From assembly GCA_934177995.1 (NCBI GenBank), contig CAKPPW010000005.1:1-59530 (forward strand): DNA of 59,530 nt. The letters are read 5' to 3'. The notes under the pieces are model-generated. The model was not told the origin of the DNA, did not search any database, and was given only the letters and a program-made list of their open reading frames with translations. The position numbers were made by a program, and so were the translations under genes. Origin of the DNA: an uncultured Bacilli bacterium (GTDB taxonomy: Bacteria > Bacillota_I > Bacilli_A > RF39 > UBA660). Shown piece after piece: positions 1 to 59,530 of this stretch. The stretch's first letter is position 1. Each line of letters begins with the position of its first letter.

Positions 1-78
1 GATATTAATCAGTTAAAAGAAGTGAAAGGAATTGGAGATACTTTATTTGAAAGTATTAAAGATAATATTACACTCTAG
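1..78 (+). CDS. comEA: ComEA-like competence protein, C-terminal fragment (5' end lies outside the window)
   Basis: Frame 1 reads DINQLKEVKGIGDTLFESIKDNITL, then TAG at 76-78. This resembles the terminal helix-hairpin-helix (VKGIG) of ComEA, and comEC follows directly. Confidence 0.55.
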   Translation, partial: DINQLKEVKGIGDTLFESIKDNITL

Positions 79-2026
79 ATTATTACTTATTATTCTTTTA
101 ATTATTACCCTCATATACACTACCATTTTGAACATGACATCAGTAAGTTATGAGAAAGGAGAAACAACTCTAACAGGAAAAATTATTAAAAAAAGATTTA
201 CTGATGATCATTTAACCTTCACATTAAAAAATAATAAAACTTTACCACTCACATACTATATAAAAAATAAAAAAGAATTAAAAGAATATAAGAAAATAAC
301 CTTAGGTAGTATTATTAGAGTTACTGGTACTTTAAAAAGTGATAATTATTTAATAGTTAAAAATATTAAAATATTAGAAGAAAATAGAAATATTATCTAT
401 TTTATAAAAGATGGTCTATATAATTATTTATCTTCTTTTGATAGTAGAGTATCTCCTTATTTAAAAGCTTTTATTATAGGAAATAAAGATGATTTATCTT
501 ATAAAGTTAAAAAGTCACTCCAAACTATTGGGATATCTCATTTATTTTCCTTATCAGGAAGTCACTTAGCAATTATCTACTACTTTCTCTATTCGCTATT
601 TAAAAAAAGAAAAATTCATCTAATGATATTACCTCTTTTCCTTTACTATTTAATAATTGATTCTAGTGCTTCCATTTTAAGAGCTTTAATTTTTCTATCG
701 ATTTTTAAACCTAATAAAGAATTTCACTTAGGTCTTTCCACTTTCAATATGCTTATTCTAGCACTTATAGTGCTATTAATTATAAATCCAGCAAGTATTA
801 AAGATATTGGTTTTAATTATTCCTTTGTTATATCATCAGGTCTAATTTTATACTATGATAATAAAAAGCAAGATAAGAAATTATTTAGACTAGTAGAAAC
901 ATCTATACTTGCTTTTTTATTCTCTCTACCTATCTCTCTTTATTATTTCTCTAATGTTAATTTACTTAGTATTATCTATAACTTATTTTATGTTCCATTT
1001 GTAAGTTCTATCCTGTTTCCCTTAACTTTTATAGTAGCTATTTGTCCATTCTTAAGTGGTATTTATTTAGTAGTAGTTAATCTATTTGAAAAAAGTATTT
1101 TTTTCTTTGAAGGAATAAGTATTAATCTAACATTTAGAAAGCTAAGTATTATTATTTATATAATTTATCTATTAATAATATTTATAGCTATTTATAAAAG
1201 AAAAGCACTTTATCTTTTACTAATACTTTTAGTACCACACTATTTTTATAACAGTATAGTAGTAGAAGACAAAATGTATATGATTGATGTAGGACAGGGA
1301 GACAGTATCTTGTTTACTTCTAATAATAAATCTATGCTTTTAGATACCGGAGGTAGTATTACTAGTAGTCTTGATAAGTGGTCAGTAGGAGATGATTTAG
1401 TAACATTTATAAGATCAAAGGGAATAAGAAAAATTGATACTATTTTGATTAGCCATGGTGATATGGATCATATTGGTGAATACTTTAAGATAGTTAAATA
1501 TTTTAGAGTAGATAATATTTATTTAAATAGTAATCAGTTAAATAGTATAGAAAAAAGAGTAGTAACTAATTCCGTGAGTAATAATATAAATATTGCTAGA
1601 TTAAAAAGAGGTGATAGTCTTTCTCTTGGTAACTTTAGCTTTTTAGTAATTAATAATAATTTTACTGATGAAAATGATGCTAGTACAGTTTTATTTGGAA
1701 TGATTTATTCTTCTAAATTATTATTAATGGGAGATGCTGGTGTTAGAAGTGAACAAGATATTATAAGTAGTTATAATCTACCTAAAATTGATATTTTAAA
1801 AGTAGGACATCATGGTTCTAATACATCTTCAAGTAAAAAGTTTATAGATGAGATTAATCCTAAATATTCATTAATTAGTGTTGGTGAAAATAATAGATAT
1901 GGTCATCCGAAGAAGTCAGTACTAAATACTTTAAGTAAGAGTAAGATTTACCGAACTGATAAGGATGGAGATATAGAAATAGAGTTTAATAATAAAGGCT
2001 ATAATATTAGAACTTGTAGTACATAG
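32..2026 (+). CDS. comEC: DNA internalization competence protein ComEC/Rec2
   Basis: 664 aa with an N-terminal OB-like region, a polytopic competence domain and a C-terminal metallo-beta-lactamase domain (MIDVGQGDS, SHGDMDHIG, VGHHGS). Start is uncertain: the TTG at 32 overlaps comEA, and in-frame alternatives are TTG 128 and ATG 134. Confidence 0.85.
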   Translation: MEILYLKVLKIILHSRLLLIILLIITLIYTTILNMTSVSYEKGETTLTGKIIKKRFTDDHLTFTLKNNKTLPLTYYIKNKKELKEYKKITLGSIIRVTGTLKSDNYLIVKNIKILEENRNIIYFIKDGLYNYLSSFDSRVSPYLKAFIIGNKDDLSYKVKKSLQTIGISHLFSLSGSHLAIIYYFLYSLFKKRKIHLMILPLFLYYLIIDSSASILRALIFLSIFKPNKEFHLGLSTFNMLILALIVLLIINPASIKDIGFNYSFVISSGLILYYDNKKQDKKLFRLVETSILAFLFSLPISLYYFSNVNLLSIIYNLFYVPFVSSILFPLTFIVAICPFLSGIYLVVVNLFEKSIFFFEGISINLTFRKLSIIIYIIYLLIIFIAIYKRKALYLLLILLVPHYFYNSIVVEDKMYMIDVGQGDSILFTSNNKSMLLDTGGSITSSLDKWSVGDDLVTFIRSKGIRKIDTILISHGDMDHIGEYFKIVKYFRVDNIYLNSNQLNSIEKRVVTNSVSNNINIARLKRGDSLSLGNFSFLVINNNFTDENDASTVLFGMIYSSKLLLMGDAGVRSEQDIISSYNLPKIDILKVGHHGSNTSSSKKFIDEINPKYSLISVGENNRYGHPKKSVLNTLSKSKIYRTDKDGDIEIEFNNKGYNIRTCST

Positions 2027-2040
2027 AGAGGAAAGCATAG

Positions 2041-2940
2041 ATGATAGAAGAAATTAATGTAACTTATAATCAGATTGAAGAGAAAATTATTAATCATGAA
2101 ATATATCAAAAAGTTAAAGATTATTCAAAGACAAAAGAAAAAATGATGACATATCTCGAAATCGGTAAACTACTTAATAGTATTGACACTAAATATGGAA
2201 AAAGAGTTATAAAAGAATATTCCACTAAATTAGTAAGTAAATTTGGAAAGAAATATAGTATTTCTCTTTTATATAAAATGAAACAATTCTACTCAGTAAT
2301 TGAAAAAGTCCCGACATTGTCGGGAAAATTAACATGGAGTCATTGGTATGAAATGCTTTCCATAAAAGATATTAACAAGATAAAATATTAAGTTAATCAA
2401 TGTGAAATAAATAATATTGATGTTCGTGGTTTAAGAAATATAATTAAATCTAATGAATACGAAAGATTATCAATTGAAACAAAAAATAAGTTAATACAAG
2501 ATGATAAGTTAGAAATAAAAGATTTAGTACCTAATCCTATATTAATTAAAAATAAAAATAATATTGAAATAGCTACTGAAAGGGCATTTCATCATCTAAT
2601 ACTAGAAGACATTGAATTATTTATGAAAGAACTTGGTAATTCATTTAGTTTTATTGGGAGCGAATACAAAATTAAAATAGGGGATAATTACCATAAAATA
2701 GATTTATTGTTATTTAATATAAAATATAATTGCTATGTAGTAGTTGAGTTAAAGGTAACAGAGTTTAAGGTAGAATATATTGCTCAGGTTCAAAAATATA
2801 TGAATTATATAGATAAAAATCTAAAAGAAATAAATAATAATAACACAATAGAAATCTTAATTTGTAAAAAAGAAAATAAATTTGTAATTGAATATTGTTC
2901 AGATAATAGAATTATAGTTAGAAAATATCAAGTAGTATAA
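2041..2940 (+). pseudogene. DUF1016/YhcG-type PD-(D/E)XK nuclease interrupted by one in-frame TAA (2389-2391)
   Basis: ORFs 2041-2391 and 2623-2940 are in the same frame, and the interval 2392-2622 is open and reads VNQCEINNIDVRGLRNIIKSNEYERL... The C-terminal part has the nuclease core (IDLLLFN...VVVELK...QVQKYMNY). Confidence 0.7.
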
Positions 2941-2948
2941 AATATACT

Positions 2949-2977
2949 TTGCAAAAAAAGTAAATGACATTTATAAT
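2949..2977 (+). promoter_or_regulatory. sigma-A type promoter upstream of dnaI
   Basis: TTGCAA (2949-2954), a 17-nt spacer, then TATAAT (2972-2977), about 27 nt before the RBS/ATG at 3004. Confidence 0.45.
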
Positions 2978-3003
2978 AAATCTAGGAACTGAGGTGACTA
3001 AGT

Positions 3004-3909
3004 ATGAAAAATATATCTTTTATGATGAGTAAGGGAAATATAGAAAAATTAAAATATTCTTATATGGATGCCTGTTCTAATAAAGACTTTAAAGATTATG
3101 TAGATTTAATTGATTTAAGTGATGATGAACTTATGAAATATACATCTAAATTAGAAGAATGTGTAATGGAATCTAATCACTGTAAAAATTGTACTGGTCT
3201 AAAGAATTGCAAGAATAGAGTTAATGGCTACTTTTTTAAAGCTTTTCTTGAAAATAGTAAATTAAACTTTTCTTATGTTCCCTGTAAATACTTACTAAAA
3301 GAAGAAGATATTTATAGTTATCAAAAGAAAATAACTTGTTATGACTTACCAGAAGATATTAAAAAGGCTACCTTTAGTAATATTTATAAAGATGATAAGA
3401 AACGTCTTCCTATAATTAAATATTTTAAAGAATTTATTGATACATACTTAAAAGAAGAAAATCCAAAGGGAATTTACTTACATGGTTCTTTTGGAAGTGG
3501 TAAAACATATTTGATTGCTTCACTTTTTAATGAGATGGCTAAGAAAGATATTGCTAGTGTAATGGTTTATTATCCAGAACTACTTAGAAGTTTAAAATCT
3601 AGTTTTGGTAATGATTATGAAGAAAAGTTTACTAAATTAAAAACAGTACCATTATTACTACTTGATGATATTGGAGCAGAAAACACTACTAATTGGAGTA
3701 GAGATGAAGTGTTGGCACCATTACTACAATATAGAATGGAAGAACATCTTCCTACCTTCTTTACCTCTAATTTAACAAAAGAAGAGTTAGAATTAACCTT
3801 GAGTAATACTAATAATGGAATTGATAAGATAAAAGCTAGGAGAATAATCGAAAGAATAAATCAGTTAACAGTAGATTTAGAATTAATTAGTAAAAATAGA
3901 AGAAACTAA
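3004..3909 (+). CDS. dnaI: primosomal helicase loader DnaI (AAA+)
   Basis: 301 aa. The N-terminus has a Cys/His cluster (HCKNCTGLKNCKN). Walker A is GSFGSGKTYL and Walker B is LLLLDDIG, followed by TFFTSN. Confidence 0.75.
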   Translation: MKNISFMMSKGNIEKLKYSYMDACSNKDFKDYVDLIDLSDDELMKYTSKLEECVMESNHCKNCTGLKNCKNRVNGYFFKAFLENSKLNFSYVPCKYLLKEEDIYSYQKKITCYDLPEDIKKATFSNIYKDDKKRLPIIKYFKEFIDTYLKEENPKGIYLHGSFGSGKTYLIASLFNEMAKKDIASVMVYYPELLRSLKSSFGNDYEEKFTKLKTVPLLLLDDIGAENTTNWSRDEVLAPLLQYRMEEHLPTFFTSNLTKEELELTLSNTNNGIDKIKARRIIERINQLTVDLELISKNRRN

Positions 3910-4244
3910 GATTCTTCTATTTTGATGACATCTCCAACCTTATAATAATCATTAACGGAAATTGGTAAAATAAATATTGATTTTACCTTTTTCTTTCTAA
4001 AAATAAACTTTTCGGTTTTGCAGTTTAAATAACAGTAGAGTATTTTATTATTTTCATCTACTTGATAAACATTTACCATTTGACAAAAAAAGTAAGTATT
4101 TATACCTTTTTTCTTTGGGAAATAGTAACCTTCATCTATAGTATCTAAAACAAGTCTTATACTTTTGACTCTATCTTTAAATGAAGATAGAGTTTTTATT
4201 TTAATCTTTTTCTTCCTAATAATTATATATTTCATAGTGATCAC
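3906..4244 (-). CDS. hypothetical small protein (possibly DUF192-like)
   Basis: 112-aa ORF convergent with dnaI. Only a loose resemblance to DUF192; no strong motif. Confidence 0.3.
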   Translation of the reverse strand: MITMKYIIIRKKKIKIKTLSSFKDRVKSIRLVLDTIDEGYYFPKKKGINTYFFCQMVNVYQVDENNKILYCYLNCKTEKFIFRKKKVKSIFILPISVNDYYKVGDVIKIEES

Positions 4245-4334
4245 CTTTATTAGATAATATCAAAAAAAATATTTGTTATCAATTGTTTTTAAATTTGTTT
4301 TATGTTATCCTTTTATTAGAGTAGGTGAGTAACA

Positions 4335-6683
4335 ATGAAGAAATTTAGAAAGAGTAAAAATAAAAAGGGATTTACTTTTGTAGAGTTACTTAGTGTCATA
4401 GTGATTCTTTCTATTCTAGCAACAATTGGAATAGCAACAGCTAATCATTTTCTATCTTCTGCTAAAGAGAAATACTATAAGTCTCAAGAGGGATTAATTA
4501 CTCTAGCTGGTAAACAATATTTTACTGATTATAGAAATGAATTACCAAAAGAAATTGGAGAAAAGACTTCTGTTACTATAGAAACTTTATATTCTAAAAA
4601 ATATTTAGATAAAGTAAAAGATTATAATGGGAAAGAATGTGCAGTTACAGAAGATTCTACAGCCAATAAAGTTTATGCTATAAAAACAGGAACAGGTAAG
4701 TATAAATATTATACCATTTTTAAATGTGCTGATTATATAACTACAGTCGATAATAAAGCTCCTGTTATTAGCCTTACACCATCTTCTGCTACTACGAATA
4801 AGGATATCAATGTAGTTATAAAAATAACTGATAATGTAGGTGTAGACTCATTCTATTATGAAATTATTAAGAATGACGTTACTTATAAAAAAACTAACCC
4901 TGGACCATATACAGATCCTGTTACAATTACGATAAAAGATGAAGGAAAATATATAATTAAAGTAAATGCAACAGATAAAAGTGGTAATACTACTGACAAA
5001 ACTTCTAAAGAGTATGTCATAAATAAAACTGGACCTGATTGTAGTAAGTTTACTATAACTAGTACGAACAATAGTATAAAAGAAAAGTGGCAAAGTAAGG
5101 ATGCAAAATTGAGAATTACACCACCAAGTGATATTAAAAAGTGGGATTTTGAAAGATGCTTTATTGCTACTGATAATAAAACTAAAGTCTGTACTGCTTA
5201 CGGTAGTAATTTAGTAGGAGCTAGAAATAGAGATTTAAAAGGCAGTGAAAAGTTTTATATATCTAATGATGTTACTGACATAGGTGGTGAATCAGGTGAT
5301 ATAGAAAATAACAATAATAATAGTCAAACTGCTGCAACAGCCAAAGTAACTTATAATGATCAAGGACATTTCTATGGACATATTAAAGCATACGATGCAG
5401 TTGGTAACTATTGTGTTCTTGATACAGATACGTACTATATAGATAAAGATTCACCTACTATTAAAGAAATGATCGTTACTAGTAAAATGGAAGACTATAA
5501 CAGTTTAGATGCTTACATTCATTTATCTATTGAGGATAGAAGTGATAAAACAGATAGTAAATTATATTATATGATTTCTAACAATTCGGATTTCAAGGAT
5601 AGTACTTGGCAAATTTATAAGGAAAATTCTGATGGATATCAAAATGTTGATTGGGTTTTTGATGGTGAATATGATGGTAAGGAAAGAACTGTATATATTA
5701 AAGTTAAAGATGAACTAGAAAATATCAGTGATACTTATACAACCTATTATACTGTTTATAAAGAATGTGAAAGTGATAATCTAGAAGAACAAGAAACTAC
5801 TGGAAGTTGTAGTGGTAGCTGCGGAAGTCAAAAAATAACAACAACTATAAAGAGTATTGATGTTAATACTAAAAAACAATGCAGTACTAGAACTGAGGCA
5901 GAGACTTGTTCTACAGAAGAATGTAATACTCCTTCTTGTTCTATAACATTATCAGGTGGGACTGTTGGTACTAATGGTTGGTATCGTGGTGGAACAATAA
6001 CTTATACCTTAAAACCTAATAAAGCAGCAACATCGTATGGAATTGGAGGATATAATAGTAAAAAGACAGGAACCATAAATAGTAATGGAACACATAAGAT
6101 AGTTGGTTATGTTAAAAATAGTGCTGGAGACGAAGTAAAATGTACTAAGGTAATAAAGTATGATAAAACTGCTCCAACTTGTACCCACAACACTGAAAAT
6201 ACAACTTGGACTAATAAAAATTATCGTGTCTATAAAGGTTGTGCTGATACTGGTGGCAGTGGATGCGTTAAACAGTACTTTGCTGATGCTGTCATAAACT
6301 ATACTAAAAAATTTCAAAACTTTAGTGCTTATACAGTTAAAGATAGGGCAGGAAACTCAAGAAATTGTCCGGCAGTGAAATTAAGAATTAATGTTGATAA
6401 AACTGTTCCTAGTGTAACTATAACCAAACATACTAATTATAGGGGGTCAGAATGTATTGATAATCCAACTAAGCTATATAAAAATCGTTATAGGGTTTTA
6501 ATGTCTGATAGTGCTTCAGGATTGAAAGTAACTTCTTGTGCTTGGGAAAAACCAACGGTAACTAGAAGTGATCCTTGGATAAGATATGAGACTATTGGTG
6601 AAAATCTTTGTCAAGATTCAATAGGAGTTAGTTGTAAAGCGTGTGATTTTGCAGGAAATTGTAAGACGGTTTCTAAAAATTAG
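4335..6683 (+). CDS. large modular type IV pilin / pseudopilin with Ig-like repeats and a Cys-rich C-terminus
   Basis: Class III signal MKKFRKSKNKKG|FTFVELLSVIVILSILATIG with Glu at +5. Followed by repeated D-K-x-x-P boundaries (DNKAPVIS, NKTGPDCS, DKDSPTIK, DKTAPTCT, DKTVPSVT) and D-x-x-GN motifs (ATDKSGN, AYDAVGN, VKDRAGN, CDFAGN). RBS AGGTGAG precedes the ATG. Confidence 0.75.
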   Translation: MKKFRKSKNKKGFTFVELLSVIVILSILATIGIATANHFLSSAKEKYYKSQEGLITLAGKQYFTDYRNELPKEIGEKTSVTIETLYSKKYLDKVKDYNGKECAVTEDSTANKVYAIKTGTGKYKYYTIFKCADYITTVDNKAPVISLTPSSATTNKDINVVIKITDNVGVDSFYYEIIKNDVTYKKTNPGPYTDPVTITIKDEGKYIIKVNATDKSGNTTDKTSKEYVINKTGPDCSKFTITSTNNSIKEKWQSKDAKLRITPPSDIKKWDFERCFIATDNKTKVCTAYGSNLVGARNRDLKGSEKFYISNDVTDIGGESGDIENNNNNSQTAATAKVTYNDQGHFYGHIKAYDAVGNYCVLDTDTYYIDKDSPTIKEMIVTSKMEDYNSLDAYIHLSIEDRSDKTDSKLYYMISNNSDFKDSTWQIYKENSDGYQNVDWVFDGEYDGKERTVYIKVKDELENISDTYTTYYTVYKECESDNLEEQETTGSCSGSCGSQKITTTIKSIDVNTKKQCSTRTEAETCSTEECNTPSCSITLSGGTVGTNGWYRGGTITYTLKPNKAATSYGIGGYNSKKTGTINSNGTHKIVGYVKNSAGDEVKCTKVIKYDKTAPTCTHNTENTTWTNKNYRVYKGCADTGGSGCVKQYFADAVINYTKKFQNFSAYTVKDRAGNSRNCPAVKLRINVDKTVPSVTITKHTNYRGSECIDNPTKLYKNRYRVLMSDSASGLKVTSCAWEKPTVTRSDPWIRYETIGENLCQDSIGVSCKACDFAGNCKTVSKN

Positions 6684-6694
6684 GGAGGTTTATC

Positions 6695-7096
6695 ATGAAT
6701 AAAAATAAAGTAATTAGTATAATTTTTATAGTTGTTGGAATATCATTACTGATAATTGGTTTAACTTTTTCAACCAAGAAAAAAGATACGGAAAACAAAG
6801 ATGAGTTTATGATGAATACTACTCAATTCTTTGATGGAATAACCTGTTATAGTAATATATGCTTAAGCAATTTAAAGATAAGTAATAGTTCAACTAAGGA
6901 TACAGAAGTAGAATTTGATTTGACTAATAATAATAAAACAACTGTTACAGCCTCCAAATTAGGATTAAGGTTTGATACAGGTGATAAAATATCATTTTCA
7001 TATAAAAATCTAAACTCTAATGAAACTGTGAAGATAAAAGTAAAGACTAAAAACAATTTAAGTGAAGTAATGACTTATAAACTAGAAAGGGACTAG
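6695..7096 (+). CDS. hypothetical membrane-anchored protein
   Basis: 133 aa with an N-terminal TM helix (VISIIFIVVGISLLIIGLTF) and RBS GGGAGG. Sits immediately downstream of the large pilin gene. Confidence 0.5.
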   Translation: MNKNKVISIIFIVVGISLLIIGLTFSTKKKDTENKDEFMMNTTQFFDGITCYSNICLSNLKISNSSTKDTEVEFDLTNNNKTTVTASKLGLRFDTGDKISFSYKNLNSNETVKIKVKTKNNLSEVMTYKLERD

Positions 7097-7172
7097 AGAA
7101 AGTTCTTTTCTTTTGCTCTTTTAAAGATATAAAAAATATGTTATCATATTATGGAAAAGAGGAGTGAGATAA

Positions 7173-7895
7173 ATGAGTGGACATTCTAAATGGGCAACTA
7201 TTCATCGTAAAAAAGGATTAATAGATGCTGCTAGAGGAAAAGTATTTCAAAAATTAGCAAAAGAATTATATGTTGCTGCTAAACAAGGAACACCTGATCC
7301 TGATGCTAATCCGAGTTTAAGATTAGTAGTTGAGAAAGCAAAAGCGGCTAATATGCCAAAAGATAATATTCAAAAGGCTATTGATAAAGCAAAGGGAGCT
7401 AGTGATAATGAACACTATGATGTTGTTCGTTATGAAGGGTATGGTCCTTCAGGAACAGCTTTTATGGTTGATTGTTTAACCGATAATAGAAATAGAACCG
7501 CATCTTTTGTAAGAAGTACCTTTACAAAACATGGAGGAAACTTAGGAACAGATGGTTCTGTTAGTTATTTGTTTGACCGAGTTGGTTTAATTGAGATTCC
7601 TAATGATTATGATGAAGATGAAGTGATGATGACATCTCTTGATGCTGGAGCACTTGATATGGAAAAACTAGATGAAAGTTATATGATTACTACTAAACCA
7701 GAAGACTTTATTAAAGTAAAAGATGCTCTAGCTAATATGGGAGTAGCTGAGTTTTTAACATCAGAAGTTACTTATGTTGCACAAAACGAAGTAGAAGTTG
7801 ATGATGAGACAAGGGAGAAAGTAGAAAAGTTATATGAACTTTTAGAAGATATTGATGATGTACAAAGTGTATATTGTAATATAAAGGAAAACTAG
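7173..7895 (+). CDS. yebC: YebC/PmpR family transcriptional regulator
   Basis: 240 aa starting MSGHSKWATIHRKKG..., the hallmark N-terminus of the family. Confidence 0.9.
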   Translation: MSGHSKWATIHRKKGLIDAARGKVFQKLAKELYVAAKQGTPDPDANPSLRLVVEKAKAANMPKDNIQKAIDKAKGASDNEHYDVVRYEGYGPSGTAFMVDCLTDNRNRTASFVRSTFTKHGGNLGTDGSVSYLFDRVGLIEIPNDYDEDEVMMTSLDAGALDMEKLDESYMITTKPEDFIKVKDALANMGVAEFLTSEVTYVAQNEVEVDDETREKVEKLYELLEDIDDVQSVYCNIKEN

Positions 7896-7903
7896 GTGTT
7901 AAT

Positions 7904-8464
7904 ATGTATGATTATATGATTGGGACTGTTAAAGAAATTAATTCTAATAGCATAGTATTAGAAAACAACAACATTGGTTATCTTATCTATACACCTAATC
8001 CTTTTTCTTTTGAAGAAGGAAAAGACTATAAGATATATTTATATCAACAGATAAAAGAAGATGAACATCTCTTATTTGGTTTTAAAGAGAAAAATGATAA
8101 AGAAATGTTTTTAAAACTAATAGGGGTTAAAGGACTAGGCCCTAAAATGGCTCTTCCAATACTTGCAACCGGAAGTTTAGCCGGAATAAAAGATGCGATT
8201 GAAAGAGAAAATATTTTATATCTTAAGAAATTCCCAAAGATAGGAGATAAACTAGCTAAGCAAATAGTACTAGACTTAAAAGGTAAACTAGATGACTTTA
8301 AAGACTTAGATAGTGTTAGAACAGACTCTCTTATGGAAGTGCATGATGCTTTGCTTGGTCTTGGTTATAAAGAAAAAGAAATTAAGAGTGTACTTGCTAA
8401 AGTAGATAGTAGTTTAAGTATTGAAAATCAAATTAAACAAGCTTTAAGTTTATTTCTAAAATAG
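7904..8464 (+). CDS. ruvA: Holliday junction DNA helicase subunit RuvA
   Basis: 186 aa with MYDYMIGTV...VLENNNIGY and HhH motifs (GVKGLGPKMA, KFPKIGDKLA). Sits upstream of ruvB. Confidence 0.9.
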   Translation: MYDYMIGTVKEINSNSIVLENNNIGYLIYTPNPFSFEEGKDYKIYLYQQIKEDEHLLFGFKEKNDKEMFLKLIGVKGLGPKMALPILATGSLAGIKDAIERENILYLKKFPKIGDKLAKQIVLDLKGKLDDFKDLDSVRTDSLMEVHDALLGLGYKEKEIKSVLAKVDSSLSIENQIKQALSLFLK

Positions 8465-8473
8465 AAGTAGGAG

Positions 8474-9502
8474 GTGGTAGTTGTGGATGATAGAGTAGTT
8501 AGTGGTGAAGAACAAATGGATGATGAAGTGTTAGAATCTAGTATACGTCCTTTAGTACTTGATGAGTATATTGGTCAAAGTGAAGTTAAAGAAAATATTC
8601 ATGTCTTTATAGAAGCAGCTAAGATGAGAAATGAGACATTAGATCATGTTTTATTATATGGTCCTCCTGGACTTGGTAAAACAACTCTTGCTTATATAAT
8701 AGCTAGAGAAATGGGAGTTAATATAAAAACAGCTAGTGGTCCATCTATTGAAAAAAGTGGTGATTTAGCAGCTATTTTATCAACCTTAGAGCTAGGTGAT
8801 GTCTTATTTATTGATGAGATTCACAGAATGCCAAGGTATATCGAAGAAATATTATATCCAGCGATGGAAGACTTTACTCTTGATATAATTATTGGTAGTG
8901 AAGGAAACTCTAGAAATATAAAAATTGACTTACCACCTTTTACCTTAGTTGGAGCAACAACTAGAGCAGGTGACTTATCAAGTCCTTTAAGAGATAGATT
9001 TGGAATAGTTTCTAAACTTAAGTTTTATACCGATGATGAGTTGAGTGCTATTGTTAAGCGAACTAGTAGAGTCTTGAAGATGGATATTACCGATGAAGCT
9101 GCTTTAGAACTTGCTAAGCGAAGTAGAGGAACACCAAGAATTGCTAATCGTTTATTTAAAAGAGTAAGAGACTTTGCCTTAGTTGATAAAAAAGAGGTAA
9201 TTGATTTAGAAGTGATGCAGAAAGCTTTAGATAGATTAAAAGTAGATAAAGGTGGTCTTGATGAAGCTGATCATCAACTATTAAGAGCTATTATTGAAAG
9301 ATTTAATGGTGGGCCAGTTGGTATTGAGGCTTTAGCTAGTAGTATTGGGGAAGAAGTATCAACGATAGAAGATGTTATGGAACCATATCTATTACAAGAA
9401 GGATACTTGAAAAGGACTTCTAGAGGAAGATGCGTTACACCTAAAGCATATGAACAGTTAGAGATAAGCTATCAGAATAATTTATTTGGGGGGATGATTT
9501 AG
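8474..9502 (+). CDS. ruvB: Holliday junction DNA helicase RuvB
   Basis: Motifs [27 protein letters not shown] and GTPRIANRL. Start is uncertain (GTG 8474 or GTG 8483 after GGAGGTGG). Confidence 0.92.
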
Positions 9503-10540
9503 ATGAGATTAGATGAATTTGATTATGATTTAGATAAAGAGTTAATTGCTCAAACACCACTTGAAAAAAGAGATAGTTCAAGACTTATGGTGTTAGATTG
9601 TAAAGATAAAACAATAGAAGATAAGATGTTTCCTGATTTATTGTCTTATTTAGAAAAAGGAGATACTTTGGTTTTAAATAATACTAAAGTATTGCCAGCT
9701 AGATTAATTGGCGAGAAAGAAAGTACTAAAGCGGTAATTGAATTATTATTACTTAAAAATATAGAAGGAGATATCTGGGAGTGTCTTACTAAACCAGCTA
9801 AGAGGATTCATGTTGGTGATAAAATATTTTTTGGAGATGGTTTGTTAGTAGCAACTTGTAAAGAGATTGGCGAAGAAGGTATTAGAGTAGTAGAGTTTAG
9901 TTATGAAGGAATATTCTATGAAGTTTTAGATGAGCTTGGTACTATGCCGCTACCACCTTATATTCATGAGACATTAAAAGATCAGTCAAGATATCAGACT
10001 GTTTATGCTAAAGAAATAGGTAGTGCTGCAGCACCTACTGCCGGTTTACATTTCACTAAAGAGTTATTAGAAAAGATTAAAGAAATGGGTGTTAATATTG
10101 CCTATGTAACTTTACATGTTGGTCTTGGAACTTTCCGTCCCGTAACAGAAGATATAATAGAAGATCATAAGATGCATTCAGAGTATTACTCTATGGATAA
10201 AGATACTGCTGACTTACTTAGAAAGACTAGAGAAAGTGGTAAAAGAATAATAGCGGTAGGAACAACTTCAACTAGAGTACTTGAAACAATTTATGAAAAG
10301 TATGGAACCTTTAAGGAAGATAGTGGTTTTACTACTTTGTTCTTATATCCATCAAAGAGTGTTGATTCGATAGATGGCTTAGTAACTAACTTTCATTTAC
10401 CTAAATCAACACTACTTATGTTAGTATCTGCTATAGCTACTAAAGAGTTTATCTTAAAAGCATATAATCATGCAGTAAAAGAAAGATATAGATTTTTCTC
10501 TTTTGGAGATGCTATGTTAATACTTAAAAATAATAATTAA
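9503..10540 (+). CDS. queA: S-adenosylmethionine:tRNA ribosyltransferase-isomerase QueA
   Basis: 345 aa with [41 protein letters not shown] and VGTTSTR. Confidence 0.92.
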
Positions 10541-10546
10541 AATTTC

Positions 10547-10575
10547 TTGAAACACATTAAGAAATAAGGTATAAT
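10547..10575 (+). promoter_or_regulatory. sigma-A type promoter upstream of tig
   Basis: TTGAAA (10547-10552), a 17-nt spacer, then TATAAT (10570-10575). Confidence 0.5.
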
Positions 10576-10598
10576 AAGCCTATTGGAGGAGGAAGAGT

Positions 10599-11864
10599 AT
10601 GGCAAAGAAAAATAATAATATTCATGAAATAACAATTAAAATTGAAGGAGAAGAGTGGCAAAAAGCTCTAGATGAAAGCTTTAAGAAGAAAGTAAAAAAT
10701 GTAACTATTGATGGATTTAGAAAAGGAAAATGTCCAAGAAATATCTATGATAAGAAAGTAGGTATAGAAACATTATTTGATGAAGCTGGTAATATTGTAT
10801 TACAAGATGCTTATACTAAAGCTATTGAAGAAGCAAAAGTAATACCTGTTATTCCTGGTGAAGTTGAATTAACTAGTATTGATAAAGACCATGTTACATT
10901 TAAGTTTACTATTACTTCTCGTCCTGAAGTTACTATTAAAAACTATAAAGGATTAGGAGTTAAAGAAGAAAAAGCAACAGTTACTGATGAAGAAGTAGAA
11001 GAAGAAGTTAAGAAATTACTTGATAAATATGCTGAATTAGTAATTAAAGAAGATGGTTCAGTTGAGGCTGATGATTTAGTAACAATTGATTATGAAGGAT
11101 TCTTAGGAAGTAAAGCTTTTGAAGGTGGAAAAGGTGAAAACTATCCATTACAAATTGGAAGTGGAACATTTATTCCTGGTTTTGAAGAACAATTAATTGG
11201 TATGAAAAAGGAAGAAGAAAAAGAAATTAAAGTTACTTTCCCAGAAGAATACCATGAAGAATCATTAAAAGGAAAAGAAGCTACTTTCAAAGTAAAAGTA
11301 CATGAGATTAAAACAAAAGAAAAAAGAGAACTTGATCAAGATTTCTTTGATGATTTAGGCCTTGATGGTGTTAATGATGAAAAGAGTCTAAGAGAAGAAG
11401 TTAAGAAAAATATTCTTGCTCAAAAAGAAATGGAAAATGAAAACATCTATATTGATAAACTATTAAGTGAAGTAGCTAAGAATGTAGAAGTTGATATTCC
11501 AGAAGGAATGATTGAAGAAGAAACAACTCGTCTTTTAAAACGTGCTGAACAATCAATGATGATGCAAGGATTAAACTTAGACTTATATTATAAGATAACT
11601 GGAAGTAAAGAAGAAGACTTAAGAAATCAATTAAAGGATGAAGCTTATCAAAATGTTCTTTATCGTTTAATGCTTGAAGAAATTGTTAAGTTAGAAAAAA
11701 TTGAAGTAAGCGAAGAAGATGCTAAGAAAGAAGCTAAAGAGTTAGCTAATAAATACCAAATGGAAGAAGAAGACTTCTTAAAAGAATTTGGTGGACTAGA
11801 AATGGTTCAGTATGATCTTGAAATGAGAAGAACAATTGAACGTTTAAAAGAATTAAATAAATAA
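10599..11864 (+). CDS. tig: trigger factor
   Basis: 421 aa with the N-terminal ribosome-binding motif GFRKGKCPR and a central FKBP-type PPIase region (IDYEGF...GFEEQLIGMKK). Confidence 0.9.
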   Translation: MAKKNNNIHEITIKIEGEEWQKALDESFKKKVKNVTIDGFRKGKCPRNIYDKKVGIETLFDEAGNIVLQDAYTKAIEEAKVIPVIPGEVELTSIDKDHVTFKFTITSRPEVTIKNYKGLGVKEEKATVTDEEVEEEVKKLLDKYAELVIKEDGSVEADDLVTIDYEGFLGSKAFEGGKGENYPLQIGSGTFIPGFEEQLIGMKKEEEKEIKVTFPEEYHEESLKGKEATFKVKVHEIKTKEKRELDQDFFDDLGLDGVNDEKSLREEVKKNILAQKEMENENIYIDKLLSEVAKNVEVDIPEGMIEEETTRLLKRAEQSMMMQGLNLDLYYKITGSKEEDLRNQLKDEAYQNVLYRLMLEEIVKLEKIEVSEEDAKKEAKELANKYQMEEEDFLKEFGGLEMVQYDLEMRRTIERLKELNK

Positions 11865-11890
11865 AAACCTTTACCAATAGAGGTTTTTCT
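11864..11890 (+). terminator. intrinsic terminator after tig
   Basis: Stem aaaaccttt / agaggtttt with a 6-nt loop, followed by a T-run. Confidence 0.55.
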
Positions 11891-11923
11891 GATATAATTT
11901 TAAAGAAACAAGGAGGTAGTGTC

Positions 11924-12088
11924 ATGGCAAAAGTAGGAAATAGACAAAAGAAAACACTAGTATGTACAGTTTGTAAAGAAGAAAATTATCGTACACCTAA
12001 AAACGTTAAAAATACAACTGATCGTCTAGACATTAATAAATATTGTCCAAAATGTGGACATCATACTGAACACAAAGAAAAGAAGTAA
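11924..12088 (+). CDS. rpmG: 50S ribosomal protein L33 (Cys-containing form)
   Basis: 54-aa ORF missing from the supplied track (below its length cutoff): MAKVGNRQKKTLVCTVCKEENYRTPKNVKNTTDRLDINKYCPKCGHHTEHKEKK. RBS AGGAGG lies 7 nt upstream. Confidence 0.85.
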   Translation: MAKVGNRQKKTLVCTVCKEENYRTPKNVKNTTDRLDINKYCPKCGHHTEHKEKK

Positions 12089-12110
12089 TAACTAAAGGAG
12101 GAAATAAGAT

Positions 12111-12668
12111 ATGATTAATTCCAATGATTTAAAAAACGGAATTACTATTCAAGCTGATGGTAATATCTATATGGTACTTGATAGTCAACACGTAAAACCT
12201 GGTAAAGGAGCAGCTATTGTTAAAGCAAAACTTAAAAACTTAAGAACAGGTTCTATCGCTGAAAAGACTTTCAATGCTGGAGTTAAAGTAGAAACAGCAC
12301 ATATTTCAAAGAAACCTATGCAATTCCTTTATAGTATGGGAGATACTTATTACTTCATGAATATGCAAGATTATGAACAAATTGAACTTGATAAGAGTAC
12401 AATTGGTGATGATGCAAAATTCTTAAAAGAAAACTTAGAAGTAGAAATTATTTTCTTTGAAGGTGAAATGTTAGGTATGAACTTACCAGATAAAGTTGTT
12501 ATGAAAATAGTAGCTACTGAAGATGCTGTTAAAGGTAATACTTCATCTTCTGCTATGAAAAATGCTACATTAGAAACTGGTATGGTAGTACAAGTTCCAT
12601 TATTTATTAAACAAGATGAAGAAATTCTTGTTGGAACAAAAGATGGAAAATATGTATCAAGAGCATAA
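12111..12668 (+). CDS. efp: elongation factor P
   Basis: 185 aa with NDLKNGITIQADGNIY...HVKPGKGAAIVKAKLKNLRTG. Confidence 0.92.
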   Translation: MINSNDLKNGITIQADGNIYMVLDSQHVKPGKGAAIVKAKLKNLRTGSIAEKTFNAGVKVETAHISKKPMQFLYSMGDTYYFMNMQDYEQIELDKSTIGDDAKFLKENLEVEIIFFEGEMLGMNLPDKVVMKIVATEDAVKGNTSSSAMKNATLETGMVVQVPLFIKQDEEILVGTKDGKYVSRA

Positions 12669-12722
12669 AGCTCTTTTTTTCTTTACCTAAAAATGATATT
12701 ATTATTCTAGGATGGTGATTAA

Positions 12723-13715
12723 ATGAAAGTATTAGTAACAGGAGGATGTGGCTATATCGGTAGTCATACTGTTTGTGAATTATTAAAAAATAATTATGAA
12801 GTGGTTATCATTGATAACTTTAGTAATAGTAAAAAAGAAGTGGTTGATAAGATTAAGACTCTAACAGGAAGTGATGTTAAACTTTATGAGGGTGATGTTT
12901 GTGATAAAGAGCTTTTAGACAATATCTTTAAGACTGAACAAATTGATGCCGTAATTCATTTTGCTGGTTATAAAGCAGTAGGAGAAAGTGTTAAAAAACC
13001 ACTTATGTATTATGAGAATAACTTAATATCAACTCTATATCTACTTGAAGTAATGAAAAAATATAACTGTAAGAAATTTATATTCTCATCAAGTGCTACT
13101 GTCTATGGAACACCTAAAGAGTTACCAATCAAAGAAGATTTCCCTTTATCAACAACTAATCCATATGGTACTACTAAATTGATGATTGAAATGATTCTAA
13201 AGGATATTTATAAAGCTGATAATAGTCTTGATATTACTATTTTAAGATATTTTAATCCAATTGGTAATGAAGAGACAGGTTTGTTAGGAGAAAGTCCTAA
13301 TGGTATACCGAATAATCTTATGCCTTATATTGTTAGAGTAGCTACTAAAGAGTTAGAATGTTTAAGTATTTTTGGAGATGATTACGATACTAAAGATGGA
13401 ACAGGGGTAAGAGATTATATCCATGTTGTAGATCTTGCTAAAGGACATGTACTAGCTCTTAAGAAAGCTAAAGGATTAAGTATTTATAACTTAGGTACTG
13501 GTTCTGGGTATAGTGTTTTAGAATTAGTTAAAACTTTTGAAAGAGTAAATAATATTAAAGTTAATTATAAAATAGTCGGAAGACGAGAAGGAGATATTGC
13601 TAGTTGTTATGCTGATAATACTAAAGCAAAAGAAGAGTTAGGTTTTAATCCTACTAAGACTTTAGAAGATATGTGTCGAGATTCTTATACTTATATTCTT
13701 AATAATAAAAAGTAG
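12723..13715 (+). CDS. galE: UDP-glucose 4-epimerase
   Basis: 330 aa with the Rossmann motif VLVTGGCGYIGSH, the SSSATVYG and PYGTTK (YxxxK) motifs, and a typical GalE length. Confidence 0.85.
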   Translation: MKVLVTGGCGYIGSHTVCELLKNNYEVVIIDNFSNSKKEVVDKIKTLTGSDVKLYEGDVCDKELLDNIFKTEQIDAVIHFAGYKAVGESVKKPLMYYENNLISTLYLLEVMKKYNCKKFIFSSSATVYGTPKELPIKEDFPLSTTNPYGTTKLMIEMILKDIYKADNSLDITILRYFNPIGNEETGLLGESPNGIPNNLMPYIVRVATKELECLSIFGDDYDTKDGTGVRDYIHVVDLAKGHVLALKKAKGLSIYNLGTGSGYSVLELVKTFERVNNIKVNYKIVGRREGDIASCYADNTKAKEELGFNPTKTLEDMCRDSYTYILNNKK

Positions 13716-13728
13716 TCGTTGATATTTT

Positions 13729-13757
13729 TTGACAAATAGTATTAATTATTATATAAT
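13729..13757 (+). promoter_or_regulatory. sigma-A type promoter upstream of the pyrophosphatase gene
   Basis: TTGACA (13729-13734), a 17-nt spacer, then TATAAT (13752-13757). Confidence 0.5.
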
Positions 13758-13781
13758 CTTAAACAGAAATGAGGGAGTTAT

Positions 13782-15401
13782 ATGGAAAAAACTTATATAT
13801 TTGGACATAGAAAACCAGATACTGATTCTGTCTGTAGTGCTATTAGTCTATCATATTTAAAAAAACAATTAGGAGAAAATACTGAGGCTTGTATCTTAGG
13901 AAATGTTAATAAGGAAACAGCTTATGCTCTAGATTATTTTAAAGTGAAAATGCCAAAGTATTTAAATGATGTTAAATTACAACTTAAAGATGTAGATTAT
14001 CATAAACATTATTTTTTAAATCAATCTAAATCTATTTATGATAGTTACTTATATATGTTAAATCAAGGATTAACTGGAGTACCAGTAGTAGATGAAAAAG
14101 AGAAATTACTTGGTATTGTAACTATTAAAGATTTAGCTCATCACTTTATTAATGATGAAGTTAATCTATTAAAAACATCATATAGCAACTTACTAGAAGT
14201 GTTAAAAGCAGAAGAAGTGTTAAAGTTTGATGAAGAAATTGAAGGAAACTTGTTAGCAGCAGCTTACCGTAGTACTACTTTCCTTGAAACAGTAAAACTA
14301 AAGAAAACTGATATTCTAATAGTAGGAGATCGTCATAGTGTTATTGAATATGCTGTAGAAAATGGTGTTAAGATGATAATTTTAACTGGTAATGGAGAAA
14401 TTAAAAATAAACACTTAGAAATAGCTAGAAAGAATAAAGTTAATATTATAAGAAGTAGTTATGATACTTATCATGTTTCTCGTCTAGTTAGTCTAGCTAA
14501 TTATATTGGTAATATGACAAGAACTACTAAAGATGCTGTAACCTTTGATGAAAATATTTATGTAGATGATATTTTAGAAATAAATAAGAAATTAAGACAT
14601 ACTAATTATCCAGTAATTAATAGTAAAACTGGTAAATGTTTAGGACTTTTAAGAATAACTGATTTAGAAGCTAAACATCCTAAGAAAGTAATTTTAGTAG
14701 ATCATAATGAAAAGGTTCAAAGTGCTGAAGGATTAGAAGAAGCAGAAATTAAAGAAATATTTGATCACCATAATTTAGGATCAATTACTACTGCTAGTCC
14801 CGTAAACTTTAGAAATATGGCAGTCGGTTCTACTAATACTATTATTTATACTTTATATAAAGAAAAAGAAATAGAAATTACTAAAGAGATGGCTGGTATG
14901 ATGTTATCTGGTATTTTATCTGATACCTTAATACTAAAAAGTCCAACAGCAACTCAACTTGATGTAGAAGCTGTTCACTATCTTTCAAAAATAGCAGGAG
15001 TTGACTATAAAAAATATGGTCTTGATATGATTAAAGCTGGTACTTCACTTGAAGGTATGAGTGAAGAAGATGTTTTATATAATGACTTTAAACTTTATAA
15101 TGTAAATGATAAGACAATGGGTATAGGACAATTCTTTACTACTAACTTTGATGAAATTAAAAAGAATATGGATAAGTATTTAGATACACTAGATGAAGTA
15201 GCTGAAGCAAATAACTATTCATTATTAGCACTTTATATAACTGATATTATTGAAAATGGTTCTTATGTTATCTATAATAGAAAAGCTAAAGATTTAATGG
15301 AAATTGCTTATCGTAAGGATATGGAAGAAGGTACATATCTAGCTGATGTTGTTTCTAGAAAGAAACATGTAGTACCACTTCTTATGGAAGTATTTAATTA
15401 A
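13782..15401 (+). CDS. ppaC: CBS-domain-containing family II (DHH/DHHA2) inorganic pyrophosphatase
   Basis: 539 aa. The N-terminus is FGHRKPDTDSVCSA, with a CBS/DRTGG insert (GVPVVDEKEKLLGIVTIKD), then VDHNE, DHHNLG and a DHHA2-like tail. Confidence 0.8.
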   Translation: MEKTYIFGHRKPDTDSVCSAISLSYLKKQLGENTEACILGNVNKETAYALDYFKVKMPKYLNDVKLQLKDVDYHKHYFLNQSKSIYDSYLYMLNQGLTGVPVVDEKEKLLGIVTIKDLAHHFINDEVNLLKTSYSNLLEVLKAEEVLKFDEEIEGNLLAAAYRSTTFLETVKLKKTDILIVGDRHSVIEYAVENGVKMIILTGNGEIKNKHLEIARKNKVNIIRSSYDTYHVSRLVSLANYIGNMTRTTKDAVTFDENIYVDDILEINKKLRHTNYPVINSKTGKCLGLLRITDLEAKHPKKVILVDHNEKVQSAEGLEEAEIKEIFDHHNLGSITTASPVNFRNMAVGSTNTIIYTLYKEKEIEITKEMAGMMLSGILSDTLILKSPTATQLDVEAVHYLSKIAGVDYKKYGLDMIKAGTSLEGMSEEDVLYNDFKLYNVNDKTMGIGQFFTTNFDEIKKNMDKYLDTLDEVAEANNYSLLALYITDIIENGSYVIYNRKAKDLMEIAYRKDMEEGTYLADVVSRKKHVVPLLMEVFN

Positions 15402-15430
15402 AGGAATGATTGTTAATAATCATTCCTTTT
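15402..15430. terminator. hairpin terminator between convergent genes
   Basis: Perfect 10-bp stem aggaatgatt / aatcattcct (15402-15427) followed by TTT. Lies between ppaC (+) and the minus-strand small ORF. Confidence 0.6.
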
Positions 15431-15458
15431 CTGTTAAATACAAAATAAATATTTATAA

Positions 15459-15629
15459 TTATGATTTTTTTTCTTTAGCTGAGTAGACAATTGCCTTTTT
15501 TTTTGATGACATTACTTCTTTAGACCATTTTATTGGAATAACATCTTTTAATGTTTCTTTAGTGCTTACTGTAGGCCTAGATTGTGTAAAAAAACCATTT
15601 GGAAATTTGATTTCTTTTTTAGTATTCAT
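15459..15629 (-). CDS. small hypothetical protein (56 aa) downstream of the PemK-like gene
   Basis: Not in the supplied track. Reads MNTKKEIKFPNGFFTQSRPTVSTKETLKDVIPIKWSKEVMSSKKKAIVYSAKEKKS. A strong RBS (GAGGTGG) lies 5 nt upstream of the ATG. Confidence 0.4.
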   Translation of the reverse strand: MNTKKEIKFPNGFFTQSRPTVSTKETLKDVIPIKWSKEVMSSKKKAIVYSAKEKKS

Positions 15630-15742
15630 AAGACCACCTCACTATCTTTCTATTTATTAATATAATTATACTTTAAAAATAATGCAAATATCAAGCTAAG
15701 ATTGGCTTGTATTATAGCATTTAAAGCATTAATTGTCAAACT

Positions 15743-16171
15743 TTAGTTTGCCACTGCCTCTTTTATATTATTTAGATTATTACGTAATTTATTGCTTTTA
15801 GCAAGTATCATAATTATCATTATTAGTTCGTCTAATAACTCATCACTTATGTGACCTAAAACATAATAATCTATTTTGGATTTATCAAAGTAAATAAGTT
15901 GATCAGCTTTAATAAAACCACTTTTCTTATTAATATTTTTATTTGAAATAATATCATCACTAATAATTTCAATATTTTCCATAAATCTTAATTTTCTATT
16001 TTTTTGTTCTTCATTTTTAAAACTGGACATTACATTAGTAACTAAATCATAACCTAAGCCTTCAATAAAGTCTGGTTTATCATTTACTACAATGAATGAA
16101 TGTTTGCCTATTACTATTCCGTCTTCTCCAATATAGTTATTTACAACAATAATATCTCCTAATTTACACAT
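15743..16171 (-). CDS. PemK/MazF-like toxin-fold protein
   Basis: 142 aa. N-terminus is GDIIVV...G.HSFIVVND, and the C-terminal region is GFIKADQLIYFDKSKI..LGHISDELLDEL. This follows the MazF pattern (GD-I-V, RP-hVV, vdQlrtiDKsRl, G-ls-e). RBS is AAAGGAGGA. Confidence 0.55.
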   Translation of the reverse strand: MCKLGDIIVVNNYIGEDGIVIGKHSFIVVNDKPDFIEGLGYDLVTNVMSSFKNEEQKNRKLRFMENIEIISDDIISNKNINKKSGFIKADQLIYFDKSKIDYYVLGHISDELLDELIMIIMILAKSNKLRNNLNNIKEAVAN

Positions 16172-16256
16172 GTTTAATATTCCTCCTTTTATATTATTAT
16201 TTGTTTATTATAGTATGTTCTAGAAAATGTCAATTTCTTTTAACATAAAATATATA

Positions 16257-16285
16257 GCAAAAGACTAGTCTTGATGGGCTAGTCT
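16257..16285 (-). terminator. intrinsic terminator after cotJC
   Basis: Stem agactag / ctagtct flanked by A/T runs, immediately 3' of the cotJC stop on the minus strand. Confidence 0.5.
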
Positions 16286-16843
16286 TTATCTATATTTTTC
16301 TTGATATTCATCAAATAAATCTTTAAATAAATTATAGTGAACAACTTCTCTTTGTCTTAAGAATAATAGTGGTCCAATTACATCTGGATCATTTGTTAAA
16401 TCAATTAAGTTCTCATAGACTGCTCTTGCTTTTTGTTCAGCAGCCATGTCTTCTGCAAGATCTGCTAATGGGTCACCAGTTGTAGCAAAGTAATCTACTG
16501 TAAACGGTACTCCATCAGCATTAGTAGGGTATAAGGCTCTTTTGTGTCCGGCATAATGAGAATCAAGCCCGGCTGCTTTTAACTCCTCAATAGTAGCATC
16601 TTTTAATAACTGATAAATCATAGTAGAAATCATTTCAATATGAGCAAGTTCTTCGGTACCAATATCAGTTAGTAGAGCTTGTCCTTTATTATCAGGCATA
16701 GTGTATCTTTGATTTAAATATCTTAGGGCAGCACCTAACTCACCATTGCTACCTCCATATTGTTCAACTAATAGTTTGGCCATATTTAAATCTTTTCTTT
16801 TTATATTAATTGGATACTGTAATTTCTTTTGATACTTCCACAT
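16286..16843 (-). CDS. cotJC: spore coat protein CotJC (manganese catalase family)
   Basis: 185 aa starting MWKYQKKLQYPI. Also has GGSNGELGAALRYLNQRY and EELAHIEM (di-metal ligand motifs). Confidence 0.88.
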   Translation of the reverse strand: MWKYQKKLQYPINIKRKDLNMAKLLVEQYGGSNGELGAALRYLNQRYTMPDNKGQALLTDIGTEELAHIEMISTMIYQLLKDATIEELKAAGLDSHYAGHKRALYPTNADGVPFTVDYFATTGDPLADLAEDMAAEQKARAVYENLIDLTNDPDVIGPLLFLRQREVVHYNLFKDLFDEYQEKYR

Positions 16844-17281
16844 TTACATACCTCCTTCATTCCATGGAAAGTTTTCCATTTCCCATTTAAAGGGACTATC
16901 TTTTAAAGCCTCACTAGAGATATTAATAACACCATATCTAGCTTCATATTCATTTAAAAGATTATTAGCTTCCTTTCGGTACTGATTAAATATCTCTAAC
17001 ATATTCCCATCTTGTGGATTAAGATCTAAATATAAATTTAAATCATGAGCGGCAAACTCCTGTTCACTTAGTCTTAAGAATAAATCATCTTGTTCACTAG
17101 TAGGTGTTAATACTTGTGGAGTATAATTCTTATAAGGTATATAGCTATCCTTAAACATATTTCCTAAAGTAAATCCTTCACTACTAGAGTAAAGATTATT
17201 ATCATCACTAACTTGTCTAAAATAGTTAGAACTATTTCTTTGATAATTAAAATTAGGACGATATTGATATTGTTGATTCAT
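16844..17281 (-). CDS. cotJB: spore coat protein CotJB with an N-terminal CotJA-like extension
   Basis: The C-terminal half (FAAHDLNLYLDLNPQD...FNQY...YEARYG...PFKWE..FPW) matches the CotJB pattern. The extra ~60 aa at the N-terminus contain GFTLGNMFKDSYIPY, resembling the CotJA GTLFP-L--PY motif. Confidence 0.7.
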   Translation of the reverse strand: MNQQYQYRPNFNYQRNSSNYFRQVSDDNNLYSSSEGFTLGNMFKDSYIPYKNYTPQVLTPTSEQDDLFLRLSEQEFAAHDLNLYLDLNPQDGNMLEIFNQYRKEANNLLNEYEARYGVINISSEALKDSPFKWEMENFPWNEGGM

Positions 17282-17343
17282 AAATTTTCCCCTTTCCTTA
17301 GTAATTTATTCCAAAAAAAAATAGGCGTATAGTCAAATACCTA

Positions 17344-18003
17344 TTAATATAAACTGAAGGGGTTTAGACTACTACCCTTATAAGGATACGCATTCCAAAG
17401 TGAGAAGTGTAAGTGTACCCCAGTGGCAAGACCACTTCTTCCCATACCAGCGATTACTTGTCCTTTACTAACTCTTTGACCAACAGAAACATTAACACTT
17501 GCTAGATGAGCATACATTGTATAATAACCATTATCGTGTCTAATAACTACATAAAGACCATTGTCCCATTTTCTTGATACAGTGACAACCTCACCATCAT
17601 TAACAGCAAAGATACTAGAATTATAAGGACATCCTGCTATATCAACTCCGTCATGTGCTGTTCCTCGATAACCTTGACTTATATAATAGCCACTAACAGT
17701 AGGAAAAGCGTAACCATTTCCAGTATTTACAGATACATAAGTGGGAGCATTATTAGTAGTGGTAGTTGCTTGAATAGTAGGCGTATTATTTACTACTTCT
17801 ACGTTACTAGTATTAGAAAAAGGACTATTGATAGTTTCTTCACTTTCAAAAAATTTTTCATTATTAGCATTGTAAAATGTTAAAAGATCAGGATTTTTAT
17901 AAGCTACATAACCAATCATACTTACTAAAATAGAAACTGTTGTTAAATAAGTCATATATACTTTTATTTTTTTAAAGAATCTTACCACAAATACCACTCC
18001 CAT
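17344..18003 (-). CDS. M23 family (LytM-type) metallopeptidase, membrane anchored
   Basis: Motifs HDGVDIAG, YTMYAHL and GVHLHFSLW. The track start at 18114 overlaps the divergent gene. ATG 18003, or the GTG just downstream after GGGAG, is more plausible and yields a signal anchor. Confidence 0.8.
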   Translation of the reverse strand: MGVVFVVRFFKKIKVYMTYLTTVSILVSMIGYVAYKNPDLLTFYNANNEKFFESEETINSPFSNTSNVEVVNNTPTIQATTTTNNAPTYVSVNTGNGYAFPTVSGYYISQGYRGTAHDGVDIAGCPYNSSIFAVNDGEVVTVSRKWDNGLYVVIRHDNGYYTMYAHLASVNVSVGQRVSKGQVIAGMGRSGLATGVHLHFSLWNAYPYKGSSLNPFSLY

Positions 18004-18091
18004 CGATAAGAGGTATATTATAACATTAACTTTTTCTTTTGTCAAAATAAAAATATCGTGATAAAATGTAATTGAATAGGAAAGTGATAAA

Positions 18092-19006
18092 ATGAAAGTA
18101 TTTACATATAACAAAGTAAAAGCTAAAAAATATGGTAATACTTATGCACCGTTAAAAAATTCTATAGTAATAATCATTGTTGGAGTATTACTTTTGACTG
18201 TTAGTAGTATAATTTCTTTTAAATATGACTTATTAATGTTAACTGTTATCACCATAGTTGTACTTATAATAGGTATAATACTAGCAGTTATTAATTTTAC
18301 TAGTAAGATTAATCTGGATTTGTCAGCTTTAGTAATTGATAACGATAGTTTAATGGTTATTAAAGTAAACCCTTTAGCTAATAAAAAAGATCTAAATAAT
18401 TTAAAAAATAAATATATGAAAAAAACAAAAAAGAGTATAAATAAATTAATGCAAGATGATAAATTTATTGCTTATTTAATAGAAAATGTCAATGATATAA
18501 ATGAGTTTGAAATAACAAAAGTTTTAAATATTTATAGTAAAAAAATAAGTGATAAAAAAATAGCAATCACTTGTGATTTATATGACTTAAAAAATAAAAT
18601 AATTAAATATAATACAAAATTAACTATTTTAAATGCATACAGTAGACAAACTGAGATATATGAGTATATTAAAAACTATAAGAATGAAGATAAATATACT
18701 ATAGATATAAATAAAATGAATAAAAAAAGGTATAATGATTTATTTGCCAAAAATATTGAAAATTTAGAGTTTTGGTTAATGTGTTCTTTAGTATTTACTT
18801 TTTTAATAATTATTCTCAAGCTAACTGCTCCGTTTATTTGCACTATTCCTTTTTATGCTGAAATTATGACTTTTGCACTTACTCTTTCTTGTTATGATCC
18901 AGCTAATGATACTAACTACATAGGTAGTAATAAAACACATAATTATATAAAGATAGCTATAGCTAGTTTTATAGTTAGTTTACTAGTTTGCTTTGTTTGG
19001 AGGTAG
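18092..19006 (+). CDS. hypothetical polytopic membrane protein
   Basis: 304 aa with two N-terminal and 2-3 C-terminal TM helices flanking a K/N-rich soluble region. No recognisable motif. Confidence 0.5.
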   Translation: MKVFTYNKVKAKKYGNTYAPLKNSIVIIIVGVLLLTVSSIISFKYDLLMLTVITIVVLIIGIILAVINFTSKINLDLSALVIDNDSLMVIKVNPLANKKDLNNLKNKYMKKTKKSINKLMQDDKFIAYLIENVNDINEFEITKVLNIYSKKISDKKIAITCDLYDLKNKIIKYNTKLTILNAYSRQTEIYEYIKNYKNEDKYTIDINKMNKKRYNDLFAKNIENLEFWLMCSLVFTFLIIILKLTAPFICTIPFYAEIMTFALTLSCYDPANDTNYIGSNKTHNYIKIAIASFIVSLLVCFVWR

Positions 19007-19010
19007 AAGT

Positions 19011-19919
19011 ATGAATGATAAACAAGTAGAAAATTTATTTGTTACAATGATAGATGATTCTTATCTACATGATAAATTAACTCTAAATGATGTTTCTTCT
19101 TTAACTTTAGAAAAAGCCTATATTACGCCAGCTTATTATTCATCAACAAAGAAAATAGTAATGACTGAAGAGATGATGGAACCAATTTATCTTGCCCATG
19201 AATTTGGTCATTACTTATTTGATTATTTGGATGATGATGATTTGGAAATGGCTAGTACTTATGTTAGTAAAGCTCAAGATAATTTTACTACTAGTTATAT
19301 TAGTGATACTATAATAGATGATAATTATCGTTTTATAAATAAAAGAATGGCTGAATTATTAGAGAAACAAGATGAGAAAATTAGATTGGATATTTCTTCT
19401 TTATATCAAGATGGTAATATAGAAGAATTAGCTTCTTATGTGCGTAAGACCATTATTCATGACTTTAATATTAAAAAAGTAGATACTGAAACATTAGATA
19501 AGATAGATCAAAGTGTTATAGCTATCTTAAATAATAATGGTGAAAAGCAAGTTAAGAATTATATATATGTAAATTATGGTAAGAAATTAGCAACAACAAA
19601 AGCCCAGGTGTTATTAGATAAAGAGGAACCTAAAGGATTATCGATGATGTTTGATTTATTTTCTTCATTAAATGATGGTAAGTACTATAATCTTCCATTT
19701 ACACATGATGCTAGCTATTATCAGAAAAATGATACTTTAGCTTTTAATGAACAGTTTGCTAATTATACGGCCTTAAAACTAACTAATTGTCAAGAAAACT
19801 TAGATAATGTTAGAAAAGTATTAGGAGATGAGTATACTAGTTTTATGGATAGTTTATTAGCAAAAAGTCTTACTAAATTAGGTGTAAAACAAGATATAAA
19901 TAATTTGCATAAAAACTAA
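19011..19919 (+). CDS. hypothetical HExxH zinc-metallopeptidase-like protein
   Basis: Start moved to ATG 19011, 6 nt after GGAGG. Has LAHEFGHYLFD and a downstream FNEQFANY (possible third-ligand Glu). No signal peptide. Confidence 0.45.
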   Translation: MNDKQVENLFVTMIDDSYLHDKLTLNDVSSLTLEKAYITPAYYSSTKKIVMTEEMMEPIYLAHEFGHYLFDYLDDDDLEMASTYVSKAQDNFTTSYISDTIIDDNYRFINKRMAELLEKQDEKIRLDISSLYQDGNIEELASYVRKTIIHDFNIKKVDTETLDKIDQSVIAILNNNGEKQVKNYIYVNYGKKLATTKAQVLLDKEEPKGLSMMFDLFSSLNDGKYYNLPFTHDASYYQKNDTLAFNEQFANYTALKLTNCQENLDNVRKVLGDEYTSFMDSLLAKSLTKLGVKQDINNLHKN

Positions 19920-20052
19920 TTTTAGAGTATAATCTATAGTGTGAAGTAATTCACTGGACATTTATAAAAATTATAAGAATTCTATATTGACCTTTCAATT
20001 TTTGGATTATTAATGATTTCTATACTAGTCCAATTATTGTGGAAAGGAGAAT

Positions 20053-20238
20053 ATGTATATGGAATTTAAAGATAAGACAATTACTTGTTGTGATTGCCAT
20101 GAAGATTTTACTTTTACTGCTGGAGAACAAGAGTTTTATCAAATGAAAGGTTTAACTAATGAACCTAAACGTTGTAAGGCTTGTCGTGATAAGAAAAAGA
20201 AAGAACGTGCAGAAAGAGAAAATAATCATAACAACTAG
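20053..20238 (+). CDS. small zinc-ribbon domain protein
   Basis: 61 aa with CCDCHEDFTFTAGEQEFY...PKRCKACR, a pattern typical of the widespread probable zinc-ribbon family. Confidence 0.65.
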   Translation: MYMEFKDKTITCCDCHEDFTFTAGEQEFYQMKGLTNEPKRCKACRDKKKKERAERENNHNN

Positions 20239-20241
20239 TAA

Positions 20242-20270
20242 GAAACTGATATTTTGTCAGTTTTTTCTTT
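20242..20270 (+). terminator. intrinsic terminator
   Basis: Stem aaactga / tcagttt followed by a T-run. Confidence 0.5.
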
Positions 20271-20317
20271 TGATTTTTATAAATTTCGTATATACTATAG
20301 GTAAGGATGGTGGCAAG

Positions 20318-21460
20318 ATGAAAAAAATATCAATAATAGCATTACATCTAGGATATGGTGGAGTAGAAAAGTCTATTTCAACACTTGCTAATTTACTAGC
20401 AACAACACCTGATATTGAAATAGAAATAGCATCTGTTTATGAACTTTATGATAAGCCAGTATTTCCTCTAGATGATAAGATAAAAGTAAAGTATTTATTA
20501 GAAAAAGGAATTAAGAGTAATGAAAAAGAGTGGAGAGAGTCTTTAAAAAAAGTAAAACCAATTACGTTTGTTAAAGAAAGTTTTAAAAGTCTTAAGATTC
20601 TTCATTTAAGACGTAAGGAAGTAATTAATTATATAAAAGAAACTGATGCTGATGTAATTATTTCTACTAGAGTATTATTTAACGGTTTAGTAGGTCTTTA
20701 TGCAAAAGATAATGTCTTAAAGATAGGTTGGGAACATAATCACTATCATAATGATATGAAATATGCTATGGATGTAGTAGCAAGTGCTAAGAAACTAGAT
20801 TATTTTATTTTAGTATCAAAAGATTTACAAAAGTTTTATCGTAAGGAATTATTAGAATATAAAGTTAAGTGTGTCTATATACCTAATACTTTAGAAAATA
20901 TTCCAAAAACAAAAAGTCCTTTAACAGCAAAGAGAATAGTAAGTGTAGGGAGATTATCTAAAGAAAAAGGATACCTTTCCTTATTAGAGATATATAGTGA
21001 GGTTATAAAGAAACATCCTGATTGGGTACTTGATATAATAGGTGATGGTAAAGAAAAAGAAACTCTTGAAGCATACATTAAAAAACATAATTTAGAAGAT
21101 AAAGTAACTCTTCATGGTTTCCAAAATAGTGAGTATATTAATAATATCATGCATAAATCATCAATTTATGTTATGACAAGTTATACAGAGTCTTTTGGAA
21201 TAGTCTTACTAGAGGCAATGAGTAATGGTCTACCTTGTCTTGCTTTTGATAGTGCGGAAGGGGCAAAAGAAATAATAACATCAGGAAGAGATGGCTATTT
21301 AATAAGACATAGAAATCATAAGATGATGGTTAATAAGATAAATGATTTGATAAAAGATTCTGATAAAAGAAAAGAACTAGGTAGTGCTGGAAGACGTAAG
21401 ATTAAAAATTATAGTAAAGATAAAGTGTTAGAACAATGGTTAAAAATAATTAATAAATAG
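20318..21460 (+). CDS. family 4 glycosyltransferase
   Basis: Start moved to ATG 20318 (MKKISIIALHLGYGGVEKS). The C-terminus has the GT4 motif ESFGIVLLEAMSNGLPCLAFD. The track's N-terminal extension overlaps the previous gene and its terminator. Confidence 0.8.
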   Translation: MKKISIIALHLGYGGVEKSISTLANLLATTPDIEIEIASVYELYDKPVFPLDDKIKVKYLLEKGIKSNEKEWRESLKKVKPITFVKESFKSLKILHLRRKEVINYIKETDADVIISTRVLFNGLVGLYAKDNVLKIGWEHNHYHNDMKYAMDVVASAKKLDYFILVSKDLQKFYRKELLEYKVKCVYIPNTLENIPKTKSPLTAKRIVSVGRLSKEKGYLSLLEIYSEVIKKHPDWVLDIIGDGKEKETLEAYIKKHNLEDKVTLHGFQNSEYINNIMHKSSIYVMTSYTESFGIVLLEAMSNGLPCLAFDSAEGAKEIITSGRDGYLIRHRNHKMMVNKINDLIKDSDKRKELGSAGRRKIKNYSKDKVLEQWLKIINK

Positions 21461-21468
21461 AGGTATGT

Positions 21469-21945
21469 ATGAAGAAAAATGTAATGTTTATATCTAGTAC
21501 AGGGGGACACTTAAGTGAACTTTTACAGCTTGCTAATTTATTTCCAAGATATAATTCTTGTCTTATTACTGAGAATACTAAATCTAATAGGAAGTTAAAA
21601 AAGAAATATAAGAGAATAAACTTTCTAATCTATGGTACAAAAGATCATTTCTTATCTTATCCTTTTAAGTTACTAGCTAACTGTTTTATTAGTCTTTATT
21701 ACTATTTTAAATATCATCCAGATTATGTTATTACAACAGGTGCTCATACTGCAGGACCAATGTGTTCTATAGCAAAGATATTTGGTAGTAAAGTAATTTA
21801 TATTGAAACATTTGCTAATATAAATACTAAGACGGTTACTGGTAACTTATTCTATAAATTTAAAATAGCTAATTTATTTATTGTCCAGTGGCGTCCCATG
21901 TTAAAACTTTATAAGAATGCTACTTATGGGGGGTGGATTTACTAA
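21469..21945 (+). CDS. Alg14-like / PssD-Cps14F-type glycosyltransferase subunit
   Basis: 158 aa with FISSTGGHLSELLQL and VITTGAHTAGP, typical of the membrane-anchoring half of the split GT28-like enzyme. Confidence 0.65.
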   Translation: MKKNVMFISSTGGHLSELLQLANLFPRYNSCLITENTKSNRKLKKKYKRINFLIYGTKDHFLSYPFKLLANCFISLYYYFKYHPDYVITTGAHTAGPMCSIAKIFGSKVIYIETFANINTKTVTGNLFYKFKIANLFIVQWRPMLKLYKNATYGGWIY

Positions 21946-22736
21946 TGATTTTTGTAACATTGGGTACTCAAGATAAGTCCTTTAAAAGATTATTAAAAGC
22001 AGTGGAGAAGGAAAAACTAAATGGCAACATTAAAGAAAAGGTAGTTGTCCAAGCAGGGTACACTAAGTATAAAAGTGAGGTTATGGAAATATTTGATACT
22101 ATTCCTAAAGATGAATTTGAAGAGTATATGGCTAAAGCTTCATTAGTAATTACTCATGGTGGAGTAGGTAGCATCTTAACAGCTCTTGATAATAATAAAA
22201 AAGTAATAGCAGTACCTCGTCTTGCTAGATATAGGGAACATACTAATGACCATCAAAAACAAATAGTAGATGAATTTGAAAAGAATGGTTATATTCTAGC
22301 TCTTAGGGATACTAGTAAATTAGGAGAGGTATTAAAGAAGGTTAAGAAATTTACTCCTAAAAAATATGAATCTAATAAGAAAAACTTTCAAAAGATAATA
22401 ACTGATTATATAGATGAGACTAATCATATTAGTTGGTATAATAGAGATAAAAAAATAATTCTAATAGAGTTAATTAATTATTTAGTATTTGTTTTTCTTT
22501 TTAAATATAATTATCTATTAGGATTGCTGTTAGGATTTATTTTATCTATTATTTTATGTTTGTTTCTTTATAAACACAAGAAGGAAAATATCAGCTATTT
22601 AGTAATAACTTTTCTAATAGAATGTATACTTCTTTCTTTAGTAAAAGATAAGTTGTTTTTTAAGACTATTATTAATCCTTTGATAATAATAATTTATCAT
22701 TTAATAGTAAGTGATAGGTGTGAGATAAGCTATTAA
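21945..22736 (+). CDS. Alg13-like / PssE-Cps14G-type glycosyltransferase subunit fused to a C-terminal membrane domain
   Basis: Starts at the ATG overlapping the upstream stop (TAATG). Has MIFVTLGTQDKSF, ITHGGVGS and HQKQ. The last ~100 aa carry 3-4 TM helices. Confidence 0.65.
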   Translation: MIFVTLGTQDKSFKRLLKAVEKEKLNGNIKEKVVVQAGYTKYKSEVMEIFDTIPKDEFEEYMAKASLVITHGGVGSILTALDNNKKVIAVPRLARYREHTNDHQKQIVDEFEKNGYILALRDTSKLGEVLKKVKKFTPKKYESNKKNFQKIITDYIDETNHISWYNRDKKIILIELINYLVFVFLFKYNYLLGLLLGFILSIILCLFLYKHKKENISYLVITFLIECILLSLVKDKLFFKTIINPLIIIIYHLIVSDRCEISY

Positions 22737-22756
22737 GATTAACTAATGACAGTTAG

Positions 22757-22789
22757 TCTTTTTTAGTACGGGAAAAGTTAAAATATTAA
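22757..22789 (+). repeat. solo copy of the left-end sequence of the Rpn-type element
   Basis: tcttttttagtacgggaaaagttaaaatattaa is identical to 56932-56964. The 23-nt core tacgggaaaagttaaaatattaa also occurs at 23138-23160. Confidence 0.85.
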
Positions 22790-22902
22790 AAAGTATTATC
22801 TATTTAATTGGTTAATTACTATATCCATGTTATTATCTTTAACAGGAACATTTATAGATGAGTGTCATCCTTCTTATATATTTTATAAGGAGGTGGTAAT
22901 TG

Positions 22903-22983
22903 ATGAAAACTAAGACTTTTATTTTAAAATTCCTTAGATTAATTTTATTAATTACCTTATTGATACTGGCAGTAAAAAACTAA
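22903..22983 (+). CDS. 26-aa hydrophobic peptide (type I toxin-like)
   Basis: Reads MKTKTFILKFLRLILLITLLILAVKN. RBS AAGGAGGTGG lies 6 nt upstream. Not in the supplied track. Confidence 0.35.
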   Translation: MKTKTFILKFLRLILLITLLILAVKN

Positions 22984-22989
22984 AATAAA

Positions 22990-23015
22990 GACACTCTTCA
23001 CCAAGATAGAGTGTC
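22990..23015 (-). terminator. hairpin that could terminate a minus-strand transcript
   Basis: Perfect 8-bp stem gacactct / agagtgtc. A T-rich run follows only on the minus strand (tttatttta). A minus-strand promoter-like TTGTTA-17-TAATAT lies near 23127-23099. Confidence 0.35.
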
Positions 23016-23131
23016 AAAAAACTTCAATCGAAGGAGATGTTCACTTCCAAATAAATGTTCCTCTTTTTTTATTTTACGCAAGTTTTCTTGCTACATACAT
23101 ATTATCACAATGCTTACTTATTAACAAGTAA

Positions 23132-24255
23132 TTTTACTACGGGAAAAGTTAAAATATTAATGAATTATTCTATAGTTGTAGTAATAAGTAAGTATCTATG
23201 ATATAAAATAATTGAAAATTTTTTTGTTGGATGCCAATTTTGCAAATCTAAGTAAAAATATACCTTGAATTTACCAAATTGAGGGGTTCAATTTAATAAA
23301 ACACCTAATTTGGAGGGGTGAATTTTGAAAATTGCCTGTTTGCAAAGTGACATACATATTTGGTATCCTTTCTTTACTTGTCCAGAAAGAAAGGAGGAAT
23401 ATGGCCAAGACAAAAAAATTTATAAAACCATTGTATGATACTACTATAAAGTATTTAGTAAAAAATACTGATACAAGGTATATCATCTATAAGCTTATTT
23501 ATTTGGCAACTGGTATAGATCTTAGTGATTATACGTTAATAGATCAAGAGTTAAATACTGGTAATCATATAAAAGATTATCGTCTTGATTTATTATTTAA
23601 GAAAGATTCTACCATTGTTAATCTAGAAGTTAATTATGAAATGACATGCTGGACAAGAAGAAAACAATATAATTATCTATTTAGATTAGCCTAAAATGTC
23701 GGTGATAGTTACAAGGCTAGAAAAGTTGTACAAATAACTCTAAACAATTCTTACTTTGAAAAGAAAGATGCTAAGTTAGTTACCTACTGTTTTAGAGATA
23801 GTGTTTATCATACTAAAATAGATGGTGTGGAAAGTTATGAGATTTATTTAAGTAACTTTAAAGGTGTTAAGTATAACGGTAAGAACGAGCTTGCTACACT
23901 GTGTTCTATTTTAACCAGTGAGAGCATGGAAGAATCAAAAGAAATAGCAGGAAACTATAGGGAGGGATTAATACTAATGAGTGAACTAGAAAAACTAAAA
24001 TTAAATGATGAATTTAATGCTTACTATGACTATGAAGCGGTTATCAGAAAAGAGAAAAACTCTGAATATGCTAGTGGCAGAGATGATGGACTGGCTGAGG
24101 GCAAAACATTGGGACTGGCTGAAGGAGAAAAAAATGGAGCTAATAAAGAAAAACTAGCTATAGCCAAAATAATGCTTCAAGGAAAAGAATCCTTAGATAA
24201 GATAATGAAGTATACTGGTTTAAGTAAAAAAGACCTTACTATGCTACTATAAGTA
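23132..24255 (+). mobile_element. Rpn / PD-(D/E)XK_2 'putative transposase' element, copy B
   Basis: About 1.1 kb, near-identical in sequence and organisation to 56936-58076 (copy C), including ~270 nt of upstream non-coding DNA. Confidence 0.7.
23401..24252 (+). pseudogene. Rpn-family recombination-promoting nuclease / PDDEXK_2 protein with one in-frame TAA (23692-23694)
   Basis: 23401-23694 and 23695-24252 are in one frame with a single stop. Homologous end to end with the intact paralog at 37892-38698 (DTT.KYL, GIDL..Y.L.D.ELN.GN.IKD.RLDLL, FRLA, NAYYD). Confidence 0.7.
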
Positions 24256-24302
24256 TTGATTGCTGGAGACTACTAAAGTCTCTGCTTTCTATTAAAATAG
24301 TA

Positions 24303-24565
24303 TGATGTCGGAGATAGTTATAAGGTTAGAAAAGTTCTTCAAATAAAGCTTATTTTGAAAATAAAGATGCTAAGTTGGTGATCTACTGTTTTAGAGAGCG
24401 TGGAAAGTTATGAGATTTATTTCAGTAACTTTAAAGGCATTTGAGTGAACTAGAAAAACTGAAATTAAATGATGAATTTAATGCTTACTATGATTATGAA
24501 ACAGTTATTAGAAAAGAGAAAAACTCTGAATATGCTAGTGACAGAGATGCTGGACTGACTTAAGT
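24303..24565 (+). pseudogene. decayed partial copy of the Rpn-type gene (middle part, with internal deletions)
   Basis: tgatgtcggagatagttataaggttagaaaagtt... aligns with 23693-24100 but carries several deletions and stops. Confidence 0.75.
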
Positions 24566-24602
24566 ATTAAATAAAGTACTTTATCATAGTTATAAATTGT
24601 AT

Positions 24603-24636
24603 GTCATAAATATTTCATAAGTATTTATGACTTTTT
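24603..24636 (+). terminator. intrinsic terminator
   Basis: Perfect 10-bp stem gtcataaata / tatttatgac with a 9-nt loop, then TTTTT. Confidence 0.6.
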
Positions 24637-24676
24637 ATTATTCTTCTATCATAATATTACATAGGGAGTTGATCTT

Positions 24677-25543
24677 GTGAAGAAAATAATAGAAATACTA
24701 TTTGCTTGTCTTTTGGTATTTGCAAGTTTCTTTTATACTGATAAAGCTATATCTATGATGGAAGATAAAGATCCAGTGATGATTAAAATAAAAAAAGAAA
24801 AGAAATCATTAGAAGAAGAATCTATCAATGCTAAAGTAAATGGTGAATATCTAGTACCTGGTTATAGTGGATTAGTAGTAGACTTAGATAAAAGTTTTAA
24901 CAAGATGAAAAAGTATGGGGGATATAATGAATCGTTAATTGTCTTTAAAGAAAGTACTCCAACTATATCTGTAGATGAATATTATGATAAATATATAGTA
25001 AGTGGTAATGGATTTACTAATTATATATCATTAGTATTTGAAATCACTGATAAAGAATTATTACCAAAAATAAAAGATATTTTAAAGGAAAATGATGTTA
25101 GAGCAACATTCTTTGTAGATGGAGTATTGTTAAAAGAAGATAATATCTTAGTTACTAGTTTGTTACAAGACTTTCATGAGATAGAATTGTTAAACTATAA
25201 AGGAAGTTATGATAGACTTATTTTTGAAGAGGCTCTTGATACTTTACAAGTTATTGCTAATAAACGTGGTAAATACTGTCTTGCTAAGTATGACCAAAAA
25301 GAAATATTAGAACTATGTAGTAAAGAAAAGATGCATACTATTATTCCAACTATCCAAATTAGTAGTAATCCATATCTATCATTAAAAGGAAAACTAAGAG
25401 AAGGATCAATTATTTCGATTACTCCTACTAAAGAAAATATCAGTGAACTAGATGTGGTTGTTAAATATATAAAACAAAGAGGATATACACTTGATACTTT
25501 AGAACAATTACTTAGTGAAGCAAGAAATATTACGGAGAAGTGA
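24677..25543 (+). CDS. NodB (polysaccharide deacetylase)-like protein, divergent
   Basis: 288 aa with a GTG start after GGGAG and a signal anchor. Has ISLVFEITDKELLPKIKDILKENDVRATFFVDG, where the canonical TFDDG is replaced. Confidence 0.4.
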   Translation: MKKIIEILFACLLVFASFFYTDKAISMMEDKDPVMIKIKKEKKSLEEESINAKVNGEYLVPGYSGLVVDLDKSFNKMKKYGGYNESLIVFKESTPTISVDEYYDKYIVSGNGFTNYISLVFEITDKELLPKIKDILKENDVRATFFVDGVLLKEDNILVTSLLQDFHEIELLNYKGSYDRLIFEEALDTLQVIANKRGKYCLAKYDQKEILELCSKEKMHTIIPTIQISSNPYLSLKGKLREGSIISITPTKENISELDVVVKYIKQRGYTLDTLEQLLSEARNITEK

Positions 25544-25601
25544 TATTTCTTTTTCTATCTAGTTTAAACCTATGATATAATTTAAGAAGAATGGAGAAGA
25601 T

Positions 25602-26978
25602 ATGATGAAAATAACAAAAGAAATAAATAAAGAAATATTTAGAGCATATGATATAAGAGGAATAGCAGATAGAGATTTAACAGATGATGTTATTTATACT
25701 ATTGCCAGAAGTTTTGCTACTCATATTAGAAGAATGGGAAAGAATACTTGTGTTATTGGACATGATAATAGATTATCATCAGAAAGAATTCATAAAGCTT
25801 TGACTAAGGGATTAATTGATAGTGGAGTTAATATTTTAGACTTAGAATTAACTACTACACCAATGTATTATTATGCTTGTATCTATGAAAAGATCGATTG
25901 TGGTATTATGATAACAGCTAGTCATAATCCTAAGGAAGATAATGGATTAAAGTTTGCCTTTAAAGACTATTTGAATGCTAAGGGAGAAGAAATCACTGAT
26001 TTTTATGAAGAAACTATAAAAGGCGACTTCTTAGATGGAGTTGGTAGTGTTAGAAAGATAAATGTTAAAGATGAATACTTTAAGGCTATTAAAGATGGAC
26101 TTAAATTTGGTGATAAGAGAATAAAAGCAGTACTAGATCCAGGTAATGGAACAACATCAATAATCTTAAAAGACTTGTATAGTATGTTTCCAATCGATTT
26201 TACTATTATCAATGGCAAAAGTGATGGAACATTTCCTAATCATCACCCCGATCCATCAATTGAAGCTAATTTAGAACAACTTAAGAAAAAAGTGTTAGAA
26301 ACTGAAGCCGATATTGGTGTTAGCTTTGATGGTGATGGTGATAGAGTAGGAGTTATTACTAATGAAGGTAAGTTTTTACCATGTGATTATTATATGATTT
26401 TAATTATTAGAGATATAATTGATAAAGTTAAGAATAAAACATTCTTATATGATGTAAAATGTAGTAAATCATTAGAAGATGAAATAATAAAACTAGGTGG
26501 TAGTCCTGTTTGCTATCGTACAGGTAATAGCTATACAAGAAGTAGAGTAGCGGAACTTGATATGCCTTTCGGTGGAGAATTATCAGGTCATGTCTATTTT
26601 AGAGATAGATTCTTAGGCTTTGATAGTGGGTTATATGCTGGACTTAGAATAATAGAATTATTATCTAGAAATAGTAAAAATATAACAGAGTTATTAAGTG
26701 GTATAAACCATTATGAAGCAACACCAGAGTTAAAATATAAATCAACCGATGAGAAAAAAATAGAAGTAGTAGAAAAAGTTATAGAATATTGTAAGGAAAA
26801 GCATTATAATATTAATACAATTGATGGTGTTAGAGTAACATTTACTGATGGATGGGCTAGTGTTAGATATAGTAATACAGGACCTAATATAACATCTAGA
26901 TTTGAAGCTACTACTAAAGAAAGATTAGAAGAGATTAAATGTGAATTTGAAAGCTTAATAGATAAATATAATAAATAG
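25602..26978 (+). CDS. alpha-D-phosphohexomutase (phosphomannomutase/phosphoglucosamine mutase family)
   Basis: Active-site loop TASHNPKEDNGLKF, metal loop FDGDGDRVG and sugar loop GGELSGH. Confidence 0.85.
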   Translation: MMKITKEINKEIFRAYDIRGIADRDLTDDVIYTIARSFATHIRRMGKNTCVIGHDNRLSSERIHKALTKGLIDSGVNILDLELTTTPMYYYACIYEKIDCGIMITASHNPKEDNGLKFAFKDYLNAKGEEITDFYEETIKGDFLDGVGSVRKINVKDEYFKAIKDGLKFGDKRIKAVLDPGNGTTSIILKDLYSMFPIDFTIINGKSDGTFPNHHPDPSIEANLEQLKKKVLETEADIGVSFDGDGDRVGVITNEGKFLPCDYYMILIIRDIIDKVKNKTFLYDVKCSKSLEDEIIKLGGSPVCYRTGNSYTRSRVAELDMPFGGELSGHVYFRDRFLGFDSGLYAGLRIIELLSRNSKNITELLSGINHYEATPELKYKSTDEKKIEVVEKVIEYCKEKHYNINTIDGVRVTFTDGWASVRYSNTGPNITSRFEATTKERLEEIKCEFESLIDKYNK

Positions 26979-26987
26979 GAGGTCTTT

Positions 26988-28064
26988 ATGAAAATAGCTA
27001 TTACAGCAGGAGGTACTGGAGGACATATTTTTCCAGCTTTAGCAATTATAAATAAGATTAAATCTCATGATAAGAATAGTGAATTCTTGTATTTTGGTAC
27101 TACTGATCGAATGGAGAAAGATATTATTCCAGAAAAAGGTATTCCCTATATTGGTATTCAAATGAAAGGACTAAATAGAAAGAATATCTTAAAAAATATT
27201 ACTGTTCTTAAAATATATTTAGCTGCTATTAAGAAAGCAGAAGTGGAGCTTAAGAAGTTTAAACCTGATATTGTAATAGGGGTAGGTGGTTATATTACTG
27301 CTCCTGTTTTAGTAGCGGCTAATCGTCTTGGTATTAAAACTATAATTCATGAACAAAATTCTATTCCAGGTGTATCTAATAAGTTACTATCTCGCTTTGT
27401 TAATAAGATTTGTGTCTCTTTTAAAGAAAGTGAAACCTATTTTCCTAAGAAGAAAACTATTTATACCGGAAACCCTAGAAGTGAAGAAATTCTAGCTATG
27501 GAAAAAGGAAAAAGAGAAGACTTTGGTTTTAACCATAAGAGTAAATTTATTATTCTTGTCATGGGTTCTCTTGGTTCTCTTACGATGACTAAAAAGATGA
27601 AAGAGTTAATTCCTTCTTTTAAAGATAAAGATTATCAAGTATTAGTTGTTACTGGTAAGGGTTATTATGATGATTATAAAGATGTAAAGACTCCAGCTAA
27701 TGTTAAAATAGTACCTTTTTATGATGCTAAATATATGAAAGATGCTGATTTGATAATCACAAGAAGTGGAGCTTCTACGATTGCCGAGGTAACTGCTTTA
27801 CTGCTTCCTTCAATTATGATACCAAGTCCTTATGTTACACATAATCATCAATATAAGAATGCTAAGGCTCTAGAAGATAAGAAAGCTTGTAAAATATTAG
27901 AGGAAAAAGACTTTTGTAAAGAAAATTTATTATCATTAATAGATGACTGTTTTAAAAAAGAAGTGTATAATGAAATGAGGAAAAATTTAAAAGAGTTTTC
28001 TTGTCCAAATAGTGCGGAAGCTATTTATAAGGAAATCATGAAGTTAGTAAGGAATGAAGAGTAA
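26988..28064 (+). CDS. murG: UDP-GlcNAc:undecaprenyl-PP-MurNAc-pentapeptide GlcNAc transferase MurG
   Basis: Motifs GGTGGHIFPALA, GGYITAP, HEQN and RSGASTIAE. Confidence 0.9.
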   Translation: MKIAITAGGTGGHIFPALAIINKIKSHDKNSEFLYFGTTDRMEKDIIPEKGIPYIGIQMKGLNRKNILKNITVLKIYLAAIKKAEVELKKFKPDIVIGVGGYITAPVLVAANRLGIKTIIHEQNSIPGVSNKLLSRFVNKICVSFKESETYFPKKKTIYTGNPRSEEILAMEKGKREDFGFNHKSKFIILVMGSLGSLTMTKKMKELIPSFKDKDYQVLVVTGKGYYDDYKDVKTPANVKIVPFYDAKYMKDADLIITRSGASTIAEVTALLLPSIMIPSPYVTHNHQYKNAKALEDKKACKILEEKDFCKENLLSLIDDCFKKEVYNEMRKNLKEFSCPNSAEAIYKEIMKLVRNEE

Positions 28065-28969
28065 TGGATATATTTTTAGAACAAGTAGAAGAAAAAGAAA
28101 TAGGAAGAATAGTTAATGATGCGGATTTATCTAAATATACCACTTATAAAGTGGGAGGAAAGGCAAGAGCAATAATTTATCCTAAAGATAGAAGATGTTT
28201 AGTTGAGTTATGTAAGTTAATTAAAGCTCATCATATTAAATATAAAATATTAGGAAATGGTAGTAATTTATTATTCAGTGATGAACTATATGATGGTGTT
28301 TTAATAAAGCTAGATGAATTTGATAAGATAGAGTTTGTTCGTAATAAGGTTATTTGTGGAGCAGGAGCATCTTTAATGAAAGTAGCAAGGGAAGCTATGA
28401 AACGGGGTTTAGCAGGTCTTGAGTTTGCATCAGGTATACCTGGTACTATTGGAGGAGCAATCTACATGAATGCTGGAGCTTATAAAAGTGATATGGGTTA
28501 TATTACTACTAATGTAACTGTCTTAACAGATGATTTAAAAATAATTACTTTAACTAATAGTGAAATGGATTTTCATTATAGAACATCATATCTTCAGAAA
28601 CATAAAGATTATATTTGTCTAGAAGCAGTATTAAAGCTTACTAAAGGTGATAGAAAAGAAATAGAAGCAGTTACTAAAGAGCGAAGAGAACGAAGAGTAG
28701 AATCTCAACCTTTAGAGTATCCTTCTGCTGGTAGTGTTTTTAGAAATCCAGAAGGAATGTATGCAGGAAAACTAATTGAGGACTTGGGACTTAAAGGCTT
28801 AACTAAAGGTGGAGCAGAAGTTAGTTTAAAACATGCTAACTTTGTCGTTAATAAAGATGGAGCCACTGCTAAAGATATTCATGATTTAATAGTATTTGTT
28901 CATGATGCTGTTCTTGATAGGTATGGCATTGATTTAAAGATAGAACAAGAATTTGTTAATTGGGAGTAG
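28064..28969 (+). CDS. murB: UDP-N-acetylenolpyruvoylglucosamine reductase MurB
   Basis: Motifs YTTYKVGG, LGNGSNLL, GIPGTIGGAIYMNAGAY, PSAGSVFRNP and HANFVVN. Confidence 0.92.
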   Translation: MDIFLEQVEEKEIGRIVNDADLSKYTTYKVGGKARAIIYPKDRRCLVELCKLIKAHHIKYKILGNGSNLLFSDELYDGVLIKLDEFDKIEFVRNKVICGAGASLMKVAREAMKRGLAGLEFASGIPGTIGGAIYMNAGAYKSDMGYITTNVTVLTDDLKIITLTNSEMDFHYRTSYLQKHKDYICLEAVLKLTKGDRKEIEAVTKERRERRVESQPLEYPSAGSVFRNPEGMYAGKLIEDLGLKGLTKGGAEVSLKHANFVVNKDGATAKDIHDLIVFVHDAVLDRYGIDLKIEQEFVNWE

Positions 28970-28972
28970 TCT

Positions 28973-29659
28973 ATGGCAAAAATAAAGAAAAAAAAGAGGT
29001 TAAAACTTATACCATTTTTACTATTTGTCCTAGTAATAGCTGGTATTGTCTTTCTAATTGATGTTTTACTAGATACAAGAGTTGAAAATATAGTAATAAA
29101 AGGTAATAAAATAGTAACTGATCAACAAATAATAGATGAAGCAGGCCTTAGTAATTATCCAAGTTTTTATAAAACAACTTCTTATAATATTAAAAAAACT
29201 TTAGAAAAAAACTCCTTTATAAAAGAAGTTAAGGTTAAAAGAAGTTTTTATCATGTTTTGACAATAGAAGTTAGTGAACATAAGGTGTTACTAAAGAAAG
29301 AAACAACAGGAAAATTAGTCTTAGAAAATATGAATGAAGTAACAACTGATCAAGAAATACCTTATACGGTGCCAAGATTAGTAAATGATGTACCCCAAAA
29401 TAAGTATAATGAATTATTAAAGAATCTTTTGAAGGTAAAAAGTAATGTTAGAAGTAGTATTAGTGAGTTTTATTATGATCCTAATGAATTTGATAAAGAT
29501 AGATTCTTATTATATATGGATGATGGTAATAGTGTTTATTTAACTCTTACTAAATTTAGAATGATTAATTACTATAATGATGTTTTGCCTCAACTTGATG
29601 GCAAGAAAGGAATACTTTATCTAGACTCTGGAAATCATTTTCAAATAATGGAGAATTAG
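28973..29659 (+). CDS. divIB: cell division protein DivIB/FtsQ
   Basis: 228 aa with an N-terminal TM helix and a POTRA-like segment (VENIVIKGNKIVTDQQIIDEAGL). Position after murB is typical. Confidence 0.7.
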   Translation: MAKIKKKKRLKLIPFLLFVLVIAGIVFLIDVLLDTRVENIVIKGNKIVTDQQIIDEAGLSNYPSFYKTTSYNIKKTLEKNSFIKEVKVKRSFYHVLTIEVSEHKVLLKKETTGKLVLENMNEVTTDQEIPYTVPRLVNDVPQNKYNELLKNLLKVKSNVRSSISEFYYDPNEFDKDRFLLYMDDGNSVYLTLTKFRMINYYNDVLPQLDGKKGILYLDSGNHFQIMEN

Positions 29660-30324
29660 TTTCACCTATTTTAACAGATAAAAAGGAAACATGGAGTAAT
29701 TTAGAAGAAATATGTACATTTCTTGCTACTAATAAGCCTATCATGAATGTAAATGCTGGTGGACATATTCATGTTGGTAGTCATATTTTAACTGATGATT
29801 TTAACTTATGGAGAAAATTTTTAAAAGTATACACTGTATATGAAAGTGATTTACTATATTTTCTGTTTGGAGAAGATAAGATGGCAAGAGGATCATTTTA
29901 TAAATATGCTCGTCCTGTTGCTGTAATCTATCATCAAGATTTAGAACTACTTAATAGTTTTCATAGCTTTGAGGAGTTCTATGATTCTGATTTTATTACC
30001 AGTGGTAAGAATCGAGCTTTAGTTTTAGGAAGAGTTACAATTAATCCTAGCACTATGCAAAAAGATAATACTATCGAATTTAGAGGAGCTAATTCTTCAG
30101 ACAAAGCCATTATATGGCAAAATAATGTTAATGCTGTTACTAAATTAATGCTAGCAGCTAGTAAAGATTTAATTGATGAGGAAAAACTAGATTATAGATT
30201 AGTTGAAGAACCGACTTCTTCCAATAATTTTTTCAATTCTTTAGAATTAATCGATACTATTTTTAACAATAATTTAGATAAAATTTATTTTCTAAAGCAA
30301 TATACAAAGTCTTTTAATTTTTAA
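29659..30324 (+). pseudogene. 5'-truncated amidoligase (Amidoligase_2-like) remnant
   Basis: The frame is open from 29599. It reads VSPILTDKKETW...VNAGGHIHVGSH...IEFRGANSS, which matches the middle and C-terminal motifs of the family, but the N-terminal part is absent. Confidence 0.45.
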
Positions 30325-30427
30325 CCTGATAAAAAATTAGTAAAGAGTATATAAATTTCTTATTGAAAATGGCACCCAGTCATGATAAAATTTAAGTATC
30401 AAAGATAAAGAAAGTAGGTGCCTAGCT

Positions 30428-30514
30428 ATGTTGTCAAGTAATATGTTAAGTTTAACATGTGGGCAATTAGACAGTATAACTACTTTCTTTTATCATGGAT
30501 TAATAACAGGATAG
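30428..30514 (+). CDS. candidate leader peptide (28 aa) ending inside the terminator stem
   Basis: Reads MLSSNMLSLTCGQLDSITTFFYHGLITG. An SD-like AGGTG lies 7 nt upstream. The TAG stop at 30512-30514 lies in the 5' arm of the hairpin 30505-30531. Confidence 0.4.
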   Translation: MLSSNMLSLTCGQLDSITTFFYHGLITG

Positions 30515-30537
30515 GATAATCTTACCCTGTTTTTTTA
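30505..30537 (+). terminator. intrinsic terminator within the leader
   Basis: aacaggatagg / cttaccctgtt (11 positions, one mismatch and one G-U) with loop ataat, followed by a T-run, 16 nt before the ATG at 30553. Confidence 0.65.
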
Positions 30538-30552
30538 CTGAAGGAAGAAAAA

Positions 30553-31989
30553 ATGGATAAGAAGAAAGAAAGTATAATTTTATCAGTAATATTACTTTGT
30601 CTAATACTAATAGCAGTAGGTATGAGTTATGCCTTTTTAAAGACTAGTTTCTTTGGAGCCAAAACTAGTGTCTTAAAAGTAGGAAGTTTATCATTAGTAT
30701 TAGATGAAACATCAGGTAATGCTATAACAGTAGAAGATGGAACTCCTATGTATGATAGTGAAGGAGTTAAACAAGATAATTATTTTACCTTTGCTTTAAA
30801 AAATAATGGCGTAATAGATTCAGCCTATACTATCTATTTAGAAGATCAACCATTAGATGATGGTGATATAAGAGTAGGACAAAGTTATGTTCATTATAAT
30901 TTAGAAAAAGATAGTAGTGTTTTACCTGCTAAAGCCTTAGAAGGAGACCAAGCGATAGATAAAGGTATTATCAAAAAGAATCAAACAATCAATTATAAAA
31001 TGAGACTATGGTTTGCAAGTGACATACCACAATCAGAAGAAAATAAAGTATTTAAAGCCAAACTAAATATAGTAGGTAGTCAAAATATGAGGATGATGGC
31101 TAGTAATAACTATAGTGGAGATCTTTGGAACAGGAAACAAGATACAGTAACAAAGATAGTATTTCAAGATTCAATTAACAAAATAGAGGGAGAAAGTGAG
31201 TCATGGGATATATCATCTGCTAAAAATAAAACCGTAATGGCAAGACTAGTACCAAATACTGATAATACAACAACTAATACTTTGTATATACAAGGTAATG
31301 GTGGAGTGATAACTAATTATAATAGCAATTATCTATTTTGTAATTTTTCAAAATTAACCGAGATAGAAAATATAAATTTACTTGATACATCACAAGTAAC
31401 AAATATGAATTATATGTTTTATAGATGTAGTAAATTAACAAGTCTAGATGTAAGTAAGTTTGATATATCACAAGTAACAAATATGAGTTATATGTTTTAT
31501 AGTTGTAGCAGTTTAACAAACCTAGATGTAAATAAGTTTGATACATCAAATGTAACAAGTATGTATTCTATGTTTTCTGTTTGTAGCGGATTAACAAGTC
31601 TAGATGTAAGTAACTTTAATACATCACAAGTAACAAATATGGGGCTTATGTTTTACAATTGTAGTAGTTTAACGAGTTTAGATGTAAGTAAGCTTGATAC
31701 ATCACAAGTAACAAATATGAATAATATGTTTTCGCGATGTTACAGTTTAACAAGCCTGGATGTAAGTAATTTTGATACTTCACAAGTGACAAATATGGGG
31801 TCTATGTTTTATTCATGTAGCAGTTTAACAAGTCTAGACTTTAGAAAAGCCACATTTGATAAAGTAACTGACTATGGCAATATGTTTTATTATACTTCAT
31901 CTACTATAAACATAATAACTAAAGATGCAACTACTAAGAGTTGGTTAGAAGATAAGTTGGATGGTAAGGGAACTGTTACTATTGCTTAG
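30553..31989 (+). CDS. BspA/DUF285-type leucine-rich-repeat surface protein (copy 1)
   Basis: 478 aa with an N-terminal signal anchor and a beta-rich domain, then about seven 26-aa repeats (LTSLDVSxFDTSQVTNMxxMFxxCSS). Confidence 0.8.
   Translation: MDKKKESIILSVILLCLILIAVGMSYAFLKTSFFGAKTSVLKVGSLSLVLDETSGNAITVEDGTPMYDSEGVKQDNYFTFALKNNGVIDSAYTIYLEDQPLDDGDIRVGQSYVHYNLEKDSSVLPAKALEGDQAIDKGIIKKNQTINYKMRLWFASDIPQSEENKVFKAKLNIVGSQNMRMMASNNYSGDLWNRKQDTVTKIVFQDSINKIEGESESWDISSAKNKTVMARLVPNTDNTTTNTLYIQGNGGVITNYNSNYLFCNFSKLTEIENINLLDTSQVTNMNYMFYRCSKLTSLDVSKFDISQVTNMSYMFYSCSSLTNLDVNKFDTSNVTSMYSMFSVCSGLTSLDVSNFNTSQVTNMGLMFYNCSSLTSLDVSKLDTSQVTNMNNMFSRCYSLTSLDVSNFDTSQVTNMGSMFYSCSSLTSLDFRKATFDKVTDYGNMFYYTSSTINIITKDATTKSWLEDKLDGKGTVTIA
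31331..31900 (+). repeat. array of ~78-nt coding repeats (LRR units) inside the BspA-type gene
   Basis: Imperfect tandem units visible in DNA and protein. They lie inside a CDS and are not a CRISPR array. Confidence 0.8.
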
Positions 31990-32069
31990 ATGGGTGAATA
32001 TACTTTTCAAAAAATGTTTGCTTTCTTAATAACAATATAGTAAAATTATGTTGAAGAGAGGGATATATA

Positions 32070-32612
32070 ATGAATCAAGAAATAGATAATGCAGTAGAAA
32101 AGATGAAGTCTACTGTAAATAACTTAGAAAAGAAATTTGGAATTGTTAGAGCAGGAAGAGCTAATCCTTCTAGTTTAGATGGGGTTATGGTTGAGTATTA
32201 TGGACAAATGACACCTTTGAAACAACTTGGAACTATCTCTGTTCCTGAAGGCAATCAATTACTTATTAAACCATTTGATAAGAGTTGTTTAAAGAATATG
32301 GAAAAAGCAATTATTGCTGCTAATTTAGGATATAATCCTAGTAATGATGGGGAAACTATTAGAATAGTAGTACCAGCTCTTACAGAAGAAAGAAGAAAAG
32401 AACTTGTTAAACAAGTTAAAGCTTTAGCAGAAGAAGCAAAAGTTGCTATTAGAAATATTAGACGTGATGCTAATGAAAAAATAGAAAAAGAAGAGTTAGC
32501 AGAAGATGAAGAAAAAGCTCTTAAAAATGACATTCAAGATTTAGTTAATGAATATAATAAAGATATTGAAAGACTAATGAAAGAAAAAGAACAAGAATTA
32601 ATGACAATTTAA
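32070..32612 (+). CDS. frr: ribosome recycling factor
   Basis: 180 aa with FGIVRAGRANPSSLDGVMVEYYGQMTPLKQL, PALTEERRKELVK and IRNIRRDAN. Confidence 0.92.
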   Translation: MNQEIDNAVEKMKSTVNNLEKKFGIVRAGRANPSSLDGVMVEYYGQMTPLKQLGTISVPEGNQLLIKPFDKSCLKNMEKAIIAANLGYNPSNDGETIRIVVPALTEERRKELVKQVKALAEEAKVAIRNIRRDANEKIEKEELAEDEEKALKNDIQDLVNEYNKDIERLMKEKEQELMTI

Positions 32613-32640
32613 TAAATTTATGATAATATAAACATTAAAT

Positions 32641-32845
32641 CAATGAGAAGGAAGTAGTAAAAGAGTAATAAAAGTAAAAGAGAGATTATGGTTGGTGAGA
32701 ATAATTCTTTTATCCTTTGAATTCGTCCTTTGAGTCTTAAAGCAAAACTTTAGGCGTTACTCGCGTTAAGAGATTAGAGTGTATAGAAAACTATAAAATA
32801 AGGTGGTACCACGGATATGTTTCGTCCTTAGTTTATAGTTTTTCT
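32641..32845 (+). promoter_or_regulatory. T-box riboswitch leader, probable Phe (UUC) specifier
   Basis: Has the stem I GA motif (AATGAGAAGGAAGTAGTA), AGAGAG, and the distal GGTTGGTGAGA. GAATTCG is in the specifier position (TTC at 32722-32724). The T-box sequence is AATAAGGTGGTACCACGG, and the terminal helix aaaactataaa/tttatagtttt is followed by a T-run. The operon contains pheS and pheT. Confidence 0.8.
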
Positions 32846-32861
32846 TTTGTTTAGGGGGATA

Positions 32862-33491
32862 ATGATGAAAAAATTTATTTGGGATTTAGATGGAACACTC
32901 TTAAGTGGTGATTTTTATACACATGAACTTAGTTATTTTGAAGAAAAATTAATAGGTCAAGATATAGAAACTTTTTTAAAGAATAAGTATGGCTATTTGA
33001 TGGAATATGAAAAGAACTTCTTTAAATATGATGTTAAATCATTCAGTGACTTTTTAAGTTTAAGAAGTGGTCTTGTAATTGATGAAACAGTAATTATGGG
33101 GTGGAATGAGCATAGTAAATCTGTTCCCGATACTATTCATACTGGAGCAGAGGAAGTACTTTCTTATTTACAGAGTAAGGGATATGAAAATATTCTTTAT
33201 ACTAATTGGTTTAAAGATGTACAAGAAGCAAGATTAAGAAATGCCAATCTATTAGAATATTTTAGTGAAATCTATGGAGGAGAACTTGCTATTAAGCCTA
33301 ATGCCATTGGCTATAAAAAAATAATTAAAGATGTAAATCCTAATGAAGTAGTAATGATAGGCGATAATATTGTAAATGATGTTTTAGTACCAAGAAGTAT
33401 TGGTATAACTACATATCATTATGATCCATTAGAAAAGAGTAAGGATAAAAATAAAATAAAAACATTAAGAAAGATAAAGGAGATGTATTAA
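32862..33491 (+). CDS. HAD superfamily hydrolase
   Basis: Start moved to ATG 32862 (MMKKFIWDLDGTL). Motif I is DLDGT and motif IV is MIGDNIVNDV. Confidence 0.75.
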   Translation: MMKKFIWDLDGTLLSGDFYTHELSYFEEKLIGQDIETFLKNKYGYLMEYEKNFFKYDVKSFSDFLSLRSGLVIDETVIMGWNEHSKSVPDTIHTGAEEVLSYLQSKGYENILYTNWFKDVQEARLRNANLLEYFSEIYGGELAIKPNAIGYKKIIKDVNPNEVVMIGDNIVNDVLVPRSIGITTYHYDPLEKSKDKNKIKTLRKIKEMY

Positions 33492-33492
33492 A

Positions 33493-34539
33493 GTGAATAT
33501 AGAAGAGATTAAGAAGTCTATAGAAGATGAACTAAATAGTTGTAAAGATACGAAAAGTCTTAATGATTTAAAAGTTAAGTACTTAGGAAAGAAAGGGATT
33601 ATTACAGAACTTAGTAGTAAAATTAAAGAAATACCAAATGAGGAGAAGAAAGAGTTTGGTATGAAGATGAATGAGTTAAAGACTAGTTTTAATTCATTAT
33701 ATGATAGTAAGAAAACTTTATTTGAAGAAGAAGCACTTAATGAAAAGTTAGCTAAAGAAAGCATTGATGTAACACTTCCTGCTACTCATATAGAAATAGG
33801 TAGTCCTAATATCTTAGAGAAACTAGTAGAAGATATGGAAGAGTTATTTATGTCGATGGGGTATGATGTTGTAGATGGACCAGAGATAGAAGAAGATAGA
33901 TATAACTTTGAGCTTTTAAATATTCCAAAAGGTCATCCAGCAAGAGATGCTCAAGATACATTCTATTTAAAAGATAATGAAATCTTACTACGTAGTCAAA
34001 CCTCACCCGTTCAAGTTAGAACTATGTTAGAGTGTAAGGGAGAAAAACCAGTTAGAATGATATGTCCTGGTAAGACTTACCGAAGAGATGATGATGATGC
34101 GACTCACTCTCATCAGTTTATGCAGATAGAAGGATTGCTAGTAGATAAGAATATTCATCTAACAGATTTAAAAGGTACTTTTGAAATAGTTGCTAAAAGA
34201 CTATTTGGAAGTGATACCGAAGTTAGATTAAAACCTAGTTATTATCAGTTTACAGAACCATCAGTAGAGTTAGATATTAGTTGCTTTAATTGTAAAGGAA
34301 AAGGTTGTTCACTATGTAAGAATAGTGGTTATATAACAGTAGCAGGTGCTGGAATGGTTCATCCTAATGTCTTAAGAAATTGTGGTTATGACCCAGCTGT
34401 TTGGAGTGGCTTTGCCTTTGGCTTTGGAGCAGAACGTCTTGCTATGTTGAAGTATGGTATTACGGATATTAGAACTTTTTATATGACTGATTTAAGATGC
34501 AGTAAAACATTTGATAGAAAGGAAGATAATAATGATTAA
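33493..34539 (+). CDS. pheS: phenylalanine-tRNA ligase alpha subunit
   Basis: 348 aa with a GTG start. Motifs HPARDAQDTFY, PGKTYRRD, FHQIEG-like FMQIEG and GFAFGFGAERLAM. Confidence 0.92.
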   Translation: MNIEEIKKSIEDELNSCKDTKSLNDLKVKYLGKKGIITELSSKIKEIPNEEKKEFGMKMNELKTSFNSLYDSKKTLFEEEALNEKLAKESIDVTLPATHIEIGSPNILEKLVEDMEELFMSMGYDVVDGPEIEEDRYNFELLNIPKGHPARDAQDTFYLKDNEILLRSQTSPVQVRTMLECKGEKPVRMICPGKTYRRDDDDATHSHQFMQIEGLLVDKNIHLTDLKGTFEIVAKRLFGSDTEVRLKPSYYQFTEPSVELDISCFNCKGKGCSLCKNSGYITVAGAGMVHPNVLRNCGYDPAVWSGFAFGFGAERLAMLKYGITDIRTFYMTDLRCSKTFDRKEDNND

Positions 34540-36901
34540 TTTAGAGTGGGTAAGTGACTATATTGATATTTCTGATTTAACACCAAAAGAACTAGCTAAA
34601 AGAGTAACAGAAAGTGATATTAATGTCGAAAAAGTAATTACTAATCATATTGATAATTTAGTAATTGGAGAAGTAGTAGAATGTGTTAATCATCCAGATA
34701 GTGACCATTTACATATTTGTAAAGTAGATGTTGGTAGTGAAGTGTTACAAATAGTATGTGGTGCTCCTAATGTTAGAGTCGGTTTAAAAGCAATAGTTGC
34801 TCTTGTAGGAGCTGTTTTACCAGGTGACTTTGTAATTAAAAAAAGTAAGATTAGAGGAGTAGAATCTAATGGAATGCTTTGTGCTTTATATGAGTTAGGA
34901 TTAGAAGAGAAGAATGACGTGACTTATAGTAAAGGTATTTATGAAGGAACTAGTAACTTAAAAGTAGGAGATGATGCCTTAAAAGCCTTAGACTTAGAGT
35001 CAACTGTCTTAGAACTTGATATTCATAAACATCGTAATAATGATTGTTACTCGCATATTGGTTTTGCTTATATCGTAAGTGCTGTTTTAAATAGAAAAGT
35101 AACTCTACCTGATACTAGCTTTACAGAAATAGATGATAGTATAGATAAACATTTTAGCTTAGAAGTAGCAACTAATAAGTGTAGTTATTACCTAGCTAGA
35201 ATGGTTAAAGATGTAAAGATTAAAGAGTCACCAGACTTTATCAAAAAAAGATTAGTAGCAGCTGGTATGCGCCCAATTAACAATGTAGTAGATATTTCTA
35301 ATTATGTAATGTTAGAGTATGGTCAACCCCTTCACTTCTTTGATTATGATAAGTTAGGTTCTAAAGTCTTAGTAAGAGATGCTAAAGAAGAGGAAGAAAT
35401 TACTACTCTTGATAATAAGGAAAGAATTTTAACTAGTAATGATATTGTAATAACTGATACTATAAAACCTGTTTGTATCGCTGGCGTGATGGGTGGAGCT
35501 AATACGGAAGTAGTAGATGACACTAAAACTATTTTAATAGAAAGTGCTATCTTTGACTCTGTTAGTATTAGAAATACAGCAGCTAGATTAAATCTTAGAA
35601 GTGAAGCATCTATTCGTTATGGAAAAGGATTAAACTATGAATATACGGATATGGCTATTAAAAGAGCTTGTCATTTATTAGAAAAGTATGCTGATGCTAA
35701 AATCTTAACAGGTGTTGTTAAATATGATAAAGTTGATAAAACACCAAAAGAAGTAGAGTTTAGAGCAAGTGAAGTTAATAATCTATTAGGGATAGAAATT
35801 AGTGAAGCGGATATGGAAAAAGAAATGGATAGATTAGGCTTTAGTTATACACTAAATAATGGATTATTTAAAGTAGTGATTCCTAATAGAAGACTTGATA
35901 TTGAACCTAATGTAAATGATATAGCAGAAGAGATTGTAAGACTTTATGGTTATCATAATTTAACCTCATCCCTTCCTATTGTATCTATCAAAAAAGGTGA
36001 ATATAAAGGAGATATTAAGTATCGTAAGTTTATCTCTAAAAGACTTAGAATGAAAGGTTTAACTGAGACTAAAACTTATACTTTAACATCACCTAGTATG
36101 GCTTCTATGTTTGATTATGAACATAAAGAAAAATTAGTTCTTCCAAACCCTATGAGTGTTGATAAATCTGTTGTTAGAACTAGTATTATTCCATCTTTAA
36201 TAAATGTTTATAACTATAATAAAGCGAGAAAAGTTGATGATATCTTCTTATATGAGATAAGTAAAACATATGATAAAGATTATAAGGAAGAGTCTAAAAT
36301 AGCTGGTCTATTAAAAGGAAATATTGTTAAATCAGCTTGGAATGGTAATACTAAGTGTGACTTCTATGTCGTTAAAGGAATAGTAGAAGATATTCTTAAT
36401 TCACTAGGATTTAATAATCGTTATACTTTTGTTCCTAAGGAGTTACCTAATATTCATAAAGGAATATCTGCTAGTATTTTATTAGATGGAGAAATGTTAG
36501 GTATCATTGGAAGAGTTCATCCTAATACTTTAAAAGATGAAGTGTATGTCTTTGAATTATCTTTAAATAAACTAATGAGAGATGTTAAACCTATTAAGTT
36601 TAAGGAACCATCTAAGTATCCTAGTATAGAAAAAGATGTTGCTTTCTTAATAAATAAAGAGATAACTGCTAGTGATATTTCTAAAGTAATCAAAAAATCA
36701 TCTTCTAGATTACTAAAGAGTATAGATGTATTTGATGTTTATAGTGGGGATAATATAGATAAGGATAAAAAGTCTATTGCCTTTAAGCTTATTTATCAAG
36801 ATGAGGCTAAGACTTTAACTGATGATGAAGTTATGGCTGATTTTCATAAGATGATAGAGAAAGTTACTAAGGAATTTAATTGTGAGATTAGAGATAATTA
36901 G
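34532..36901 (+). CDS. pheT: phenylalanine-tRNA ligase beta subunit
   Basis: Start at ATG 34532 overlaps the pheS stop. Has MINLEWVSDYIDI, a tRNA-binding domain (VVECVNHPDSDHLHICKVDVG), and B3/4, B5 and FDX-ACB regions. Confidence 0.92.
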   Translation: MINLEWVSDYIDISDLTPKELAKRVTESDINVEKVITNHIDNLVIGEVVECVNHPDSDHLHICKVDVGSEVLQIVCGAPNVRVGLKAIVALVGAVLPGDFVIKKSKIRGVESNGMLCALYELGLEEKNDVTYSKGIYEGTSNLKVGDDALKALDLESTVLELDIHKHRNNDCYSHIGFAYIVSAVLNRKVTLPDTSFTEIDDSIDKHFSLEVATNKCSYYLARMVKDVKIKESPDFIKKRLVAAGMRPINNVVDISNYVMLEYGQPLHFFDYDKLGSKVLVRDAKEEEEITTLDNKERILTSNDIVITDTIKPVCIAGVMGGANTEVVDDTKTILIESAIFDSVSIRNTAARLNLRSEASIRYGKGLNYEYTDMAIKRACHLLEKYADAKILTGVVKYDKVDKTPKEVEFRASEVNNLLGIEISEADMEKEMDRLGFSYTLNNGLFKVVIPNRRLDIEPNVNDIAEEIVRLYGYHNLTSSLPIVSIKKGEYKGDIKYRKFISKRLRMKGLTETKTYTLTSPSMASMFDYEHKEKLVLPNPMSVDKSVVRTSIIPSLINVYNYNKARKVDDIFLYEISKTYDKDYKEESKIAGLLKGNIVKSAWNGNTKCDFYVVKGIVEDILNSLGFNNRYTFVPKELPNIHKGISASILLDGEMLGIIGRVHPNTLKDEVYVFELSLNKLMRDVKPIKFKEPSKYPSIEKDVAFLINKEITASDISKVIKKSSSRLLKSIDVFDVYSGDNIDKDKKSIAFKLIYQDEAKTLTDDEVMADFHKMIEKVTKEFNCEIRDN

Positions 36902-36912
36902 TTATATAAGAG

Positions 36913-37227
36913 GTGATTAGTTTGCAAAAAAAAGAAACATTACTTGATCAGTTTAAAACTTATGTTGGTGCTTACTATGGCGTTAATAGTATGGATGAGT
37001 ATGACTTAAAAGTATATGTTTTAAAAGAGATAGAAAAAGAGATAATTAACTTTATAGAGGTAAATGAGTTAGATAAAGAAAACTGTTTAAAAGTTGCTAA
37101 AGAAGTAGAAGATAATGTTTCTCTTAAAACGAAACTACAAGATAGTCTACTAATCCTTTATAAAATGAATGATTATATGGAACTTATCTTTATGATTAAA
37201 AGTAAATTAAAAAAATTAAAAGCTTAG
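36913..37227 (+). CDS. hypothetical protein
   Basis: 104-aa ORF with a non-ATG start and no recognisable motif. Confidence 0.35.
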   Translation: MISLQKKETLLDQFKTYVGAYYGVNSMDEYDLKVYVLKEIEKEIINFIEVNELDKENCLKVAKEVEDNVSLKTKLQDSLLILYKMNDYMELIFMIKSKLKKLKA

Positions 37228-37288
37228 CAAATATTACCAGGAAAGAAAATCTAAAAATGAGACATTTTATTAATGGAGGTGTCGAAAT

Positions 37289-37705
37289 TTGAAAAAGATT
37301 TTCTTTTTTGTGTTAGTTGTTTTTATGTTGTTATTAATTACTAATACAAAAGCTTTAAATAGATATAGAGGTAATAGAGAGACAAAAGTAATTATTTCTT
37401 TTACTAATAATAGTGTAACTACTAATAATATTAGTGAAAAACTATCATTTAACTATAAAATTATTTCTTATAGACCTAAATTAGTACTTTCTTATTATGA
37501 TGAGTCAATATTAAAGAAACTTAATGATTTTACTTTTACAGATGTAGAAGAAGGTAGAAAAAGATATTTAGAAATACTTAGACAATATGGACTATATAGT
37601 GATATAGAAAAAATAGAATGTTTTGGTATACCACTTGATAGTGTTACTATTTATACTAATATTAATAATCTTAATCAGATAGAGTATGAGAGTAAAATAG
37701 TTTAA
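37289..37705 (+). CDS. hypothetical secreted/anchored protein
   Basis: 138 aa with a TTG start 7 nt after GGAGGTG and an N-terminal signal sequence (KKIFFFVLVVFMLLLITNTKA). Confidence 0.45.
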   Translation: MKKIFFFVLVVFMLLLITNTKALNRYRGNRETKVIISFTNNSVTTNNISEKLSFNYKIISYRPKLVLSYYDESILKKLNDFTFTDVEEGRKRYLEILRQYGLYSDIEKIECFGIPLDSVTIYTNINNLNQIEYESKIV

Positions 37706-37715
37706 AAAAAGTTAA

Positions 37716-37891
37716 GTGATGCCAATTTTGTAAATTCAGGGTAAAAACTGTCCTGAATTTTATTATTTCAGGTATTCAAAATGTAAAATCACCGAAAATG
37801 TGAGTCGGAAATTTGAAAATTGACTGTTTGCAATCAAAAATTGTATCTGCTATAGTAATCCCATTCTAAAAAAAGAAAGGAAAAATAGAAA
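37716..37891 (+). promoter_or_regulatory. conserved non-coding module upstream of the Rpn-type gene (includes a likely promoter)
   Basis: The blocks GATGCCAATTTTGyAAAT and TTTGAAAATTGnCTGTTTGCAA are shared with copies B and C, with a hairpin between them (attcagg/cctgaat). TTGCAA-17 nt-TATAGT precedes the gene. Confidence 0.5.
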
Positions 37892-38698
37892 ATGAATGAT
37901 AACAAATTTATTAGTATTCTAGCAGATACAACTATGAAATATTTAATGAAAAAGAAAGAAACTAGAGATATCTATTTAGAACTATTTAGTGATATAATCG
38001 GTATTGATTTAACTAACTACATCCTAGTAGATAATGAGCTAAACTCTGGTAATAATATTAAAGATTTAAGACTTGATTTACTACTTGAAAATGGTGACAT
38101 ATTAGTTAATATTGAAATTAATAATCAAATAGGAGAATATTCCTCAATTAAAAATCTAACTTATGCTTTTAGACTTGCTGGTAGTAGACATGAAAAAGGA
38201 AATAACTATTATGCTAAACAGGTGATCCAAATAAATCTAAATAGAGAAAAGTTTACTAAAGGTAATGGTGTATTACTATATGAACTTAGAAATAAGAATT
38301 ATGATTTAGTAAAGAAAGGGGTAAAAATCTATGATGTCTATCTAGAAAATTATAAGGACATTTGTTATAATGGTGACAATAAGAACGAGATGTTATTATC
38401 GATGTTAACTGCTAAAGATAATAATAGTCTTGAAAGAATAGTAAATAGTAATAAGGAAGGAATTGTTATTATGGATGAGTTAGATAGACTAAGAAAAGAT
38501 GATAAGTTTAATGCCTATTATGATGCAGAAAAAGTAAATGAAATGACAAGAGAGACTGCTTACTTAGAGGGTATTGATAAAGGCGAGAGAGAAAAACAAA
38601 TAGAAATAGCTAAAAAGTTAAAAGCTTTATCTATGAGTAATAATGATATTTCTAATGTAACTGGCTTATCTTTAGAAGAATTAGAAACGATAGTTTAA
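37892..38698 (+). CDS. Rpn-family / PD-(D/E)XK_2 'putative transposase' nuclease, intact paralog
   Basis: 268 aa and uninterrupted. The N-terminal nuclease core is IKDLRLDLLLENGDILVNIEIN. The C-terminus has FNAYYDAEK plus an EG/KG-rich region and an HTH-like tail. Confidence 0.7.
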   Translation: MNDNKFISILADTTMKYLMKKKETRDIYLELFSDIIGIDLTNYILVDNELNSGNNIKDLRLDLLLENGDILVNIEINNQIGEYSSIKNLTYAFRLAGSRHEKGNNYYAKQVIQINLNREKFTKGNGVLLYELRNKNYDLVKKGVKIYDVYLENYKDICYNGDNKNEMLLSMLTAKDNNSLERIVNSNKEGIVIMDELDRLRKDDKFNAYYDAEKVNEMTRETAYLEGIDKGEREKQIEIAKKLKALSMSNNDISNVTGLSLEELETIV

Positions 38699-38705
38699 TA
38701 ATTTC

Positions 38706-38734
38706 TTGCAAACAAATGTTTTTCTTGCTATACT
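38706..38734 (+). promoter_or_regulatory. sigma-A type promoter
   Basis: TTGCAA (38706-38711), a 17-nt spacer, then TATACT (38729-38734), upstream of the HD-domain gene. Confidence 0.45.
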
Positions 38735-38758
38735 TATAGTGGAAAACGTGGTGGAAGT

Positions 38759-39340
38759 ATGAATAAAAAAGAATTATTTATAGATGAAATTAATTATTTA
38801 AAGAATGATGATATTAAGAGAAGTGTAGCTATTCTTATTGATATGTTACCAGATTATTTCTTTCATGAAGCAGCATCTTCTACTGGAAAGTATCATCCAA
38901 AGTATGCTCTAGGAGATGGAGGCTTACTAAGACACACTAAAGCGGCTTGTTATATAGCTCATGAATTACTAAGTGATCCAGCAATTGGGGAGAAGTATAC
39001 TTCAAGAGAAAAGGATTTAATGATAGTTGGCTTAATTATGCATGATGGACTAAAAAGGGGATTACAAGAAGAAAGATATACTAGATTTGATCATCCTTTA
39101 TTAGCTGCTAACTTTGTCTATGATAATAGGGAAAAAGCAGGTATTAGTGAAGATGAGGCTTTATTCTTAAAAGAGGTAATTTCATCACATATGGGACCTT
39201 GGACAAAAGATTATAATGGTAATGAAGTGTTACCATATCCAAAGAATAAGTATCAAAACTTTGTCCATATGTGTGATTATTTAGCTAGTAGAAAAGGATT
39301 ACTTGTTCCTTTTGATAGCAATAACAATATATTATTATAA
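38759..39340 (+). CDS. HD domain phosphohydrolase-like protein
   Basis: 193 aa containing YHPKY, LRHTKA and IMHDGLK (H...HD pattern). Confidence 0.6.
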   Translation: MNKKELFIDEINYLKNDDIKRSVAILIDMLPDYFFHEAASSTGKYHPKYALGDGGLLRHTKAACYIAHELLSDPAIGEKYTSREKDLMIVGLIMHDGLKRGLQEERYTRFDHPLLAANFVYDNREKAGISEDEALFLKEVISSHMGPWTKDYNGNEVLPYPKNKYQNFVHMCDYLASRKGLLVPFDSNNNILL

Positions 39341-39351
39341 GAGGAAAGATT

Positions 39352-40017
39352 ATGGGAAAGATAATAGTAATTGAAGGAGTAAATGATTCGGGAAAAGAAA
39401 CCCAAAGTAAATTACTTGCTAAGACTTTAAAAGAAGAAGGGTATAAAGTAGTAGAATTCTCTTTTCCAATGTATAAAAGTCCAACAGGAAAAATATTTAA
39501 AGATTGTGTCTTAGGAAAAGATGGTAATGGTTATTTTGAAGAAGGATATGAAAATTTAGATCCTTATGTTGTTTGTTTATATACAGCAGCAGATAGAAAA
39601 TATCATAAAGAAAGAATAGAAAAGTATTTAAGGGATGACTATATAGTAATTTTAAATAGATATACTAGTTCTAATATGGCTCATCAAGGTAGCAGATATA
39701 GTGATAGTGAAGAAAGATTTTATATGTATCAGTGGATAGATAAACTAGAATATTGGTTATTAAAACTTCCTAAGCCAGATTGTACTATCCTTCTAAAAGT
39801 ACCTGCTAAATATCTAAATCAATTAGATGAGAAACAAGTGGCCTTTAACTTTCAAGAAGATATATTTGACCAAGACTCAGTCTTAAAAGCTTATATTGAA
39901 TTATCAGAGTTATATAATTGGGATACAATTGATTGTGTTTCTAATAATAAGATGAAATCAGTGGAAGAAATTCATGAAGAAATAATGAAAATAGTAAGAA
40001 TAAATTTAAATGATTAA
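39352..40017 (+). CDS. thymidylate kinase-like protein with atypical P-loop
   Basis: IVIEGVNDSGKETQ, AADRKYH and LNRYTSSNMAHQG align with the dTMP kinase motifs (EGxDGxGKST, DRY..S..AYQ). However, GKE replaces GKS/T and NRY replaces DRY. Confidence 0.5.
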   Translation: MGKIIVIEGVNDSGKETQSKLLAKTLKEEGYKVVEFSFPMYKSPTGKIFKDCVLGKDGNGYFEEGYENLDPYVVCLYTAADRKYHKERIEKYLRDDYIVILNRYTSSNMAHQGSRYSDSEERFYMYQWIDKLEYWLLKLPKPDCTILLKVPAKYLNQLDEKQVAFNFQEDIFDQDSVLKAYIELSELYNWDTIDCVSNNKMKSVEEIHEEIMKIVRINLND

Positions 40018-40043
40018 GTAAATAATAGTGTTAGGTGATAAAA

Positions 40044-40688
40044 ATGGATTTTATAATCGTTCTTGTTAAGACACTATTTTTTTATTGGATTATTGTACTT
40101 GTTTATCGTTTTATGGGAAAAAGAGAAGTAGGTGAATTAAGTATAGTAGATTTAATTGTTTCTATTTTAATAGCAGAACTAGCCGCTATGTCTATTGAAC
40201 AGTATGATAAGAGTATTTTTCTTAGTCTAATTCCAATACTAGTATTAGTCTTATTACAAATAATTCTTGCTAAACTTTCACTTAAACACTCTAAACTTAG
40301 AACTTTATTAGATGGAGAACCATCATTTATTGTAGAAAAGGGAAAAGTTAATTATAAAGAATTAGTAAAACAACGTTATAACTTAGAGGACTTATTAACC
40401 CAGTTAAGAGCAAGAGAAATAAAAAGCTTAGAAGATGTTGATTATGCTATTTTAGAAACATCAGGAAAACTATCTGTTTTTCAAAAACAAAAGGGGAAAA
40501 GTGTTTATCCACTGGCAGTGATATTAGATGGTGTTATTCAAGAAGACACTTTAAAAGCCATTAAAAGAGATAAGAAATGGTTAGAAGATATGTTAAACTT
40601 TAAAAACGTTAATCTAGAAGATGTATTTTATGGCTTTTATAAGAATCATCAGTTATTTTTAATTAAAAATAGTGATTGTATCACGTAA
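40044..40688 (+). CDS. DUF421 (YetF-like) membrane protein
   Basis: Start moved to ATG 40044. Has RFMGKREVGELSIVDLIVSILIAE and a C-terminal soluble domain, typical of the family. Confidence 0.7.
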   Translation: MDFIIVLVKTLFFYWIIVLVYRFMGKREVGELSIVDLIVSILIAELAAMSIEQYDKSIFLSLIPILVLVLLQIILAKLSLKHSKLRTLLDGEPSFIVEKGKVNYKELVKQRYNLEDLLTQLRAREIKSLEDVDYAILETSGKLSVFQKQKGKSVYPLAVILDGVIQEDTLKAIKRDKKWLEDMLNFKNVNLEDVFYGFYKNHQLFLIKNSDCIT

Positions 40689-40729
40689 ACGACAAAATAA
40701 GTATAATATATTATATAGAATAGAATAAG

Positions 40730-41911
40730 GTGATTAGATTGAGACGATACTTTATTCTTATTTTTGTATTCATTTTAACACTATTTTTATTATTCTTTCC
40801 AAAAGAAGAAAAAGAGGTAAGTAAGATGGATGAGAAAAGATTTATATTTATATCATATATTGAAATAGCTAAATACTTAAAAGGAAAAGATGAGGCTACT
40901 ATTAAAAATACTATTGATGATATGGTTAATCAGTGTAGTGATTTTGGTTTTACGGATATTATTTTACAAGTAAGAAGCTTTTCTGATGCTATATATTATT
41001 CTGATATTTATCCTAGTAGTTCTATGATAGTAGCTAAAGAAGGAGATAAGTTACCTTTTGATATTTTAGAGTACTTTATTAAGAAAAGTCATGAAAGTAA
41101 TTTAAAACTTCATGCTTGGATTAATCCTTATCGTATTAGAAGTAATTTATCTAGGGAAGAGATAACTGATAAGAATCCAGCTTTTAAATATTTAAATACT
41201 AATAAAGTGGAAGAAAGTGACAAAGGAATATTTTATAATCCAGCTGATAGTGAGATTAGGGCTTTAATAATTAGTGGAGTAGAAGAAATACTTGATAATT
41301 ATGATGTAGATGGAGTTCATTATGATGATTATTTTTATCCTAGTAAAACAATTGATTTGGAAAACTATCAAGAAGAACTACTAAAAAGAGAAAATCTTAC
41401 TACCACTGAATATAGACTTGAAAATACTACTAAACTAATAAAAAAGACTTATGAGGTAGTAAAGAAGAAAGATAAAAATATTTTATTTGGAATTAGTCCT
41501 GAAGGAAACATAGATAATAATTATACTAGTAATTATATAGATACTAAGAAATTTGCTGAGAATAGTGGTTATGTTGATTATTTGATGCCACAGATTTATT
41601 TTGGTTTCTTTAACTCTATTAAACCATTTTATGAAACAGTTAAAGAATGGAATAGTTATATTAAAACAGATACGGTTAAGTTAATACCTGCTCTTGCTTT
41701 TTATAAGGTAGGAGAAGAAGATTTGTATGCTAAAGATGGACAGTATGAATGGATAGAATACAACAATATAATAGCAAGAGAAGTCTTGACTAGTAGACCC
41801 CTATCTAATTATCAAGGCTTTGCTATATTTAGATATGATTCTATCTTTAATGATAACCTAACTTCCTTTGCTTTTAAAGAAAAAGAAAATTTAAAAAAGA
41901 TACTTAAATAA
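40730..41911 (+). CDS. glycoside hydrolase-like family 10 (YngK/DUF187-type) protein
   Basis: Motifs ILQVRSFSDAIYYSDIYP, LHAWINPYRI and VDGVHYDDYFYP. Start is uncertain (GTG 40730 or TTG 40739 after AAGGTGA). Confidence 0.6.
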   Translation: MIRLRRYFILIFVFILTLFLLFFPKEEKEVSKMDEKRFIFISYIEIAKYLKGKDEATIKNTIDDMVNQCSDFGFTDIILQVRSFSDAIYYSDIYPSSSMIVAKEGDKLPFDILEYFIKKSHESNLKLHAWINPYRIRSNLSREEITDKNPAFKYLNTNKVEESDKGIFYNPADSEIRALIISGVEEILDNYDVDGVHYDDYFYPSKTIDLENYQEELLKRENLTTTEYRLENTTKLIKKTYEVVKKKDKNILFGISPEGNIDNNYTSNYIDTKKFAENSGYVDYLMPQIYFGFFNSIKPFYETVKEWNSYIKTDTVKLIPALAFYKVGEEDLYAKDGQYEWIEYNNIIAREVLTSRPLSNYQGFAIFRYDSIFNDNLTSFAFKEKENLKKILK

Positions 41912-41953
41912 TTTTTAATATGTTATACTTAAATAGTAGGAGGGATATTAAAT

Positions 41954-42484
41954 ATGGGTAGAAAGGGATTTACCATAATAGAGCTTTTAGCAACAATTAC
42001 TATTTTATCAATGATTATGTTAGTAGCAGTACCAAATATAATGAGTACTCTTGATAAAAGTAAGAGAAGAACCTATGTAGAAGATGCAAAGAAAATGATA
42101 ACATTAGCAGAATACAAATTTAGAGCTAATACTACTATTGAGGCTCCTTCAGGAGTTAAAGCTAGTGCTTTTCCTTTAAGTTCTATGGATTTAACTGACT
42201 TTAGTGATGGACCGGAAGGTGGGAGTTATGATGTTCAAAGTTCCTATGTAATTATGATCAATAAAAACAATAAATATGACTATTATGTAACTCTAGTGGA
42301 AAGATATGGTGCTACTAATAGCTATAAATATAGGGGAGTTTCTTTAAAATCAAGAGATGATTTATTGAAACAAGATGCAATAAATGATGTGATTGACTTT
42401 TCAAGTAAACCAAGTCAGTTAGCTGTAAATAGTACAGTTAAAATAAATGGGACTAATTATACAATCAATTATGTATATAACTAA
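41954..42484 (+). CDS. type IV pilin / pseudopilin
   Basis: Prepilin signal MGRKG|FTIIELLATITILSMIMLVAVPN with Glu at +5. RBS is AGGAGGG. Confidence 0.8.
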   Translation: MGRKGFTIIELLATITILSMIMLVAVPNIMSTLDKSKRRTYVEDAKKMITLAEYKFRANTTIEAPSGVKASAFPLSSMDLTDFSDGPEGGSYDVQSSYVIMINKNNKYDYYVTLVERYGATNSYKYRGVSLKSRDDLLKQDAINDVIDFSSKPSQLAVNSTVKINGTNYTINYVYN

Positions 42485-42562
42485 AAAAAATAAACTAAAA
42501 AATTGACATCTAATAGTTTAGTATGTTATCATCAATATAGAAAGATATGGAGGATGTATAAA

Positions 42563-43108
42563 ATGAAAAAAAATAGAATTAATCAAAAAGGTTTTACCTT
42601 AATCGAATTATTAGCAGTTATCGTTATTTTAGCAATATTAATGACTTTAGCAGTTACAAGTATGCAAAGATACATTAATAATGCAAAGAAAGATACTTAT
42701 ATTACTACTGCTCAGCAATTCTTAGATAGTGTTCGTTTAGGTGTTACTAACGGTGAGTATGATACACCAGATATTGGTAAATGTACAGTAGTAGCTGTTA
42801 GCAATATTGAAACAACAACTGGTACTAAGCAAAGTCCTTTTGGTAAAGAATATAATGATAGTAAAAGTTATGTAGTTGTTTATAATAGTGCAAGTGCAGG
42901 CTCAGAAACTAAAATTGATTATTACATGGCTATGGATGATAGTCTTGATAATGGATTTCTTCTTACTAAAGAAGCTAGTTTAAAGAGAAATATAGTATTT
43001 GCAAGAAACTCTACTGAAGCAGGTAAGATAACAGAAGTTTCAGCAACTGGTAGTCAATTAACAATAGAAGGTTCTACTAAGTGTACTGTTTCACAATATT
43101 ATCACTAG
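42563..43108 (+). CDS. type IV pilin (candidate major subunit)
   Basis: Start moved to ATG 42563, 8 nt after GGAGGA. Has MKKNRINQKG|FTLIELLAVIVILAILMTLAV. A TTGACA promoter-like box lies near 42503 and a strong terminator follows. Confidence 0.8.
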   Translation: MKKNRINQKGFTLIELLAVIVILAILMTLAVTSMQRYINNAKKDTYITTAQQFLDSVRLGVTNGEYDTPDIGKCTVVAVSNIETTTGTKQSPFGKEYNDSKSYVVVYNSASAGSETKIDYYMAMDDSLDNGFLLTKEASLKRNIVFARNSTEAGKITEVSATGSQLTIEGSTKCTVSQYYH

Positions 43109-43113
43109 TAATT

Positions 43114-43146
43114 AAAAGTCTACAAATTGTAGACTTTTTTCTTTTT
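43114..43146 (+). terminator. intrinsic terminator after the pilin gene
   Basis: Stem agtctaca / tgtagact (perfect) followed by TTTTTT. Confidence 0.7.
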
Positions 43147-43177
43147 GTTTGTTATCCTTAAGTAGGAGGTAATTAAT

Positions 43178-44059
43178 ATGCTAATAATAGGTAGTCATGT
43201 TGGATATAAAAAAGATAGTGGACTAGTAGGAAGTGTAAAAGAAGCGTTAAGCTATAATGCTAATACTTTTATGTTTTATACAGGAGCACCACAAAATACT
43301 AAGAGACTTCCAATTGATCTAGAAAAAGTAAAAGAAGCAGATCAATTAATGAAAGATAATAAAATAGCTAAAGAAAATGTTATTGTTCATGCTCCTTATA
43401 TTATTAATCTTGCTACTGATGATTTAGTAAAAAGAGAATTCTCTTGTAACTTTCTAAAAGAAGAAATTAAAAGAGTAGAAACACTAGGATTTTCCTATTT
43501 AGTTCTTCATCCAGGAAGTCATGTTGGAGCAGGGACTGATAAGGGAATACAAAATATTGCTGACTCATTAAACAAAATTATAGATAAAGATACAAAAGTA
43601 GTTATTTTACTGGAAACTATGGCCGGAAAAGGTACAGAGGTAGGTAAAAACTTTGAAGAGTTAGAAAGTATTATTTCTAAGATAAAACAAAAAGAAAATA
43701 TTGGTGTATGTTTAGATACTTGTCATATAAATGATGCTGGTTATGATTTAAATTATTTTGATAAGGTACTAGATTCATTTGATAAAATAATAGGCCTTGA
43801 TAAGTTAAAATGTATTCATGTAAATGATAGTAAAAATATGATAGGTTCTCATAAAGATAGACATGAAAATATTGGCTATGGTCATATTGGTTTTGATAAC
43901 TTAATCAATATTATTTATAATAAGAGACTCGATAATATTCCAAAGATATTAGAAACTCCATATATTGATAAAACTTATCCACCATATAAATATGAGATAG
44001 AAATGATTAGAACTAAAAAGTTTAATAAGAATCTAATTGATGAGTGTAAACAATTGTAA
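43178..44059 (+). CDS. nfo: deoxyribonuclease IV (endonuclease IV)
   Basis: 293 aa with IGSHVG, VHAPYIINLA, LVLHPGSH, LETMAGKGTE, CLDTCH and IHVNDSKN. Confidence 0.9.
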   Translation: MLIIGSHVGYKKDSGLVGSVKEALSYNANTFMFYTGAPQNTKRLPIDLEKVKEADQLMKDNKIAKENVIVHAPYIINLATDDLVKREFSCNFLKEEIKRVETLGFSYLVLHPGSHVGAGTDKGIQNIADSLNKIIDKDTKVVILLETMAGKGTEVGKNFEELESIISKIKQKENIGVCLDTCHINDAGYDLNYFDKVLDSFDKIIGLDKLKCIHVNDSKNMIGSHKDRHENIGYGHIGFDNLINIIYNKRLDNIPKILETPYIDKTYPPYKYEIEMIRTKKFNKNLIDECKQL

Positions 44060-44121
44060 ATATTAATTAAACTTTATCTTAAATAAACTATCTATGATAT
44101 TATTATGTAAGGGAGTAGTTT

Positions 44122-45390
44122 ATGCAGAAAAAAATAGAATTTATAGTAAAAGCTTTTTTATTAAGTAGTCCTTTTCTTGATATGTTAACAGCTTTTGCAC
44201 TTCATGTGTTTAAGACTGATTTAACAATGGGAATAGTTATAAAAATTTTATTCTTAATTTTTTCAGTTATATATGTATTCTTTTTCTATCAAGGTAAGAA
44301 GAAAAAACTTTATAAAGGATTTAGTCTTTCTTTAATAATATATATATTATTTTTTATGGGAATAGTATTAGTTAATAAGGGTAGTGATGTCCTGTTCTAT
44401 GAACTTAAGAATGTTTTTAAGACTCTTTACTTTCCCTTCCTTTTAATTAGTTTTTCCGCTATGTTTGAAGAAAAGTTGGAGATAGTACCAAAGAAATATT
44501 TTTCTTATATAATGTTTACCTATCTCTTAGGAATCTTTATTCCCTCACTTCTAGGAATAGGGTTTGATACTTATGAAGTAACTAAGAAAGGAAGTTTAGG
44601 ATTCTTTAATAGTGCTAATGAGGTAGGAGGAATAATCTCTATTCTAATGCCATTTTTCTTTCTTAATTTATATAAAGATAATAATATTATTAAATCAATA
44701 TTTTCTCTTGCTATCTTACTATACGTCTTATTAAGTATGGGAACTAAAACACCACTTCTTACATTTATTCTTATTCTAACTTGTTATTTATTAATATTTT
44801 TATATAAGATGACTAAGAAGAAAGAATATAAAAAAGTTTTAGGTATAAGTACGATATTTATTACAATGATTTTTTGTCTATCGTTATTAATTCCTAAAAC
44901 AACCTTTTATAAGAATATTAAGATTCATCTAGATTACTTAAAAGTTGATAAAGTAACAGATATATTTAAAAGTGAAAAATTAGTTGATCATTTTATCTTT
45001 AGTTCAAGACTTAAGTTTATGAAAAATAGTGTTAATTATTATAAGAAGGCACCACTAATAGAAAAATTAGGTGGTATTGGTTATATAGAAGGGTATGGTA
45101 CCGATAAAGTAAGTATTAAGATGGTTGAGATGGACTATATTGATATCTTTTTAAGACAAGGTATTATTGGTTTTACTATTTATATGGTTATTTATCTATA
45201 CTTTTTAAGACTAGCAATTAAAAGATATTTAGAGTCAAAATCATTTACTAAGAAAGTAACATATCTACTAGCTTGCTTTTTAACAATTTTATTAAGCTTC
45301 TTTACAGGACATATTATTATGGCACCAGCAGTTAGTATTTTAGTAGTACTTATCTTAACTGCTAAAGACAAGAAAGGAGGATTAATTTGA
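44122..45390 (+). CDS. O-antigen ligase/polymerase-like polytopic membrane protein
   Basis: 422 aa with about 10-12 TM helices and a central loop. Lies in a cluster with GT2 and rfb genes. Assignment rests on architecture and context only. Confidence 0.45.
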   Translation: MQKKIEFIVKAFLLSSPFLDMLTAFALHVFKTDLTMGIVIKILFLIFSVIYVFFFYQGKKKKLYKGFSLSLIIYILFFMGIVLVNKGSDVLFYELKNVFKTLYFPFLLISFSAMFEEKLEIVPKKYFSYIMFTYLLGIFIPSLLGIGFDTYEVTKKGSLGFFNSANEVGGIISILMPFFFLNLYKDNNIIKSIFSLAILLYVLLSMGTKTPLLTFILILTCYLLIFLYKMTKKKEYKKVLGISTIFITMIFCLSLLIPKTTFYKNIKIHLDYLKVDKVTDIFKSEKLVDHFIFSSRLKFMKNSVNYYKKAPLIEKLGGIGYIEGYGTDKVSIKMVEMDYIDIFLRQGIIGFTIYMVIYLYFLRLAIKRYLESKSFTKKVTYLLACFLTILLSFFTGHIIMAPAVSILVVLILTAKDKKGGLI

Positions 45391-46256
45391 GAGATTTAGT
45401 TTTCGTTATAATAAATTATAATACTAGTAAACTAACTAAGAGATTAGTTAAAAATATAAAAGATTATAAATCTATCAGTAAGATTATTATTGTTGATAAT
45501 GCTTCAACTGATAATTCATATAAAGTATTAAAGAAATTAGAAAATGATAAATTAGAAGTTGTTAAAGCAGATACTAATAAAGGTTTTTCTGCAGGTATGA
45601 ATCTTGGTGTTAAAAGAGCAATAGAGTTATATGGAAAGTGTGATATCATTCTTTCTAATACGGATATAGTAATTTCAAGTGAAGAGACTATTACTACCTT
45701 ACAAGAAAACTTAAAGATGCGAAAAGTAGCAGTAGCAAGTCCCGTTGTTTTTCAACAAAATATGATAAGTAGAGGCTGGAAGATACCAACTGTTAAAGAA
45801 GAGATGTTAATCAATTTACCGGTAATTGGTAAGAAATTTCAAAAGAAATATATGGATTATGATGAAGAACACTATAAGGGAAAGTATTCCTATGTAGAAG
45901 CAGTATCAGGTTGTTTCTTTATGATTAAGAGTGAAGCAATAAAGAGAATTAATTATTTTGATGAGAATGTCTTTTTATACTATGAAGAAAATATTTTAGG
46001 AGAAAAACTTAAAAATGTTGGTTATGACTTAATAGTATGTAATGATGTTGTGATAATTCATGATCACTCAGTAAGTATAGATCATAATGTAGGAACTATT
46101 AATAAGTTTAAAATATTAAAAGAAAGCCAAAGATATTTTGAGAAGAAGTATCACTATGCAACTGAAAAAGAGATTAAAAGATTAAAATTTACTAGTGATT
46201 TAACATTATTAACAATATATCTAAAAGTATTTTTAAAAGGAGGATTTAAAAAATGA
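45387..46256 (+). CDS. family 2 glycosyltransferase
   Basis: TTG start. Motifs [29 protein letters not shown] and a DxD-like NTDIV. Confidence 0.8.
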
Positions 46257-47149
46257 AGGGAATTATTTTAGCAGGAGGTAGTGGAACAAGACTATATCCT
46301 TTAACAGAGGTAACTAGTAAGCAGTTAATGCCTATTTATGATAAGCCGATGATATATTATCCTTTATCAGTACTTATGCAAGCAGGTATTAGAGATATAT
46401 TAATTATCTCCACCGAAAGAGATTTACCTAGATTTGAAAAGTTACTTGGAACTGGGGAAAAATATGGAGTTAATTTCTCTTATATTGTACAACCTAGTCC
46501 TAATGGTTTAGCAGAAGCTTTTATTCTAGGAGAAGAGTTTATTGGAACTGATAGTTGTGCAATGGTTTTAGGAGATAATATCTTCTATGGAGCAGGACTT
46601 AAAGATGAACTAGCAAAGGCTGTTATAAAAGCTGAAGAAGGGGAAGCAACTGTTTTCGGTTATCATGTTCATGATCCAGAAAGATTTGGTGTTGTAGAAT
46701 TTAATAGTGAAGGAAAAGCAGTTAGTATTGAAGAAAAACCAGTTAATCCTAAGAGTAATTATGCAGTAACAGGACTATACTTTTATCCTAAGGGAGTAAG
46801 TAGTAAAGCTAAAAGTTTAACACCATCTAAACGTGGAGAATTAGAAATAACTGATCTTAATAGATTATATCTTTTAGAAGATAAACTAGAAGTAATATCT
46901 TTAAAAGAAGGTTATGGCTGGTTTGATACTGGAACTTTTAAAAGTTTGTTAACAGCTACTAACTTTGTCGGTACTATTCAAGAACATCAAAATATAACTA
47001 TCTGTTGTCCCGAAGAGATCGGGTATAAGAATGGCTGGTTAGCTAAAGAAAAATTGAAAGAACAAGCACTATTAATGAAGAAAAATACTTATGGTGAACA
47101 TTTAATGAGTATATATATGGAGGATGAAGATGAAAATAATAGAGACTAA
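46253..47149 (+). CDS. rfbA: glucose-1-phosphate thymidylyltransferase
   Basis: [43 protein letters not shown] and ELEITD. Confidence 0.92.
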
Positions 47150-47690
47150 ATTAAAAGATTGCTACATAATAGAGCCTGATGTCTTTAATGATGAGAGAGG
47201 TTACTTTATGGAGTTTTATAGTGATAAGAAGATGGATAAAGCAAGAAGTGTCTTACCTAAAGTTGTTCAAGGAAATCGTTCCTTTAGTAAGAAAGGTACT
47301 TTAAGAGGATTACATTATCAAAAAGGAGAAACATCACAAGCTAAATTAGTAGAATGTTTACAGGGAGCTGTTTTAGATGTAGCAGTAGACTTAAGAAAAG
47401 ATTCACCTACTTATAAAGAATGGGTAAGTGTAGAGTTAACGGCTACTAATCATCGCCAATTATTAATACCTAAAGGTTTTGCTCATGGTTTTTTAACGCT
47501 TGAAGATAATACTTTATTTCAGTATTTAGTAGATTATCCTTATAGTCCTTCTACAGAAGGTGGTATACTTTGGTGTGATGATGAAATTAATGTCGATTGG
47601 CAATTTACTAAATACCAAATAGAAGAGCCAGTCTTATCAGAAAAAGATAAGGTTAGAAAACCACTTAGAGAAACAGAGGTTGACTTTTAA
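47130..47690 (+). CDS. rfbC: dTDP-4-dehydrorhamnose 3,5-epimerase
   Basis: Start set at ATG 47130, 6 nt after GGAGG. Motifs [35 protein letters not shown] and GFAHGF. Confidence 0.9.
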
Positions 47691-48553
47691 TGAGATATTT
47701 AGTAACAGGCATTACTGGTCAACTTGGTTATGATGTAGTAAGAGTTTTAAAAGAAAATGGTGTTAAGGATATTTATGCTCCAACAAGTAGTGAGTTTGAT
47801 ATTACTAATAAAGAAATAGTAGTTTCTAAGACTAAAGAATTTAATCCTGATGTTATTATTCACTGTGCCGCTTATACTAAAGTTGATCAAGCAGAGATTG
47901 ATATTGATACTTGTTATAAAGTTAATGTTGATGGTACTAAAAATATGACAGAAGCAGCCAAAGAGGCGGATGCCAAAATCATCTATATCAGTACCGATTA
48001 CGTCTTTGATGGGGAAAAGAAAGGTGCCTATCTAGTAGATGATAGGACTAATCCTAAGTCTATCTATGGAAAGACTAAACTAGAAGGAGAGAAGATCGTT
48101 AGTAATTATGATAAACATTTCATAGTAAGGATATCTTGGGTATTTGGAATTAATGGTAATAACTTTGTTAAGACTATGCTTAACCTTTCTAAGACTCATA
48201 AAGAGTTAACAGTAGTAGCAGATCAAATTGGTAGTCCAACTTATACTTATGATTTAGCAAAACTATTATATGATATGAGTAAAACTACTAAGTATGGAAC
48301 TTATCATGCTACTAATGAAGGATGCTATAGCTGGGCAGACTTTGCAAGATTAATATTAAAAGATAAAGATACTAAAATAAAAGATGTAACTACTTTAGAA
48401 TATCAAGAGATGATTAATAAGAAACAAGCACCAAGACCTAAAAACTCATTATTAGATAAAGAAAAACTAGTGGCAAATGGATTTTATAAGTTACCACCAG
48501 TTGAAGTTGCTTTAACCAGTTATTTAATAGAATTAGAAAAAAAAGAAGCGTAA
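47690..48553 (+). CDS. rfbD: dTDP-4-dehydrorhamnose reductase
   Basis: [39 protein letters not shown] and GSPTYT. Confidence 0.9.
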   Translation: MRYLVTGITGQLGYDVVRVLKENGVKDIYAPTSSEFDITNKEIVVSKTKEFNPDVIIHCAAYTKVDQAEIDIDTCYKVNVDGTKNMTEAAKEADAKIIYISTDYVFDGEKKGAYLVDDRTNPKSIYGKTKLEGEKIVSNYDKHFIVRISWVFGINGNNFVKTMLNLSKTHKELTVVADQIGSPTYTYDLAKLLYDMSKTTKYGTYHATNEGCYSWADFARLILKDKDTKIKDVTTLEYQEMINKKQAPRPKNSLLDKEKLVANGFYKLPPVEVALTSYLIELEKKEA

Positions 48554-48556
48554 CAA

Positions 48557-48832
48557 TTATGCTTCTTTTGCTTCCATCTTATTTACTGCTTTAGTTAATC
48601 TTGATTTTAAACGGGCAGCTTTATTTTTATGAACTGATCCATGAGTACAAGCTTTATCAACTCTTTGAATAGCAATATTTAAAGTCTTTTTAGCTTCTTC
48701 ACCTTTACCAGCAAGAATAGCTTTTTCACAGTTCTTAACTGCTGTACGCATACTTGAAGTTACAAGAGTGTTTACATCAGCTTTTCTTTCATTACTACGA
48801 ACTCTTTTCTTAGCACTTTTAATATTTGGCAT
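48557..48832 (-). CDS. rpsT: 30S ribosomal protein S20
   Basis: Start moved to MPNIKSAKKRVR (ATG at 48832, after GAGGTGA). The track's longer N-terminus is unlikely. Confidence 0.9.
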   Translation of the reverse strand: MPNIKSAKKRVRSNERKADVNTLVTSSMRTAVKNCEKAILAGKGEEAKKTLNIAIQRVDKACTHGSVHKNKAARLKSRLTKAVNKMEAKEA

Positions 48833-49081
48833 AATTTCACCTCGCTTCTTGTTTAAACATTTACATTTTACCAAAAAATAGAAGATATTGCAAATGTTTT
48901 AAATTTCTTTTCTTATATATAATACAAAAAAGTATGGGAAAAAGCAAGAAGTATAGACAAATTTATGTTCAATCTTCTTATCAATGTAAAAGAATATCTT
49001 TTAGATAAAAAACTTGTGTTTTCTTTTGACGAAATATTTAACGTATGATATAGTAGTTATAGAATAGGAAGGTGAGATGAT

Positions 49082-49672
49082 ATGAGAAAAAGTATGACTA
49101 AAAAAAGAGTCGTAAAGAAGGAAGAAATAGGATCTTGGGTATATATTTTACTACTAACATCTGTTACAATACTAGGCTGGGTGTTAGGAAAGTTTGATTT
49201 TTCCATTGGTAAAACAACGTTGACAATAGCTGTCTTTGCTTATCCATTTCGTTATTTTATAGCTAATATTATTACTAAAAAATATGGTTATAAAGAAACA
49301 ATGAATGGTATTAGTTATTCAGCTTGCTTACTTTTGTTATTTGCCATAGTTGCTAGTTTATTTGGACAACATGATGTAGACTATGTACCACTTACTGGAG
49401 AATTGTTTGGTTATATGTTAAGTCAAATGATTAACTTATCAATTTATTACTATCTATTAATTAATACTAATGATGATAAGATACCTTATTTAGGATCATA
49501 TATTGCAGCTATGTTAGTTGATACTTTAGTAAGTATGCTTTTTGCTAGTAGATTAGTAATTCTTGCAAGTTTCTGGAGAACTTATTTTGTAACTATTCTT
49601 ATTCAAGCAATTATTTCTATTTTCTTAATTTATTTTGATGATAAGAAAATATATAATCCAAGAAAAAAATAG
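49082..49672 (+). CDS. polytopic membrane protein, possibly VUT/YhhQ-family (queuosine precursor transporter)
   Basis: 196 aa with about 6 TM helices. AYPFRYFIANIITKKYGYKET and MLVDTLVSMLF resemble YhhQ motifs. A TTGACG-17-TATAGT promoter lies at 49026-49054. Confidence 0.4.
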   Translation: MRKSMTKKRVVKKEEIGSWVYILLLTSVTILGWVLGKFDFSIGKTTLTIAVFAYPFRYFIANIITKKYGYKETMNGISYSACLLLLFAIVASLFGQHDVDYVPLTGELFGYMLSQMINLSIYYYLLINTNDDKIPYLGSYIAAMLVDTLVSMLFASRLVILASFWRTYFVTILIQAIISIFLIYFDDKKIYNPRKK

Positions 49673-50030
49673 TTATTTAAAAAAAGTATTAGTTTTAATT
49701 ATTATCTTAATCATTATTCTGTTAGTTAGTGCTTTAAGAATGGTTAAAGCTAAGAATCTTGAATATTATAGGAAACAAGAAAAGTTGATGAGACTAGCTG
49801 CTATTAATTATTTTAAAAACTATCCTTCCTATTTACCACTTGAAAATGGTGAGTCTAAAAGAGTAGTATTATCCTTTTTAGTTAAAGAAGGATATATAGA
49901 GAAAATAAAAGATATTAATAATAGAGAATGTGATAGCAGGAAAAGTTATATTAAAGTAGTTAAAAATAGTAAAGATACCTATACTTATTCTTCATATCTT
50001 GTTTGTCCTAATTATAAAATAAAAAAGTAA
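49638..50030 (+). CDS. pilin-head-domain paralog with a hydrophobic N-terminal helix but no G|FTxxE cleavage motif
   Basis: Residues ~38-130 align with residues ~41-133 of the 782-aa pilin (AK..YY..QE.L..LA..YF..Y..LP.E.GE...Y..K.KD.N..EC...Y.Y...C..Y). Start is uncertain: it overlaps the upstream gene and has no clear SD. Confidence 0.5.
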   Translation: MIRKYIIQEKNSYLKKVLVLIIILIIILLVSALRMVKAKNLEYYRKQEKLMRLAAINYFKNYPSYLPLENGESKRVVLSFLVKEGYIEKIKDINNRECDSRKSYIKVVKNSKDTYTYSSYLVCPNYKIKK

Positions 50031-50031
50031 T

Positions 50032-50295
50032 CTATAGAAAAAACTGTAGATTACTTTTTTCTTCTTGTTTTGTAGTTTCTTCTCTTACTGGTGGTTCATC
50101 ATCTTTTACGGCATCAGCAATTCTAAATAGGGTTCTTGCATTAGTAACTAATGGTTTTACTTGATAGATTATAGGAATAGCTTGGTTAATAACATTAAGT
50201 GTTTTTTGTGTGTTATTTAAAATATTGCCCCAGTTTATTCTTTTTATACCACTATTAATTTGATAAGGATTCATTTGATTATACATTTTTATCAC
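50032..50295 (-). CDS. YqfQ-like small protein
   Basis: 87 aa. INWGNILNNTQKTLNVINQAIPIIYQVKPLVTNARTLFRI resembles the YqfQ/VrrA family core. Confidence 0.4.
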   Translation of the reverse strand: MIKMYNQMNPYQINSGIKRINWGNILNNTQKTLNVINQAIPIIYQVKPLVTNARTLFRIADAVKDDEPPVREETTKQEEKSNLQFFL

Positions 50296-50382
50296 CCTTA
50301 TTTTAATATATGTTACTTGTTTCTTCTTGTGTCATTTATCAAGTGATGATATAATTATTTTAATAGAAAGGGTGTTATTAAT

Positions 50383-51807
50383 ATGGAGAAAGCTATGCAA
50401 CCATTTATTTTTATATATCATGTTGTTGCTTATATATTTTCTTTACCAAAAACAATTCTTTCATATTCTTTTAAAGGTATTGCTTTTGTTTTTTCACTAT
50501 TTAATATTAAACCCAAAAAAGATGATGATAGTAAAGAAATAGAAGAAGAAGTAAAAAAATTAATGACTAAAAAAGAAGAAGAGGTCATTAAAGAAGAACC
50601 TTTATTCTCTTATAGATATAAGGCTAAAGGGGTTAATGGAAAAGTATTTTCTGGTACTATGGAAGGTAGTAGTGTTGATGATGTTAGAGACTTTTTGACT
50701 AACGAGGGCTATGAAATACTTGAAGTTAATCCTAGAAAGACATATGATGTTGATATTAATATAGGAGGTAAGTTTGGATCAGCCGAACTATCATTTACTT
50801 TAACTCAGTTATCTACTTATATTAAAGCTGGCATTTCACTAGTAGATTCAGTAAGAATACTTGAAAAACAAGCAGAGAAGCCAGAACATAGAAAAGTCTA
50901 TCAAAAGATGGTTTATGAGTTGTTGAAAGGGGAAAGTTTATCAGTAGCAATGCAAAAACAACAAGATAAGTTTCCTAAGTTATTAGTAAATATGGTCAAG
51001 ACTAGTGAGTTAACTGGAGACTTAACTTCAGTTTTAGATGATATGGCTGAGTATTATACTTCAAAAGAAGAAACAAAAAAAACAATGATTTCTGCTATGA
51101 CTTATCCAGTTATTGTTATAATAATAGCTATCTGCGTTGTAGTATTTATTTTAACTTCAATTGTTCCTAAATTTGTTGATATGTATAGTGCAAATGATGC
51201 AACTATTCCAGCGCTTACACAAACAATAATGAGTATAAGTAGTTTTTTAACCCATCACTATATTATATTAATTATCATAATAGGTGGTATCCTTGGAGCT
51301 TTTATTTTTCTTTTTAAACATGTACAAGCCTTTCGTAAAAATACACAGATTATAATGATGCATATACCTGTTTTGAGTAAAATAATTATTTACAATGAAG
51401 TCTATAATTTTACTAAGACTTTTGCATCACTTTTAAATCATGGAGTATTTATTACTGATAGTATGGAAATACTTGCTAAAATTACTAATAATGAAGTGTA
51501 TAAAGAACTAATTAATAGAACAATTATAAATCTAAATAAAGGAGCTAATATCTCAGATTCATTCAAGGGATCTTGGGCTTTCCCAGTAGCTGCTTATGAA
51601 ATGATTGTTACTGGAGAGTCCACTGGTCAGTTGGGATTAATGATGGAGAAAGTAGCTAATTATTATCAGACGCTACACAAAAATTTAGTAAAACAATTAC
51701 AAAGTTTAATAGAACCAATGATGATTGTATTCTTGGCACTTATAGTAGGTATTATTCTTTTATCAGTTATGATGCCAATGTTTGATATATATTCAAAGAT
51801 TCAGTAG
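50383..51807 (+). CDS. pilC: type IV pilus / T2SS platform protein (PilC/ComGB, GspF family)
   Basis: Has the typical N-terminal FSYRYKAKGVNGKVFSGTMEG...DFLTNEGYEILEV and two GspF repeats with 3 TM helices. About 70 extra N-terminal residues are present if the start is 50383; the alternative is ATG 50563. Confidence 0.8.
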   Translation: MEKAMQPFIFIYHVVAYIFSLPKTILSYSFKGIAFVFSLFNIKPKKDDDSKEIEEEVKKLMTKKEEEVIKEEPLFSYRYKAKGVNGKVFSGTMEGSSVDDVRDFLTNEGYEILEVNPRKTYDVDINIGGKFGSAELSFTLTQLSTYIKAGISLVDSVRILEKQAEKPEHRKVYQKMVYELLKGESLSVAMQKQQDKFPKLLVNMVKTSELTGDLTSVLDDMAEYYTSKEETKKTMISAMTYPVIVIIIAICVVVFILTSIVPKFVDMYSANDATIPALTQTIMSISSFLTHHYIILIIIIGGILGAFIFLFKHVQAFRKNTQIIMMHIPVLSKIIIYNEVYNFTKTFASLLNHGVFITDSMEILAKITNNEVYKELINRTIINLNKGANISDSFKGSWAFPVAAYEMIVTGESTGQLGLMMEKVANYYQTLHKNLVKQLQSLIEPMMIVFLALIVGIILLSVMMPMFDIYSKIQ

Positions 51808-52587
51808 GTGATGTTTATGGAAATAGTTTATTTAATATGTTTTCTTTTATTGGGGCTAGTAATGGGCTCTTTCTTTTGCGTTGTAGGCTTAAGACTAGCA
51901 AGAGAAGAAAATTTTGTGACAGGTAGAAGCTATTGTGATAGTTGCCATCATGAGTTGGCTGCTAAAGACTTAGTACCACTTTTTTCATTTATATTTTTAA
52001 AAGGAAGATGTAGATATTGTAAAAATAAAATTAATCCCTTATCTTTTTTCATTGAACTATTTACAGGTATTTTATTTATGATAGCATTCTATTCTTTTTC
52101 TTTTAGTATAGATTTATTAATAGTACTAGCAGCTATTTCTCTTACAATGATTATACTTGCAAGTGACACAACGTATCTAATTATTCCTGATGAAGTATTA
52201 GCTTTTTTTACAGTAATATTTATAGTATTAGATATTTTAAAACTTGGTTTTATTGATAGTTTAGAAATGATAGGTGGAGCTATTTTTCTTTTTCTCATCA
52301 TGTATGCTTTAATGAAATTTGGGGACTTTTTACTAAAAAAAGAAAGCTTGGGTGGTGGAGATGTGAAACTACTGTTTGTAATTGGTTTAGTTTTAAAACC
52401 ACTTTTAGGTATAGTTAATATTTTCTTAGGTAGTTTTATTGCTCTACCTGTATCAATCTTTTTATATAAAAAAAATAAGGAACACGTTATTCCTTTTGGA
52501 CCATTTCTCTTAATAGCTTTTCTAATAATACTATTTAGTAAAGTTACTCAGAATGATATTATTAATTTAATTCTTAATTTAAGCTAG
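51808..52587 (+). CDS. pilD: prepilin peptidase (A24 family, PilD/ComC)
   Basis: 259 aa. N-terminal Cys motifs are CDSCHH...CRYCKN, and the catalytic regions are IPDE and GGGDVKLL. Polytopic. Confidence 0.85.
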   Translation: MMFMEIVYLICFLLLGLVMGSFFCVVGLRLAREENFVTGRSYCDSCHHELAAKDLVPLFSFIFLKGRCRYCKNKINPLSFFIELFTGILFMIAFYSFSFSIDLLIVLAAISLTMIILASDTTYLIIPDEVLAFFTVIFIVLDILKLGFIDSLEMIGGAIFLFLIMYALMKFGDFLLKKESLGGGDVKLLFVIGLVLKPLLGIVNIFLGSFIALPVSIFLYKKNKEHVIPFGPFLLIAFLIILFSKVTQNDIINLILNLS

Positions 52588-52638
52588 TAAATAGAAAAGG
52601 TATGTGTTATAATAATAAGCACTTTAGGAGGGAATATA

Positions 52639-53292
52639 ATGAAAATATCAAACAATTTAAAAAAAGATTCAATTTATTTACAAAAGAAAGATATTGTTTA
52701 TTTAGAAAAAGTTTTTAATACTAACTTTGTTAATCAAGAAGAAGTAAAAGATTACAAGAATAATGACTTTATTTTAATCGAAGGGAAAGAGAAGGTAGAT
52801 TTAATAAAATCAAGAGATGAGATATTAGAATTTAAAGACTTTCTTTCAATGACTAAAAAACAGTTAGAACAGAGAATGGATGATGCTGAGCAATTAAAAT
52901 ATATTGTTGAGAAAAAGAAAGCACCAGAAAGTGAGATTCTTAGATATCGTTATGAATATAGAAGTTCTTTAGATGAGTTTCTAGAAAAAAGTAGAGGATC
53001 TTTATCTTTTGATGTACCTTTAACACTTGATATGCTTAACAGTTATTTGTTTTATGAAACTAATGATACTTATTACACAGTTTCAACAACTGTGCCTAGT
53101 ACTTATGAAGTAGGAAGAATAGATGGAAAAGTAGTTGATACTTATGATACTGTACTTAAAGATTTTGTAAGAAGTTCTATGACTACTGCTAATGATATAG
53201 AAAATAAAAATACAAATGATAATTTATATCTAACTAAAATTAAGAGTGTTGACAAGAAAAAACTTTATTATACAATAAACCGAAAGAAGTGA
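52639..53292 (+). CDS. hypothetical soluble protein
   Basis: 217 aa with RBS AGGAGGG and no recognisable motif. Confidence 0.45.
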   Translation: MKISNNLKKDSIYLQKKDIVYLEKVFNTNFVNQEEVKDYKNNDFILIEGKEKVDLIKSRDEILEFKDFLSMTKKQLEQRMDDAEQLKYIVEKKKAPESEILRYRYEYRSSLDEFLEKSRGSLSFDVPLTLDMLNSYLFYETNDTYYTVSTTVPSTYEVGRIDGKVVDTYDTVLKDFVRSSMTTANDIENKNTNDNLYLTKIKSVDKKKLYYTINRKK

Positions 53293-53296
53293 TAAA

Positions 53297-54577
53297 ATGA
53301 AGGTTGGTATTTGTACTTTAGGATGTAAAGTTAATACTTATGAAAGTGAATATATTGAACAAGAATTAAAGAAAAGTGGCTACCAGATAGCCTCTTTTGA
53401 TGATTTATGTGATGTTTATATAATAAATACTTGTACAGTTACTAATCAAGCAGATGTTAAGAGTAGAAAGATGATACATCGTTTTAGAAAAGCTAATCCG
53501 GATGCCTGTATTGTAGCTATGGGATGTTTTATAGAGACTAATTTAGAAAATATTGATCCTGATATTGATATTGCTATTGGTAATAGAAGAAAGGGAGAAC
53601 TTGTTAATTTATTAGATGAATTTTTTATTAATAAAGGTAAGATAGTGGCTAAAGGAAATGATAAGTCTCACTTTGAAAATATGTACTTAGAAAACTTTGA
53701 AGGAAGAACTAGAGCTTTTGTTAAAGTACAAGATGGGTGTGAAAACTTTTGTAGTTACTGTATAATTCCTTATGCTAGAGGAAAGTGTTGTTCTAAACCA
53801 TTAGATACAGTGGTAAGTGAAGTTAAAACCCTACTTAGTAGAGGTTACCAAGAAATAGTGTTAACTGGTATTCATACAGGTAATTATGGAGTAGATATTA
53901 ATACTAACTTTGCTACTTTATTAAGAAACTTAGTTAAGCTAGAAGGACTTAAAAGACTTAGAATATCTAGTATTGAAGTAACTGAACTAACAGATGAAGT
54001 GTTAGAAATTATTAGGGAAAATGAAAATATTGTAAATCACTTTCATATTCCCTTACAAGCCGGTAGTGATAAAGTTTTAAAACTAATGAATAGAAAATAT
54101 GATCTTGCATACTTTGAAGATAAAATTAATAAATTAAGAAATATAAGAAAAGATGTATCTATTACTACAGATATAATAGTAGGTTTTCCTTTAGAAGAAG
54201 AAAGTGACTTTATGGAAACGATTAATAATGCTAAGAAGTTTAATTTTTCTAAGATTCATGTTTTCCCTTATTCTGTTAGAACAGGAACAAAAGCAGCTAG
54301 TATGGAGCAAATTGATAGTAATATAAAAAAAGATAGAGCAAGAAGACTATTAAGAGTCTCTAATGAACTAGCAAAGGCTTATCAAGAAAAGTTTATTAGT
54401 AAAGAGGTAGAGGTACTAATCGAAAAGGATAATCCTGATATCTCTTTTGGTCATACTGATAACTATTTAGCTGTAAAAGTAGCAGGAAGTCATAAACAAA
54501 ATACGTTTGTTAAGGCAAAAGTTTTTGCCGTTGATGGGACAAATTGTCTTGCTAGGGAGGTACAATGTCAGAGATAA
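53297..54577 (+). CDS. mtaB: tRNA t6A37 methylthiotransferase MtaB (radical SAM, MiaB-like)
   Basis: The N-terminal UPF0004 domain has TLGCKVNTYESE...NTCTVT. The radical SAM motif is CENFCSYCIIPYARG. Length and lack of a long TRAM extension fit MtaB. Confidence 0.8.
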   Translation: MKVGICTLGCKVNTYESEYIEQELKKSGYQIASFDDLCDVYIINTCTVTNQADVKSRKMIHRFRKANPDACIVAMGCFIETNLENIDPDIDIAIGNRRKGELVNLLDEFFINKGKIVAKGNDKSHFENMYLENFEGRTRAFVKVQDGCENFCSYCIIPYARGKCCSKPLDTVVSEVKTLLSRGYQEIVLTGIHTGNYGVDINTNFATLLRNLVKLEGLKRLRISSIEVTELTDEVLEIIRENENIVNHFHIPLQAGSDKVLKLMNRKYDLAYFEDKINKLRNIRKDVSITTDIIVGFPLEEESDFMETINNAKKFNFSKIHVFPYSVRTGTKAASMEQIDSNIKKDRARRLLRVSNELAKAYQEKFISKEVEVLIEKDNPDISFGHTDNYLAVKVAGSHKQNTFVKAKVFAVDGTNCLAREVQCQR

Positions 54578-56736
54578 AAGGTAAATTATCAAAAATTATT
54601 TTTCATAATAGTCAAAATGGTTATACAGTAGGACTTTTAAAAGTAAAGGAATCTGATATAGAAAATTTAGTTAATAAGACAGTAACTTTTACAGGAGCTT
54701 TACCAGATCTTAATGAGATAGATACTTATATAATGACTGGTAATTTAACTAATCATGAAAAGTATGGTGAACAGTTTCAGGTAAAATCTATTGATAGAAT
54801 AATGCCGCAAGAGACTGATGCAATGATTGATATTTTATCTAGTAATCTATTTAAAGGAATAGGTAAGAAAACAGCAGAAAAATTAGTATCTGTTTTTAAA
54901 GAAAAGACATTTGATGTTATTTTAAATGATACTAGTAATTTATTATTAATACCTGGTATTAGTGAAAAACAAGCTAAGACTTTAAAAGATGCTTTAAAGC
55001 AGTATCAAGGTAGTTATGAAGATATTTTGATGCTTAATAAATTAGGATTTAGTACTAGTGAAAGTATGAAGATATATCATTACTACAAAGATAGAATAAA
55101 TGAAGTGTTAGATGGTAATTTATATAATATTTATTATGATATTGATGAAATATCGTTTCCAAGAGTTGATAGTATCTTTGTGGCAAAATATCAGAAAGAT
55201 TCACCTAATAGAGTAGCAGGAGCTATTGTTTATATAATTAAGACTTTATCGATGACTTATGGTCATACTTATTTTTCTAAAGAAGAGGTTAATTCTTATT
55301 TATTTAGAGTATTAAAAATAGGAGTTAGTGAAGAAGTAGTAGAAGATGCTTATAATAGTTTGTTAGTAGATGAGCGAATAGTTATTAAAGATGATAGATT
55401 ATATCTAAAGGAAATGTATGAGGCTGAGACTTTAATTGCTAGAAGATTAAGACTTTTAGCCCATGAAGATAAAATTAATTATAAGAATCTTGATAAGAAG
55501 ATAAAAGAGATAGAAACTCATTATGGCATAGTTTATACAGATGAGCAGTTAGAAGCTATTAAACTTGCTATTACAAGAAAAGTAGCTATTATAACAGGTG
55601 GACCTGGTACTGGGAAAACTACTATTTTAAAAGGTATACTTGATTTATATAAAGTATTATCATCATCTAATAAAGTTAGATTAGATGAACAAATAGCTTT
55701 GTTAGCACCAACTGGTAGAGCTAGTAAAAGAATGAGTGAAGTAACTAACTTTGAAGCTTCTACTATTCATAGATTTTTAAAATGGAATAAAGATACTAAT
55801 CGTTTTCAAATAAATGAGTATAATAAAAGTAGTGTCTCTTTTGTAATTATTGATGAAGCTAGTATGATAGATACCATGCTTTTAGCTAATCTTTTGAAAG
55901 GCCTAAAATCATCTTGTCATATTATCTTTGTAGGAGATGCTAATCAGTTGCCATCAGTAGCAGCCGGAGACGTTTTAAATGATATGATAGAAAGTAGGGA
56001 GCTTCCTGTTTATGCTTTAAAAAATTGGCATCGTCAAGGAAGTGACTCTAAAATTATACCTTTCGCTCATAGGATAAATGAAGGAATACTTGATAAAGAA
56101 TTATTAAATAGTGGCAGTGACTTAGAATTTATTCCTTGTAGGGATAATGAAATAATTAAGGTGATAGAAGATGTTTGTAAAGATTATAATTCTTATGATT
56201 TACAAGTCTTAGCACCTATTTATAAAAATAGAAATGGTATATATGCCATAAATGATCATTTACAGAGATTATGGAATCCTAAAAGTCCTAGTAAAAAGGA
56301 AATTGAAGGAACTGAAAGTATCTATCGAGAAAAAGATAAAGTTATTCAACTTGCTAATATGAAAGATGAATCAGTCTTTAATGGTGATATTGGAGTGATT
56401 GATCGAATTAAACTTTTAGGTAATAAAGAATTATATATTGATTATGATGGTAATTTAGTAAAATATACTAAAAGTATGTTACAAAACTTTACTTTAGGGT
56501 ATGCTATTTCTATACATAAGAGTCAAGGTAGTGAATTTGATACTGTTTTAGTTCCTTTTACTCTTGATTACCGGAAGATGTTATATCGAAAACTAATTTA
56601 TACAGGTGTAACTAGATGTAAGAAAAAACTAATATTAGTAGGAGATATTAATGCTTTAGAACAAGCTATTAGAAATAATCAAGAACAGAAAAGAAGAACA
56701 TCATTAAAACTTTTTTTAGAAAATGGTATACTTTAG
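54565..56736 (+). CDS. recD2: ATP-dependent RecD2-like SF1 DNA helicase
   Basis: 723 aa with an N-terminal OB/HhH region. Walker A is ITGGPGTGKTT, then VIIDEASM, FVGDANQLPSV, SIHKSQGSEF and YTGVTR. Confidence 0.88.
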   Translation: MSEIKGKLSKIIFHNSQNGYTVGLLKVKESDIENLVNKTVTFTGALPDLNEIDTYIMTGNLTNHEKYGEQFQVKSIDRIMPQETDAMIDILSSNLFKGIGKKTAEKLVSVFKEKTFDVILNDTSNLLLIPGISEKQAKTLKDALKQYQGSYEDILMLNKLGFSTSESMKIYHYYKDRINEVLDGNLYNIYYDIDEISFPRVDSIFVAKYQKDSPNRVAGAIVYIIKTLSMTYGHTYFSKEEVNSYLFRVLKIGVSEEVVEDAYNSLLVDERIVIKDDRLYLKEMYEAETLIARRLRLLAHEDKINYKNLDKKIKEIETHYGIVYTDEQLEAIKLAITRKVAIITGGPGTGKTTILKGILDLYKVLSSSNKVRLDEQIALLAPTGRASKRMSEVTNFEASTIHRFLKWNKDTNRFQINEYNKSSVSFVIIDEASMIDTMLLANLLKGLKSSCHIIFVGDANQLPSVAAGDVLNDMIESRELPVYALKNWHRQGSDSKIIPFAHRINEGILDKELLNSGSDLEFIPCRDNEIIKVIEDVCKDYNSYDLQVLAPIYKNRNGIYAINDHLQRLWNPKSPSKKEIEGTESIYREKDKVIQLANMKDESVFNGDIGVIDRIKLLGNKELYIDYDGNLVKYTKSMLQNFTLGYAISIHKSQGSEFDTVLVPFTLDYRKMLYRKLIYTGVTRCKKKLILVGDINALEQAIRNNQEQKRRTSLKLFLENGIL

Positions 56737-56775
56737 AAAAAATTACTCATAATAGGATTAGGGAGGCATAATATT

Positions 56776-56928
56776 ATGAGTAAAAAAATGATGATATCTT
56801 TATCAGTTATGGCCGGAATGGCTGGTGGAATGTATTTATATTTCAAAAACAATCCGGCTAAACTTGAAAGCTTAAAGCATAAGATGATTGCATCAATTTA
56901 TGATTTAGAAGATGACATGATGATGTAG
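56776..56928 (+). CDS. small membrane protein (50 aa)
   Basis: Not in the supplied track. Reads MSKKMMISLSVMAGMAGGMYLYFKNNPAKLESLKHKMIASIYDLEDDMMM. RBS is GGGAGG. A hairpin gatgac/gtcatc plus a T-run follows. Confidence 0.45.
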   Translation: MSKKMMISLSVMAGMAGGMYLYFKNNPAKLESLKHKMIASIYDLEDDMMM

Positions 56929-56931
56929 TCA

Positions 56932-58076
56932 TCTTTTTTAGTACGGGAAAAGTTAAAATATTAAGAAATTATTCTATAGTTATAGTAATAAGTAAGTATC
57001 TATGATATAAAATAATTAAAAATTTTTTTGTCATATGCTAATTTAGTAAATCTCGGTAAAAATATACCCTCAATTTACTAAATTGAAGGGTTGAATTTAA
57101 TAAAACCCCTAATTTGGAAGAGTGAATTTTGAAAATTGGCTATTTGCAAAGTGATATTCATATCTGTTATCCTTTAACTACTTGTCCAAAGAAGGGAGGA
57201 ATATGACAAAGAAATTTATAAAACCATTATATGATACTACTATAAAGTATTTAGTAAAAAGTACTGATACAAGGTATATCATCTATAAGTTTATTTATTT
57301 GGCAACTGGTATAGATCTTAGTGATTATACGTTAATAGATCAAGAGTTAAATACTGGTAATCATATAAAAGATTATCGTCTTGATTTATTATTTAAGAAA
57401 GATTCTACCATTGTTAATCTAGAAGTTAATTATGAAATGACATGCTGGACAAGAAGAAAACAATATAATTATCTATTTAGATTAGCCTAAAATGTCGGTG
57501 ATAGTTACAAGGCTAGAAAAGTTGTACAAATAAGTCTAAACAATTCTTACTTTGAAAAGAAAGATGCTAAGTTAGTCACTTACAGTTTTAGAGATAATGT
57601 TTATCATACTAAAATAGATGGTATTGAAAGTTATGAGGTATATCTAAGTAATTTTAAAGGCATTAAGTATAATGGTAAGAATGAGCTTGCTACACTGTGT
57701 TCTATTTTAACCAGTGAGAGCATGGAAGAATTAAAAGAAATAGTAGGAAACTATAAGGAGGGATTAATAATAATGAGCGAACTTGAAAAACTAAAACTAA
57801 ACGATGAATTTAATGCTTACTATGACTATGAAGCAGTTATTAGAAAAGAGAAAAACTCTGAATATGCTAGTGGCAGAGATGATGGACTAGCTGAGGGGTT
57901 GACCAAAGGAAAAAGTTTGGGACTGGCTGAAGGAAAAAGCTTAGGCTTATCTGAAGGAGCTAATAAAGAAAAATTAGCTATAGCAAAAATAATGCTTCAA
58001 GGAAAAGAATCCTTAGACAAGATAATGAAATATACTGGTTTAAGTAAAAAAGAACTTACTATGCTACTATAATTAT
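56932..58076 (+). mobile_element. Rpn / PD-(D/E)XK_2 'putative transposase' element, copy C
   Basis: Direct repeat of 23132-24255, including the upstream non-coding module. Lies immediately upstream of the second BspA-type leader. Confidence 0.7.
57203..58072 (+). pseudogene. Rpn-family / PDDEXK_2 protein with the same single in-frame TAA (57488-57490)
   Basis: 57203-57490 and 57491-58072 are in one frame. The stop is at the same codon (FRLA*NVGDSY) as in copy B. The C-terminal LGLAEG-type repeat number differs from copy B. Confidence 0.7.
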
Positions 58077-58188
58077 TGCTAGACAATAATTAACATAATT
58101 TTTACTTTAAAGTTAAAAAGTAGTTGAATAACCACTTCACTCCATGATAAACTTTAGATATAAGATAAAAGGAAGGAGCTAGATATAT

Positions 58189-58257
58189 ATGACAGTGTCA
58201 ACCAATATGTCAAGTTTACAATCAGTTAACATGGGGGGGGCATTTTATATAGTTTAA
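58189..58257 (+). CDS. candidate leader peptide, truncated form (22 aa) in the sequenced G8 state
   Basis: Reads MTVSTNMSSLQSVNMGGAFYIV. SD GGAAGGAG lies 10 nt upstream. The frame after the G-run differs from the one that matches copy 1. Confidence 0.35.
   Translation: MTVSTNMSSLQSVNMGGAFYIV
58233..58240 (+). repeat. G8 homopolymeric tract inside the leader uORF
   Basis: Eight consecutive G in a ~28-30% GC window. The equivalent position in copy 1 reads GTGGG. Confidence 0.95.
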
Positions 58258-58282
58258 TTACTTCTTTTTATCGTGCACTAAT

Positions 58283-58313
58283 AACAGGATAAGCTAGTCT
58301 TATCTTGTTTTTT
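58283..58313 (+). terminator. intrinsic terminator within leader copy 2
   Basis: aacaggataag / cttatcttgtt (11 bp, one G-U) with loop ctagt, followed by a T-run. Confidence 0.65.
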
Positions 58314-58344
58314 GGTGTAAATAAAATAGAAGGTGTAAAGAAGA

Positions 58345-59530
58345 ATGAATAACAAAAAACAATTATTACTATCAATCGGACTCGTTTTAATACTAGTTCT
58401 AATGATAGTAGGTATTAGTTATGCCGCCTTTCAGTTTACTGGTACTGGCCAAAAAACTAATACTATAACAACAGGTGTCTTGTCAATGAGCTATGATGAG
58501 TCAAGTAATACTATTAGTATGACAGGAGCCTTACCAACAACAGATGCCACAGGAAAAGTAAGATTAACCGAAGGAGAATACTTTGATTTTACAGTTAAAA
58601 GTACTATTCAAGGAGATGCTAATATTAACTGGGAGATAGCAGCAGAAGATATAACATCATCATCAGCTAAAAAGATAGATGGTAAAAACATAAAACTCTA
58701 TTTAACAAAACTAGATAGTACTGGAACAGAAACACAAGTAATGTCTCCTAAAGTGTTTACTACAAAGACAAGTGAAAACACAAAGACAGGAAGACCAGCT
58801 GGAATGATGAGTCTTGCAACAGGAACAATGAGTGCAAGTGAAACAACTAAATATCGTCTTAGAATGTATGTAGATGAAAGCTATAATCCACAAGGATATG
58901 GAGGAGGCCTATCATTTAGTGTTAAGATAAATGCTTATGGAAAAGTAAAAGAAGCACCAACAGGTAGTAAGTTGAAAGCATATACTATGGATGTTGATAG
59001 CAGACCATCAACAGATTTTCATACTAGTGATTACAAATCAAAAATAACAAGTATTACTACAAAAAAAGATAATATAGTACCAGAGACCGCAACGGAAAGT
59101 TGGGATATGTCAGAAGCAGGTGATGGTTCAGTAATGGCATATGTAGAAGATGATGAAAGTGGTAATAGTACCTATAAACTAACAATTGGTGGAAAAGATG
59201 GGATTATTGCTAATGAAAGTATGATAGATTATTTTTATGGGTTTAAAAATGTAACATCAATGGATTTATCAGCTCTTGATACAGCAAAAACTACAAGAAT
59301 GTATGGTATGTTTCAATATTGTAGCAGTTTAACAAATCTAGATTTAAGTACTTTTGATACATCACAGGTAACAGATATGATATATATGTTTTCTAATTGT
59401 AGCAGATTAACAAGTCTAGATGTAAGTAATTTTGATACCTCAAAAGTAACAAGTATGATATATATGTTTTCTAATTGTAGCAGATTAACAAGTCTAGATG
59501 TAAGTAATTTTGATACCTCAAAAGTAACAA
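58345..59530 (+). CDS. BspA/DUF285-type leucine-rich-repeat surface protein (copy 2), 3' end outside the window
   Basis: Not in the supplied track because there is no stop in the window. Starts MNNKKQLLLSIGLVLILVLMIVGISYAAFQFTGTGQ... and then has LRR units (LTSLDVSNFDTSKVTSMIYMFSNCSR). Confidence 0.8.
   Translation, partial: MNNKKQLLLSIGLVLILVLMIVGISYAAFQFTGTGQKTNTITTGVLSMSYDESSNTISMTGALPTTDATGKVRLTEGEYFDFTVKSTIQGDANINWEIAAEDITSSSAKKIDGKNIKLYLTKLDSTGTETQVMSPKVFTTKTSENTKTGRPAGMMSLATGTMSASETTKYRLRMYVDESYNPQGYGGGLSFSVKINAYGKVKEAPTGSKLKAYTMDVDSRPSTDFHTSDYKSKITSITTKKDNIVPETATESWDMSEAGDGSVMAYVEDDESGNSTYKLTIGGKDGIIANESMIDYFYGFKNVTSMDLSALDTAKTTRMYGMFQYCSSLTNLDLSTFDTSQVTDMIYMFSNCSRLTSLDVSNFDTSKVTSMIYMFSNCSRLTSLDVSNFDTSKVT
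59377..59530 (+). repeat. perfect tandem duplication of a 78-nt LRR-coding unit
   Basis: 59377-59454 is repeated exactly from 59455 to the window end (atgatatatatgttttctaattgtagcagattaacaagtctagatgtaagtaattttgatacctcaaaagtaacaagt). Confidence 0.9.

Follow-up and report, generated by a model that had tools for sequence, protein, structure and literature searches.

Two DUF285 surface-protein genes share a compact leader

The window—the whole 59,530-nt stretch of DNA analyzed here, with a GC content of 27.9%—contains two DUF285/LRR surface-protein genes, both on the + strand, as are all leader features described below, and located among ordinary chromosomal genes (murB, ftsQ/divIB, frr and recD2). 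The first (copy 1, 30553–31989) encodes a protein of 478 aa with an N-terminal signal/anchor (PF03382, E = 1.8e-41), while the second (copy 2, 58345–59530; PF03382, E = 1.8e-20) runs past the window end; PF03382 (DUF285) and LRR signals are present in both. Each gene is preceded by a leader with the same ordered blocks, namely an extended −10 promoter, a Shine-Dalgarno sequence (SD) with a short upstream ORF (uORF), an 11-bp hairpin and a T-run, the whole unit being compact (~190 bp). A preliminary description of this DNA, made from the sequence alone, had pointed out this common order within unrelated flanks, and a reading of both regions confirmed it, the DNA upstream of the two promoters being unrelated. 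The leaders share ~76% DNA identity, as opposed to only 32% identity between the downstream proteins, indicating that the leader is better conserved than its cargo.

In copy 1, the promoter (30363–30391; −35 TTGAAA, 17-nt spacer, extended −10 TG-a-TAAAAT; 10/12 matches, TG present) is predicted to start transcription at ~30398, 4 nt 5′ of a helix that we call P1. The 5′ strand of this helix, AAGATAAAGAAAGTAGGTG (30402–30420), is a purine tract that folds and contains the uORF SD at its end (AGGTG, 30416–30420). The uORF (30428–30514) starts at ATG 30428, comprises 28 codons (MLSSNMLSLTCGQLDSITTFFYHGLITG) and stops at TAG 30512–30514; it corresponds to the long conserved frame ('frame A'). Within it lie the remnant of a poly-G site, AACATGTGGG (30454–30463), recognized by alignment with homologs, from which ~14 nt including the G-run have been deleted, and the P1 3′ strand (30464–30494, core AGTATAACTACTTTCTTTTATC at 30474–30494; duplex −18.5 kcal/mol). 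Copy 1 is thus fixed in frame A because its G-tract is gone. The predicted intrinsic terminator (30505–30536, dG −9.9) has arms at 30505–30515 and 30521–30531, a loop at 30516–30520 and a T7 at 30530–30536, and the TAG of the uORF sits within its 5′ arm, AACAGGATAGG; the earlier placement of the uORF and of its stop inside this arm holds to the base. The RBS GAAGGAAG (30541–30548) precedes the gene ATG at 30553, and only 16 nt separate the T-run from this ATG, so that no promoter fits there. The copy 1 leader folds better than shuffled controls (z = −3.5), and an identical leader is present in a second sample (L132).

Copy 2 has a similar promoter (58124–58153; TTGAAT, 18-nt spacer, TG-a-TAAACT), followed by the P1 5′ strand AAGATAAAAGGAAGGAG (58162–58178; duplex −19.6 kcal/mol), which includes the SD (GGAG, 58175–58178); this leader, too, folds better than shuffled controls (z = −5.4). 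As sequenced, its leader ORF (58189–58257) runs from ATG 58189 through 22 codons (MTVSTNMSSLQSVNMGGAFYIV) to TAA 58255–58257, 28 nt upstream of the hairpin. This early stop occurs because a tract of eight G (G8, 58233–58240), the sole G or C run of at least 7 within the window and a proposed slipped-strand switch, shifts the uORF one base off the conserved frame. With G9, the same leader would encode MTVSTNMSSLQSVNMGGGILYSLITSFYRALITG and stop at TAA 58290–58292, within the 5′ arm of the predicted terminator (58283–58313; arms 58283–58293 and 58299–58309, then T6; dG −10.5). The P1 3′ strand (…TATATAGTTTAATTACTTCTTTTTATC, 58242–58272) holds the out-of-frame stop codons. The view that a short-ORF leader precedes both genes therefore stands for the anatomy, but not for the position of the stop in copy 2. 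The poly-G tract within the uORF was absent from the preliminary description.

Both hairpins were overlooked by a simple terminator scan because each stem has a mismatch or a G·U pair. An Rfam search of the whole window at gathering score gave no match on either leader, and a permissive search of the leader returned only noise (E ≥ 0.1). The only Rfam match in the window at gathering score is an unrelated T-box at 32634–32832.

Homologous leaders precede paralogous genes in a narrow lineage

An exact-pattern scan of genome and metagenome collections with a 25-nt block across the uORF end recovered 15 and 112 loci, respectively, and nhmmer over the recovered loci added only two further copies, the survey thus reaching leaders close to the search pattern. 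In all, 133 leader instances (97 unique) were collected from Clostridium sp. CAG:451, 'uncultured Bacilli' MAGs and human-gut assemblies, mostly as SPAdes/Illumina contigs and all from one narrow lineage. This number places the leader pattern far beyond chance. A paralog of the window's surface-protein genes, beginning MDKKK… or MNNKK…, lies downstream in 94 of the 99 leaders with enough downstream DNA to be assessed.

The anatomy of these leaders is highly regular. An extended −10 is found in 114 of 117 homologous leaders, and in 85 of the 117 it ends 7 nt before an AAGATAA motif, a conserved spacing which suggests that the transcript starts at the foot of the P1 helix. An AGGTG-like SD lies 6–8 nt before an ATG or GTG in nearly all leaders. 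The hairpin has a mean dG of −10.1 and is followed by a T-run of 6–7 in 110 of 117 leaders, and the gene starts only 16–45 nt after the terminator, a gap with no room for a promoter, so that the gene must depend on read-through of the hairpin. Finally, TAG or TAA occupies the same position of the hairpin arm in 133/133 leaders.

The peptide encoded by the long frame is already represented in a protein database, where gene callers have predicted 204 unannotated clusters of it, including in-frame MGG, MGGG and MGGGG variants. Since the DNA search pattern forced the last eight codons (FYHxLITG), their conservation is circular in the DNA set; a profile-based protein search, in which the C-terminus FYH[AG]LITG is near-invariant among 120 called peptides, backs this conservation semi-independently of the DNA pattern. 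Nucleotide constraints from P1 and the terminator could account for much of it.

A hypervariable poly-G tract sets the frame of the leader ORF

The poly-G tract became visible upon aligning both leaders with the regions upstream of orthologous genes in metagenome-assembled genomes. In this first alignment, the G number was 8 in copy 2, 7 in L001, 8 in L004, 9 in L003 and 10 in L002, the last two leaders being identical apart from the G number. Of the 126 leaders preceded by 100 nt or more of sequence, 78 carry a tract of G6–G11, the lengths being those of consensus assemblies—mostly Illumina/SPAdes, some at 2–5x coverage, and a few from long reads—among which some may be errors. Five groups of leaders with identical flanks (45 nt upstream, ~100 nt downstream) differ only in G number: L001 (G7) and L042 (G9); L002 (G10) and L003 (G9); L058 (G7) and L070 (G9); L086 (G8), L091 (G9) and L089 (G10); and L036 (G8) with L077 and L100 (both G9).

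The uORFs were located by their SD and start codon and then followed to the stop. Where the G-run is absent or interrupted (G≤5), 39 of 41 end at the TAG/TAA of the hairpin arm, with peptides ending in …FYH[AG]LITG; all four copies of Clostridium sp. CAG:451 are of this G-run-free or interrupted type and in the long frame. The distribution is very different among the 73 leaders with G≥6, where 14 stop in the arm and 54 stop early, 28–40 nt before the first stem base, the remainder stopping 5 nt further, in the hairpin loop (4/73), or reading through (1/73). All 73 nevertheless lie at most one base away from an intact long frame, with 14 at 0, 32 at +1 and 27 at −1, and none has decayed. For 56 of these leaders, neither alternative frame gets beyond the early stops (−23 to −11 from the start of the search pattern, equivalent to 28–40 nt ahead of the stem), and for 16 of the 73 one of them stops in the hairpin loop. 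Overall, these counts show a uORF that appears to be under selection to stay open into the hairpin, together with a G-run that is apparently hypervariable and whose frame, in the copies that carry it, does not seem to be held fixed.

A long RNA helix covaries between the start and the end of the uORF

P1 is a long helix (18–28 bp) formed between the pyrimidine-rich distal uORF (…ACTTCTTTTTATC) and the 5′ purine tract, which includes the SD and frequently also the start codon. The SD-like purine tract of the preliminary description is indeed an SD, but it is also the 5′ strand of this long covarying helix. Covariation was assessed by duplex energy in a permutation of cognate versus non-cognate strands: cognate strands have a mean of −21.9 kcal/mol, compared with −17.6 kcal/mol for random non-cognate pairs from the same set, and for the variable upper part of P1, 0/1000 permutations attained the observed mean. 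Covariation extends to the start codon, between whose first base and the P1 partner A-U is seen in 23 leaders, G-C in 10 and G-U in 7, and no C partner is found opposite an A start in this count. Column-wise covariation (MAFFT and RNAalifold) did not capture P1, returning only the invariant helix base or a weak 2:3 hairpin, because bulges and register vary between leader classes.

On average, P1 pairs 81% of the SD bases (78 unique leaders), and the out-of-frame stop codons fall inside its 3′ strand. G·U pairs make up 15% of the helix, and on the complementary strand the corresponding duplex loses 7 kcal/mol of stability, which indicates that selection acts on the + strand RNA. P1 is an RNA-level feature, rather than a recombinase site. 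Taken as a whole, the leader is real and functionally constrained.

A probable phase-variable leader-peptide attenuator

Starting from the observed anatomy, frame conservation, G-length polymorphism, helix covariation and link to one gene family, we infer that the uORF is translated, that the hairpin terminates transcription, and that the long frame is the ON state. The last point follows from the G-run-free copies, which are fixed in the long frame with intact genes, and from the precedent of Streptococcus gallolyticus discussed below. With a probability that we put at roughly 70%, the leaders would be phase-variable leader-peptide transcription attenuators, in which slipped-strand mispairing switches a ribosome-mediated antitermination.

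In this mechanism, transcription would begin at a sigma-70-type promoter, with the SD of a leader ORF of 28–49 codons located within the first ~20 nt of the RNA, and slipped-strand mispairing would alter the length of the G6–G11 tract, thereby setting the frame of this ORF. In the long frame, the ribosome would read the distal leader and halt at the UAG or UAA within the terminator 5′ arm, with a footprint that reaches from this arm across the loop into the beginning of the 3′ arm while RNA polymerase passes along the U-tract; the hairpin would then be blocked and transcription would run on into the gene for the DUF285/LRR surface protein (ON). Translation in the other frames would end, with release of the ribosome, 28–40 nt upstream, and the terminator would form and leave the gene silent (OFF). 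The proposed suppression of termination by a ribosome at the arm stop, already suggested in the preliminary description, has gained comparative backing (39/41 G-run-free or interrupted leaders in the long frame and 73/73 poly-G leaders one base away at most) as well as an experimental analog in S. gallolyticus.

The role of P1 in such a switch is conjectural. By closing over the SD and start codon after the distal leader has been transcribed, it might ensure that only a co-transcriptionally loaded ribosome counts; it might also be a pause hairpin synchronizing ribosome and polymerase, or hold RNA that has been terminated or left untranslated in a shut conformation that favors termination. Its sequestration of the SD and start codon could argue for poor translation of the uORF. 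Two further considerations bear on the attenuator reading. The in-frame share of the poly-G leaders (14 of 73, or 19%) stays below one third, which counts against it, and in some Firmicutes, such as B. subtilis, RNA polymerase outruns the ribosomes, which would weaken a mechanism based on ribosome occlusion.

If the attenuator operates as proposed, copy 1, G-run-free and in the long frame, is predicted to be constitutively ON, and copy 2, with a G8 tract one G short of the long frame, is predicted to be OFF. Most copies within an assembly are likewise predicted to be OFF: ERZ825670 has four G8 copies, none of them in frame, and a further copy with neither G-run nor T-run, while among the six copies of 'bacterium G02639' a single one is in frame. 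Because its uORF contains a hypervariable poly-G tract, the leader is probably a stochastic phase-variation switch, rather than a signal-sensing attenuator.

A more far-reaching version of the same idea, which we regard as possible but put forward tentatively, is that of an independently evolved homopolymer switch that has spread through every member of a dispersed LRR surface-protein family in an uncultured lineage of gut Bacilli, which would yield combinatorial surface variation and carry an additional layer of control, not described for pil1, by P1 and the pioneer ribosome. Here, P1 would shut once the distal leader is transcribed, so that only the pioneer ribosome coupled to RNA polymerase would read the frame and all RNA that was terminated or escaped translation would stay closed, and the G-run-free leaders that keep the ORF, as in Clostridium sp. 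CAG:451, would use the attenuator constitutively or as a sensor of translation.

Alternative explanations

The alternative that survives best, although we consider it unlikely, retains a G-run that phase-varies the uORF and changes the output, which would be post-transcriptional or the peptide itself. In the first variant, translation in the long frame would open P1 and alter mRNA stability or processing, a possibility made plausible by the resemblance of this long, covarying helix (18–28 bp, mean −21.9 kcal/mol) to an RNase III substrate, and by the fact that a ribosome in the long frame must melt the P1 3′ strand, where the out-of-frame stops are located. In the second, the 28–49-aa peptide would be functional in itself, with the hairpin merely a weak terminator or a stabilizer, and the near-invariant FYH[AG]LITG C-terminus of the 120 called peptides fits this picture. 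However, the N-terminal halves of the peptides vary between leader classes, and classes I/II translate the conserved GTTAACATG(G)n block in another frame than class III does, which argues against a sequence-specific peptide function. Moreover, the arm stop in 133/133 leaders followed by a T-run of 6–7 reproduces a geometry that acts via termination in S. gallolyticus, which weighs against both variants.

Less probable still is a translation-independent structured RNA leader—a riboswitch or protein-binding attenuator—in which P1 would do the sensing, the ORF would be fortuitous and the differences in G number would amount to assembly noise. The significant folds of the two leaders (z = −3.5 and −5.4), the covariation of P1 and the arrangement of a helix followed by a terminator, typical of riboswitches, would all be in line with such a device. 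Yet no Rfam family matches, almost all leaders have an SD spaced 6–8 nt from the start codon, and the frame is open in 39/41 and restorable in 73/73 leaders despite the frequency of stops at 28% GC, while G6–G11 tracts span Illumina assemblies. Nor was a strong alternative antiterminator pairing found, the one candidate being a weak 8-bp pairing of UUUAUCAUG with CAGGAUAGG, in invariant sequence set by the search pattern. The riboswitch reading was rejected on these grounds. An amino-acid-sensing attenuator of the trp/his/pheA type does not describe the leaders either, the sole repeated residue being the Gly encoded by the G-run and the cargo a surface protein.

A reversed polarity, with the long frame OFF (for example, through some blocking effect of a ribosome that stalls in the arm) and the short ones ON, would accord with the excess of poly-G copies in short frames (54/73), but it is improbable: the G-run-free copies are in the long frame in 39/41 cases with intact genes, and permanently silent genes would be lost, in addition to which the S. 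gallolyticus experiments give the long frame as ON. Finally, a DNA invertible element, with the 18–28-bp inverted repeats flanking a 50–110-bp segment around the G-run as recombinase sites, can be dismissed almost entirely, since 0/133 copies are inverted (the three C-runs found fall in promoter spacers) and the helix is strand-specific, with 15% G·U pairs and a duplex 7 kcal/mol weaker on the complementary strand.

Relationship to known switches

[quoted passage not shown] 2014, PMC3894217). The preliminary description knew of no described leader-peptide class for these genes; at the level of mechanism this does not hold, a description having appeared in 2014 (PMC3894217), although our literature searches turned up none for this gene family or lineage. 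In both cases, a promoter is followed by a leader ORF with a hypermutable simple-sequence repeat, an intrinsic terminator and a gene for a surface structure, and the repeat number determines whether the leader stop falls ~28–39 nt ahead of the hairpin or else inside or past it; the early-stop distances in our leaders appear to match the pil1/pil3 thresholds closely. Both also concern stochastic ON/OFF expression of an immunogenic surface structure in a gut-associated Firmicute, a switch that is proposed in our case.

Several differences set the two systems apart. The pil1/pil3 repeat is GCAGA x13–23, whereas here it is a G homopolymer of G6–G11, and the absence of sequence similarity between the leaders argues for an independent origin, that is, for an analog by mechanism rather than a homolog. 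In pil1 both out-of-frame states reach the hairpin, as opposed to usually one of three frames here; the long-frame stop is here built into the 5′ arm of the hairpin, and there is an additional covarying helix between the 5′ end, SD and start codon and the distal leader. Moreover, pil1 and pil3 are sortase-pilus operons, while here many single DUF285/LRR genes are dispersed and G-run-free variants are common.

Ribosome occlusion of a terminator hairpin, as proposed here, is also known from E. coli pyrBI and pyrE, where a ribosome translating to or into the attenuator hairpin prevents termination, and where the rph-1 frameshift of E. coli K-12, by stopping translation early, raises termination before pyrE. 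These attenuators sense UTP-dependent pausing of RNA polymerase, have no repeat tract, are not hypermutable and control biosynthetic cargo. In the contingency loci of Neisseria, Campylobacter, Haemophilus and Mycoplasma surface genes, homopolymer slippage occurs in a tract located within the structural gene or the promoter spacer. The leaders described here share with them a G-run of at least 7 in an AT-rich genome, polymorphism between strains and surface proteins as cargo, and differ in that a leader ORF distinct from the structural gene holds the tract, whose proposed action is via transcription termination. Phase variation of a surface protein through formation of a terminator in the leader, between promoter and gene, occurs in C. 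difficile cwpV, where it depends on site-specific DNA inversion and does not involve translation of a leader peptide; the lack of any inversion among the 133 copies separates our leaders from this system.

In Mollicutes, the variable surface families include the DUF285 proteins, and the DUF285 'drp' genes of Mycoplasma agalactiae undergo poly-A frameshifts inside the genes (PMC2824730). These were considered as an instance of the same device and rejected, the tract being within the genes and no leader device being present. Literature searches returned no homopolymer version of a leader-peptide attenuation switch and no such device for DUF285 genes. The experimental demonstration of such a switch so far comes only from the S. 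gallolyticus pili, and our leaders are most likely a new, independently evolved variant of this mechanism known from one streptococcal system.

Implications

If confirmed, this would be, to our knowledge, only the second lineage where transcription attenuation of a gene is switched by a hypermutable repeat within a leader peptide, and would suggest a design that has arisen repeatedly rather than an oddity of streptococci. It would also explain how an adhesin-like surface-protein family might vary in little-known uncultured human-gut Bacilli with small genomes. Since the G-run and the terminator are close together on one RNA (~60 nt apart, spanning ~100 nt in total), metagenomic or metatranscriptomic reads could reveal the ON/OFF state directly, and the ~190-bp unit could serve as a stochastic switch in synthetic biology. 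At present, gene callers overlook these leaders or label them as anonymous 30-aa proteins.

Leader classes and possible recombination

Class III leaders (for example L008, L033, L094 and L036, among the homologous loci collected from public genomes and metagenomes) carry a longer uORF of 46-49 aa, beginning MMYILICKSTT, and in some of them a stretch of roughly 21 nt (TACATTTTAATTCGCAA…) is duplicated internally. The codon phase in which the conserved GTTAACATG(G)n block is entered differs in class III from that in classes I and II, and the long frame, i.e., the uORF frame that stops in the 5′ arm of the terminator and is predicted to be ON, therefore requires a G number of 1 mod 3, not 0 mod 3. 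The two requirements (1 versus 0 mod 3) are those for one and the same sequence 3′ of the G-run.

Three leaders (L053, L066 and L115) look recombinant, the 5′ half being of class II and the 3′ half, with its terminator, of class I; this suggests that paralogues exchange leaders and gene heads by shuffling. P1, the long helix pairing the 5′ end, SD and often the start codon with the distal uORF, is weaker in these three leaders, at -12.8 to -16 kcal/mol.

Promoter spacers

The -35/-10 spacer of the homologous leaders is found at both 17 nt (65) and 18 nt (42). Some leaders (L009, L013, L029 and L104) carry a run of C5-C6 in this spacer, as in TTGAATAAACACCCCCCTACATGATAGAAT, and this run may be a second slippage tract, which would alter spacer length.

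Intron insertion and degenerate copies

At L038, a group II intron (220-506, minus strand; RF02001, 127.6 bits; RF01998) is inserted right after the leader hairpin and T-run (terminator at about 560-640) and occupies the place of the start of the surface-protein gene. Bacterial class C group II introns have target sites just 3′ of intrinsic terminators; if such targeting applies here, the position of the L038 intron would be independent support for the leader hairpin as a terminator motif.

Degenerate or rearranged leaders are present among the homologues (L074 7490-7628, minus strand; L006 4780-4900; L016/L082). One of this set has no G-run and a deleted T-run, and possibly allows constitutive read-through; one is broken within the hairpin, and in two the DNA 3′ of the terminator is unrelated. 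The L008 surface-protein ORF, 3′ of the leader at about 1215 (minus strand), reaches a stop after six codons (ATGAATAACAAAAAACAATGA), adjoining an A6 run, and its leader is G11 and out-of-frame; the early stop may represent decay or a second frameshift-prone site.

Other features of the window

Immediately 5′ of the copy 2 leader, which precedes the surface-protein gene at 58345, lies a 116-aa ORF (57722-58072, plus strand) with repeated GLAEGKSLGLSEG-like motifs and a weak Yae1_N match. A full-length T-box leader (32634-32832, plus strand; RF00230, 112 bits), which has no relation to the proposed phase-variable leaders, precedes a HAD-hydrolase ORF (32847-33491), and the two ORFs that follow (33493-36901) look like pheS and pheT by synteny with L001-L004.

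Follow-up and report, generated by a model that had tools for sequence, protein, structure and literature searches.

The only experimental precedent for phase variation through a leader peptide and a terminator is that of the two pilus operons pil1 and pil3 of Streptococcus gallolyticus, in which expression is low if the leader peptide terminates 28 nt or more ahead of the hairpin and high if it terminates within or after the hairpin (PMC3894217), an effect that requires both leader translation and the terminator (PMC3894217, Danne et al. 2014). The locus described here lies in a window of 59.5 kb (the whole stretch of DNA that was analysed; 28% G+C) and features a run of eight G residues (G8) inside a short upstream ORF (uORF) that precedes a DUF285 gene (leader copy 2, Table 1). 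It resembles pil1/pil3 in that a simple-sequence repeat lies in a short translated leader ORF with a terminator ahead of a surface-structure gene, in that repeat changes shift the stop from ~28-39 nt or more upstream to within or after the hairpin, in that repeat length varies between isolates, in that most cells are in the low state, and in that the host is a gut-associated member of the Bacilli. By contrast, the repeat is a G8-G11 homopolymer instead of 13-23 GCAGA units, one frame in three is productive whereas long peptides result from either shifted frame of pil1, the poly-G leaders (unlike those of pil1/pil3) contain a covarying helix (P1) that would sequester the leader's own SD and start codon, and at least 13 copies per genome belong to a paralogous DUF285 family rather than to two pilus operons. 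Because copy 2 carries a homopolymer, has no pentanucleotide repeat and shares no sequence similarity with the pil1 leader, we view it as a functional analogue of that leader and not as a homolog. We consider it quite probable that G8 is a slipped-strand contingency tract in a translated leader ORF that gates the terminator upstream of the DUF285 gene.

Elements of this arrangement are known from other systems. Homopolymer contingency loci (Campylobacter and Neisseria phasomes; the poly-G tract of a Bifidobacterium breve pilus, PMC9187656; poly-A/poly-G lipoproteins of M. agalactiae, PMC2824730) likewise feature poly-G runs of 8-11 driven by slippage, a frame-based switch, surface-protein targets and lengths that are polymorphic among close strains. 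In those loci, however, the tract resides in the regulated protein, whereas here it belongs to a distinct ORF further upstream, where a frameshift would act on transcription termination; since the tract is outside the structural gene, the gene stays intact and its protein sequence unaffected. In classical attenuation (trp, his, pheL and drug-induced leaders) a leader ORF is also followed by a terminator whose hairpin depends on the position of the ribosome, and the 1:2 structure of these attenuators has an analogue in helix P1. Their input is amino-acid supply or a drug, whereas here it would be a heritable change in DNA length, and a ribosome at the end of the leader would prevent termination here, the reverse of the trp case; neither runs of regulatory codons nor a conserved antiterminator hairpin was identified in the poly-G leaders. 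At H. influenzae hmw1A (heptamer repeat, hairpin and RNase III; PMC12721329) and at H. pylori tlpB (G-repeat targeted by RepG; PMC8295292) the repeat is also transcribed in or beside a long leader hairpin and its length matters, but these systems act through RNA pairing or processing with graded output, while the family data presented below point to reading frame. Finally, the DUF285 'drp' family of Mycoplasma agalactiae and the mycoides cluster also comprises about a dozen scattered repeat surface proteins in small, low-G+C genomes; 2 of its 12-13 members in M. agalactiae were detected by proteomics, no switch was identified and the authors judged phase variation unlikely (PMC1868952, PMC2824730). 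In the gut Bacilli each DUF285 family gene has a poly-G leader unit of its own.

Table 1. Coordinates of the leader units and their genes in the window.
Feature	Position	Strand	Description
Leader copy 1	30363..30537	+	promoter 30363-30391, P1 30404-30435 with 30462-30494, uORF 30428-30514, hairpin 30505-30531 + T7
DUF285 surface-protein gene under leader copy 1	30553..31989	+	478 aa, intact; paralog of copy 2 gene
Promoter, leader copy 2	58124..58153	+	-35 TTGAAT 58124-58129, 18-nt spacer, extended -10 TGaTAAACT (hexamer 58148-58153); predicted from the sequence
Helix P1, 5' strand	58164..58199	+	purine-rich 5'UTR, SD GGAG 58175-58178, start codon 58189-58191; MFE fold z = -5.5
Leader uORF copy 2, sequenced G8 state	58189..58257	+	22 codons + TAA
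Small apical hairpin AUAUGUCAAG...GUUAACAU	58206..58233	+	pairs 58206-58215 with 58224-58233; ends at first G of tract
Poly-G tract, hypermutable, G8	58233..58240	+	G9 or G6 would give the full-length leader frame
Helix P1, 3' strand	58239..58272	+	post-tract coding segment (..ILYSLITSFY.. in restored frame); holds premature stops of both non-productive frames
Intrinsic terminator copy 2	58283..58315	+	stem-loop 58283-58309, then T-run; restored-frame TAA 58290-58292 in 5' arm
Controlled gene copy 2, DUF285/BspA-like repeat surface protein, N-terminal signal-anchor	58345..59530	+	runs past window end

The initial annotation had proposed that G8 frameshifts the uORF of copy 2 and that one added or two removed G residues restore a longer frame, and all the positions and translations on which this proposal was built (uORF start, tract, both stops, G9 and G6 frames) were reproduced. 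The uORF, whose ATG lies 10 nt 3' of its SD and which encloses the tract, encodes MTVSTNMSSLQSVNMGGAFYIV in the sequenced state and stops at TAA 58255-58257, 26 nt ahead of the terminator stem (ACAGG). A G9 version translates to MTVSTNMSSLQSVNMGGGILYSLITSFYRALITG and a G6 version to the same peptide less one Gly, both ending at the TAA within the terminator 5' arm; a G7 version is still out of frame. The resemblance of the G9 C-terminus to that of leader copy 1 at 8 of 13 residues (SLITSFYRALITG versus SITTFFYHGLITG) was confirmed, and the stops of the two copies do occupy the same position, both in ACAGGA-TAR at the 7th-9th base of a hairpin beginning ACAGGA. The rarity ascribed to the tract also held up, as it is the sole run of at least eight G or C residues in the window, compared to ~0.05 expected from base frequencies. 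Its occurrence at the same position in ~40 homologous leaders decisively excludes a chance origin.

These leaders belong to a comparison set of ~45 homologous leaders from related gut Bacilli (Clostridium sp. CAG:451 group) that we collected with an nhmmer profile, a strict regular expression for the leader end having matched 13 copies only; a metagenome scan with GTTAAYATGGGGGGG contributed 19 real leaders alongside ~100 chance matches among the at least 120 loci listed, and one of the nine contigs of P0033 was retrieved. Nearly all of the ~45 leaders carry a G8-G11 tract at the identical site, with lengths in ~40 of them, as read from assembly consensus sequences, of G8 (n = 13), G9 (n = 18), G10 (n = 8) and G11 (n = 1). 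A reading frame kept in homologous leaders had been named as a check on the proposed switch, and such a frame was found. First, in every complete tract-bearing leader except L038, the lone exception owing to a nonsense change, exactly one length class places the stop inside the terminator, at +6 in the hairpin in the main family and at +11 or +17 in a divergent subgroup whose terminator is different, and with the other two classes translation ends 29-44 nt before the terminator (at -5 in one copy). Second, all four tract-less leaders (copy 1, L010, L027 and L153) are in frame from an SD-proximal start to the terminator stop and precede intact genes. Third, leaders with insertions of 27-75 nt after the start codon maintain an open ORF across the insert; the chance of 33 open codons at this composition was estimated at ~0.04. 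Across the assembled leaders compared here, the frame logic is thereby shown to hold family-wide. Conversely, tract-bearing leaders are in frame in only 6/38 cases (binomial P = 0.013 versus one third), which fits a mostly silent variable family, and one genome holds at least 13 poly-G leader units, most of them out of frame.

The conserved leader end raises the question whether the peptide itself is the product, for instance a hydrophobic peptide with FFYHALITG at its end that serves in signalling or in the membrane, that the tract switches and whose transcript the terminator ends. The (T/S)FFYH(A/G)LIT(G/R)-stop end is conserved, and the spacer between P1 and terminator (ATGCAYTAATA) is nearly invariant though unpaired, its commonest change being synonymous (CTA/TTA). 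However, leader types differ in the frame used for the N-terminal half, the stop always falls inside the hairpin even when the terminator sequence is different, and the unit always sits directly 5' of a family gene, with no separate promoter in the intervening 35-40 nt, so we give this possibility hardly any weight. Stalling by the conserved C-terminus would fit a leader ORF that gates the terminator, and the invariant YHALITG-stop end may hold the ribosome on the terminator arm.

The initial annotation had offered as an alternative that similarity downstream of the tract reflects conservation of RNA structure and not coding, and this turned out to be true as well, since the segment forms the 3' strand of covarying helix P1 and pairs with the SD and start codon of the uORF. 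Helix P1 is present in 36/36 folded leaders. We built a homogeneous seed alignment (A4) and a covariance model with which all leaders were realigned, and in this alignment, which is fitted to structure and on whose 41 distinct sequences covariation was counted, 90.6% of the cells of P1 and the terminator are paired versus 48-64% when partners are slid. Similarly, P1 and the terminator together show compensatory changes at 22 pairs versus 3-7 in the slid controls, with terminator helix 8 showing them at 6 pairs, and 0/500 shuffles reached the observed values. Judged by these alignments, P1 and the terminator are shown to be conserved and covarying. RNAalifold applied to 27 mixed leaders (A3), whose purine-rich 5'UTR had been misaligned by MAFFT so that the long helix was lost, returned the terminator and a G:CU helix only. 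Thus, RNA structure is not a rival to a coding switch, as both hold. On the basis that the segment comprises the P1 3' strand and a terminator arm, and that P1 accounts for at least part of its conservation, conservation of the C-terminal peptide is not independent evidence for coding and was dropped as such. The GTTAACAT motif of the apical hairpin, which corresponds to helices 5-6 of the covariation count, is also kept in the leader family regardless of reading frame. No competing helix (antiterminator) was predicted in the leader folds, and the leader peptides are without runs of regulatory codons. Complementarity between a 5'UTR motif (AAGAUAAG) and the 3' arm of the terminator (CUUAUCUU) is good in many copies but weak in copy 1 and its orthologs, and this pairing was not adopted as an antiterminator. 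Searches of Rfam returned a T-box elsewhere only and none at the leader when the whole window was scanned at the gathering threshold, and no match for 58050-58400 at E <= 10.

Could tract length act on the RNA directly, through a G:C/U helix with downstream CUUUCUUUU, through the P1 apex or through a C/U-rich small RNA, and thus grade termination or stability? In the RNAalifold structure of 27 leaders, seven G's of the tract pair with the conserved C/U stretch, mostly as G-U, the last two tract G's pair inside P1 in the MFE fold of the window, and small RNAs are known to target leaders with G-repeats (PMC8295292). Yet the helix would be almost all G-U, and this model leaves unexplained why all tract-less copies are in frame, why the uORF is open across insertions and why, irrespective of N-terminal length, it is always exactly one class that ends in the terminator. 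The productive length also varies from leader to leader, being G9 in L007 and L155, G10 or G7 in L139 and G11 or G8 in L068, and a fixed optimum for pairing would not predict this. We deem such direct action on the RNA improbable compared to a switch of reading frame.

Homopolymers of 7-8 or more residues are long enough to slip, and the claim that the tract is a slipped-strand site is supported by variation of its length across homologs and near-identical contigs, and an invariant tract, which would have spoken against the switch, was not what the comparison of strains revealed. Four contigs of P0018, identical over 1.6 kb save for the tract, have G9, G10, G9 and G8, and both G9 copies are in frame; in five contigs of P0097 the sole internal difference over 1.9 kb is G8 (four contigs) versus G9 (one contig); and P0091 comprises five G8 contigs and one G9 contig (the latter in frame), with three substitutions, all in one contig. 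The tract is the only indel in these three sets over 1.6-1.9 kb, the downstream proteins are identical and none of the other homopolymers in these near-identical stretches varies. Similarly, the true ortholog of copy 2 from another gut metagenome (L152) has G10 versus G8 in the window. On the evidence of these contigs, the tract is shown to be hypermutable at the DNA level. Two other candidate orthologs of copy 2 were rejected, P0002 as a tract-less paralog at another locus and P0003 because its contig is too short upstream, and an exact-protein look-up with the upstream 116-aa ORF identified one short contig (L001) with the same G8, possibly not independent of the window.

As homopolymers are prone to error and L001, the window's other assembly-independent copy, may stem from a related sample, G8 could in principle be a sequencing or assembly error, or the leader a functionless relic. 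The same tract, however, recurs in dozens of assemblies that were produced independently (by SPAdes, by MEGAHIT or as older scaffolds) and no other homopolymer varies among identical contigs; against decay, the downstream genes are intact, and promoter, SD, P1 and terminator show conservation together with compensatory changes. Artefact or decay is thus exceedingly unlikely. The contigs also bear on the possibility that G8 is expressed at a constant productive fraction, with no DNA switch, either by -1 ribosomal frameshifting on G_GGG_GGG or by transcriptional slippage. The zero frame of copy 2 (AU-G GGG GGG G) is a perfect X_XXY_YYZ on which a -1 shift gives the G9 peptide, and a conserved hairpin, which might stimulate slippage, ends at the tract. 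However, DNA-level length changes are seen directly between clonal contigs, the tract phase differs by leader type (M-G-G-G versus W-G-G-V), and restoring the frame takes +1 nt in some two thirds of the out-of-frame copies and -1 nt in the rest; as phase and direction vary across leaders, no single recoding signal is conserved. We regard constant recoding in place of a DNA switch as very improbable, and note that slippage could add leakiness atop such a switch.

The promoter element is kept across homologous leaders, and a promoter scan also calls the homologous sites of copy 1 (TTGAAA-17-TAAAAT with TG) and L155 (TTGAAC-18-TAGAAT with TG). Repeats that set promoter spacing underlie the switches of Bordetella fim and Neisseria opc. 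The scan also finds TTAACA-16-TATAGT (10/12 matches, 58226-58253) across the tract, such that tract length might set the spacer between a -35-like and a -10-like element of an internal promoter. Against this stand the number of promoter-like matches in the region (3 found versus 3.0 expected in shuffles), the lack of the -10-like hexamer in many leaders including the in-frame L155, the terminator sitting between this site and the gene, and the frame data, for which a spacer switch does not account; its likelihood is minimal. The leader terminator separates the leader ORF from the gene: at copy 2 the scan gave a stem of 11 pairs followed by a T-run (0.2 such sites in shuffled sequence), and only 29 nt lie between the T-run and the ATG of the gene, for which there are >1000 homologs. 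Each of the three different terminator sequences of the family contains the in-frame stop. A point against the gating model is that the terminator hairpins of the leaders have little stability, with -6.5 to -15 kcal/mol and a large share of G-U pairs.

Leader copy 1 is 70% identical to copy 2 over ~170 nt and shares with it the unit of promoter, SD, uORF, terminator and SD of a paralogous DUF285 gene, the two proteins being 32% identical over the N-terminal part. Its uORF is in frame, encodes MLSSNMLSLTCGQLDSITTFFYHGLITG and stops at TAG. The tract of copy 1 is destroyed (CATGTGGGCAA) and a 10-nt deletion is present in addition, so copy 1 is locked in frame. Orthologs of copy 1 retain the tract, as G8 in L043, L106 and L102 and as G9, in frame, in L121. 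By this comparison with copies elsewhere at G8 or G9, copy 1 is not ancestral but a derivative with a destroyed tract.

From these data the following sequence of events can be proposed. Transcription would begin at the conserved extended -10 promoter and a ribosome would load on the leader SD and start codon during RNA synthesis. Once the tract has been transcribed, the post-tract segment would pair with 5'UTR, SD and start codon to form P1 and close the leader RBS. In the productive class (G9 or G6 for copy 2; one in three), the ribosome would translate through the P1 3' strand to the stop codon that occupies bases 7-9 of the terminator 5' arm, where its footprint would cover the arm and block the hairpin, allowing RNA polymerase to enter the gene (ON). 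In the other two classes (G8 as sequenced, and G10), the ribosome would halt 29-44 nt short of the stem and could not reach the hairpin; P1 and the terminator would fold, transcription would end and the gene would be OFF. Replication slippage at the tract would switch the length class reversibly. Of the ON/OFF switch in the initial annotation, the frame logic and the length variation stand on genome comparison, and from the pil1/pil3 precedent and the locked in-frame copies we infer that in frame would mean ON; occlusion of the terminator by the ribosome and a kinetic role of P1 would be further parts of this scheme. With its closure of the leader RBS, P1 may allow only the first, polymerase-coupled ribosome to read the tract state, and the hairpin adjoining the tract may pause polymerase or promote RNA-level slippage.

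The occlusion model requires a ribosome close behind RNA polymerase. In Bacillus subtilis, transcription and translation are reported to be largely uncoupled. Results from S. gallolyticus and L. lactis show that such a mechanism can nevertheless work in Bacilli.

Our literature searches found neither a homopolymer form of a leader-peptide attenuation switch nor phase variation of DUF285 proteins; relative to the pil1/pil3 precedent, the homopolymer, the RBS-sequestering helix and the control of a DUF285 family of at least 13 genes would be new. With at least 13 units per genome, most of them out of frame, each cell lineage would display one or few family members, and this gut bacterium can probably turn each of its dozen or more surface proteins of the family on or off randomly. 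More tentatively, and on balance doubtful as a whole, the system may represent genome-wide antigenic variation in prevalent uncultured human-gut Bacilli (~1.4 Mb), with at least 13 DUF285 genes each preceded by a self-contained poly-G leader-ORF unit that is riboswitch-like.

A homopolymer build of pil-type logic suggests a general route to phase variability that spares the coding sequence. In the uncultured gut lineage studied here, the poly-G unit is conserved in several species and occurs a dozen times or more in a genome. For annotation, frameshifted uORFs before surface genes that pass for junk would count as switches, and the family member that is ON could be predicted from sequence alone. 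Metagenomic reads could reveal surface variation of small-genome commensals under immune or phage pressure. Such a switch is also a candidate explanation for the silence of DUF285 families in Mollicutes-like genomes, where most members are not expressed, and the covarying RBS-sequestering helix may serve as a model for enforced ribosome-polymerase coupling in Gram-positive attenuators. In addition, a 25-nt repeat may relocate or remove promoters among family members and thereby provide a second layer of variation.

In the leader of the second DUF285 gene (copy 2), the uORF, tract and stop coordinates given in the initial annotation were all reproduced from the sequence, as was the peptide restored by G9 or G6. 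One G more or two fewer yields MTVSTNMSSLQSVNMGG(G)ILYSLITSFYRALITG*, which stops within the 5' arm of a terminator-like hairpin, and one G fewer does not restore this frame. A terminator scan of the region returned one hairpin compared to 0.2 in shuffled sequence, and Rfam gave no match for the leader region. The G8 run, described as unexpected in AT-rich DNA, is the sole G or C run of at least 8 in the 59.5-kb window (28% G+C). The other leader (copy 1) is 70% identical to copy 2, and both precede genes for paralogous repeat proteins of the DUF285/BspA-like type, which have a signal-anchor at the N-terminus. As had been claimed, its uORF stops (in ACAGGA-TAG) at the same place in the terminator 5' arm as the restored copy 2 frame. 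Copy 1 has lost the tract, showing CATGTGGGCAA and a 10-nt deletion; it is thus locked in frame and looks like a naturally phase-locked leader.

Positions of leader features and neighbouring elements (window unless a homologous locus, L-number, is named)
Feature	Position	Strand	Remark
Copy 2 uORF start	ATG 58189	+	GGAG 10 nt upstream
Copy 2 G8 tract	58233-58240	+	within uORF
Copy 2 uORF stop as sequenced	TAA 58255-58257	+	
Copy 2 restored-frame stop	58290-58292		
Copy 2 terminator-like hairpin	58283-58309	+	11 pairs, T-run after; region's only one
Copy 2 helix P1	58164-58199 with 58239-58272	+	strand 1, 5'UTR, SD, start codon; strand 2, post-tract segment
Spacer, AUCGUGCACUAAUA-type	58273-58282, also 58278-58282 with 58312-58315		ATGCAYTAATA in most copies; no well-supported helix
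Copy 1 leader	30371-30558		
Copy 1 uORF	30428-30514	+	uninterrupted, end ...TTFFYHGLITG*
Copy 1 lost-tract site	about 30456-30466		
ORF fragments 5' of copy 2	57182-57490 and 57722-58072		stop at 57488
75-nt DUF285 repeats	59390-59530		window end
T-box leader RF00230	32634-32832		112 bits; 5' of ORF starting 32847
Secretion and peptidase genes	50383-52587		
Leader with nonsense change	L038:3627-3828	-	
Degenerate leaders	L013:2240-2500, L014:2240-2500		promoter and C/U stretch kept; tract and T-run absent
Leader remnant	L017:2300-2500		post-terminator segment alone
Tandem gene arrays	L010 and L019 (CAKOZV010000011.1, 28.5-38.3 kb); L155:2295 onward		own leader for each gene
Sequence 3' of L142 leader	L142:2100-2300	-	no family gene
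~25-nt unit outside uORF	L004:164-215, L008:27-78, L024:28-79, L069:4515-4540		
~25-nt unit inside uORF	L016:375, L020:1081-1130, L102:1469-1520, L155:406, others		

Gut metagenomes contain more than 1000 relatives of the N-terminal domain of the protein downstream of copy 2. A genome scan yielded 30 loci, which belong to Clostridium sp. CAG:451 and to MAGs of uncultured Bacilli, and most of their genes are preceded by a common leader unit. This unit consists of an extended -10 promoter, a purine-rich 5'UTR with SD and a short ORF, followed by GTTAACAT, the G run and ...TTTCTTTTATCATGCAYTAATAAC, and then by a stop-containing hairpin, a T-run and the gene's SD. A profile search recovered 24 units from the genome loci, plus at least 19 more from the metagenome scan; MAG CAKOZV01 holds 13. 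Tract-bearing leaders have G8 (n = 13), G9 (n = 18), G10 (n = 8) or G11 (n = 1), and the tract appears to be the family's most conserved oddity. That it acts as the spacer of a promoter (TTAACA-16-TATAGT) is very unlikely, as this candidate lies upstream of the terminator and fails in other family members.

We varied the tract of each complete leader from -2 to +2 and located the stop of the SD-proximal ORF relative to the terminator stem. In all complete tract-bearing leaders except L038, exactly one length class in three places the stop within the hairpin, upholding the claim that tract length decides whether the leader ORF reaches the terminator. Counted from the first base of the stem, this productive stop is at +6 in the main family, and a diverged subgroup whose terminator sequence is different (L068, L069, L142) has it at +11 or +17; stops of the two non-productive classes lie 29-44 nt upstream of the stem (-5 in one class of one copy). 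In L038, a uORF nonsense change (CAATAG versus CAACAG in the near-identical L064 and L139) leaves the terminator out of reach at every tract length, so that this copy may be permanently silenced. All four tract-less leaders (window copy 1, L010 and the L027/L153 pair), which represent three independent tract losses, are in frame from start to terminator stop and are followed by intact genes. In leaders with a 27-75 nt insert behind the start codon, the ORF continues through the insert and GTTAACATGG is read in another frame (LTWGG, not VNMGG). The conserved feature is therefore an open path to the terminator and no particular N-terminal peptide. A stand-alone peptide as the product is highly unlikely, given that the reading frame of the N-terminal half differs among leaders and that the position of the stop follows the hairpin. 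Of the 38 leaders with a tract, only 6 are currently in frame (P = 0.013 compared with one third), and the in-frame copies of the 13-copy MAG are one tract-bearing and one tract-less leader.

Comparison of tract length among strains, named as a check in the initial annotation, revealed differences in three contig sets with the same downstream protein and in orthologs of both window copies. P0018 (4 contigs, each from a different sample; 1.6 kb aligned) has G9, G10, G9 and G8, with G9 in frame and no other difference; P0097 (5 contigs, 1.9 kb) has G8 four times and G9 once with no internal difference otherwise; and P0091 (6 contigs, 1.78 kb) has G8 five times and G9, the in-frame length, once, and one of its contigs shows 3 substitutions. 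All other homopolymers within the aligned stretches are constant. In other samples, the orthologs of copy 1 are either out of frame with G8 or in frame with G9, and the true ortholog of copy 2, with a 98% identical protein and likewise an Rpn-like remnant upstream, has G10 versus G8 in the window. Such DNA-level changes, seen directly, make -1 ribosomal frameshifting on G_GGG_GGG or transcriptional slippage quite unlikely, as does the variation of tract phase and needed shift direction over the family, although either could add leakiness. A sequencing or assembly artefact, or a decaying leader, is barely credible, as the tract recurs in many independent assemblies and the leader shows compensatory conservation.

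A long helix (P1) joining the 5'UTR/SD/start codon strand to the post-tract strand was found in 36 of 36 leaders, each folded alone (copy 2 fold z-score -5.5). Its complementary pairs differ by leader type (GUAGGUG/CUACUUUC, GUGAUUAA/UUAAUUAC, GUGUUACU/AGUAACAC), and an AUG-to-GUG start codon change is countered by an opposite U-to-C. After covariance-model realignment of 41 distinct leaders, an alignment fitted to the structure, 90.6% of cells held standard pairs versus 48-64% with partners slid 1-3 columns, 22 pairs were changed on both sides versus 3-7 slid, and the covariation score was 0.25 versus 0.09-0.13 slid; 0 of 500 shuffles reached the observed values. On this basis, the alternative raised earlier, that similarity downstream of the tract stems from RNA structure, is correct as well: the post-tract segment forms the 3' strand of P1 and at the same time belongs to the leader ORF. 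A pure effect of RNA length, through pairing of the tract with a C/U stretch or a RepG-like small RNA, is unlikely, since it leaves the frame regularities and the leader-specific productive lengths unaccounted for. Between P1 and the terminator lies an 11-nt spacer (AUGCAYUAAUA) that hardly varies across the family, yet is unpaired; its commonest change is synonymous (CTA/TTA), and it could serve as an element for pausing or arrest.

The best reading, which we regard as probable, is a slipped-strand switch read out by the ribosome. At the productive length, the leader ribosome would enter the terminator 5' arm and block the hairpin, and polymerase would therefore go on into the gene; at other lengths, it would halt at least 29 nt short, P1 and terminator would fold and transcription would end. 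As soon as the 3' strand of P1 has been made, the helix would bury the SD and start codon of the leader, and initiation is therefore probably confined to a co-transcriptional window, which would favour a ribosome close behind polymerase. From the locked in-frame copies with intact genes and the precedent of Streptococcus gallolyticus pil1/pil3, we infer that in frame corresponds to gene ON. In pil1/pil3, GCAGA repeats in the leader ORF shift the leader stop, with low expression when it lies at least 28 nt before the hairpin and high expression when it lies within or after, a model confirmed with start-codon, added-stop and terminator-deletion mutants (PMC3894217). Stop-hairpin distances of the poly-G leaders fall on the matching sides of this 28-nt threshold and, judged by everything that sequence can test, the poly-G leader appears by mechanism to be a pil1-type leader-peptide attenuation switch. 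The two leaders are not homologous, and the poly-G version differs in having a homopolymer as repeat, one productive frame instead of two and an RBS-sequestering helix; in addition, it is spread over 13 or more genes of a DUF285 family, in a gut lineage that is uncultured. Our literature searches found no homopolymer version of a leader-attenuation switch and no switch described in DUF285 families; in Mycoplasma agalactiae, proteomics detected 2 of 12-13 DUF285 genes and the mechanism was not found (PMC2824730). The switch should be of solid interest to the phase variation, attenuation and gut commensal surface fields.

Some family genes have no leader at all (L021, L022, L025, L029-L031), and L019 carries two identical leaders 2.2 kb apart. 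The G+C-richer, structured-looking sequence after the L142 leader (GGTGTGCCGTGCATGGCATAT...GAAAGTCC...) may be an inserted element. A ~25-nt unit, TGTACATTTTAATT(C/T)GCAA..., is found singly or as two tandem copies at varying positions relative to the leaders (5' of the -35, in place of the -35 or of the whole promoter, or just past the uORF start in 'long' leaders) and is absent from the window; in three loci, near contig ends, the same sequence GAGAGTTAGCTATTAGTGAAGAAAAG precedes it. This unit may move promoters from one family member to another, as a site of recombination or as the end of a mobile element. The two ORF fragments directly 5' of copy 2, separated by a stop, look like what is left of a single Rpn/PD-(D/E)XK-type nuclease gene, with a faint HTH_Rpn_C match on the second. 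The 75-nt (25-aa) DUF285 repeats at the window end are near-identical and coincide with a run of N in the L001 assembly; assemblies of these genes probably break at this repeat. The DUF285 surface protein N-termini (…GISYAAF…) bear no obvious prepilin likeness. Elsewhere, the window encodes a type II secretion/ComGB-like platform protein and a prepilin peptidase, and it contains a T-box leader.
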